Assembly (NCBI GenBank): GCA_028697935.1
Contig: JAQVEM010000002.1
Coordinates: 1-38,619 of the forward strand
Direction: 5' to 3'
Length of the DNA stretch: 38,619 nucleotides
Source of the DNA: Actinomycetota bacterium
GTDB lineage: Bacteria > Actinomycetota > Humimicrobiia > Humimicrobiales > Humimicrobiaceae
Shown here: positions 1-38,619 of the stretch, piece by piece
How positions within the stretch are numbered: position 1 is the stretch's first letter
How the letters are laid out: each line of letters starts with the position of its first letter
Notes under the pieces: model-generated
Databases searched by the model: none
Told to the model about the DNA's origin: nothing
Seen by the model: only the letters and a program-made list of their open reading frames with translations
Program-made: the position numbers and the translations under genes

Positions 1-1472
1 GCATTTATAAACTGAATTTTGCCCTTTTTAAAATCGGGTTTATTTCTATTCAAAATAATTATAGCTCCAGGGGCACCTGTATTATAGAAAAGCTTTTCAG
101 GCAAAAGAATGATAGCCTCTATTAAATCCTCTTCAACTATCTTTGACCTTATAGCTTTTTCTTTGCCACCCCTAAAAAGACAACCATTATCTATAACTAT
201 ACCGACCTTTCCTGTTTTCTCATCTGCCGATGCCAGCATATGCTGAATCCATGCCCAGTCAGCAGATTGTCGGGGAGGAAAACCATAAACAAATCTTTTT
301 GACCAGAATTCTCCTTTTCTTAAAACTTCCTCATCATATCCGTCCTGATTCCATGGAGGATTGGCTATAACAATGTCAAAAGTCTTTATATCCCCGGACT
401 CATCTTTAAATTTTGGCGAATTTAATGTATCACCGTAGATAATATTGGCATTTCTAATATCATGGATATTTAAATTCATTTTTGCCAGAGCCAGCGTTTT
501 AGGATTTGCCTCCTGCCCATAAAGAAAAAGTTTATTGGCTGAATCTTCTCCGAAGTTATCCTTTACATGTTTGTAAGAACTTATAAGCATCCCCCCTGAA
601 CCACAGGCCGGGTCATAAACGCTCTGGCCAGGTTTTGGGTCAAGCATCTCAACCATCAATTTTATAACTTCTCTTGCAGTATATACTTCTCCCTCTTTTG
701 CCTTCTGTGGAGCAAAATATCTCAGTATCCATTCGTAAGCATCACCAAGAATATCAGGAGAAACATTATGGAGTGACTTTTCACTAAAAAGCTCTATTAG
801 CTGCCTTAATATCTCTGCATTTTCTCTGCTTGTTGTAAATTGAACAAAATCTATATTTTCAAACACAATTTTTAAATCCGGGTTAGTTTCCGCAATAGCC
901 TTCATTGCCCCGGAAAAATTTTCAGGAATTCTTGCCGGGTCTTTTTTTCTCAGATTGTCCCATAAAAATTCTTCTGGGATATTATAATCATGATAAGCGG
1001 AATTTTTGGCTTCTTTTCTTGCTTCCTCTTCGCTTAATCCATCAGCAATAGCTTCATCATACGCAACTCTATACTCTGTCTCCCACTTATCACTCATCCT
1101 CTTATAAAAGAGAAGAACAAGTATAAAAGAATAATCCACTCTGGTTCTTATAAGGTCTGCTGCTGATTTTAATATTCTCTCAAGATCGCTTCTGGTTAGT
1201 TTTTTCTTATCAAATGAAAGAGTATCTAAAATTATGTCTTTCTTGCTTTTAAGCCTATAGATTCTTTTCCTTGCGTCTTCCGGGTCAAATTCTACTGAAA
1301 GTATCCCCTCTTTTCTTAGTTCAGACAACACTACAATTACTTCATCTTTCTCATCTTTTATTCCATCGGTTCCTTTGCCAAGTTCTTTAACTGCATCTTC
1401 AAGGCGAAAGGGATTTGATTGGAATGATTTCCATAAAATTTCATATCTTTTGTCTATCCAGTCTGGTAACAT
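1..1472 (-). CDS. hsdM: Type I restriction-modification DNA methyltransferase subunit HsdM (5' ~490 codons; 3' end runs off the left edge)
   Basis: Not in the ORF track because it is open at the edge. Reverse-strand translation from ATG 1472 is stop-free to position 1. It contains HsdM_N-like LVLLFYKRMSDKWE, SAM motif I VYDPACGSGGML (585-620) and N6-adenine motif IV IANPPWN (348-368). Confidence 0.85.
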   Translation of the reverse strand, partial: MLPDWIDKRYEILWKSFQSNPFRLEDAVKELGKGTDGIKDEKDEVIVVLSELRKEGILSVEFDPEDARKRIYRLKSKKDIILDTLSFDKKKLTRSDLERILKSAADLIRTRVDYSFILVLLFYKRMSDKWETEYRVAYDEAIADGLSEEEARKEAKNSAYHDYNIPEEFLWDNLRKKDPARIPENFSGAMKAIAETNPDLKIVFENIDFVQFTTSRENAEILRQLIELFSEKSLHNVSPDILGDAYEWILRYFAPQKAKEGEVYTAREVIKLMVEMLDPKPGQSVYDPACGSGGMLISSYKHVKDNFGEDSANKLFLYGQEANPKTLALAKMNLNIHDIRNANIIYGDTLNSPKFKDESGDIKTFDIVIANPPWNQDGYDEEVLRKGEFWSKRFVYGFPPRQSADWAWIQHMLASADEKTGKVGIVIDNGCLFRGGKEKAIRSKIVEEDLIEAIILLPEKLFYNTGAPGAIIILNRNKPDFKKGKIQFIN

Positions 1473-1732
1473 AATTTAACCTGACTTTCTGTTTAAATTA
1501 AATAAGCTAAATTACAAAATATAAGTATTTTCATTTTAACTTATATTATAACCATCTATTAGATAAAGACAATAAAATTTTTTGCAAAGTTTTAGAATTA
1601 ATAATAAAGAATTTTAATAACTTCCGTCCGGTCTATCTGTTACTCTCTATGCTGGACTTACCTCTTACTAAAAGCATGTATTATCCTTTATTAGCTCCAG
1701 AATCTTAAAAAAATATTCCCTGCTAATACGTA

Positions 1733-3655
1733 TTAGTATGTTAACCCATATCCATAGGGGAAAAGTGCTCCTTTTGAACCATCAACATCATTTATTGGTA
1801 TCTGATCTATTGATGCAGGCCATGTATATGAAAGTTTTCCGGCAGGTGCATAGTCGCCAAAAATGACATCCGTAATTCCCTGCCCTTCAGTTCCCGGAAG
1901 CCATGCCGCAATAAGGGTATCTATTTTATCAAGGTGGTCTGTTATTATTATCGGGCGACCAGTGATTAGAATTACTACAACAGGAATACCCCTGCCTGCT
2001 AGATTATTAATTGCGTTTGCGTCTACTTCACCCAGCAGCAGGTCGCTATCATCGCCCATATATTCAGCATAGGGAGTCTCACCTGCTACTACAATTGCAA
2101 CTTCTGCACCTTCCGGCACATCACTTCCATCTTTTGAATAAATCACTTCGGTTTCTTCTGAAACAATACTCTCTATCGCTTCTAGAATTGTTGTTCCCTC
2201 TGTAATATCACCAACTTCACCCTGCCAGGTAATAGTCCACCCTCCACACTGACTTCCGATATCATCTGCTTTTGTTCCTGCAACCACGATTCTTTTTATA
2301 TTTTTAGACAAAGGCAGAACCTGGTTCTCATTTTTTAACAACACCAGCGATTTACGAACTGCTTCTCTTGCTATCTCTCTGTGCTCTTTACTACCTATAA
2401 GACCCACATTACTTCTATCAGCACAGGGATTCTCAAAAAGGCCGAGATTGAATTTTATTGTTAATATTCTTCTTACCGCATCATCGATACGCTCCATAGA
2501 CACTCTTCCATCCTTAACCAGACCGGTCAGGGTAACGATAAAATCAACATAATTATCCGGCACCATAACCATATCTATACCTGCGTTTATTCCTTCCATA
2601 ATGTCCTGTTCTGTCATATTCTCATAAAACCCATCGATACCATTTATGCCCGACCAGTCTGAAACCACCAGACCATCAAATCCCAGCTCTCCCTTTAATA
2701 CATCGGTTATAAGATATGAGTTTGCATGCACTGGCACACCATTCCAGCTGTTAAATGAAACCATGATTGAACCTACACCCGCTTCAATTGCCCCGATATA
2801 AGGGGTGATATGAACATTCCTAAAATCTTCTTCTGAACATTCAGTATTCCCCCTATCAATGCCACCAGTTGTACCTCCGTCACCTGCAAAATGTTTTGCA
2901 CACGCAAGAATGCTGGTGTCATCAGATAGGCTGTTGCCCTGATATCCTTCAACTGCAGCTTTCCCGAGTGCTGTAACAAGCTCACTATTTTCACTGAATC
3001 CCTCATAAGTTCTCCCCCAGCGCTCATCCTGTGGAACAGCGATACATGGACTAAAAGTCCAGTCCATACCTGTTGCTGAAGCCTCAATTGCAGTAATTCT
3101 TGCAACCCTTTTCACAAGCTCAGCATCACCTGCCGCTCCCAGTCCAATATTATGTGGAAAAATAGTAGCACCACTTAAATTATTGTGACCATGAACTGCA
3201 TCAGTTCCATATATAATCGGTATACCCAGCCTTGAAGAAAGGGCAAATTGTTGATAATTATCATACATATCTGCCCAGTTTTCAGGAGTATTGGGCTGTG
3301 GTGCCGAGCCGCCTCCGCTCAATATTGAACCTATCCCATAACTGGTAATATGTTCATCAGAAATTATAAAATCCCGGGCAACCTGCGTCATCTGTCCAAT
3401 TTTTTCTTCAAGAGTCATGAGAGATAAAAGATTTTCTACTCTTTTTCCTACAGGGACGCTTGTGTCCATATAAATAGCCTTCTCTTCACCTGCTTCTCCC
3501 TCAATTCCTTCTTCGCCCTGGCGGTCCTCTTTGCTCTGCTGCAATTCTGATTTAACACCTACTTCAGCTTTGCATCCTGAAAAAGAAAGAACCATACAAA
3601 TTGATACTATTAGAAGCATTATTGATATCCTCTTTATTATTATCCTTCTAATCAT
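1733..3655 (-). CDS. bglX: Glycoside hydrolase family 3 beta-glucosidase (BglX-like), probable secreted lipoprotein
   Basis: 640-aa ORF with GH3 signatures EEKIGQMTQV, GTDAVHGHNN, KHFAGDGGT and nucleophile context GLVVSDWSG. N-terminal signal ends in LSFSGC. AAGGAGG lies at 3671-3677; Met13 at 3619 is an alternative start with better SD spacing. Confidence 0.85.
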   Translation of the reverse strand: MIRRIIIKRISIMLLIVSICMVLSFSGCKAEVGVKSELQQSKEDRQGEEGIEGEAGEEKAIYMDTSVPVGKRVENLLSLMTLEEKIGQMTQVARDFIISDEHITSYGIGSILSGGGSAPQPNTPENWADMYDNYQQFALSSRLGIPIIYGTDAVHGHNNLSGATIFPHNIGLGAAGDAELVKRVARITAIEASATGMDWTFSPCIAVPQDERWGRTYEGFSENSELVTALGKAAVEGYQGNSLSDDTSILACAKHFAGDGGTTGGIDRGNTECSEEDFRNVHITPYIGAIEAGVGSIMVSFNSWNGVPVHANSYLITDVLKGELGFDGLVVSDWSGINGIDGFYENMTEQDIMEGINAGIDMVMVPDNYVDFIVTLTGLVKDGRVSMERIDDAVRRILTIKFNLGLFENPCADRSNVGLIGSKEHREIAREAVRKSLVLLKNENQVLPLSKNIKRIVVAGTKADDIGSQCGGWTITWQGEVGDITEGTTILEAIESIVSEETEVIYSKDGSDVPEGAEVAIVVAGETPYAEYMGDDSDLLLGEVDANAINNLAGRGIPVVVILITGRPIIITDHLDKIDTLIAAWLPGTEGQGITDVIFGDYAPAGKLSYTWPASIDQIPINDVDGSKGALFPYGYGLTY

Positions 3656-3680
3656 TACCTTAACCCGAAGCCTCCTTTCT

Positions 3681-3694
3681 TGAACGCGCTTTCA
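3681..3694. promoter_or_regulatory. cre/LacI-operator-like 14-bp near-palindrome TGAACGCGCTTTCA in the bglX leader
   Basis: Read directly. 6 of 7 symmetric pairs, central CG, and 13 of 14 matches to TGWAANCGNTNWCA. It lies just upstream of the bglX SD. Confidence 0.3.
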
Positions 3695-3883
3695 TATCTA
3701 TTTAAAATTTTTTATTTTTGCTATTAAAACTATTAAAATTACCGGTTAGTGAAAATATTTTAACAATTAACCTTCTTATTTACTATATAAAGTCCTCTGC
3801 TATTTCTTTTTTTCATAAAAAATTATAAAATTTCGTAGAGATTTATTTATTCAAATGGAACAGTTTTAAAGGAGGTTCTTCGC

Positions 3884-4849
3884 ATAAAAGCCCTGATCTA
3901 TAATAAAAATAACAAAGAATTACTGGAAGAAACTTCCCCGGAAGATATTATACCCTTTATTAAGGATTCAAAATACCTCATCTGGATTGACATTGAAAAT
4001 CCCTCCAGGGAAAATATGCAATTTTTGCAGGAGCAATTTAATTTTCACCCACTGGATATTGAAGACTGCCTCAGCATTATTGAGAGACCAAAGCTTGATG
4101 AGTATGATAACTATTTTTTTCTTGTTTTACATATCCCTTATTTTATCAAGCAAACCGGCAAACTTGTGCCCTTTACAGTAAATATATTTACCGGGAATAA
4201 CTTCCTTGTGACAGTTCATCGAGGTCTGTGCAAACCTGCTCAGGAAGCGTTTGATTACGTGGTTGAAAATAAACAAATACTTGATAAGGGTGTGGGTTAC
4301 CTTTTACACAAAGTAATCGACACACTCATTGATTACAGTTTTCCTGTACTCAATAAAATTTACAGAAATATACAGGATGTTGAGAGTAAGATTTTTAAAA
4401 AGGCCAGCAGCGAAAATGTCAGGAATATCCTTCTTATCAGAACCAATATTCTGACATTTAGAAGCATCATTTTCCCCCAGATAAAACTTCTAAAAACACT
4501 TGAAATAAAAGATATGGAATTTTTAACAGATGCCCTGGGGGTTTATTTCGGCGACCTTGTTGACCATGTAGAAAAAATCTGGGACACACTAGAAAATTAC
4601 AAAGAAATTATAGAAGGAGTGCAAGATGCACATCAGTCGCTTCTCTCAAACAAAATTAATAATATAATTCGAATACTTACCATTTTTAATGTTATTATTT
4701 TGCCGCTTACTCTCGTAGCCGGGATTTATAGCATGAATGTTTCACTCCCCCTGCAAAATTTCCCTTACATTTTTATTATAATCATAGGTTTAATGATTTT
4801 AATATCAATAGGAATGCTTGTTTATTTCAGACACAGAGACTGGTTATAG
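3884..4849 (+). CDS. corA: CorA-family divalent cation (Mg2+/Co2+) transporter; start placed at AUA 3884 because the ORF-track ATG 4016 truncates the conserved N-terminus
   Basis: FHPLDIEDC motif and two C-terminal TM helices; YSMNV replaces the YGMNF signature. The frame is open back to 3839. AAAGGAGG at 3868-3875 sits 8 nt before ATA 3884. Confidence 0.8.
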   Translation: MKALIYNKNNKELLEETSPEDIIPFIKDSKYLIWIDIENPSRENMQFLQEQFNFHPLDIEDCLSIIERPKLDEYDNYFFLVLHIPYFIKQTGKLVPFTVNIFTGNNFLVTVHRGLCKPAQEAFDYVVENKQILDKGVGYLLHKVIDTLIDYSFPVLNKIYRNIQDVESKIFKKASSENVRNILLIRTNILTFRSIIFPQIKLLKTLEIKDMEFLTDALGVYFGDLVDHVEKIWDTLENYKEIIEGVQDAHQSLLSNKINNIIRILTIFNVIILPLTLVAGIYSMNVSLPLQNFPYIFIIIIGLMILISIGMLVYFRHRDWL

Positions 4850-5701
4850 ATTAACTGGAGTTTTAATAGCGTCCTCGAAAAAAACTTCAAAACGATAATT
4901 TGTAAATTCTGGTATATATTCATCAAACAATATCTTTAAACTAAAATTCTGTTCTTCATCCGGAATCATCTCTTCTCTTTGCAGATAACATTTTCTTATA
5001 AAGACTACCTTTCCACTGCTGTTATAAAAAGTGCAAAAGAGTTTTAAATTCCTTATTTTTTCTGACCCTATATTAATTACTCTTCCTTCAATAACCAAAC
5101 TGTCGCCATCATCATCATAATAATACTTCTCTATCTTTGCCACAGGGTTACCTTCAAATATCTCATTATAGTCTTTGTAATTTACTCCTATCTTTATAAC
5201 GGACATATCTATATATTTTTCTTTTTCATCTATGTAATAGCAAAATGGCAGTCTATCTCCTGTCTTTATATAATCAGCAAATGCCGGTATTGTTCTGGAT
5301 ATAATTTTATCTCCATTTTTACCATAGAAATCCAATGTTATTCCAATATCCGTTTTAATTCCCGGGGAAATGTTTTCTACTTCCCCCATTAATACAAGCT
5401 CCTCATAAATATCTATATACAGGTTACAGTTTTTTATTTTAATATCAGTAGTATCTGTTCCCTCAAGTTTTATTTTTTCACAATCAAATAAATAAAGCCC
5501 GTTTTCTCTTGTTACGTTACTATTATTGGAGTTTACAGTTTTTGTGGATTCATCATCTCCGGGTCTGCAGGATACCAGCATGAACATAAGAATGAGGGAA
5601 AAAATAATTATGATTAAAAAAATTTCTTTAAATAACAAATATTTATATTTAAACTTACTCAATTTAATTTTATTAGTTTTATCAAGAAGCCAGACTAACA
5701 C
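4844..5701 (-). CDS. Hypothetical membrane-anchored lipoprotein with two internally similar beta-rich repeats (FxLYD-like by pattern recall)
   Basis: 285-aa ORF with K-rich n-region, hydrophobic helix and LVSC lipobox. The repeats are LVLMGEVENIS...DFYGKNGDKII and LVIEGRVINIG...TFYNSSGKVVF. Its start overlaps the panD stop by 7 nt. Confidence 0.5.
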   Translation of the reverse strand: MLVWLLDKTNKIKLSKFKYKYLLFKEIFLIIIIFSLILMFMLVSCRPGDDESTKTVNSNNSNVTRENGLYLFDCEKIKLEGTDTTDIKIKNCNLYIDIYEELVLMGEVENISPGIKTDIGITLDFYGKNGDKIISRTIPAFADYIKTGDRLPFCYYIDEKEKYIDMSVIKIGVNYKDYNEIFEGNPVAKIEKYYYDDDGDSLVIEGRVINIGSEKIRNLKLFCTFYNSSGKVVFIRKCYLQREEMIPDEEQNFSLKILFDEYIPEFTNYRFEVFFEDAIKTPVNL

Positions 5702-6078
5702 TGATCATCCTTCAACACATGGTTTTTTTCATCTGTAATTTTATTTCTTTCATCCACATATACTATTTTTGGACGATACTCCAGTGCTTCTTTGTATTCT
5801 ATATAAGTAAAAGACAGGATGATGATTTTCTCTCCTCTTAATATTTTCCGAGCTGCAGCACCATTCATACAAATTTCACCACTACCTCTCTTCCCTTCTA
5901 TAGCATATGTTTCCAGCCTTTCACCACTATCAAGGCTGACAACCAGAACCTTTTCACAGGGCAGTATATTTGCATGCTCCATTAAATTTTTATCTATGCT
6001 TATGCTGCCCGAGTAGTCAATTTCAGCGGCTGTTACTGTAGCCCTGTGAATTTTACTTTTTAATATACAGACTAACAT
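5695..6078 (-). CDS. panD: Aspartate 1-decarboxylase proenzyme
   Basis: 127 aa with KSKIHRATVT and self-cleavage context DYSGSISID. Follows panC. Confidence 0.93.
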   Translation of the reverse strand: MLVCILKSKIHRATVTAAEIDYSGSISIDKNLMEHANILPCEKVLVVSLDSGERLETYAIEGKRGSGEICMNGAAARKILRGEKIIILSFTYIEYKEALEYRPKIVYVDERNKITDEKNHVLKDDQC

Positions 6079-6245
6079 AATTTATTTAACACTCCCTGTT
6101 TAGTATTCACTATTACTTCTTTATAATCTCTTTCTTTTTAATCTTTTTAAATGGATCTTTTAAAACTAAAGCCCCCGCAAACAATTTTTTAACATCTTTC
6201 TTTTTAGACCCATACTATATAACATTACATCCTGCTGGCATATAT

Positions 6246-7106
6246 CTATACCTTTATCATAATATTGTCAATAAGCCTTGTGTTGCCTATCCATGCTGCA
6301 ACAGCTGCAAGTATTTCTCCGTCTTCCCCCCTTCTAACTCTTCTTTTCTCCTGGAGCGTGAGTGGATCTCTGAAATCAAAATAATCTACTTTCCTAACAA
6401 ATTTATTTCCTTCCAATTCTTCTAATACTCTTTTCTTTATCTTTTCAAGATCATTCTCTCCCCCGGCAATCATGTCTCTTGCAATATTCAAACACCTGTA
6501 TAGGATGGTGGCATTTTCTCTTTCCACTCCGGAAAGATATCTATTCCTTGAACTTAAAGCAAGGCCATCCTCCTCTCTTACTATTGGACCGCTTTTAATT
6601 TCGATATCGAGATTCAAATCATCCACCATCTTTTTTATTATCACCAACTGCTGGTAGTCCTTCTCTCCAAAATATGCTTTGTGAGCATTTATAATATTAA
6701 ATAGTTTTAAAACAACTGTCGCCACTCCAGCAAAATGGCCGGGTCTATATTTCCCGCACATAACACTGCTGAGTTCTTTCACCTCAACTGTAGTTTTATG
6801 ATCCTGACCATACATTTCCTGTACCGAAGGATTAAAAATATAATCAACTCCTTCTTTTTCTGCCAGACTGGTGTCCCTTTTTATGTCCCTGGGATATTTC
6901 TTAAAATCTTCATCGGGACCAAATTGCATCGGATTAACAAATATACTTATTATCACTTTATCACAATCTCTTTGTGCCATTCTTATAAGGCTCAGGTGCC
7001 CCTCATGTAGAAATCCCATGGTAGGAACAAAACCTATTTTGTTTCCCTGTTTCCGGAGTTCTTGCATGGCTACCCTGCATTCGTCTATTTTGTTTATAGT
7101 TTTCAT
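6246..7106 (-). CDS. panC: Pantoate--beta-alanine ligase
   Basis: 286 aa with GFVPTMGFLHEGHLSLI (HxGH nucleotidyltransferase motif). Lies between panB and panD. Confidence 0.93.
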   Translation of the reverse strand: MKTINKIDECRVAMQELRKQGNKIGFVPTMGFLHEGHLSLIRMAQRDCDKVIISIFVNPMQFGPDEDFKKYPRDIKRDTSLAEKEGVDYIFNPSVQEMYGQDHKTTVEVKELSSVMCGKYRPGHFAGVATVVLKLFNIINAHKAYFGEKDYQQLVIIKKMVDDLNLDIEIKSGPIVREEDGLALSSRNRYLSGVERENATILYRCLNIARDMIAGGENDLEKIKKRVLEELEGNKFVRKVDYFDFRDPLTLQEKRRVRRGEDGEILAAVAAWIGNTRLIDNIMIKV

Positions 7107-7238
7107 TACTTATAATTATGTTTCTATTAATTAAAATTACTTTTAAGATTGTCTATGTTTTCCATAACTGTGGGTTCCTGACTTACAGATTCCAGCTCTT
7201 TTATAATTAGAATTTAAGAACTTATCATGTAAGATATC

Positions 7239-8042
7239 TTAGTATGAATGTTCTTCGGCTGGAAACTCCTTATTTTTAACTTCTTCTATATATTGCCTGA
7301 AGCATCTTTTAATCTCATCCCCTATATCTGAATATTTTTTAGAAAATTTTGGCGTGAAATCCCCTGATAGCCCGAGCATATCATGCGCTACAAGTACCTG
7401 ACCATCACAATAAACTCCCGCACCTATTCCTATTACAGGAATCTTCACTTCCTCTGTGATTCTTTTTGCAAGCAGTGCAGGAACTTTTTCCAGAACTATC
7501 GAAAATACTCCAGCTTCCTCAAGCCCTTTTGCATCTTCAACCATCTTTGAAGCCTGCTCATCATTTCTCCCCCTGACTCCGTAACCTCCAAACTGATGGA
7601 TTGATTGTGGTGTCAGCCCGAGATGGCCCATTACGGGAATTCCGGACCTGACTATATTATTTACAGTTTCGTAAATTTCTGTCCCTCCTTCAAGTTTCAC
7701 AGCTTCAGCTCCTGCTTCTTTTAAAAACCTTCCTGCATTTCTGACTGCTTCCTCTACACTTGCCTGATAGGACATAAAGGGCATATCCCCGACTACCATA
7801 GCCCTTTTTACTCCCCTGCTAACGGCTTTGCAGTGATGTATCATTTCTTCCATGGTGACCGGTATAGTGCTTTTGTATCCCAGCAGAACATTTGCTACCG
7901 AGTCTCCGACAAGAATTACATCTATCCCGCACTCATCCATCTGGGTTGCCATAAGATAATCATAGGCTGTCAGCATTGCTATTTTTTCTCCTCTTAACTT
8001 CATTTCCATCAGCTCTTTTGTAGTTACCTTTTTAACAGTCAT
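7239..8042 (-). CDS. panB: 3-methyl-2-oxobutanoate hydroxymethyltransferase
   Basis: 267 aa with MLTAYDY, LVGDSVANV, GAEAVKLEGG and IGIGAG motifs typical of PanB. Confidence 0.93.
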   Translation of the reverse strand: MTVKKVTTKELMEMKLRGEKIAMLTAYDYLMATQMDECGIDVILVGDSVANVLLGYKSTIPVTMEEMIHHCKAVSRGVKRAMVVGDMPFMSYQASVEEAVRNAGRFLKEAGAEAVKLEGGTEIYETVNNIVRSGIPVMGHLGLTPQSIHQFGGYGVRGRNDEQASKMVEDAKGLEEAGVFSIVLEKVPALLAKRITEEVKIPVIGIGAGVYCDGQVLVAHDMLGLSGDFTPKFSKKYSDIGDEIKRCFRQYIEEVKNKEFPAEEHSY

Positions 8043-8080
8043 TTAATCACCCTCTTTTTTAATTCCATCTATTCTTCAGT

Positions 8081-9013
8081 CTATTTCTTAAGTATTGCCT
8101 CTAATTCTTCCAGTGTTTTCTTGTTTATCCACTTGTTCCTGTAGGCTATTTTAGCAGTTTCCCTGCCCATTATTTTATATATCATTATATCCTCATCTGG
8201 AAAAATTTTTTTTAAGCTTTCCATATGTTCTTTTATTGTTCCGACATCCCCTCTTGCAATAGGGCCTGTTAAGGATTTTTCTGTTCCTATTTTCTTTATA
8301 TTATCCAGAGTGCCCTCTGATAAACTCAATAATCCTTCCAGTGACTCTTCCGGGTTTATTCCTATTTTTTTATGTAACATTGCAGCATAATTTAATAATG
8401 TCACCATATAGTTTGACGCAATACAGGCTGCTGCGTGGTAAAGAGGTTTTTTTTCATCATCAACTTTTATTGCTTTTCCTTCCAGACATTTAACAATTTT
8501 TCTGGCTATCTTTTCCGATCTTTCCCCGGAATACGTTAAACCATAAACAGTGCCCGGCAGAGTCTTTACTGCCATATTAATTGATGCAAAAGATTTTAAT
8601 GGATGAATTGAGGCGGTTTCTGCACCTGCGTGTCTGGCACTATCAAGAACATCCAGAGACTTTGAGCCACTAAAATGAATTACACAATATTTATTTTTAT
8701 AGTCTTCTATTTTTTCTTTAAAAATTTTTTCATTAAATATTTCATCACAGACAGGTTTTATAGCATCATCGGGAGTACATATTAAGACGCATTCTGCTGT
8801 CTTTGCTGCTTCTATATTATTTTTTGTAAACAATATCCCGGCAGAATTTCGCCCGAGGTATTCTTTTGCTCTATCAAGAGAATTGTCGGTTCTGGATGAT
8901 ATTGCTTTTATTTTTATGCCGCTTGATTCTTTTCCGGATAAGGCATAGCTAAGAGTTGTTCCGAGCCGCCCTGCACCAATAATACATATATTTATAAACA
9001 CTGTCTTGCTCAT
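8081..9013 (-). CDS. Rossmann-fold NAD(P)-binding protein with DUF2520-type C-terminal domain; candidate PanG-type ketopantoate reductase
   Basis: IIGAGRLGTTL dinucleotide loop and C-terminal LTGPIARGD signature. It heads the panBCD cluster. Confidence 0.6.
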   Translation of the reverse strand: MSKTVFINICIIGAGRLGTTLSYALSGKESSGIKIKAISSRTDNSLDRAKEYLGRNSAGILFTKNNIEAAKTAECVLICTPDDAIKPVCDEIFNEKIFKEKIEDYKNKYCVIHFSGSKSLDVLDSARHAGAETASIHPLKSFASINMAVKTLPGTVYGLTYSGERSEKIARKIVKCLEGKAIKVDDEKKPLYHAAACIASNYMVTLLNYAAMLHKKIGINPEESLEGLLSLSEGTLDNIKKIGTEKSLTGPIARGDVGTIKEHMESLKKIFPDEDIMIYKIMGRETAKIAYRNKWINKKTLEELEAILKK

Positions 9014-9059
9014 TATAAATTTATTATCTATTTAAAAAGGCTACAGTTTATACTCCTTT

Positions 9060-10178
9060 TTACACAACTCTCATAGGCATAAGTAAATAAACAGGATTGT
9101 CTTTTTTTTCTGGTTTTATTGTTATAGGTTTAAGAGGTTCATCGATTGACATTATTATTTTATCACAGTCCATTATATTTAATCCATCAATCAAAAACTC
9201 CGGGTTAAAAGATATTTCTATTCTTTCCCCTCCGTATGGAATCTCAAAGTCTTCACTTGAGCTACCTATTTCTCTTATACTCATAGAAACGCTCATTCTA
9301 CTCTTATCTATTGTTAGTTTAACCGGAACACTGTCTTGAGATATTGAAGTTATCCTTCTTACAACATCTAGCATTTTTTCTTTATCTATAGATATTTCAT
9401 GTTTTAGCCTGTCTGGCAAAAGTTGCTTATAGTCAGGAAATTTACCTGACAAAAGCCTTGTTACTATTACATCTTTCCCGTGTTCGCTCTGGTTATTTTC
9501 TACAGGATAAAAACTAATCTGATTCTCTTCAATATTTATAATAATTTCATTTCCCTTATATTCACTCTTTGCTATACTATCCAGCACTTTTGCGGGAACA
9601 ATGACACCAATTGTTGAAGTTTTTTCACCTATTTCGTTTTTAACAAGGGCAAGTCTATAACTATCTGTTGCAACCATATTAAATATACCATTCTCTATAT
9701 TAAAAAATATCCCTGTTAAAACTGTTCTACTTTCATCCATTGAAGCAGCTTTCTGGACCTTTAAAACAAGGTCTTTAAATTTATCTATATTTATTTTAAC
9801 CTGTTTTTCTTTTTTTATTTCCGGAAAAGATGGGAATTCTCCAGCTGGTAATGTGTTTAATGTAAACAAAGCATTTCCACAGCTTATTTTTATCTGATTT
9901 GTAAGTTTATCAAACTCAATATCTACTTTTGATTCTTTTAAACTTTTTAATATATTAATAAAAATCTTTGATATCACAACTGCTTTTCCTTCTTCATAAA
10001 TGACTGCCTGTACTGTACTTTTTATACTTGTTTCAAGATCTGTACTGTATAGTGTTAATTCCTTACCCACATCAATCATTATTCCGTTTAATATAGGTGA
10101 AGATATTTTTGGATTTATTGTTTTATTAATAAACAGTGCTGTTTCTAAAAGATTATTTCTTGTTGTTTGAAATTTCAT
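9060..10178 (-). CDS. dnaN: DNA polymerase III beta sliding clamp
   Basis: 372 aa. The N-terminus MKFQTTRNNLLETA... and the three-domain length are typical, as is the C-terminal YLLMPMRV. It lies downstream of dnaA. Confidence 0.95.
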   Translation of the reverse strand: MKFQTTRNNLLETALFINKTINPKISSPILNGIMIDVGKELTLYSTDLETSIKSTVQAVIYEEGKAVVISKIFINILKSLKESKVDIEFDKLTNQIKISCGNALFTLNTLPAGEFPSFPEIKKEKQVKINIDKFKDLVLKVQKAASMDESRTVLTGIFFNIENGIFNMVATDSYRLALVKNEIGEKTSTIGVIVPAKVLDSIAKSEYKGNEIIINIEENQISFYPVENNQSEHGKDVIVTRLLSGKFPDYKQLLPDRLKHEISIDKEKMLDVVRRITSISQDSVPVKLTIDKSRMSVSMSIREIGSSSEDFEIPYGGERIEISFNPEFLIDGLNIMDCDKIIMSIDEPLKPITIKPEKKDNPVYLLMPMRVV

Positions 10179-10469
10179 TTATCTTCTCCAGTGTGATTAA
10201 AAATATTTGTTATATTCTAATATATATATCATTTAATTTAAATACTTAGTAATAACTATAAAAACTGTTAAAAATGTTTAAAACTAACAAAAACATCTAT
10301 ATATAACAAAAAACCGGGTATATTATTGTTAATAAATAATATTTATGTTGTTTAAAAAAACAGAGTTATAAACAAATACTATAATTATAAAAAAAACACC
10401 ATTGTTATTAACAATAAACTAACAAAAAATTTTTTATCATACACTACTTATTAACAGGTTATAAACATC
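10179..10469. other. oriC segment (dnaA-dnaN spacer): AT-rich tract plus five TTATWAACA DnaA-box-like 9-mers
   Basis: Boxes at 10327-10335 (reverse), 10366-10374, 10405-10413, 10448-10456 and 10459-10467. 15-bp palindrome ATTGTTATTAACAAT at 10401-10415. 10200-10320 is almost pure A/T. Confidence 0.6.
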
Positions 10470-11831
10470 TTAAGAAGAGTTTTTTATTCTATTTGTGATC
10501 TCTTGTATTTGTGTATATACAGTTTTATCTATGTTTATAAGGTCTGATATTTTCGATACAGCATAAATTACAGTAGAGTGATCACGGTTACCAATACACC
10601 TTCCAATTTCTGGAAGGGAACTACTGGTTAGTTCTCTTGAAAGATACATTGCAAGCTGGCGCGCATGTGATATAAACTTATTTCTTTTAGGACCCAGAAG
10701 ATCATTAATAGGTATTGAAAAATACCTTGATACCTCTTTAACAATTAATTGAATATTTATTTTACGTTCTCTGTTGTCAGGTAATATGTCTTTAAGAACA
10801 TTCCTTGCTATTTCAATATCTGGTTTGGAATTAGTTAGAGAAGCAAATGCGATAACTCTGGTAAGGGAGCCTTCAAGCTCTCTTATATTTGATGTAATGT
10901 TTTCAGCTATAAGACTTATAATATCATCTGAAACACAGATACCTTCTCTTTCAGAATATTTTTTTAATATTGCAAAACGGGTTTCAAAGTCAGGTGGTTT
11001 AATGTCTGTTACAAGACCCCACTCAAATCTTGACCGCAACCGTTCTTCCAATGTTGAGATACTTTTCGGAGGCCTGTCGCTCGATAAAACAATTTGTCTG
11101 TTTGTATCGTGTAGAGCGTTAAACGTATGAAAAAATTCTTCCTGGCTTGCTTCCTTGTCTTCAAGAAAATGTATATCATCCACGAGTAAAACATCATTAT
11201 TCCTGTAGTTCTCCTTAAACGAAAATATATCTTTGTATCTTAAGGCATTAATAAAATCATTAAGAAAAGTTTCAGCAGATACATATTTTATTGTCTTATC
11301 AGGATAAAGCTGGTGTGTATATTGTCCTATCGCATGAAGTAGATGGGTTTTACCGAGACCAACACCACCATATATAAAAAGAGGATTATATGCTTTACCG
11401 GGCTTCTCGCTAACAGCAAGAGCAGCTGTGCAGGCAAACCTGTTACTGTTACCGACAACAAAAGTATCAAAAGTATATTTAGTATTAAATGATGAAATCC
11501 TGCCCTTTTGTCCTTTATGGCTTTTATCTAACTGATTATCGGGTGAACGCTCATTATAGGTGTAATCAGTGTCTTTATCATCTAAAGATGTTGCAATTAT
11601 TTTTATTTTACATGGACTGTTTGTAACTTTTTTTACTGATTCTTCAAGAAGATCTGAATATCGAAGCTCAATCCATTCTTTCGCAAAGGAACTACTAACT
11701 GAAACAGTTAAACAGTTTTTTTTTAAAGACACAGGTGTTATGTGCTCAAACCATGCTTTATATGTAGAAAGATTAATCTTATTTTTAATATCCTCAAGAG
11801 TACCTTTCCAGATGTTCTGTAGATCCGTCAT
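10470..11831 (-). CDS. dnaA: Chromosomal replication initiator protein DnaA
   Basis: 453 aa with AAA+ Walker A GGVGLGKTHLLHAIG and a C-terminal DNA-binding domain (...ISHARQLAMYLSRELT...IGNRDHSTV). Confidence 0.97.
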   Translation of the reverse strand: MTDLQNIWKGTLEDIKNKINLSTYKAWFEHITPVSLKKNCLTVSVSSSFAKEWIELRYSDLLEESVKKVTNSPCKIKIIATSLDDKDTDYTYNERSPDNQLDKSHKGQKGRISSFNTKYTFDTFVVGNSNRFACTAALAVSEKPGKAYNPLFIYGGVGLGKTHLLHAIGQYTHQLYPDKTIKYVSAETFLNDFINALRYKDIFSFKENYRNNDVLLVDDIHFLEDKEASQEEFFHTFNALHDTNRQIVLSSDRPPKSISTLEERLRSRFEWGLVTDIKPPDFETRFAILKKYSEREGICVSDDIISLIAENITSNIRELEGSLTRVIAFASLTNSKPDIEIARNVLKDILPDNRERKINIQLIVKEVSRYFSIPINDLLGPKRNKFISHARQLAMYLSRELTSSSLPEIGRCIGNRDHSTVIYAVSKISDLINIDKTVYTQIQEITNRIKNSS

Positions 11832-11843
11832 AATACCCTTATA

Positions 11844-12689
11844 TTAAATATTATTTGAATAATATTCAAGGTATTTTAGCCCCTTTTTGGACAATTTTCT
11901 TTTTCCGTTGCTACCGGATACAAGAAAATCATTCTTTTCAAGATAAATTAATTCGCGATACGAAGTCGAAAGGCTGAAACCCAGTTCCCGGGCAATTGTA
12001 GATGGGCCAGCTTCATTGAGTTCTAAGATTATAAAAAGAATTTTATGATGTCTGTCAGAAAGAACTGTACTTTCAAAGCTATCAATATCTTCGGTCTGGA
12101 TTTTTTCTTTAAAAGCGCCGGCTTTAAAAAGATTTCTTTCGATATCTTCTATATTTGTTTCTGAAGTGGTAGAGGAATCTATTTTATTAAGATCTGGAGT
12201 TAGTTTTAAAGATACAACTGTTCCTGTTTTTATGTTGTTATTGACGTCGATTGTCCCACCAGAGAAAGTAATGGTTTCTTTAACTATTGGAAGACCCGAA
12301 CCTATGCCTCTAATATATTCTTTCATTTTTTTAGTGGCAGAGGTATATCCTGGAAGAAAAGCTTTTTCTCTATCTATTATTCCCGGTCCCTGGTCTGATA
12401 TAATTATGTGGTTACCGTTATCAAGAATTGTTACGACAACTTCCTTGAAATCAGCATGGATAAGGTTTTCTATTATTTCTCTTATTATTGTGTAAGGAAT
12501 TTTACCACCTGCTTCATGAGATAAGTTATAAGTTCTCTGGGATGTTTCATTTATAAGATTTTCAATGCTATCAAAATCTAGTTTAATTACTCTTGGAATG
12601 CTTCGCATGTTATCATAAACTGCTATTCTTACCGATAGATCAGGTTTATTTTTAGTTGATTCATTTGTTTCAGTGTTATTGTTGTCCAA
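11844..12689 (-). CDS. Orphan GHKL (histidine-kinase-like) ATPase domain fused to a C-terminal winged-helix DNA-binding domain; function unknown
   Basis: 281-aa ORF. N box IIREIIENLIHAD, G1 DQGPGI, G2 GIGSGL, G3 KTGTVV. No DHp/His helix and no TM segment. C-terminal HHKILFIILELNEAGPSTIARELGFSLSTSYRELIYLEKNDFLV looks wHTH-like. The stop is 12 nt before the dnaA ATG. The start (TTG 12689, or Met28) is uncertain. Confidence 0.6.
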   Translation of the reverse strand: MDNNNTETNESTKNKPDLSVRIAVYDNMRSIPRVIKLDFDSIENLINETSQRTYNLSHEAGGKIPYTIIREIIENLIHADFKEVVVTILDNGNHIIISDQGPGIIDREKAFLPGYTSATKKMKEYIRGIGSGLPIVKETITFSGGTIDVNNNIKTGTVVSLKLTPDLNKIDSSTTSETNIEDIERNLFKAGAFKEKIQTEDIDSFESTVLSDRHHKILFIILELNEAGPSTIARELGFSLSTSYRELIYLEKNDFLVSGSNGKRKLSKKGLKYLEYYSNNI

Positions 12690-12769
12690 TTTGATATTAT
12701 AAACTATTAATTATTAATCGTACCTTAGAGTTAGAGTCAGGTTAATAAGTTTAATAAATGTCAAAAAAT

Positions 12770-12798
12770 ATTTTAGAAAAAAGACTGGCACTTTTCAA
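12770..12798 (-). promoter_or_regulatory. Candidate sigma70-type promoter for the GHKL-wHTH/dnaA transcription unit
   Basis: Minus strand TTGAAA (12798-12793), 17 nt, TAAAAT (12775-12770). Confidence 0.4.
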
Positions 12799-12818
12799 AT
12801 TCTTTCCAGAAAGTTAAG

Positions 12819-13260
12819 TTTTCAACACATAAATAATAATATTTTAATATCAAAAAAGCTACTATATTTTATAAGCCTATTACAGGATAAATACTTTTTG
12901 ACATGCAATACAGTGGGAAATTTAGAGTTATCAACATTTTTTTCAACAGGTGTGGAAAGATTTTTGAAATTATTGAAATACTTTGTAAAAGCTTACTGTA
13001 TAAAATGAAAAAAACCATAGCATTCCAAAAACTTTTTCACAAAGAACACCTGTTTGTAAAAGATAAGAAAACTTCTAAAGTTTTATAAATGGAAAACGGA
13101 GGTCCTGTTGACAATAAGAATTATGATTATTAGTATTATATTAATATACAATAATAATGTTAAGTAATATATAGTTAATAATAAGTGTATAATTGTAAAA
13201 TGTATAGTTATTATTAAAAAGCATATGCTATATAATTCTTACTATACATAACGAACTTTT
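12819..13260. other. oriC segment upstream of the dnaA operon: DnaA-box-like cluster followed by an AT-rich tract
   Basis: TTTTCAACA at 12819-12827 and 12940-12948, TTATCAACA at 12928-12936, TGTGGAAAG at 12951-12959, TTTTTCACA at 13033-13041, TGTTGACAA at 13106-13114. Each has 1-2 mismatches to TTATCCACA/TGTGGATAA. 13115-13260 is almost pure A/T, with TATAGTTAWTAWTAA at 13170-13184 and 13203-13217. Confidence 0.55.
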
Positions 13261-13349
13261 ACCTGTTATGTAAAGTTAACAGGAGATATCCGTAAGAAAA
13301 TAAACAGAACAGACACTTCTCCAGTAAATAGTATGCATTCCCGGTGTCC

Positions 13350-13378
13350 TTGATATTAGAAAAATTAAAATGTATAAT
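13350..13378 (+). promoter_or_regulatory. Candidate sigma70-type promoter of rpmH-rnpA-yidD-yidC-jag
   Basis: TTGATA (13350-13355), 17 nt, TATAAT (13373-13378), ~45 nt upstream of the rpmH ATG. Confidence 0.55.
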
Positions 13379-13422
13379 CAACTACCGTGCGAAAATAGTA
13401 AAATAAACAGGTAAGGTAAAAT

Positions 13423-13557
13423 ATGAAAATGACATATCAGCCAAATGTTAGGAAAAGAAAAAAGAATCATGGATTTATGGCCAGGATGAAGACAAAATCG
13501 GGCAGGGCTATTATTAATGCCAGGAGAAGAAAAGGAAGAAAGAGACTTTCAGCTTAA
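13423..13557 (+). CDS. rpmH: 50S ribosomal protein L34
   Basis: 44-aa ORF below the ORF-track length cut-off: [44 protein letters not shown]. Confidence 0.95.
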
Positions 13558-13577
13558 AATTAAGAAGGAAGATAGTA

Positions 13578-13919
13578 ATTAAATTTCAGACACTTAAAAG
13601 AAAAGAAGATTTTTTAAGATTAATAAAAAAAGGGCCCTATAGAAGGGATAAAGATATAACAGTATATCTGATTAAAATTCCTGAAGAAGAGAATAAATTG
13701 AGGATCGGATTTACTGTAAGCAAAAAAAGGGGTAGTGCGGTTTTAAGGAATAGAATTAAAAGGGTAATCAAAGAGGCACTGAGAGAAATAGATGGAGAGG
13801 TTTGCTGTGGTCTGGATGTTTTGTTTAGTATAAATAGCAATATTTGTGATATTAATTTAAAAGAACTAAAAATTAAAGTAATCGAAATTATAGAGCCATA
13901 CCTTTCTAACCGCATGTAA
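13578..13919 (+). CDS. rnpA: Ribonuclease P protein component; start placed at AUU 13578 because the ORF-track TTG 13698 removes ~40 conserved residues
   Basis: RNR motif AVLRNRIKRVIKEA. The frame is open from 13518, and upstream in-frame LKRKEDFLRLIKKGPYRRDKDITVYLI matches the RnpA N-terminal pattern. GAAGGAAG at 13564-13571 precedes ATT 13578. Confidence 0.8.
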   Translation: MKFQTLKRKEDFLRLIKKGPYRRDKDITVYLIKIPEEENKLRIGFTVSKKRGSAVLRNRIKRVIKEALREIDGEVCCGLDVLFSINSNICDINLKELKIKVIEIIEPYLSNRM

Positions 13920-13970
13920 CCATTGTTTATTAATAGTGAATAGTTTGTTAATAATTTATTTAATCTAATT

Positions 13971-14180
13971 GTGAAAAAGTTTTTATTATTTTTATTAAGA
14001 TTTTATAAGAAAAATATCTCACCGATATTGCCTCAAAGCTGCAGGTTTTACCCTACCTGCTCAGAATATGCAATTGATGCAATTAATAAGTATGGTGTAT
14101 TAAAAGGTAGTATAAAAGCCATATATAGAATATTAAGATGTAATCCATTTAATAAGGGCGGATATGACCCGGTAAAGTAA
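13971..14180 (+). CDS. yidD: Membrane protein insertion efficiency factor YidD
   Basis: 69 aa: [27 protein letters not shown]...[16 protein letters not shown]. Confidence 0.92.
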
Positions 14181-14201
14181 TAAGGGAGAAGGTATTATAA
14201 A

Positions 14202-15071
14202 TTGGCACAAATAATGGAGTTTCTTAGACCAATACAGAGTGGATTGGAATACATAATTGTATTTCTATATAACCATGTAGTTGAAAATTACGGTATTGTT
14301 ATAATTCTTATTACAATTATTGTAAGAGCCGTATTGGTTCCACTGACAATAGGGCAGACGAAGTCTATGGCAAAAATGCAAAAGCTGCAGCCCGAAATTA
14401 ATGAAATACAGAAGAAATATAAGAATGATCCCCAAAAACTACAGCAAGAAATGATGAATTTTTATACTAAAAACAAAGTAAATCCATTATCAGGGTGCTT
14501 CCCACTTCTTCTGCAAATGCCGGTATTCTATGCATTGTTTGGAGCATTAAGAAATCCATCAAGAATAGTAACGGACGTGATTGGAAATTTTAATTTAAGT
14601 GGTATAGCGAACGGAATAAAAACAGGAATGATAGGAATATTGAAAGGAACAGAATTCATACCAGCCAGTACACCTAATCCGAATTATAGTTTCCTGTGGC
14701 TTAATCTAAACGAGAAGGACCCCTATTATATTCTTGTTATATTAATGGTTTTAACAATGTTTTTGTCTTCAAAAATATCATCGCCAGATACAAAGCAATC
14801 AAAAATAATATACATGATGCCATTAATGTTCGGAATTATTTCAATACAATTACCTTCAGGGTTTCTTTTGTACTGGGTAACTTCAAATATATGGACTATA
14901 GGTCAGCAGTGGGTTGTAAATAAAATTATTAAAAAGAATATGGAAAAAGATAAAGATGAAGAAGAATCTGAAAAAAAAGGTGCAGCTCAGAAGGCGGGGG
15001 AGCAGCTGAGTGAAGAAGATAAAAAAATAATAAAGAAAAAATTGAAGAAAAAAAAGAAAAAGAAAAGGTGA
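14202..15071 (+). CDS. yidC: YidC/Oxa1-family membrane protein insertase
   Basis: 289 aa: PLTIGQTKSMAKMQKLQPEINEIQKKYK, GCFPLLLQMPVFYALF, and a poly-Lys C-terminal tail. Confidence 0.93.
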   Translation: MAQIMEFLRPIQSGLEYIIVFLYNHVVENYGIVIILITIIVRAVLVPLTIGQTKSMAKMQKLQPEINEIQKKYKNDPQKLQQEMMNFYTKNKVNPLSGCFPLLLQMPVFYALFGALRNPSRIVTDVIGNFNLSGIANGIKTGMIGILKGTEFIPASTPNPNYSFLWLNLNEKDPYYILVILMVLTMFLSSKISSPDTKQSKIIYMMPLMFGIISIQLPSGFLLYWVTSNIWTIGQQWVVNKIIKKNMEKDKDEEESEKKGAAQKAGEQLSEEDKKIIKKKLKKKKKKKR

Positions 15072-15081
15072 TAATTTTATT

Positions 15082-15687
15082 GTGGCGGTGATGTATATGA
15101 TCGAAGAAAAATGTATAAAAGATGCTCTGGATTTATATGTAGAGTCGCTGGAAGAGGAACAGAAAAGCAATAAATTAATAGAAAACAGTAATAAGACAGG
15201 AATAAACGCAGGGATGGATGAAGAGGCGGCTACAGGACTTGAGAAGTTAAGAAAAATTTTAAAAAAGATAATAGAACTTATTTGTGTGGGTGAAAGCGTA
15301 AAAATAAATACTGACATAAAGGAACTAAAACTCTCTGTATATGGAGGAGATCTGGGAATTGCAATTGGAAAAGATGGGAAAAATATGCAGGCGCTTGAAT
15401 ATATTATTAATTTAATTTGTAAGAGGAAAAACCTGGTTAATGGAAACGTAGTTATAGATATTAAAGACTATCGTCAGAATAGAATAAAAAAAATAAAAAA
15501 AGAAGCCAGGGAAATGGCAAATAAAGTTGTTAAGGAAGGGAAAGAAATAGCTTTACAGCCAATGTGCTCATTTGAACGAAAGATAGTGCATAACATACTT
15601 TCAGAATTTGAAGGTATAAATACAAAAAGCAAATATGAGGAACCAAATAGAAGGATAGTGATATATCCTTTGAAGAAAAGTAAATAA
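15082..15687 (+). CDS. jag: Jag/KhpB-type RNA-binding protein (Jag_N, KH, R3H)
   Basis: 201 aa with a KH GxxG loop (IAIGKDGKNMQALEYI) and an R3H motif (ERKIVHNILSEF). It follows yidC. The start could be ATG 15091. Confidence 0.88.
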   Translation: MAVMYMIEEKCIKDALDLYVESLEEEQKSNKLIENSNKTGINAGMDEEAATGLEKLRKILKKIIELICVGESVKINTDIKELKLSVYGGDLGIAIGKDGKNMQALEYIINLICKRKNLVNGNVVIDIKDYRQNRIKKIKKEAREMANKVVKEGKEIALQPMCSFERKIVHNILSEFEGINTKSKYEEPNRRIVIYPLKKSK

Positions 15688-15711
15688 ATAAAAATAAATA
15701 TAAATAGAAAG

Positions 15712-15737
15712 AATGGCACTCCGGTGCCATTTTTTTT
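15712..15737 (+). terminator. Rho-independent terminator after jag
   Basis: AATGGCAC-tccg-GTGCCATT 8-bp stem (15712-15731) running into a T8 tract (15730-15737). Confidence 0.8.
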
Positions 15738-15745
15738 ATTGGTTT

Positions 15746-15773
15746 TTGCATGTAAAATAATCTTAAATATAAT
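15746..15773 (+). promoter_or_regulatory. Candidate promoter of the mnmE operon
   Basis: TTGCAT (15746-15751), 16 nt, TATAAT (15768-15773). Confidence 0.4.
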
Positions 15774-15822
15774 TAATTTATAGATACAGAAAAATATAAT
15801 CTTTATTAAAAGAGGCAAACTA

Positions 15823-17205
15823 ATGAATAATGATGACACAATTACTGCAATAGGAACAAAACCAGGCGAAGCTGCAATTGGAATAGTGAAAGTGAGCGGT
15901 AACAAATCAATAGATATAGTTGATAAAATATTCAGGTCAAAAAGCGGAAAAAGGCTTTTAGATATTAAAACTTATAATATGATTTACGGGCACATTGTTG
16001 ATAAAAACAATGATATTATTGACGAAGTTATAGTGTCCGTAATGAGAAGTCCCCATTCATATACAAGGGAGGATGTCGTTGAGATAAACTGTCATGGTGG
16101 GCTAATTGCAACAGAAAAAGTACTGGAATTGTGTGTTGAAAACAAAGCAAGGATAGCAGAACCGGGAGAATTTACAAAAAGAGCTTTTTTAAACGGAAGA
16201 ATAGATCTTTCCCAGGCAGAAGCTGTTATTGATCTTGTGAGATCAAAAACAGAGCAAAGTCTGAAAATAGCAGCTAAAAATTTACAGGGTAATATAAAAA
16301 ACGAGATTAATAAAATCAGAAAGGAAATCCTGGATATAATAGTACAGCTGGAAGCATCAGTAGATTTTATTGAAGAAGACCTGGAAGTGACTCCATATCA
16401 TGAACTGGTGGAAAAAACAAAAATAATAGAGAAAGAACTGGAAGAAATGATTAAAGATGAAAAAAGGGGAGAAATAATAAAGAACGGAATAAAGGTAGCA
16501 ATTATTGGAAAGCCAAATGTTGGGAAATCAAGCCTGCTTAATATACTATCCAGAAAAGATAAAGCAATAGTAACTTCAATACCTGGAACAACGAGAGATG
16601 CAGTGGAGGAGGTATTATATGTGGAAGGAATACCTCTTATTCTTGTAGATACTGCTGGTATAAGAGAAACAAAAAATATTATTGAAAAAATTGGAGTTGA
16701 AAAAAGTTTGAGGCATATAGATGAAGCAGAGCTGGTGATAGCAGTGCTTGATGGAAGTAGAGACTTTGATGATGAAGATCTGCAAATAATTAAAAAAATA
16801 AAGGGAAAAACAATAATATGTTGTATAAACAAGATAGACATTGAGCAAAATATCGAAATGAAAAAAGTACTGGATTATTTTGGTGAAGAAAAAATTGTAA
16901 AAATTTCTGCATTAAAAGGCACAGGAATAGAAAAACTTGAAAATATGGTAAAAGAGCTGATACTGGGTGATGAAGAAATAAATCTGGAAGAAAAAATTAT
17001 AATTAATAAAAGACACAAAAATATATTGAAAAATGTTAAAAAACTATTGGAAAATGCAGGGGAAGCAATGGTGGAAAATATGTCAGAAGAATTTCCATGC
17101 TTCGATCTGAGAGAAGCTTATAGCCTTCTGGGAGAAATAGTTGGTGAGACAGTTACAGATGATATCCTTGATAGAATATTCAGTCAGTTTTGTATTGGGA
17201 AATAA
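15823..17205 (+). CDS. mnmE: tRNA modification GTPase MnmE
   Basis: 460 aa with G1 GKPNVGKSSLLN, DTAGIR, and the C-terminal FCIGK motif. Confidence 0.95.
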   Translation: MNNDDTITAIGTKPGEAAIGIVKVSGNKSIDIVDKIFRSKSGKRLLDIKTYNMIYGHIVDKNNDIIDEVIVSVMRSPHSYTREDVVEINCHGGLIATEKVLELCVENKARIAEPGEFTKRAFLNGRIDLSQAEAVIDLVRSKTEQSLKIAAKNLQGNIKNEINKIRKEILDIIVQLEASVDFIEEDLEVTPYHELVEKTKIIEKELEEMIKDEKRGEIIKNGIKVAIIGKPNVGKSSLLNILSRKDKAIVTSIPGTTRDAVEEVLYVEGIPLILVDTAGIRETKNIIEKIGVEKSLRHIDEAELVIAVLDGSRDFDDEDLQIIKKIKGKTIICCINKIDIEQNIEMKKVLDYFGEEKIVKISALKGTGIEKLENMVKELILGDEEINLEEKIIINKRHKNILKNVKKLLENAGEAMVENMSEEFPCFDLREAYSLLGEIVGETVTDDILDRIFSQFCIGK

Positions 17206-17252
17206 GGAAAAAGAAATGCCAAAAAGTAATAGAGCAAGAATATTTGGCGAAA

Positions 17253-17268
17253 TGTTTCACGTGAAACG
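17253..17268. other. parS centromere-like ParB-binding site (15 of 16 to the palindromic consensus)
   Basis: TGTTTCACGTGAAACG versus TGTTNCACGTGAAACA. Lies in the mnmE / mnmG-paralogue spacer. Confidence 0.85.
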
Positions 17269-17293
17269 TAAGTAGTTAATGTTATAAGGAAAG

Positions 17294-18637
17294 ATGGTTA
17301 AAGAAAATAATAAACTAAAATATGATGTGATAGTAATTGGTTCAGGTCATGCAGGCTGTGAAGCAGCACTGGCGGCCGCAAGAGGTGGCGCTAAAACTCT
17401 TCTTGTTTCAATCAATCTGGATACTGTTGTGTTAACACCTTACGGGAATGAGATGGGAGGAGCAGGGCGAGATCTGTTAATAAAGGAAATAGACATTATG
17501 GGAGGAGAAATACTTAAAAACATTAAAAATAATTATATTAGTATTAGACTAGATAATAAGTGGACTGATTATCAAGTAAAAACCACCAAAGTTCTTGTTG
17601 ATAGAAGAAGATATTTACTTTTTATGAAGAAAGTTATTGAAAATCAGGAAAATCTGGACCTCAGGCAGGGCTTGATAGTAGAAATATTTAGAAATGGGGA
17701 TTTATATAATTTAAAAACAAGTGATGGGATCACATACTCAGCTTACTCGGTCATTGTATGTACTGGAACTTTTCTTGGTGGAAAAATATTTTGGGGAGGG
17801 TATGAATTAGAAGCTGGCAGACAGGGAGAAATATGTTCCAGGAGGCTTCTTGAGAGTTTAAAAAGTTATGGATTTAAGTTTAAAAGAGTAAGAAATTATG
17901 TTGCCCCGCTGGCAGACAGTAAAACAATAAAAAGGGAAAATTTTGATAAATTGCTATTCAAAGGAGAAAATAATGATTTTTTATTCGGGGATGAATTGAA
18001 AGTTAAAAGACAAATGTATAGTTATAAAACATACATAAATAAAAATTTTGTTGATTACTTATTAAAAAATAAGAATAAAATAGAATTTTCAGATAAATTC
18101 AGCAATAAAAATGATGCTGATTTTAACTCTATTGAATCAGTGATATTAAGAAATAAATACAAAGAAAAGATCGAAGTTTTCATAAATCCTACTGGTAGGG
18201 ATACAACCGAAGTATATCTAAAGGGCCTTGAAACAGCCCTTCATGAAAAATTACAGACCATGATGTTAAAAAAATTGATTGGTTTTGGGAGTGCAGAGAT
18301 TACCAGGCCGGGTTATGGTATTGAATACAATATCCTGAGCCCACACCAATTAAAAAGTGATTTACAGGCTAAAAATATGGAAGGGATCTATTTTGCTGGA
18401 CTTATAAATGGAACAGCAGGCTACGAAGAATCTGCTGCTCAGGGAATGGTTGCTGGTATGAATGCCGCAAGAAGGTGCAAAGGACTTAGAAGTATTTGCA
18501 TTAAGAAAGAAGATAGCTGTACAGGAATGCTCATAGACCATATTATATCCGGAGACAGTAATAGCAGGAGTTTATATCGAATAAACCCGGGCCTGGAGGA
18601 ATATATGTCCTACAGAAGAAAAATATCCAATGTATAG
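17294..18637 (+). CDS. MnmG(GidA)-like FAD-binding paralogue lacking both conserved cysteines and the C-terminal MnmE-binding domain
   Basis: 447 aa. DVIVIGSGHAGCEAALAAAR, TRPGYGIEYN and YFAGLINGTAGYEESAAQG match the adjacent mnmG. PCNPSIGG is replaced by PYGNEMGG and HCPSID by DFNSIE. It ends shortly after LIDHIIS. Confidence 0.75.
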   Translation: MVKENNKLKYDVIVIGSGHAGCEAALAAARGGAKTLLVSINLDTVVLTPYGNEMGGAGRDLLIKEIDIMGGEILKNIKNNYISIRLDNKWTDYQVKTTKVLVDRRRYLLFMKKVIENQENLDLRQGLIVEIFRNGDLYNLKTSDGITYSAYSVIVCTGTFLGGKIFWGGYELEAGRQGEICSRRLLESLKSYGFKFKRVRNYVAPLADSKTIKRENFDKLLFKGENNDFLFGDELKVKRQMYSYKTYINKNFVDYLLKNKNKIEFSDKFSNKNDADFNSIESVILRNKYKEKIEVFINPTGRDTTEVYLKGLETALHEKLQTMMLKKLIGFGSAEITRPGYGIEYNILSPHQLKSDLQAKNMEGIYFAGLINGTAGYEESAAQGMVAGMNAARRCKGLRSICIKKEDSCTGMLIDHIISGDSNSRSLYRINPGLEEYMSYRRKISNV

Positions 18638-18714
18638 AAAGGCAGAGCTTTTATAAAATATTATAGATAGAAGATATTAATAACAAGAGATGAAAATTTT
18701 TAATTAAATATTAA

Positions 18715-18730
18715 TGTTTCACGTGAAACA
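18715..18730. other. parS centromere-like ParB-binding site (perfect 16-bp palindrome)
   Basis: TGTTTCACGTGAAACA, embedded in the 20-bp palindrome AATGTTTCACGTGAAACATT, 48 nt upstream of mnmG. Confidence 0.9.
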
Positions 18731-18777
18731 TTATTTTAAATATTTTATTATTTTAAAAAAAGAGGCAGATATAAAAT

Positions 18778-20661
18778 ATGAACTACGATGTGATAGTTGT
18801 AGGAGCCGGTCACGCAGGTTGTGAGGCTGCACTGGCAACAGCAAGATTGGGTTTAAAAACGTTGATTATTACTATTAATCCTGACAAGATAGCTTTAATG
18901 CCGTGTAATCCTTCAATAGGTGGGGTAGGGAAAAGTCAGCTTGTAAGTGAACTTGACGCACTGGGTGGAGAGATGGCAAAGGTTGCTGATAAGACATATA
19001 TACAGTTAAGAGTATTAAATAAAAGAAAAGGTCCTGCAGTACAGGCTCTCAGAGCGCAGATAGATAAAAAAGAATATGAAATAGAAATGAAAAGGACCCT
19101 TGAGAATACGGAAAATTTAACCCTGAGACAGGGGACAGTTAATAAAATACTTGTAAAAAATGGTAGTGCAACAGGTGTAATTATAGAAAGTGGTCTGGAG
19201 TTCAAAGCAAAGGCAGTAATAGTGACAACAGGAACTTTTCTTAGAGGCAGGATAATTATCGGGAGAAAAGATTATCATGCAGGCAGGATGGGAGAGTATC
19301 CTGCAATGAATTTAACAAATAATCTAATTTCTTTGGGATTTAAAATAGGAAGATTCCAGACAGCAACTCCTCCAAGGGTTGACAAAAGGACACTGGACCT
19401 ATCAAAAACAGAAATACAGAAGGGGGAGGAAGAGCCAGCAGGGTTTTCCATCTGGAATAAAGAAGGAATTCGTAAAAATATTGAATGCTATTTAACTTAT
19501 ACAAACAAAAAAACAAATGAAATTGTTAGAAAAAATATAAAAGAATCTCCTATAAAATCAGGGATGGTTGACACGCATGGACCAAGACACTGTCCTTCTA
19601 TTGATAGAAAAGTAATTAATTTTCCAGAGAAAACAAGGCACCCAATTTTTATTGAGCCCGAGGGTGAAAATACTAATGAAATGTATTTACAGGGGCTGAC
19701 TACAAGTATGCCTCCTGAAATACAGCAAAAAATAATAAATACTGTAAGTGGACTAGAGAATGCAAGGATAATAAGACCCGGCTACGCAGTAGAGTATGAT
19801 TACATAATTCCAAATCAATTAAATTTTACACTTGAATCAAAAAAGATTGATAATTTATATTTTGCCGGGCAGATAAACGGTACATCAGGGTACGAGGAAG
19901 CTGCTGTTCAGGGGTTTTTAGCCGGTGTTAATGCAGCGCAGAAAATAAAAAATAAACCTCCCCTTATCCTGACAAGAGATAATAGCTATATAGGTGTCCT
20001 GATTGATGATCTTATAACTAAAAAACTGATAGAACCCTATAGAATGTATACATCAAGAGCAGAGTACAGACTAATACTAAGGTGTGACAATGCTGATATA
20101 AGATTGAGTGGTTACGGGAAAAACATTGGGCTAATAACCAGTGAACAGTATAAAAAAGTTCTAAATAAAGAAAATAAAATAAACGAAGTTATAGAAAAAT
20201 TAAAATCAATATGGGTAAATCCAGGTAAGATCACCGTACAGCATTTTGAAAATTTAGATATGAAATCGAAAACAGATATTTCACTAAGTGCTTATAAAAT
20301 TTTAAAAAGACCCGGAGTTGATATAGATAATATTATAGATCTTTTTGATGATTCAAACGGGGGCTATGATAAAGAAATATTAAAGCAAGTAGAAATTATA
20401 GTAAAGTATGAGGGATATATAAACAGGCAGATAAATGATATTAAAAAGATGGAAGGACTTGAGAAATATTACCTTCCACAAGACCTTAATTATTTTGACA
20501 TAAGAGGGCTGACCTATGAAGCAAAAGAAAAGCTTTCAGAAATTAAACCAGACACTCTCGGGCAGGCTTCAAGGATAGCTGGAATATCTCCCGCAGACAT
20601 ATCAATACTTATGTTAAATTTGAAAGGTAAATTAAAAAAGGTGAAACAGTTTGGATATTGA
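18778..20661 (+). CDS. mnmG: tRNA uridine-5-carboxymethylaminomethyl synthesis enzyme MnmG (GidA)
   Basis: 627 aa, full length, with MPCNPSIGG, GPRHCPSID, FAGQINGTSGYEEAAVQG and a C-terminal helical domain. Confidence 0.96.
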   Translation: MNYDVIVVGAGHAGCEAALATARLGLKTLIITINPDKIALMPCNPSIGGVGKSQLVSELDALGGEMAKVADKTYIQLRVLNKRKGPAVQALRAQIDKKEYEIEMKRTLENTENLTLRQGTVNKILVKNGSATGVIIESGLEFKAKAVIVTTGTFLRGRIIIGRKDYHAGRMGEYPAMNLTNNLISLGFKIGRFQTATPPRVDKRTLDLSKTEIQKGEEEPAGFSIWNKEGIRKNIECYLTYTNKKTNEIVRKNIKESPIKSGMVDTHGPRHCPSIDRKVINFPEKTRHPIFIEPEGENTNEMYLQGLTTSMPPEIQQKIINTVSGLENARIIRPGYAVEYDYIIPNQLNFTLESKKIDNLYFAGQINGTSGYEEAAVQGFLAGVNAAQKIKNKPPLILTRDNSYIGVLIDDLITKKLIEPYRMYTSRAEYRLILRCDNADIRLSGYGKNIGLITSEQYKKVLNKENKINEVIEKLKSIWVNPGKITVQHFENLDMKSKTDISLSAYKILKRPGVDIDNIIDLFDDSNGGYDKEILKQVEIIVKYEGYINRQINDIKKMEGLEKYYLPQDLNYFDIRGLTYEAKEKLSEIKPDTLGQASRIAGISPADISILMLNLKGKLKKVKQFGY

Positions 20662-21391
20662 AGATACTTTAAAAACAGCACTTATAGAGCTGGGCATACA
20701 ATCTACCAGTAATCAGCTGGAAGCTCTAAAAAGGTATCTTGACATAATTTTTAATTATAACAAAAGAATTAATTTAACAGGTACAAAAAAGAAAGAAGAT
20801 ATACTCATAAGACATATTCTGGATTCTATATCACTGCTAAAATACAAAATAGAACTTTTTGATAGACATGACACTGGTTCAAACGACCAAAAAATACTGG
20901 ACCTGGGAACCGGAGCCGGACTACCGGGAATACCTCTCTCTATTTTCCTGACCAATAGAATATTTTACTTACTGGATAGTTCACTTAAGAAAACTGATTT
21001 TCTAGAAATGGTTAAAGGAGAGTTAAATCTTAAAAACGTAAGAATAATAAGGGGAAGAGCAGAAGAACTTGGAGCCAGAAGTGATTATAGAGAAAGCTTT
21101 GATATAGTCCTGGCGAGAGCAGTGGCAAATATTAGAATTTTAAATGAATTATCAATTCCATTTTGTAAAATAAATGGTAAAATTGTATTTTATAAGAGTA
21201 GAAAAATAGATGCCGAATTAGAAGAAGGAAGAGAATCTATACTAAAACTGGGAGGAAATATAGAAGATTTGTTAGAAGTCAGGGTTCCTTTTATGAACGA
21301 AAAAAGAATTTTTCTGGTAATAAATAAAATAAAAGAAACACCGGGGTTATATCCACGTAGCTTTAACAAAATAAAAAATAATCCTCTTTAA
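20651..21391 (+). CDS. rsmG: 16S rRNA (guanine527-N7)-methyltransferase RsmG (GidB)
   Basis: 246 aa with SAM motif ILDLGTGAGLPGIPLSI. Overlaps the mnmG stop. Confidence 0.93.
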   Translation: MDIEDTLKTALIELGIQSTSNQLEALKRYLDIIFNYNKRINLTGTKKKEDILIRHILDSISLLKYKIELFDRHDTGSNDQKILDLGTGAGLPGIPLSIFLTNRIFYLLDSSLKKTDFLEMVKGELNLKNVRIIRGRAEELGARSDYRESFDIVLARAVANIRILNELSIPFCKINGKIVFYKSRKIDAELEEGRESILKLGGNIEDLLEVRVPFMNEKRIFLVINKIKETPGLYPRSFNKIKNNPL

Positions 21392-21478
21392 AATATGTAA
21401 GCATGTCCGGACAATACAAACATTTAGACATATATGCAAAGGAATAAAAGAGCTATAAGAATAATATAGTATTTTTAG

Positions 21479-22318
21479 TTGAAAATTTTAATGAGATTTT
21501 TTAGCAGGTTAATTAAAAACAAAAGCGATAAAGGACAATTGGAGAAAAGAAAGTATCTTAAAAGAGTAATTGCGATAACTAACCAGAAGGGAGGAGTGGG
21601 CAAAAGCACCACAGCAGTAAATATTTCAGCTTACATGGGTTCCTATGGCTACAGAACATTATTAATAGACCTCGACCCTCAGAGCAACTCTACCAGCGGT
21701 CTTGGAATAAGATCGGCAGATATTAAAGAATCAATTTATGACATTCTGATTCACGAACTTGAACCAGACGAAGTAATTTTAAGTACAGGATATACAAACC
21801 TTGAAATAATCCCATCATCAATACAGCTTGCAGGAGCAGAAGTTGAACTGGTTCCAGGCCTAAAGAGAGAGTTCAGGTTAAAGGAAGCAGTAAGTAAAAT
21901 AGAAGACAATTATGATTTTATCATAATAGACTGTCCACCTGCACTTGGATTATTAACAATAAATGCACTAACGGCAGCACGGGAAGTTATTATACCAATA
22001 CAGTGCGAATATTATGCGCTTGAAGGACTGGGACAGCTTTTGAATACAATTAACCTGGTAAAAAAGAATCTTAATAATGACTTAAAAATAACAGGCGCAA
22101 TAATGACAATGTATGACCCCAGAATAAAACTTTCGGGTCAGGTAATTGAAGAAGTTAAAAATTATTTCTCAGAAAAGGTATATAAAACAATTATTCCCAG
22201 AAATGTCAGGCTGAGTGAAGCACCAAGTTATGGTAAACCTATAATTGATTATGATCCCGAATGCAAGGGTGCGGAAGCTTATAAAAATTTTACGAAGGAA
22301 GTGATTGAAAATGGCTAG
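21479..22318 (+). CDS. parA: Chromosome partitioning ATPase ParA/Soj, with a ~25-30-aa basic N-terminal extension
   Basis: 279 aa with deviant Walker A NQKGGVGKSTT, then DLDPQSN and IIIDCPP. Confidence 0.93.
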   Translation: MKILMRFFSRLIKNKSDKGQLEKRKYLKRVIAITNQKGGVGKSTTAVNISAYMGSYGYRTLLIDLDPQSNSTSGLGIRSADIKESIYDILIHELEPDEVILSTGYTNLEIIPSSIQLAGAEVELVPGLKREFRLKEAVSKIEDNYDFIIIDCPPALGLLTINALTAAREVIIPIQCEYYALEGLGQLLNTINLVKKNLNNDLKITGAIMTMYDPRIKLSGQVIEEVKNYFSEKVYKTIIPRNVRLSEAPSYGKPIIDYDPECKGAEAYKNFTKEVIENG

Positions 22319-23171
22319 AAGGGGTTTGGGAAGAGGGTTGAATGCATTAATCCCAACTATGGATAAACCTTCTGAAAATGAATTAAATGCAGTTATTGAA
22401 CTACCACTGGATAAAATTATTCCAAATAAAAATCAACCAAGGAGTAAATTCAGTGAAGATTCACTGACAGAACTGGCTGAATCAATTAAAGAATTCGGAG
22501 TTATTCAGCCCATAGTGGTGAGAAAACTTGATGGAGAGGAAAAATATGAAATCATAACAGGAGAAAGAAGATACAGGGCTACCAGAAATATTGGTATAAG
22601 CACAATTCCTTCAATTGTAGTTAATGATATAGATGATATTTCTTCCCTCGAGATGGCACTTATTGAAAATATTCATAGAGAAGACCTCAGTCCTATGGAG
22701 AAAGCCCATACTTATAAACAGCTTATAGAAGAGTTTAAAATCACCCACGAGAAACTTTCAAAAAGAATTGGAAAAAGCAGGACATCAATTACAAATACAC
22801 TCAGATTACTCACGCTCCCGATAGAAATACAAAAAATGATAAATGAAGGAAAAATAAGTGAAGGACATGCAAGAGCAATATTAACTCTGGATAATGATAA
22901 TGAAAAAATAAAACTTTCAAACCATATTATAGAAAATGATTTAAGTGTAAGAGAAGCAGAAAAAATTGCAGAACGGAAAAAGGGGCTGGCAGCAGAAACA
23001 AAGGCAAAGAAAGTTTTACAGTTAAGCAAAATTCCGGAAATTACCAGTGAATTATCCGAATTTCTTAATGCCCCTGTCAAAATAACTATGAGTAAAAAAA
23101 AGGGGAAAATTATTGTAGAGTTCGGAACCGTTAAAGACCTTGAAAGAATAGTGAAGAGAATTGTCAGATAA
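22305..23171 (+). CDS. parB: Chromosome partitioning protein ParB/Spo0J
   Basis: 288 aa with RGLGRGLNALIP, the arginine patch ITGERRYRA, and an HTH region. Confidence 0.94.
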   Translation: MKMARRGLGRGLNALIPTMDKPSENELNAVIELPLDKIIPNKNQPRSKFSEDSLTELAESIKEFGVIQPIVVRKLDGEEKYEIITGERRYRATRNIGISTIPSIVVNDIDDISSLEMALIENIHREDLSPMEKAHTYKQLIEEFKITHEKLSKRIGKSRTSITNTLRLLTLPIEIQKMINEGKISEGHARAILTLDNDNEKIKLSNHIIENDLSVREAEKIAERKKGLAAETKAKKVLQLSKIPEITSELSEFLNAPVKITMSKKKGKIIVEFGTVKDLERIVKRIVR

Positions 23172-24036
23172 AAAACCTGATTGGCTCAAAAAGAAAGTAA
23201 AATTAAATAATCAGGAATTTAATGAAGTCACAAGTCTTATTACCGATCTACATTTAAACACAGTCTGTCAGAGCGCCGGATGTCCCAATATTTATGAATG
23301 TTTCAGTAATAAAACTGCAACCTTTATGATTCTCGGGGATGTCTGTACCAGGAATTGTGGTTTCTGCGGTATAAAAAAGGGAAGGCCGGAAGCACCTGAT
23401 AGAGGTGAACCTCTGAGAATCGCCAGAGCTGTAAGTGAAATGGGCTTAAAATATGTTGTTATAACATCAGTCACAAGGGACGATCTTGCTGATGGTGGAA
23501 GCAACCAGTTTATAAAAACTGTAAGAGAAATACAGAAAAAGAATCCAGATGTAAAAATAGAATGCCTTATTCCTGATTTTAAGGGGAATTTAGATAGTCT
23601 AAAAAACCTGCTTTCGCAGAATCTTATTGTATTAAATCATAATATTGAAACCAGCAGGGAAAATTTTAAAAAGGTAAAGAAAAATTCTAATTATGAGGAT
23701 TCACTTAACATATTGAAGTACACAAAAACTTTAAGACCGGATATTTTTACAAAGTCGGGTTTTATGCTGGGACTGGGGGAAGGGGAAAAGGAAATAATCG
23801 AGTTGCTTTCTGATCTAAAAAAAATAGATTGTGATATTATTACTATAGGTCAGTACCTTAGGCCTTCTGAAAATAATTTGCCAGTTAAAAAATATTACAG
23901 CCCGGAAGAATTTAAAAAAATAGAAGAATTTGCAAAAGGCTATGGATTTAAAGAAGTAATTTGTGGGCCATTTGTAAGGTCTTCTTATAATGCTGATGTA
24001 GTTGTCAGGAAGATTTTAAAATGTGATAGCCTGTAA
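23161..24036 (+). CDS. lipA: Lipoyl synthase
   Basis: 291 aa with CQSAGCPNIYEC and radical-SAM CTRNCGFC clusters. The TTG start overlaps the parB end by 11 nt. Confidence 0.93.
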   Translation: MSDKKPDWLKKKVKLNNQEFNEVTSLITDLHLNTVCQSAGCPNIYECFSNKTATFMILGDVCTRNCGFCGIKKGRPEAPDRGEPLRIARAVSEMGLKYVVITSVTRDDLADGGSNQFIKTVREIQKKNPDVKIECLIPDFKGNLDSLKNLLSQNLIVLNHNIETSRENFKKVKKNSNYEDSLNILKYTKTLRPDIFTKSGFMLGLGEGEKEIIELLSDLKKIDCDIITIGQYLRPSENNLPVKKYYSPEEFKKIEEFAKGYGFKEVICGPFVRSSYNADVVVRKILKCDSL

Positions 24037-24086
24037 TCTTTTAATAATGAAGATAAACATGGTGTTTCCCGGAGATGAGAATTTAA

Positions 24087-24692
24087 ATGATGAGAATAAA
24101 AGAAAAATTTCATTCCTATATAAAAAGAATAAAAGAATATAACAACATTGCAAATATTTCAAAAATCATTAGAAGATATTTTGCTGTTAATGGTTTTGAT
24201 GGGGTAATTACAATAATTGGTGCTCTGGTCGGGAGCTATATCATAGGAACAGAGGATTATAAGCATGTAATTATAACCGGTTCTGCGATATGTATTTCAC
24301 TTGGTATTTCAGGAGTATGGGGTGCCTATAGTAGTGAGGCTGCTGAAAGAAAAAAGGAAATATATGAACTGGAAGAGTCGATCCTGCATGATTTAGATGA
24401 GACAGTGATATCGAAAGCCCAAAAATATGCTACGGCTGTGCTTGCTGTGGTAAATGGCTTTTCACCGGTAATAACTGGATTTATACCATTGATACCTTTT
24501 CTTTTTGGAAGGGTCCTGCCTGTTCGTATCTGTTACTATACAGGGTTTGCTCTTGCATTTTTAATATTATTTGGAATAGGTTTATTTCTTGGTAAGATTT
24601 CCAGAAGCAATCTTATAGTAAGCGGGATAAAGATGATAACAGCGGGAATTTGCTGTGTAATTCTAAGTTTGTTGCTATCACTTATTGAATAA
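24087..24692 (+). CDS. VIT1/CCC1-like family integral membrane protein (assignment tentative)
   Basis: 201 aa. RRYFAVNGFDGVITIIGALVG resembles the VIT-family N-terminal motif. A central amphipathic E-rich helix is followed by 3 C-terminal TM helices. Confidence 0.45.
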   Translation: MMRIKEKFHSYIKRIKEYNNIANISKIIRRYFAVNGFDGVITIIGALVGSYIIGTEDYKHVIITGSAICISLGISGVWGAYSSEAAERKKEIYELEESILHDLDETVISKAQKYATAVLAVVNGFSPVITGFIPLIPFLFGRVLPVRICYYTGFALAFLILFGIGLFLGKISRSNLIVSGIKMITAGICCVILSLLLSLIE

Positions 24693-24794
24693 TCTCATGA
24701 AGAAAAATAATAATTTTTTAACAATTTTTGTGTAACATCATCTCAGGAAAACTATAACAATAAAATAAATTATTAAGATAAGATATTAAATTCC

Positions 24795-26132
24795 TTATAA
24801 AATAGAAAAATAAGAGTCCAGCTCGTATCCAGATACATGTGTTCTAAACCTATCCCATTCAATTTTTTTGTTTTCTACAAATTTATAAAATATATGTTCT
24901 CCGAGTGTTTCTCTGACCAGATTACTATTTTCCATATATTTTACTGCTTCGAGCAAATTATCCGGAAGAGTTTCTATCCCGGCCCCCTCTCTCTTTTTGA
25001 TATCCATTTCAAAGATATTTTCCTCGACTGGTTTGGGAAGGGGGTATTTATTCTTTATGCCTTCCAGTCCAGCAGCAAGCATGACACTGAAGGCAAGGTA
25101 GGGATTGCAGGCGGGATCAGGACATCTAAATTCAACTCTTGTTGACGATTCTTTATCAGGTTTGTACATTGGTACTCTTACAAGAGTCGACCTGTTCTTT
25201 CTTGCCCATGAGATATAAACAGGTGCCTCAAATCCGGGGACCAGTCTTTTGTATGAATTAACCCACTGGTTAGTTACTGCTACTATTTCTTTGCAATGCT
25301 TGAGCAAGCCTGCTATGTAATATTTCCCGATATCAGAAAGGTGGTACTTATCAGTTTCATCATGGAACACGTTTTTGTCCCCTATAAAAAGAGATTGATG
25401 TGTATGCATTCCGCTTCCATTTTCTCCGAATAGGGGTTTTGGCATGAAGGTGGCATATACGCCTTTTCTCATAGCGACTTCTTTTACTATGAATCGGTAA
25501 GTCATTGTATTATCAGCCATTGTTAGAGCATCGGAATATCTTAAATCTATTTCATGCTGGGATGGTGCAACCTCATGGTGTGAATATTCTACTCCTATTC
25601 CCATTGACTCCAGGCAAAGGATAGTATTTTTTCTTAGTTCAGCTGCCACATCCAGCGTGGTTAAATCGAAATATCCACCCTTATCAAGTATTTCAGGAGT
25701 TCCAGTATTATTTTTAAAATAGAAGTATTCGAGTTCAGGACCTACATAGAATGTATATCCCATATCTTTTGCTTTTTTTAATGTTTTTTTCAGAACCCAT
25801 CTCGGGTCACCTTTGAAGTTTGAGCCATCAGGTTCAAGTATGTCGCAAAACATTCTGGCAATGCCGTTTTCCTTAGGACTCCAGGGGAGTATTTGAAAGG
25901 TTGAAGGATCTGGCATAGCGATGACGTCGCTTTCTTCAATTCTGGAAAAGCCTTCAATTGAAGACCCATCAAAACCCATACCTTCAAATAGTGCATTTTC
26001 GAGTTCTTCTGTTGTAATTGCAAAACTTTTTAAAAAACCCTGAACATCTGTAAACCAGAGCTTTATAAATTTAATGTTGCTATCATGGGCTTTTTTTAAA
26101 ACATATTGTCTTATTTTATCATTTTTATCCAT
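24795..26132 (-). CDS. glnA: Glutamine synthetase type I; start moved to Met27 of the ORF-track protein
   Basis: GS beta-grasp and catalytic motifs (KPLFGENGSGMHTHQSL, NPYLAFS). AAAGGAG lies 8 nt upstream of ATG 26132. The ORF-track start 26210 adds 26 non-conserved residues. Confidence 0.93.
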   Translation of the reverse strand: MDKNDKIRQYVLKKAHDSNIKFIKLWFTDVQGFLKSFAITTEELENALFEGMGFDGSSIEGFSRIEESDVIAMPDPSTFQILPWSPKENGIARMFCDILEPDGSNFKGDPRWVLKKTLKKAKDMGYTFYVGPELEYFYFKNNTGTPEILDKGGYFDLTTLDVAAELRKNTILCLESMGIGVEYSHHEVAPSQHEIDLRYSDALTMADNTMTYRFIVKEVAMRKGVYATFMPKPLFGENGSGMHTHQSLFIGDKNVFHDETDKYHLSDIGKYYIAGLLKHCKEIVAVTNQWVNSYKRLVPGFEAPVYISWARKNRSTLVRVPMYKPDKESSTRVEFRCPDPACNPYLAFSVMLAAGLEGIKNKYPLPKPVEENIFEMDIKKREGAGIETLPDNLLEAVKYMENSNLVRETLGEHIFYKFVENKKIEWDRFRTHVSGYELDSYFSIL

Positions 26133-26409
26133 ATTAATGGCTCCTTTGTTGCTGGTAAAATTTATTAAATTATAAATATAGCATATTAGCATGGTTATTA
26201 CATTAAACATCTAGAGATGCTAATTTAAGTTTTCTTTTATCTAAATATATATGTAATTTTATGGTGAAATTGATAAAAAATCACTAACTTTATATAAAAG
26301 CCATAAAGATTTCACAATCATATAATAATACAATAAGATCAGAAAAAGTATTTACCTTATTTCTGAATACTTATTTATTTTTTGAAGATAGTATGTTAAT
26401 ATCGGATTA

Positions 26410-26423
26410 TTGCGCAAGCGCTT
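26410..26423. promoter_or_regulatory. Partial copy (TTGCGCAAGCGCTT) of the island operator, abutting a TATAAT (26425-26430) upstream of the LacI-family gene
   Basis: 14 nt identical to 38458-38471 in operator copy B. The left half-site is degenerate. Confidence 0.4.
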
Positions 26424-26455
26424 TTATAATATTTAAAAACTCCAGAAGGTGATTT

Positions 26456-27463
26456 ATGGTTAATTATAATGATATAGCAAAGCTGGCGAATGTATCTCCT
26501 ACAACGGTTTCGCATGTAATTAATGAAACAAGGTTTGTGATGCCTGAAACAAAAGAAAGAGTTTATAAGGCAATGAGAGAGCTAAAGTACCAGCCAAATC
26601 TCCTTGCAAGAAGTCTTGCTACAGGTAAAACGCAGACAGTGGGACTTGTTATTTCAGATATAAGAAATCCGTTCTATCCAGAGCTGGTACAGGGAGTTGA
26701 AGAGATGGCAGTTAAAAATGATTACAACGTATTTCTATGTAACACTGATTATGACATAGAAAAAGGAGTGAAATCCATAAGTGCCCTTATCAAAAGAAAA
26801 ATCGATGGCATAATTGTTGCCTCGAGCCAGGTTGATAGCTCTATCCTGAAACAGTTGACTGATACAGATGTTAATTTTGTACTGGTTGACTGGTGTAAGA
26901 GAAACATAAAAGTAGACAGTCTTTATTTTGATTATAAAGTCGGTATAGCAGAAGCAGTCTCTCATCTAATTTCTCTGGGGCACAGGGATATTTATTTTAT
27001 AGGTGGTCCTAAAAACTTAAAAACAGCAGAAATAAGGATAAGAAACTTCATAGATACTATAGAAAGTTATAAAGATCTCAACTTAAATTATAAGATACTG
27101 GAAGGTAATCATAAAATAGATGGAGGCTATGAGACCGCCATAGAAATGTTAAAAAATAAAGACTTACCCACAGCAGTTATTTGCTCAAATGACCTTACAG
27201 CAATAGGAGCAATGAAGGCTTTCCAGAGCGGAGGCATTAAAATCCCTGATGATATATCTATTATTGGTCTGGATAATATTGCTCTTACTGAAATTGTCTC
27301 TCCGGAGCTAACAACAATAGAGCTTGAAAGATATGAGATAGGTAAAACTGCAATGGAGATGCTGCTAAACAGGATAAAAGACGAAAAATTACCCAGGCAG
27401 ATATGTACTTTTAAGACAAAATTAATTGTAAGAGAGAGCACCGCCGAGAGTAAGAAAAATTAA
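26456..27463 (+). CDS. LacI/GalR-family transcriptional regulator
   Basis: 335 aa with N-terminal HTH YNDIAKLANVSPTTVSHVINE, a YQPNLLARSL hinge, and a periplasmic-binding-protein-like sugar-binding core. Confidence 0.92.
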   Translation: MVNYNDIAKLANVSPTTVSHVINETRFVMPETKERVYKAMRELKYQPNLLARSLATGKTQTVGLVISDIRNPFYPELVQGVEEMAVKNDYNVFLCNTDYDIEKGVKSISALIKRKIDGIIVASSQVDSSILKQLTDTDVNFVLVDWCKRNIKVDSLYFDYKVGIAEAVSHLISLGHRDIYFIGGPKNLKTAEIRIRNFIDTIESYKDLNLNYKILEGNHKIDGGYETAIEMLKNKDLPTAVICSNDLTAIGAMKAFQSGGIKIPDDISIIGLDNIALTEIVSPELTTIELERYEIGKTAMEMLLNRIKDEKLPRQICTFKTKLIVRESTAESKKN

Positions 27464-27893
27464 TAAATTAGTGAATATTTTAAAAATTATTTTGCTTGTA
27501 TATAAAAATTAAATATTTATTCTAATTACCAGATCTTTTACAAGGCCTGCCTTCAAGTATTTCAAGAAGTATTAATATTAATCCCAATATGGTAGCTGAC
27601 TTTTAAGCCCGAAATTATTGAGTACTAAAGCGTTCTACATTTTATTATTTTTATATCTTCTACATTTTACAATCAGCCTTTCTTAACTTTGAAACAGCTA
27701 TTAACTTATATAAATTAAAAAAGAGGGGTTTGTGTCCATATGCAGGCATGATACTCTATTATTACAGTTACAAAGGTCTTAATAACTCCGCGAAACCAGT
27801 AATAATAATATTTAATTATTTTTAGAGCGCAAAGTAATCTATACTTTTAAAAAAGATTATTGAATTGTAAATAGTAAGAAGAAAAAATTAAAC

Positions 27894-27947
27894 TTGACAT
27901 TGGAATTTTTTTCTTATAGTATAAGAAAGCACTTACGCAAGTGCTTT
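27894..27947 (+). promoter_or_regulatory. Promoter-operator module A: TTGACA, 17 nt, TAGTAT, then 22-bp palindrome AAAGCACTTACGCAAGTGCTTT
   Basis: -35 at 27894-27899, -10 at 27917-27922, palindrome at 27926-27947 (9-bp perfect arms, central CG-containing ACGC). ~200 nt upstream of the ABC binding-protein gene. Confidence 0.6.
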
Positions 27948-28145
27948 TATGTTAATTCAGTTATAAATTAAAGTTCCAACAATTGTAAGTTAGAATATAG
28001 CTAGACTTTTAGAATATGTAGTTTTTATAAAATCTTGAGGGATATTTTGAAATAATTTTTAATATTAAATAGTGTGAAAAAATAAGATTGATAATAAAGG
28101 CACAAAATTTAATAAAGAGATTTAGAAAATAAGAAAGGAAATGAA

Positions 28146-29543
28146 ATGAAAAAAAAGATCTTAATTGTTATCATGTGTTTGACTTTTACGCTCAGTGCTC
28201 TGGGCTTAGCTGGATGCAAGCAGGCCGCGAAACTCTCTACTTCTGATGATTCCATCGAGCCTAAGGTCACTGAGGAGCCTGCAGAAACAACTGAAACAGA
28301 AGAAAAGACCAAGGTCACTTTTATGGGCTGGGGTACAGATGCTGAAATTACTACTTTTAAAGAGATGATTGCGCAGTATGAAACCAAGTACCCCGATATT
28401 GATGTAGAATATATTGTAGTAGCGGACAATGAGTTTGATACAAAGTTGCAGACCATGATAGGCGCTGGACAGTGTCCAGATGCATTCTACTCCCATATCG
28501 ACAGAATGATGAAGTATGCTGCCACCGGCAACCTCTATGATCTAACTGATTATGTCGAAAATAACGAGATATTTGACCCCGACAATGTTTGGGAATGTCT
28601 CATAAATCTGTATCGTTTTGATGGAAACATGCAGGGTTCCGGAAGTATTTACGCTCTGCCTAAAGATGTAAGTGTATTCCCGGTATTTTATAATGTTGAC
28701 CTGTTCAAAGCCGCTGGTGTTACTCCACCGACTATTGATAATCCGTGGGATTGGAATGATTATCTAGAAGCTGCAAAAAAACTAACCACTGGAGAGGGTG
28801 AAAATAAGATCTACGGAACCGGAGCATATTCCCTCGAATCTGCAGTATGGTCTAATGGTGCAGAGTGGGTGGATCAAGAAACTCTCACGAAGGTGAAGAT
28901 TGATGATCCTGCCTTTATACAAGCGTTACAATGGTGTGCGGATCTTCGCCTTGTTCATGGTGTTGCTCCTTCTGCATCTGAGACCGAATCCCTAAGCGAT
29001 TACGACCGCTTCAAGCAGGGCAAACTTGCTATGGTAGGTGCTGGCACATGGAGCCTTGCTGATTTCTGGGCGAACTGCGACTTTGAATGGGATGTTATGA
29101 ACTGGCCTGTAAGTCCAAACACTGGTAAAAGCGAGATATGGTTCGGTAGCGCAGGTCTATCAGTTTCCTCTACCACTGCTAACCCGGAGGCAGCTTGTAA
29201 TCTAATTGCTTACCTTTCCTTCAATGAGGATGCACAGAGGACTGCATACACAATGGGCCAGGCAATCCCAATGCTTAAAGACATGGCTTATGGTGAATAT
29301 ATGAACTTCGAAAAACCTCCTGCAAGTAAAGAGGTATTATTTGATATTCTGGAAAACCATGCACGCCTTGCAACCCAGTCCCGCACCTTCAATCAGGAGT
29401 GGTTTAATGAATTTAATTCTAATATCGATGCTGTGTTTAATGGTGAAATGACCGCACAGCAGTACTGTGAGTCTATAAAGGATACTATTCAACAACTACT
29501 TGATGATAGCAATGCACAAAAAGCAGAATATAGTAAAAAGTAG
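28146..29543 (+). CDS. ABC transporter extracellular solute-binding lipoprotein (family 1, CUT1 sugar type)
   Basis: 465 aa with signal peptide and canonical lipobox LGLAGC. The length and W/Y-rich pattern are typical of oligosaccharide SBPs. Followed by two MalF/MalG-type permeases. Confidence 0.88.
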   Translation: MKKKILIVIMCLTFTLSALGLAGCKQAAKLSTSDDSIEPKVTEEPAETTETEEKTKVTFMGWGTDAEITTFKEMIAQYETKYPDIDVEYIVVADNEFDTKLQTMIGAGQCPDAFYSHIDRMMKYAATGNLYDLTDYVENNEIFDPDNVWECLINLYRFDGNMQGSGSIYALPKDVSVFPVFYNVDLFKAAGVTPPTIDNPWDWNDYLEAAKKLTTGEGENKIYGTGAYSLESAVWSNGAEWVDQETLTKVKIDDPAFIQALQWCADLRLVHGVAPSASETESLSDYDRFKQGKLAMVGAGTWSLADFWANCDFEWDVMNWPVSPNTGKSEIWFGSAGLSVSSTTANPEAACNLIAYLSFNEDAQRTAYTMGQAIPMLKDMAYGEYMNFEKPPASKEVLFDILENHARLATQSRTFNQEWFNEFNSNIDAVFNGEMTAQQYCESIKDTIQQLLDDSNAQKAEYSKK

Positions 29544-29573
29544 CAATTAGGTGACAAAAAGCTTATAGTAAAA

Positions 29574-29608
29574 GCATATTGGCAGGTATATTATACCTGC
29601 CAATATGC
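29574..29608 (+). other. Intercistronic stem-loop: 35-nt perfect inverted repeat (17-bp arms) between the SBP and permease genes
   Basis: GCATATTGGCAGGTATA-T-TATACCTGCCAATATGC read directly. No downstream U-tract. Confidence 0.8.
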
Positions 29609-29629
29609 TGGTACAATGAGGTGAACAAA

Positions 29630-30559
29630 TTGGATTGTATAAGTGCTAGAAGCAAAAATATAAAAGGAAAAGGTCAGAGTAAACTAAAAAGGCGTGAAAG
29701 CTTAGCAGGGTTACTTTTTGTTTCCCCCACTATCATATACTTCATCGTTTTTTTTCTACTGCCACTAGCGGTATGTATTTATGCAAGCTTCACTAATTGG
29801 AATATATTATCTCCAAATAGAGTTTTTGTAGGGACCCTAAACTATGAAAGGCTGTTTGTAGATCCTAAGTTTTGGAAGGCTTTGAAAAACACACTATTTA
29901 TGCTTATACCTATTCCAATTTATATTACGTTTGCATTACTTTTTGCATACGCATGCCACAAGAACATACTTGGTCAAAAGGTTTTTCGAGCAATATATTA
30001 TTTGCCCTATATATCATCTATTGTGGCACTAACGCTCATTTGGATGTGGTTGTTTAATTCAAAGTATGGTCTTGTGAATAACTTTCTCTCTCTGTTCGTT
30101 GATAATCCGCCGAGCTGGTTAAGTGACCCATTCTGGACAAAATGGATGATTGTGATTATGATTTCTTGGAAATTGATCGGGTTTACATCGATTTACTACA
30201 TTGCTGCACTCAAATCAATACCCAAAAGTTATTACGAGGCAGCTCAGATAGATGGTGCAGGACCGAGACAGCAATTTTTCAAGATCACCCTACCATTACT
30301 TACTCCTACAACCTTTTACCTATTGGTTATTGGAATGATTGGTTCGCTTCAAACTTTTGTAGAGGTACAGATGTTTGCACCGGATGGCGGACGTGGGTAT
30401 GGTGTGGGAACAATAGTTTTCTATATCTGGCAAAAAGCGTTTTCAAGCAGTCAGATGGGCTATGCATGTGCAATAGCTACAGTGTTTGGTCTGTTTATAT
30501 TAGTCATTACTGTAATCCAGTTTACTCTATCGCGCAAATGGGTTTTTGAAGGGAATTAA
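29630..30559 (+). CDS. ABC sugar transporter permease (MalF/UgpA type); start moved to TTG 29630
   Basis: EAA loop YYEAAQIDGAGPRQQFFKITLPLL and 6 TM helices. GAGGTG at 29618-29623 lies 6 nt before TTG 29630. The ORF-track start 29579 lies inside the hairpin. Confidence 0.88.
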   Translation: MDCISARSKNIKGKGQSKLKRRESLAGLLFVSPTIIYFIVFFLLPLAVCIYASFTNWNILSPNRVFVGTLNYERLFVDPKFWKALKNTLFMLIPIPIYITFALLFAYACHKNILGQKVFRAIYYLPYISSIVALTLIWMWLFNSKYGLVNNFLSLFVDNPPSWLSDPFWTKWMIVIMISWKLIGFTSIYYIAALKSIPKSYYEAAQIDGAGPRQQFFKITLPLLTPTTFYLLVIGMIGSLQTFVEVQMFAPDGGRGYGVGTIVFYIWQKAFSSSQMGYACAIATVFGLFILVITVIQFTLSRKWVFEGN

Positions 30560-30562
30560 GAG

Positions 30563-31399
30563 ATGAAGAGAAAAATAAGTCCAGTGCGAATTATTGTCTT
30601 TATTATATTGCTCATTGGTGCAGTCACTATGATAGTCCCTTTTGCTTGGATGCTTAGCACCTCACTTAAGGAAGCCAACCTTGTGTACACTATTCCTCCT
30701 CAGTGGATACCAAAACCTGTGGATTGGAAGAACTATATAGAAATATGGACAGCTTCTAATCTTCTTACTGGAATTAAAAATAGCTGTATCATAAGTGTGT
30801 CTGTATTGGTCTTCTGTACTTTTACCTCCAGTATGGCAGCCTTTGCATTTTCGAAGCTGAGCTTTCCATTCAAGAATGCTATATTTGTTATGCTACTTAC
30901 TACTATAATGGTTCCTCTGGTAGTATTGTTGGTTCCGCTATTTGTAATATACACAAAAATAGGCTGGATAGACACGTTGCTTCCTATGATAGTTCCGGCT
31001 TCAATGTGCAACATTAACATTATTTTTTTTCTACGTCAGTATATGACGGGTCTTCCCAAGGAGCTACTGGATGCCGCTAAGATTGATGGGTGTGGTTACT
31101 TTAGTGCATATTGGCGGATTTACCTACCTCTTTGCAAACCCGCTATAGTTGCAAATGTGATTATGCTGTTTATGATTACATGGAATGATTATTTCGGTCC
31201 ATTAGTATTTACACATAGTGAATCCAAGCAGAACATCCAGGTAGCTATTGCAATGCTTAACTCACACTATATCCAACAGACAGATATTCCGCTTATGATG
31301 ACAGCATCATTGATTGCAATATTACCTGTTCTGATATTATTTATCATCTGCCAGAAGTATTTTACTGAATCCTTTGCTATGACTGGCATAAAGGGGTAA
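30563..31399 (+). CDS. ABC sugar transporter permease (MalG/UgpE type)
   Basis: 278 aa with EAA loop LLDAAKIDGCGYFSAYWRIYLPLCKP. Confidence 0.9.
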   Translation: MKRKISPVRIIVFIILLIGAVTMIVPFAWMLSTSLKEANLVYTIPPQWIPKPVDWKNYIEIWTASNLLTGIKNSCIISVSVLVFCTFTSSMAAFAFSKLSFPFKNAIFVMLLTTIMVPLVVLLVPLFVIYTKIGWIDTLLPMIVPASMCNINIIFFLRQYMTGLPKELLDAAKIDGCGYFSAYWRIYLPLCKPAIVANVIMLFMITWNDYFGPLVFTHSESKQNIQVAIAMLNSHYIQQTDIPLMMTASLIAILPVLILFIICQKYFTESFAMTGIKG

Positions 31400-31401
31400 A
31401 C

Positions 31402-33492
31402 TTGAATTTATATTGTAATCCGATAAAAAAGCAAGGAGATTTTGCTGATCCTTTTGTACTACGTTACAATGGGAAATACTATTTGTACTGCACAAATCCT
31501 GATATCCGTTGTTGGAGCTCAGATAATCTTGTTGACTGGGAGCTCGAAGGCCCTACAATAAATTCAGATACTTTTCCTTCATTAGTCCCATTTGCCCCGG
31601 AGGTTGTGTATTGGAATGGTGTGTTCTATATGTACACCTCTCCCAATGGCATGGGACATTATGTGTTAAAGAGTAAAAGTGCTACAGGTCCTTTTTACGC
31701 GGTGACCGGTAATATAGCGCATTGTATAGATGGCTCTGTTTTTATAGATGACGATGGCAAGTGGTACTTCTATTGGGCAGATGAGAGTGGCATACTAGGT
31801 TGCGAGATGAATTCGCCCACTGAATTTGGAGAGGTAGTAAATACAGGTGCTTATATGCATGGTTGGACAGAAGGCCCAATGGTTGTGAAGGAAAATGGTA
31901 TATATTATATGACTTACACTGGAAATCACTACCTTTCCAAAGGCTATCGGATAAACGCAGCGAAAAGTAGACACCCTCTTAAGGGATATAAGGATTGCTC
32001 ATGTAACCCGATCATCGTACACACAGAGGAACCATGGGTTGGACTGGGTCATAGTTCAACTGTTTATGGACCGGATATGCTTACCAGATACATCTTTTAT
32101 CATAATATCAATCCAGACAGATCACGTGATTTAAATATAGACATAATTATCCTGGATGAAAGTGTGCATGTGTTAGGTCCCACAAACTTTCCGCAGCCCG
32201 TTCCCAGACTGCCTGATTTTTCAGACAACATGATTTCGAATAAGAGTGTGGAAAACTGGGATTTACTTAAAGGAAAATGGGAAATATATAATGGCTTTCG
32301 TATAGCTTACCCAAATTTTTGGTGCCTTAGCACACATACTTTATATACCGAATCAGGTGTCATAGAGTTTAATCTCAGTGTGATGAGTGGAGAGGGAACC
32401 TATGGTGTTAGTATAGGTGATTTTTGTATTGTCATGGATACTGCTTCAAATCTAGTAAAGCTAACCGGGCAGGATGGTACGACATTGCATGAGTGCATAA
32501 TTCCATATGAGTATTTACACCATGCACTGCACTGCCTGCGATTACGCTATGACAGGGATGGCATTCATTTGTATATTGATGGCAGAAAAGCAACGGAATT
32601 TAACGTCCCTATTTGTGCAGGAGGACAGATAGGCTATTTTTCGGAGGGTCCAATTATTGAGATGGGTTACACAGCGTTCAATTCAGGAGATGCAAAAAAC
32701 GCTACTGAAGAACTTTTTGTTCCAGTTCCCTGCTCGGTATCTTTAAACGAAAAGATGCACAAGAAGATAAAACTAAATGTTGCACAAACAGAAGAATATG
32801 TTTTTTCTGTCGAATGCAAAGAAGTGCAAAAAGATCGAGCAAGCCTAATTGTAACAATTGATGGAAATGATACAGAACCTGCATTTATTAAAGCCAGCTG
32901 TGATATCGCAATATATACACTAACGTTATCGCGAGGGCTGCACGAAATGTCGATTGTTTTGAGCGATGGTCTGCATTGTCCTTCAACACTTTATGTTCAT
33001 AAGAATGGAAAGAATGAACATATAGTAAGAAAGATAAGAAGTTTTGGTCCATATGACAAACAGTGCTGGGGCGACATAGATTTACCTCACTTTAAGGCGG
33101 GGCTTAATTTCAAGGGCCGTGCAAAGTCCGAACATGCATCCATTGGTATCATATTCAGAGCGAGCGAATTATCCGACGGAGGTGAAGGTGATGACAAGAG
33201 GCTGGGCATTAATTTCTTTATCGGCTATTGCATTTCTTTGGAATATAATCGTGTTGTGCTTACCAGGCATAGATATGACGAAAAAGAACTGCTTAGCAAA
33301 AAGATAAACTATTGTTGTGCAGATATTCATAATTTGAATATACAGATAGATATAAACGATATAAAGGTATTTATTAACAATTGTGATGCTGCGGTAATAG
33401 AATACCACGATCCATCACCAATATTATTCGGACGATCAGGTATACGTGTAAAAGACTATGAAATTGATTATGCTACTTTTTATAAATTATAA
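31402..33492 (+). CDS. Glycoside hydrolase family 43 (cytoplasmic) with ~400-aa C-terminal beta-sandwich extension
   Basis: 696 aa, no signal peptide. GH43 blocks: NPIKKQGDFADPFVLRYNGKYYLY, FAPEVVYWNGVFYMY, IDGSVFIDDDGKWYFYW, TEGPMVVKENGIYYMTY. Confidence 0.85.
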   Translation: MNLYCNPIKKQGDFADPFVLRYNGKYYLYCTNPDIRCWSSDNLVDWELEGPTINSDTFPSLVPFAPEVVYWNGVFYMYTSPNGMGHYVLKSKSATGPFYAVTGNIAHCIDGSVFIDDDGKWYFYWADESGILGCEMNSPTEFGEVVNTGAYMHGWTEGPMVVKENGIYYMTYTGNHYLSKGYRINAAKSRHPLKGYKDCSCNPIIVHTEEPWVGLGHSSTVYGPDMLTRYIFYHNINPDRSRDLNIDIIILDESVHVLGPTNFPQPVPRLPDFSDNMISNKSVENWDLLKGKWEIYNGFRIAYPNFWCLSTHTLYTESGVIEFNLSVMSGEGTYGVSIGDFCIVMDTASNLVKLTGQDGTTLHECIIPYEYLHHALHCLRLRYDRDGIHLYIDGRKATEFNVPICAGGQIGYFSEGPIIEMGYTAFNSGDAKNATEELFVPVPCSVSLNEKMHKKIKLNVAQTEEYVFSVECKEVQKDRASLIVTIDGNDTEPAFIKASCDIAIYTLTLSRGLHEMSIVLSDGLHCPSTLYVHKNGKNEHIVRKIRSFGPYDKQCWGDIDLPHFKAGLNFKGRAKSEHASIGIIFRASELSDGGEGDDKRLGINFFIGYCISLEYNRVVLTRHRYDEKELLSKKINYCCADIHNLNIQIDINDIKVFINNCDAAVIEYHDPSPILFGRSGIRVKDYEIDYATFYKL

Positions 33493-33514
33493 TTTATTAT
33501 AAAAAGGGTTTAAA

Positions 33515-35566
33515 ATGATGAAATTTCACTTTAAGAGGATTTTCTTGATGCCAATTGCTTTTGTTATTACTCTGATGTTAGCTTTTGCTGTGATTTTAGT
33601 ACTACCATTGCCTTCTGTTTTGGCAAATAATGCAACAGGTGTAACAATTTATGGCAACGCGACCGATGACTGTTGCTTTTATGAGCGGGTTGTTACTCTA
33701 TCAAATGGAGATTTATTGGCTACCTGGATGCGGGAGTTTCCAATCGATACTGGTTGGAGTGGTATGAAGAGCTTTTATTTCTATAAAAGCTCAGATCACG
33801 GAAAAACATGGTCTTATGTGAGTGAGTTAGATCCGTCAAATTACCAGGGTCTTTCACGAGACAAGATTGGAATGCCAGGTATGTTTGTGCTTCCACAAGA
33901 CATTGGGAGCCTTTCAGAAGGCACAGTGCTTTTTGCAACTTCTGATTGGGATGTGAATTCAGATTACTGCATTCACATCTGGGAAAGCACCAACAACGGT
34001 TCGACATGGTCATTATTAAGCAATTTGGCACCCAGGGGTAATAGCAGTCAGAGCGTATGGGAGCCGGAATTTGCAGTTAGCAGTGATAAGTTGCTTGTTT
34101 GCTATTATTCAGATGAGCGACAAGATGGTTATGATCAATGCATTGCATTAGAGACTTCAGAGGATGGGGTTAATTGGGGCGACTATACAATAATTGCAGG
34201 TGAATATGATCCTGATTGGGAACGTGGAGTGGATCCACCGATGTGGAGGCCTGGTATGCCTCGTGTGATACAACTAATTGACGGTACATATTTTATGGCC
34301 TATGAGAATATATGTGATGGATATGGAGGCATTGTTTCCTGTAGGACATCTGAAGATGGCACCGATTGGGGTGATATGAATGAATTAGGCACGATAGTTG
34401 GAACATCTGGAACGGCTGCATATCAATGCCCTGAAGTTACATGCATAGATGATGGAAGCGATTACGGGCGCATATTTTTGCGCGGCATGAATGATACTTG
34501 CTCTGGCAGCTTATGTTATACTTCCACTAATGCAGGCCAAACATGGCAACTTATAGATGCACCGCTGACTGCTGTAAGGAGAGAGCCAGTTGCTAGCGGC
34601 TGGAGTGGGACGTTTGTAGCTCATGGGAATCGGTTAATTGAGCTAAACAATTGTTATAATGGATCATACAATGAAATTCGCTGTGGCACAGGAATCCTGT
34701 ATGGAGACAAGCTTATCGTAGACGGTGCTGATTACAAGATTAAAAATGTTGCATCAAATTATTGTCTTGATGATGCTGGTGGCTCAATGGAATGGGGCAA
34801 CGAGATGATCTTATGGTCTGATAACGGCCTACATACTCAAAGCTGGCATACCAAGAATATATCTGGTGAATATTTCTCACTAATATGTAATTTCAGCGAT
34901 TTGGCACTCGATAATCCTGATGGTTCACAGGAAATTGGAACAAGAATAGTCCAGTGGGATAAGAACTACTCTTCAGCACAGCGATGGAAGCTTATTCCTA
35001 TTAACAATGGTTATTTTAAGATACAGAATGAATGCAGCGGACTTTATCTCGACACGGAGGACGAATCCATAGAATTACATGCATATGTTGTTCAAAGTAC
35101 ATCTAGTTCTAGTGATACGCAAAAATGGATTGTTGAAAGAATATATGAAATTGTACGGCTTCGCTCTTATAATGTTTATGATTGCCATGCATACCATAAT
35201 AGTAGTGGTAGTGTGTTGATTGCAAATGAATCAACATCGATGTCACCTTATAGTTCCCAGTGGCGAGTTGTTCCAGGACTTAAGAACTCGAGTTATATTT
35301 CGTTTGAATCGTTAGACCAGCCAGGTTACTACCTGCGTCACTATAATGGGAATGTGATCATATCGCCGTATGAGGATACTGATATATTCAAACAAGATGC
35401 TACCTGGCGTCCTCATAATGGACTTTATGGTTCCGGTGGTAAATCGTTTGAGACATACAATTTTAATAATATTTATATGCGCCATTATAACTCATACCTT
35501 ATAATTTCTGAGATTAATTCAGATTTGGATAAGAAGGATGCTACGTTTTATATGGAGTGCCAATAA
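33515..35566 (+). CDS. Secreted BNR/Asp-box beta-propeller (sialidase-fold glycosidase-like) fused to ricin-B (CBM13-like) and AbfB (CBM42-like) lectin domains
   Basis: 683 aa with signal peptide ...PSVLA/NN. Five Asp-boxes: SSDHGKTW, STNNGSTW, TSEDGVNW, TSEDGTDW, STNAGQTW. QxW repeats TQSW, AQRW, TQKW at residues ~405-542. C-terminal duplicated YLRHYN/YMRHYN...DATW/DATF at residues ~545-683. Confidence 0.75.
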   Translation: MMKFHFKRIFLMPIAFVITLMLAFAVILVLPLPSVLANNATGVTIYGNATDDCCFYERVVTLSNGDLLATWMREFPIDTGWSGMKSFYFYKSSDHGKTWSYVSELDPSNYQGLSRDKIGMPGMFVLPQDIGSLSEGTVLFATSDWDVNSDYCIHIWESTNNGSTWSLLSNLAPRGNSSQSVWEPEFAVSSDKLLVCYYSDERQDGYDQCIALETSEDGVNWGDYTIIAGEYDPDWERGVDPPMWRPGMPRVIQLIDGTYFMAYENICDGYGGIVSCRTSEDGTDWGDMNELGTIVGTSGTAAYQCPEVTCIDDGSDYGRIFLRGMNDTCSGSLCYTSTNAGQTWQLIDAPLTAVRREPVASGWSGTFVAHGNRLIELNNCYNGSYNEIRCGTGILYGDKLIVDGADYKIKNVASNYCLDDAGGSMEWGNEMILWSDNGLHTQSWHTKNISGEYFSLICNFSDLALDNPDGSQEIGTRIVQWDKNYSSAQRWKLIPINNGYFKIQNECSGLYLDTEDESIELHAYVVQSTSSSSDTQKWIVERIYEIVRLRSYNVYDCHAYHNSSGSVLIANESTSMSPYSSQWRVVPGLKNSSYISFESLDQPGYYLRHYNGNVIISPYEDTDIFKQDATWRPHNGLYGSGGKSFETYNFNNIYMRHYNSYLIISEINSDLDKKDATFYMECQ

Positions 35567-35593
35567 ACTTATTTTAATATATGGGAGGATAGA

Positions 35594-37324
35594 ATGATAA
35601 ATACTTCCAGGCTTGAATACCCGAGACCGGATTTCGTACGTGACAGTTGGCTTTCACTGAACGGAGAATGGGATTTTTCGTTTAATGATGATTGTTTTGA
35701 CAAAAAAATAAATGTACCATTTGCTTACCAGAGTAAGCTATCTGGGCTGGGCAACACCGAATTCCATCAAACTGTATGGTATCGAAAGACTTTTAATATC
35801 CCTTCGACCATGCATGGCGATCTCGTGCTATTGCACTTTGGAGCAGTAGATTATTCCTGCAAAGTATGGGTCAATGGTGTTTTTGTTACCGGGCATACAG
35901 GAGGTCATACCGGCTTTTATGCTGATATTACCAATGTGGCACGCTTTGATAAAAGCAATACCATTGTGGTAAAAGTAGAAGATGATCATTCAGACCTGGA
36001 AATGCCACGTGGCAAGCAGTTTTGGGAAGAAAAGCCACGGAGTATATTCTATGCCCCTACTACAGGTATTTGGCAGAGTGTTTGGCTAGAGGCTGTACCG
36101 CATACACATCTATATTCAGTGAGAATGACACCACTTTTCGATGAAAAAGCTATAAAATTTGATTACAGGCTTTGTGGTGCTAAAAATATTATGCTAGAAA
36201 CACAGATATCATTTGAAGATACACAAATAACCAGTGTATCTGTGCAATCACAAAGCCACAAGGGATCATTTACGGTAAGGTTAGATCAGCCTGAACTTTT
36301 GATATGGAACTTTTGTGAGGATCTTGCCTGGTCTCCGGAAAATCCCAGATTATTTAACGTTGTGTTCAACGTTTATAATGAGGGCCAAATGACAGATACC
36401 GTATCTTCATATTTTGGGATGCGTAAGGTCTCTGTGGAAAATAACACGTTTATGTTGAATAACCGTCCATACTATCAAAAGTTGATACTAGATCAGGGTT
36501 ATTGGCCTGAATCTTTGATGACAGCACCTTCTGACGAAGCATTTATAAAGGATATAGAGTTGGTCAAAGCTATGGGTTTTAATGGTGTTCGTAAACATCA
36601 GAAAGTAGAAGATCCCCGATTTCTCTATCATGCAGACCGTATGGGTCTACTAGTTTGGAGCGAGATTGGGTCAGCCTATCTTTATTCAGACCAATATGCA
36701 ACAAGAATGTATAGAGAGTGGGTAGAAGCTTTAAAGAGAGATTATAATCATCCTTGTATAGTAGTATGGGTTCCATTAAATGAGTCTTGGAGTGTACAGG
36801 AAATACAAAATAACGTTTCACAACAAGAACACAGCAAGGCACTATATCATATGACGAAATCTCTTGATAGCTCACGTGTTGTTATAGACAATGACGGCTG
36901 GGAACACACCTGTGGTGATATGCTCACCATACATGATTATGAATCATCCCCAATTGTGATCCGAGATCGCTATGCCAGTCTAGAAAACATACTAAAATTT
37001 CTACCAAATGGGAAGAAATTATATGTGGGTGGCAAGCAATATAATAATGAGCCCATCATAGTCAGCGAATTTGGAGGTATACGCTTTTCTCAAGAAGAAA
37101 CAAAAGAGAATTCCTGGGGTTACTCTGAAGATAAAACACTTGATGGATTCGTAGAACATCTCCGGGAGCTTGTAAATGCATTGCGCTGCTCTAGATATGT
37201 TCAAGGATATTGTTATACTCAACTTACTGATATAGGAACAGAGCAAAATGGTCTGTTAACTTATAGACATGAACCAAAGGTGTCTCCAAAAATTATTAAA
37301 GATATAAATGATGGTAAAAAATGA
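35594..37324 (+). CDS. Glycoside hydrolase family 2 (cytoplasmic; specificity not assignable)
   Basis: 576 aa. Sugar-binding domain VNGVFVTGHTGGHTGFYADIT, TIM barrel FNGVRKHQK, acid/base WVPLNESW, nucleophile IVSEFGG. Confidence 0.85.
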   Translation: MINTSRLEYPRPDFVRDSWLSLNGEWDFSFNDDCFDKKINVPFAYQSKLSGLGNTEFHQTVWYRKTFNIPSTMHGDLVLLHFGAVDYSCKVWVNGVFVTGHTGGHTGFYADITNVARFDKSNTIVVKVEDDHSDLEMPRGKQFWEEKPRSIFYAPTTGIWQSVWLEAVPHTHLYSVRMTPLFDEKAIKFDYRLCGAKNIMLETQISFEDTQITSVSVQSQSHKGSFTVRLDQPELLIWNFCEDLAWSPENPRLFNVVFNVYNEGQMTDTVSSYFGMRKVSVENNTFMLNNRPYYQKLILDQGYWPESLMTAPSDEAFIKDIELVKAMGFNGVRKHQKVEDPRFLYHADRMGLLVWSEIGSAYLYSDQYATRMYREWVEALKRDYNHPCIVVWVPLNESWSVQEIQNNVSQQEHSKALYHMTKSLDSSRVVIDNDGWEHTCGDMLTIHDYESSPIVIRDRYASLENILKFLPNGKKLYVGGKQYNNEPIIVSEFGGIRFSQEETKENSWGYSEDKTLDGFVEHLRELVNALRCSRYVQGYCYTQLTDIGTEQNGLLTYRHEPKVSPKIIKDINDGKK

Positions 37325-37353
37325 GTTGGTAAAATCTATAGAGACGAAGGAAT

Positions 37354-38058
37354 ATGAAAGGAAACGATAAGAAATCCAGTTACTATCCCTATATACAGGA
37401 AAAAACGTTTTTAGGTTGGTGGGACCGCCTTACAGACTACTGTTGGGAGCTCTTTAAGTATAACCTGTGGTACCTATTGTTCACCCTTCCCCCATTTATA
37501 TGTATGCTCATATTTCTTTTCTTTAATGCCTATTTATTTCTGTTAGTGGCATTTCTGTTATTTATACCTGTTGGACCGGCTATGCTGGTATTACATGAAG
37601 CAGCAGCTAAAATCGCCGCTGGTGAGCTTCGTACTGCTCTTCCTCATTTTTTTTACACTTACAAAAAGCATTATAGGTATGGATTTGCATTTTCGATAGT
37701 GTTAGGAATTATCTGTTTAGTCACACTGTATCCAGTTTATTTTTCATTTATTACAAACAGTGCTGTAAAAATTACAATAATGATTTGCGCAGGGATCACT
37801 ATGTTGCTATTATGCAGCTTACTACCTTACATCGCTCGTTTTCTGGTGGCTGGTGAATGCCGGGGGGTACTAAAAAAAGCTATAATACAAGCGTTACTTG
37901 GTGGGAAGGCTAGTTTCTTTTCAGGGTTGCTGCAGGTAATTTGGCTCTTTATTTGTCTGGTATATCCTTACGTAGCATTTTTTGCTGCTTTGCTTGGAAT
38001 GCCGGCAGTTATACGTATGACGATATTATATATTATGCCACAAACCAAGGAAGAATAA
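37354..38058 (+). CDS. YesL/DUF624-family integral membrane protein
   Basis: 234 aa with N-terminal WDRLTDYCWELFKYNLWYLLFTLP and multiple TM helices. Terminal position in a sugar ABC/GH operon is typical for this family. Confidence 0.7.
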   Translation: MKGNDKKSSYYPYIQEKTFLGWWDRLTDYCWELFKYNLWYLLFTLPPFICMLIFLFFNAYLFLLVAFLLFIPVGPAMLVLHEAAAKIAAGELRTALPHFFYTYKKHYRYGFAFSIVLGIICLVTLYPVYFSFITNSAVKITIMICAGITMLLLCSLLPYIARFLVAGECRGVLKKAIIQALLGGKASFFSGLLQVIWLFICLVYPYVAFFAALLGMPAVIRMTILYIMPQTKEE

Positions 38059-38418
38059 CAAAAGGTATGAATGGGTCTTAAATTCATATAGGGAATAGCA
38101 ATATATTGTGTTAGCCGGTCTATCCAGCACTAACTTTAAATTTATTTTTTAACAACCTTTCAGAAATCGACTTTAATTTATTTTATTTTTCAATTTCTAT
38201 TTAAGCATTATGGGTTTTTAAAAGTCATTTCATTTAACCAGTCTATAATTTAAATAATCAGGAATTATAGTGAGAAACATTTTTATAAACGCTTGTTTTT
38301 ATTGTAGTAATACATCTGTGATTCAAATTATTAGTGTTCTTTAGATTACAAAAGTTTAAATACAGGAATATGATAAAACGCACAATAAAAGAAAATAAGA
38401 TGAGGTAAAATAAAAAAC

Positions 38419-38471
38419 TTGACAATAAAAATATTCTTCGGTAATATAAGAAAGCACTTGCGCAAGCGCTT
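38419..38471 (+). promoter_or_regulatory. Promoter-operator module B: TTGACA, 17 nt, TAATAT, then AAAGCACTTGCGCAAGCGCTT
   Basis: -35 at 38419-38424, -10 at 38442-38447, operator at 38451-38471. Same architecture as module A, with a near-identical TATAAGAAAGCACTTRCGCAAGYGCTT core. Confidence 0.6.
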
Positions 38472-38619
38472 ATTAACAAATTTAGAGTTGATAATAAAGT
38501 AAATTTATTGAAATAAAAAATTATAAAATTTGTTATATTAATGTCATATATTAAAAAAATAAAAGAATAAGTTTTATATGAAAAATTTAGGACCCGGCAA
38601 TAATTTTAAAAAATTACAA

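Follow-up and report, generated by a model that had tools for sequence, protein, structure and literature searches.

Introduction

The question raised by the locus described here is what a protein with an ATP-binding domain and a winged helix, encoded directly ahead of the initiator gene dnaA, is there to do. Few gene neighbourhoods in bacteria are as conserved as rpmH-dnaA-dnaN, and MtrA, CtrA, Spo0A and HP1021 are regulators of the two-component type that bind to oriC or to dnaA. To our knowledge, most of what regulates DnaA is unknown except in E. coli, Bacillus and Caulobacter. For the Actinobacteria in particular, one published account states the same (PMC5720831). The stretch of DNA analysed in this work (the window, 38,619 nt of an Actinomycetota contig) contains an open reading frame, designated here gene X, which had been described from the sequence letters as an orphan fusion of a GHKL-type ATPase and a winged helix. 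The original prediction took its product to be either an ATP-dependent DNA-binding factor acting on oriC or on dnaA expression, or an anti-sigma-like kinase co-expressed with the initiator.

Results and Discussion

Gene X and Its Reading Frame

Gene X is a real gene, located at positions 11844..12689 of the reverse strand as originally predicted and encoding 281 amino acid residues from a TTG start codon to a TAA stop codon at 11846-11844 (ORF list and translation). Its product matched the Pfam family HATPase_c (E = 1.2e-11), a sequence search returned 718 homologues, of which the close ones were all of about 283 residues, and in an alignment of relatives (A1) strong purifying selection was found over the whole length, with a mean column identity of 76%. 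The ancestral ATG start codon of the relatives has been lost in gene X, and the TTG codon is not preceded by a Shine-Dalgarno sequence. The first 17 residues (12639..12689, reverse strand) form a variable N-terminal tail of low model confidence, with a pLDDT of 58 for residues 1-10 in the AlphaFold2 model. The stop codon of gene X and the dnaA ATG codon at 11831 are separated by 12 nt, TATAAGGGTATT, a distance that was verified in the sequence, and dnaA itself (10470..11831, reverse strand, 453 residues), identified as an ORF and by tblastn across loci, lies directly downstream.

Domain Architecture of the Protein

Residues 18-165 (12195..12638, reverse strand) comprise a beta-hairpin (residues 18-39) and a helix (42-59) followed by an HK-type Bergerat ATP-binding domain, as judged from the AlphaFold2 model, Foldseek, Pfam and an alignment of 83 family members. 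HATPase_c (PF02518) matched residues 66-164 with 45.4 bits (cut-off 26.4), and it was matched by all 83 members scanned. The motifs present are an N box E71xxE74N75xxH78, a G1 box D99xGxG, an F-box-like FLPGY, a G2 box G128xGxG and a G3 box G156T, and the segments to which the original prediction had assigned them (IIREIIENLIHAD at residues 68-80, DQGPGI at 99-104, GIGSGL at 128-133 and KTGTVV at 154-159) were found in the translation at just these positions. Residues N75, D99, G101, G103, G128, G130, G132 and G156 were invariant across the 83 diverse members and E71 and E74 were conserved in at least 90% of them; judged from this alignment, the ATP-binding residues of the family are intact. 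Motif I, E71-x-x-E74-N75-x-x-H78-A79, has the GHL spacing, but with His in place of Asp at N+3. The model, of mean pLDDT 87, was obtained from an 83-sequence alignment (a 21-sequence alignment gave pLDDT 44), and Foldseek aligned it with the catalytic domains of HK853, CpxA, BCKDK and PDK (E about 1e-6).

No Pfam family matched the first 65 residues, no recognisable domain was seen in the N-terminal extensions of longer homologues, and the N-terminal hairpin and helix are a family-specific feature. Neither Pfam nor NCBIfam detected a HisKA/DHp, transmembrane, sensor or receiver domain in the protein, in agreement with the earlier description of a Bergerat-fold protein devoid of these parts, and in the model just one helix (residues 42-59) precedes the N box. 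A cryptic H-box was considered, as phmmer paired NLSHEAGG of gene X with the H-box of HK853; it was rejected on the grounds that H58 is unconserved outside the close clade (Q, R or K stands in its place elsewhere) and precedes the N-box Asn by only 17 residues.

Residues 166-205 (12075..12194, reverse strand) form a disordered, acidic and Ser/Thr-rich linker, with pLDDT values of 46-58 across residues 171-200 and below 50 for residues 185-199. Members of the family differ in the length and composition of this linker, and in Collinsella it reaches about 250 residues and is Q/P-rich (alignments; ORFs of loci L160 and L111). A winged helix-turn-helix follows at residues 206-281 (11847..12074, reverse strand), with a recognition helix at about residues 240-252, STSYRELIYLEK, a basic wing, GKRKLSKKG, and pLDDT values of 96-98 across residues 211-270. 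In the gene X protein alone the winged helix remained below the Pfam thresholds (TrmB, E = 0.021, 15 bits); in relatives it exceeded the cut-offs (TrmB 34.5 bits, HTH_24 31.2, IclR 31.3), and HTH_IclR was matched by 38 of the 83 members. Searched against the PDB, the family profile matched winged-helix proteins (3b73 with E = 5.6e-5, 2x4h, MntR, AdcR and Csa3), and Csa3/CasR winged-helix models also matched the gene X protein. The S-T-A-x-R core of the recognition helix is kept across clades, which fits a conserved DNA target. The succession of linker and winged helix, already proposed in the original prediction, is backed by the PDB profile matches, the Pfam matches of relatives and the model. 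The protein as a whole consists of an ATP-binding domain and a C-terminal winged helix joined by a disordered linker.

The Gene X Family and Its Linkage to dnaA

The designation of gene X as an orphan has to be given up, because it has a large family, with at least 334 clusters (50% identity) matching at E ≤ 1e-30. No family model in Pfam or NCBIfam describes this family, and nothing describing it was found in the literature. Its genomic context was surveyed for relatives at E ≤ 1e-30. The conjecture that homologues might lie systematically just upstream of dnaA was borne out: in 140 of the 141 testable loci dnaA was found by tblastn directly downstream and on the same strand, the gap being mostly 3-100 nt, and 12 nt in the Humimicrobiia-type lineage. 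At 70% identity these loci fall into 35 clusters, with GC contents of 32-72%. Bac_DnaA Pfam families matched the downstream gene in loci L072-L080, and among 160 loci retrieved by similarity to X alone no copy of X away from dnaA was found.

The X-dnaA pair is present in several Actinomycetota classes, including Collinsella and Adlercreutzia, as well as in Bacillota and Armatimonadota MAGs; Rubrobacter-type MAGs also have the family, and the cultured organisms that carry it are Collinsella aerofaciens or Collinsella sp. OM04-5, and Adlercreutzia equolifaciens. Most X loci retain the whole rpmH-dnaA-dnaN block. The pair is kept in Armatimonadota that have no rpmH nearby and in the Adlercreutzia type, in which dnaN is transcribed divergently and rpmH is found on the downstream side. 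In the window and in the loci with gene calls the neighbours of X were rpmH/rnpA and dnaA/dnaN, and no STAS, anti-anti-sigma, sigma-factor or response-regulator gene was found beside X in the window or in loci L072-L080. Homologues within partner-switching modules of the SpoIIAB/RsbW type, which the original prediction had named as evidence that would speak against it, were likewise not found. An association with defence systems or phages was considered and dropped, as PADLOC matched only the winged helix, through its Csa3/CasR models, and PHROGs only generic kinases. The family is large, uncharacterised and located directly ahead of dnaA in several phyla. The functional ties among the other genes of the dnaA-dnaN-recF-gyrB block are only loose, and a position beside dnaA is no proof of a role in replication.

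The Upstream Region and the Origin

Gene rpmH (13423..13557, forward strand) is divergent from X, and its promoter, TTGATA-17-TATAAT at 13350-13378, lies in a conserved block (promoter scan, upstream alignment). Upstream of X, the promoter-like site TTGAAA-17-TAAAAT (12770..12798, reverse strand), which had been singled out before, is indeed present and scores 10 of 12 matches, its -35 region being located within a block conserved among relatives. The DnaA-box-like repeats noted beside it also proved to be there: motif scans and the upstream alignment delimited a cluster at 12819..13114 (no strand assigned) with TTTTCAACA, TTATCAACA, TTGTCAACA and CTTTCCACA. Of the 10 TTNTCMACA matches in the window, 4 fall into this cluster. 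At about 12933-12957 two boxes stand head to head, CTTTCCACA-CC-TGTTGAAAA. The TGTTGAAAA box was seen 101 times in 46 related upstream regions, and the head-to-head pair in 86 of 150 loci as compared with once in 1.12 Mb elsewhere. Such a pair of DnaA boxes is located upstream of X in most lineages, and these boxes may simply be DnaA sites. The local variant of the box is TTTTC(A/C)ACA; the E. coli consensus TTATCCACA, with at most one mismatch, was not enriched.

The AT-rich dnaA-dnaN spacer (10179..10469, no strand assigned) contains 8 box-like TTWTHMACA sites in the motif scan, and TTATCAACA occurs in this spacer in 21 of 37 relatives; the origin is probably bipartite, with this spacer as its second half. 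The cumulative GC skew has its minimum at about 11-13 kb. Genes parA and parB were found in the same region as gene X.

The X/dnaA Junction

Synonymous-site entropy, codon usage and the junction alignment revealed a nucleotide-frozen element over the last 8 codons and the stop codon of X (11841..11870, reverse strand). The synonymous-site entropy was 0.20 in this element vs. about 0.75 elsewhere, the major-codon fraction was 0.94 vs. 0.60 elsewhere and topped every other run of 10 informative codons, and the block was invariant in 37 loci. It consists of a -35-like TTGAAT (11869-11864), an invariant 17-nt spacer and a -10-like TAATAT (11846-11841), placed 6-9 nt ahead of the dnaA ATG, and it includes a perfect 7-1-7 (15-bp) palindrome, TTGAATAtTATTCAA, at 11869-11855, which occurs once in the window and once per locus in 42 loci. 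This palindrome is confined to the Humimicrobiia-type lineage, and no palindrome common to all clades was found at the X/dnaA junction. Between the -10-like hexamer and the start codon of dnaA lies the spacer AAGGGTATT (11832..11840, reverse strand), which is variable in relatives, so that the apparent AAGGG Shine-Dalgarno sequence reported earlier is unconserved. An RNA structure at the junction was rejected (fold z = -1.3; no compensatory changes in the outer stem) and a DNA element was preferred; Rfam returned no family in the window.

The original prediction had held that dnaA has no room for a proximal promoter and has largely to be read through from gene X. This view is doubtful, because a frozen promoter-like element ends the ORF and the X-dnaA spacers of some Coriobacteriia, of 50-80 nt, hold DnaA boxes of their own. 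The junction element is probably a regulated proximal dnaA promoter, for which a transcription start near A11834 is predicted from the standard -10 to +1 spacing, and the palindrome could reflect the promoter plus some other constraint. Control of dnaA may be layered, with read-through from the upstream promoter and a regulated proximal promoter giving a nearly leaderless mRNA.

Proposed Role and Alternative Explanations

The gene X family, fixed beside dnaA across several phyla that include cultured human gut bacteria, is a concrete and testable candidate, and judged from its sequences a strong one, for an unknown regulator of chromosome replication. From the sequence and the model, the explanation to which we lean, at somewhat better than even chances, is that its protein is a nucleotide-gated, one-component DNA-binding regulator at the dnaA/oriC locus. 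By binding or turning over ATP, the Bergerat domain would govern whether the protein dimerises or whether its winged helix is available; the winged helix would bind a palindromic site near dnaA, and the DNA-bound protein would tune dnaA transcription or the access of DnaA to the origin. Two candidate targets may be put forward: in the Humimicrobiia-type lineage, the invariant TTGAATAtTATTCAA over the -35 hexamer and spacer of the putative proximal dnaA promoter, and in most lineages the head-to-head DnaA-box pair upstream of X. Of the original hypothesis of a factor acting on oriC or on dnaA expression, the architecture and the linkage to dnaA (140/141) stand, and DNA binding, the target site, ATP dependence and an effect on initiation are what we infer from sequence and model. 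ATP-binding domains of the histidine kinase type are usually kinases and not ligand sensors, and this counts against a nucleotide-gated regulator. A bolder version, which we regard as possible and rather doubtful, would make X an unrecognised ancient initiation regulator of Terrabacteria, ATP-gated and binding the head-to-head box pair (here also the promoter palindrome) in competition or cooperation with DnaA, so as to couple initiator synthesis and origin firing to the adenylate state of the cell in lineages devoid of all known DnaA regulators.

The same catalytic domain could instead serve a protein kinase or an ATP-dependent binding partner of the SpoIIAB/RsbW or PDK/BCKDK kind, phosphorylating or sequestering another protein, with DnaA as the obvious candidate, or possibly its own linker, while the winged helix merely localises X to the origin. 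The domain does belong to the kinase branch of the fold, with its F-box-like FLPGY, its G2 lid, no transducer domain and E71 at N-4; its best structural matches are HK853, CpxA, BCKDK and PDK, SpoIIAB was matched at the profile level (E = 6e-4), and the co-orientation and tight spacing with dnaA fit stoichiometric co-expression. We consider a kinase unlikely all the same, given that there is no conserved acceptor His (H58 being Q, R or K in other clades), that adjacent STAS, anti-anti-sigma or sigma genes are absent, that TIGR01925 scored 21.4 bits against a cut-off of 135, and that the Ser/Thr-rich linker is unconserved and Q/P-rich in Collinsella; the anti-sigma-like variant raised earlier has no contextual support. 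A little less probable still is that X is a transcription factor of the usual kind, or a housekeeping protein with an unrelated function, kept beside dnaA only because the origin-proximal block rarely rearranges. The high conservation of the rpmH-dnaA-dnaN block, whole in most X loci, agrees with such a bystander, but the X-dnaA pair outlives breakage of the block in Armatimonadota without a nearby rpmH and in the Adlercreutzia type, it holds in 140/141 loci over 32-72% GC, and no copy elsewhere turned up among the 160 loci retrieved by similarity to X alone.

Motif I, E-x-x-E-N-x-x-H-A, has the spacing of MutL/GyrB/MORC, and MutL N-terminal domains were matched at the profile level (E = 1.2e-5). 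Together with a conserved N-terminal segment bearing an almost invariant Tyr25, and with parA and parB in the same region, this could point to an ATP-driven DNA clamp or architectural origin protein of GHL/MORC-like type, organising or segregating the origin rather than regulating dnaA. Such a protein seems quite improbable, as neither a transducer or S5 domain nor a second DNA gate is present (Pfam, model), the lid and G2 box of X resemble those of HKs, the protein is small, and in the model its N-terminal strands form part of the sheet, with no free strap. The matches in NCBIfam were all to C-terminal parts of sensor kinases, as a degenerate, functionless remnant of a two-component histidine kinase would give, but that reading is effectively refuted by conservation: purifying selection is strong over the full length (mean column identity 76%, A1), the ATP-binding residues are invariant across phyla, and the family has at least 334 clusters.

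Comparison with Known Systems

The best sequence and structure matches of the protein are the CA domains of sensor histidine kinases (HK853, KinB, CpxA), which share its fold and its N, G1, F-like, G2 and G3 motifs. Unlike these kinases, X has no DHp/HisKA domain, conserved phospho-His, sensor or transmembrane segment or cognate response regulator, and it carries the extra N-terminal hairpin and helix and the fusion to a winged helix. SpoIIAB/RsbW and the mitochondrial PDK/BCKDK are Bergerat-fold kinases that are likewise devoid of a DHp domain and whose target is another protein; their profile and structural similarity to X is weak, and X differs from them in its DNA-binding domain, in having no partner-switching genes nearby and in scores far under the cut-off. 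For the mode of action, the closest analogy is with Csa3/CasR and the TrmB/MarR-type one-component regulators, in which a nucleotide- or ligand-binding domain is likewise followed by a winged helix of the same class; in X, however, the place of a CARF or sugar-binding domain is taken by a GHKL ATP-binding domain as the putative sensor, and a long disordered linker joins the two domains.

The only solved structure that aligned over both domains of X (282 columns, TM 0.45) was DIP2311 of Corynebacterium diphtheriae (PDB 3lmm; AlbA_2, HATPase_c_4 and winged helix), which is 10-11% identical to X, has an extra N-terminal domain and is also uncharacterised. The likeness is structural only, as AlbA_2 (Schlafen-like) and HATPase_c_4 gave no Pfam match in X or in the scanned members. 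We know of no link of DIP2311 to dnaA.

With MtrA, CtrA, Spo0A and HP1021, and with SirA, YabA, Soj, Hda, SeqA and DiaA, X may share the role of passing a signal to initiation through the origin or the dnaA promoter. It is unrelated to all of these in sequence and in domains. The earlier statement that its architecture is unlike that of the described initiation regulators was supported, as Pfam and NCBIfam returned only HATPase_c and winged-helix families and no homology to SirA, YabA, Soj, DnaD, Hda, SeqA or DiaA, and the literature offered no such architecture. Unlike all these regulators, X unites the ATP-binding domain, as the putative signal-processing part, and the DNA-binding domain in one polypeptide, and its gene is fixed beside dnaA. 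If it acts on dnaA or oriC, X would be the first GHKL-domain initiation regulator and a one-polypeptide counterpart of the two-component origin inputs MtrA, CtrA and Spo0A.

Architecture and ATP Site of the X Product

Gene X (11844–12689, minus strand) encodes 281 amino acids, from a TTG start to a TAA stop at 11846–11844, and is separated by 12 nt (TATAAGGGTATT) from the ATG of dnaA at 11831. The ORF was genuine, and all the motifs of the original prediction were found at the residues assigned to them. Pfam placed HATPase_c at residues 66–164 (E = 1.2e-11), and HisKA, receiver, sensor and transmembrane domains, which had been predicted to be lacking, were all undetected in X with Pfam and NCBIfam; no NCBIfam model reached its cut-off. 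The winged helix-turn-helix (wHTH) was sub-threshold when X was taken singly (Pfam TrmB, E = 0.021). Its assignment was upheld at the family level by the profile of 83 members, which matched solved wHTH repressors (3b73, 5.6e-5; also 2x4h, MntR, AdcR/ZitR and Csa3), by relatives of X exceeding the Pfam cut-offs for TrmB, HTH_24, IclR and MarR, and by the AlphaFold2 model of X, in which the winged helix is visible.

This model had a mean pLDDT of 87 when built from an alignment of 83 diverse homologues, and a pLDDT of 44 with a shallow alignment. Residues 18–165 were modelled as two strands (18–24 and 33–39) and a helix (42–59) followed by a classical Bergerat ATP-binding domain with an N-box helix (66–78), an ATP lid (~99–131), a G2 helix (132–142) and two closing strands; a disordered linker (166–205) led to a confidently modelled winged helix (206–281). 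Foldseek against the PDB retrieved the catalytic domains of HK853, CpxA, YycG, BCKDK and PDK (E ~1e-6, ~150 columns), and the one chain aligning over both X domains was DIP2311 (3lmm; 282 columns, TM 0.45). A Pfam search with the N-terminal hairpin-and-helix module matched no family. The first ~17 residues are variable, and at 12687–12720 the TTG start lacks a Shine-Dalgarno sequence, the ATG used by relatives a few codons further upstream (M..IKLD) having been lost.

Residues N75, H78, D99, G101, G103, G128, G130, G132, N152 and G156 were invariant in the 83 members (30–75% identical), and E71 and E74 were conserved in at least 90% of them. Since the residues of the N-, G1-, G2- and G3-boxes are invariant or nearly so, the ATP site is under selection and the domain is no relic. 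The sequence 'LSHE', aligned by phmmer as an H-box, was rejected as such; it is conserved in the close clade only, and because its His varies beyond that clade X has no phospho-acceptor His. The S-T-A-x-R core of the wHTH recognition helix was kept across clades in the alignments.

The X Family and Its Linkage to dnaA

X had been regarded as an orphan; it belongs in fact to a large family, with 718 homologues found by a word-indexed search. When 1.84 billion representatives were searched exhaustively with a profile, 453 clusters (50% identity) matched at E ≤ 1e-10, 334 of them at E ≤ 1e-30. The close homologues, of about 283 amino acids, come from Candidatus Hydromicrobium/Humimicrobiaceae MAGs, and the Collinsella version falls in a cluster of 19,470 sequences. 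Database names were confined to 'ATP-binding protein', 'predicted HTH transcriptional regulator' or 'hypothetical'.

To survey the neighbourhood, loci were chosen purely by similarity to X (71 from species-representative genomes, 9 by exact protein look-up and 80 from metagenomes), and DnaA, DnaN, RpmH and RnpA were located in them by tblastn. The survey covered homologues closer than E = 1e-30. Where 400 nt or more remained downstream of X, which was so in 141 loci, dnaA was the next gene on the same strand in 140, so that these homologues are systematically upstream of dnaA. The sole exception, locus L117, had 424 nt left after X, in a lineage whose DnaA is detectable only from a point further downstream. 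Between the X stop codon and the earliest possible start of dnaA, loci of the window's lineage have 12 nt and Rubrobacter-like and Miltoncostaeaceae-like loci 3 nt; elsewhere the distance is mostly below 100 nt.

The dnaA-positive loci formed 35 single-linkage clusters at 70% identity, with 32–72% GC. By record titles and protein names they belonged to Humimicrobiia, Aquicultor, Thermofontivivens, Rubrobacter, Thermoleophilia/Miltoncostaeaceae, 'Bacillati bacterium ANGP1', Bacillota MAGs and Armatimonadota. Two human-gut loci, whose neighbouring DnaA, DnaN, RecF and RnpA proteins had exact matches, could be assigned in this way to Collinsella (C. aerofaciens or Collinsella sp. OM04-5) and Adlercreutzia equolifaciens. 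No STAS, sigma-factor or response-regulator neighbours were seen in the loci examined; being linked to dnaA and devoid of STAS or sigma-factor neighbours, the homologues surveyed are thus not scattered in partner-switching modules.

The interdomain linker of X reaches ~150–250 amino acids in Coriobacteriia, where it is low-complexity and Q/P- or P/A-rich (Collinsella, L160 3812–5236; Adlercreutzia, L111 3893–5062); their DnaA likewise has a long low-complexity domain II. Interrupted genes, representing frameshifts or assembly errors, were seen in two loci: X in L042 (5001–5999), where the match reaches residue 163 only and is followed by a 407-nt gap, and dnaA in L152.

Probable Origin Region and DNA Upstream of X

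The surroundings of X are origin-like, with rpmH-rnpA-yidD-yidC divergent on one side, dnaA-dnaN on the other, and the minimum of cumulative GC skew at ~11–13 kb. Four of the ten DnaA-box-like TTNTCMACA sites of the window lie at 12819–13114, upstream of X. The AT-rich dnaA-dnaN spacer (10179–10469, 291 bp) contains eight TTWTHMACA box-like sites and a perfect 13-nt inverted repeat, TTATTGTTAATAA (10323–10335) and TTATTAACAATAA (10405–10417); the origin is probably bipartite, with this spacer as its second half. Downstream of dnaN, where recF-gyrB would be usual, the minus strand carries a DUF2520/Rossmann gene and panB, panC and panD (5695–9013). A TrmFO-like ORF of 447 aa (17294–18637), lying between mnmE and rsmG, was the one confirmed GIDA-family gene; its 627-aa neighbour (18778–20661) is a putative mnmG by position and length only.

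The box variant TGTTGAAAA (other strand TTTTCAACA) was counted 101 times, and TGTGGAAAA 40 times, across 46 related rpmH-X spacers. Among the conserved blocks of the spacer alignment were the rpmH promoter, an array of boxes and, from the promoter originally predicted upstream of X (TTGAAA-17-TAAAAT, 12798–12770), the −35 region. A head-to-head box pair, TTWTC(C/A)ACA-N2-3-TGT(G/T)GAWAA, recurred across clades and phyla: of the 150 X-bearing loci whose upstream sequence was long enough, 86 had it, against a single occurrence in the other 1.12 Mb fetched. It lay a median of 299 nt before the conserved X core (~165–400 nt upstream of the X match in L023–L134), and in the window at ~12933–12957 (CTTTCCACA-CC-TGTTGAAAA). 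These boxes are the only palindrome common to most X lineages, and may simply be DnaA sites.

The rpmH-X spacer measures 733 nt in the window versus a median of 492 in relatives. A very AT-rich, palindrome-rich stretch of ~220 nt (~13126–13347), whose counterpart is missing from most related loci, could have been inserted or could serve this lineage as an unwinding region.

The X/dnaA Junction

In a codon alignment of 40 Humimicrobiia-type X genes the normalised synonymous-site entropy was ~0.7–0.8 along the gene and only 0.20 at its final codons. The stretch beginning at L274 and ending with the stop had a major-codon fraction of 0.94 versus 0.60 elsewhere, topping every other run of ten informative codons; at one frozen Leu codon CTT was used in 40/40 genes, the other Leu columns reaching at most 0.66. 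The frozen element (11841–11870, minus strand) covers the last eight X codons and the stop, reads C-TTGAAT-ATTATTCAAATAATATT-TAATAT, and is followed by 6–9 variable nt and the dnaA ATG. Its arrangement is −35/17/−10. The 'AAGGG' Shine-Dalgarno sequence proposed for dnaA falls in the variable stretch, where relatives have TAGAG, ACCCT or ATGAC.

Within the element TTGAATAtTATTCAA forms a perfect 7-1-7 palindrome (15 bp), of which 42 loci have exactly one copy each and the window a single one. Because the 17-nt spacer is frozen as well and the perfect palindrome occurs once per locus, the pattern points to a putative dimeric protein-binding site over the promoter. Judged from the alignment, the element is probably an operator-bearing proximal dnaA promoter inside the X ORF. 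From it, transcription would start 0–3 nt ahead of the dnaA ATG and the mRNA would have no leader or almost none, as is common in Actinobacteria. An RNA hairpin was a weak candidate (fold z = −1.3), its outer-stem positions varying uncompensated in the alignment as read. In some Coriobacteriia (e.g., L136) DnaA boxes lie within the 50–80 nt X-dnaA spacer.

The original prediction left dnaA no room for a proximal promoter and had it largely read through from X. Co-transcription is plausible, given gaps of 3–15 nt in many clades, but the frozen −35/17/−10 arrangement inside the ORF makes the lack of room doubtful, and read-through is probably not the sole route to dnaA expression.

Likely Function of X

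From the observed architecture, intact ATP site, family, dnaA linkage and conserved DNA elements, we lean towards X being a nucleotide-gated one-component DNA-binding regulator at the dnaA/oriC locus. ATP binding or turnover would control dimerisation or release of the wHTH, which would bind one of two candidate palindromes, that of the junction or the head-to-head boxes, and so might tune dnaA transcription or the access of DnaA to the origin.

X could instead be a DHp-less kinase or a binding partner acting on DnaA, an unlikely reading. That X is a passenger gene retained by synteny we also regard as unlikely; the X-dnaA pair is kept in Armatimonadota, where rpmH is not nearby, and in the Adlercreutzia type, where rpmH comes after dnaA and dnaN-recF diverge on the upstream side. 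A GHL-like origin clamp is quite improbable: the spacing of motif I, E-x-x-E-N-x-x-[D/H]-A, is that of MutL/GyrB, while the lid, F-like box and G2 box are kinase-like and a transducer domain is absent. A dead kinase remnant is scarcely credible in view of the selection on the ATP site.

Comparison with Known Systems

Lacking DHp, phospho-His and response regulator, X is no histidine kinase; its score far under the cut-off and the absence of partner genes set it apart from SpoIIAB-type kinases, and the missing transducer domain from GHL ATPases. It is unrelated to any known DnaA regulator, and literature searches returned no description of the family. The parts of X are familiar; their combination and invariant coupling to dnaA are undescribed so far. 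By analogy X would work most like the sensor-plus-wHTH one-component regulators, of which Csa3 and TrmB are closest, but with an ATP-binding domain of the histidine-kinase type as its sensor.
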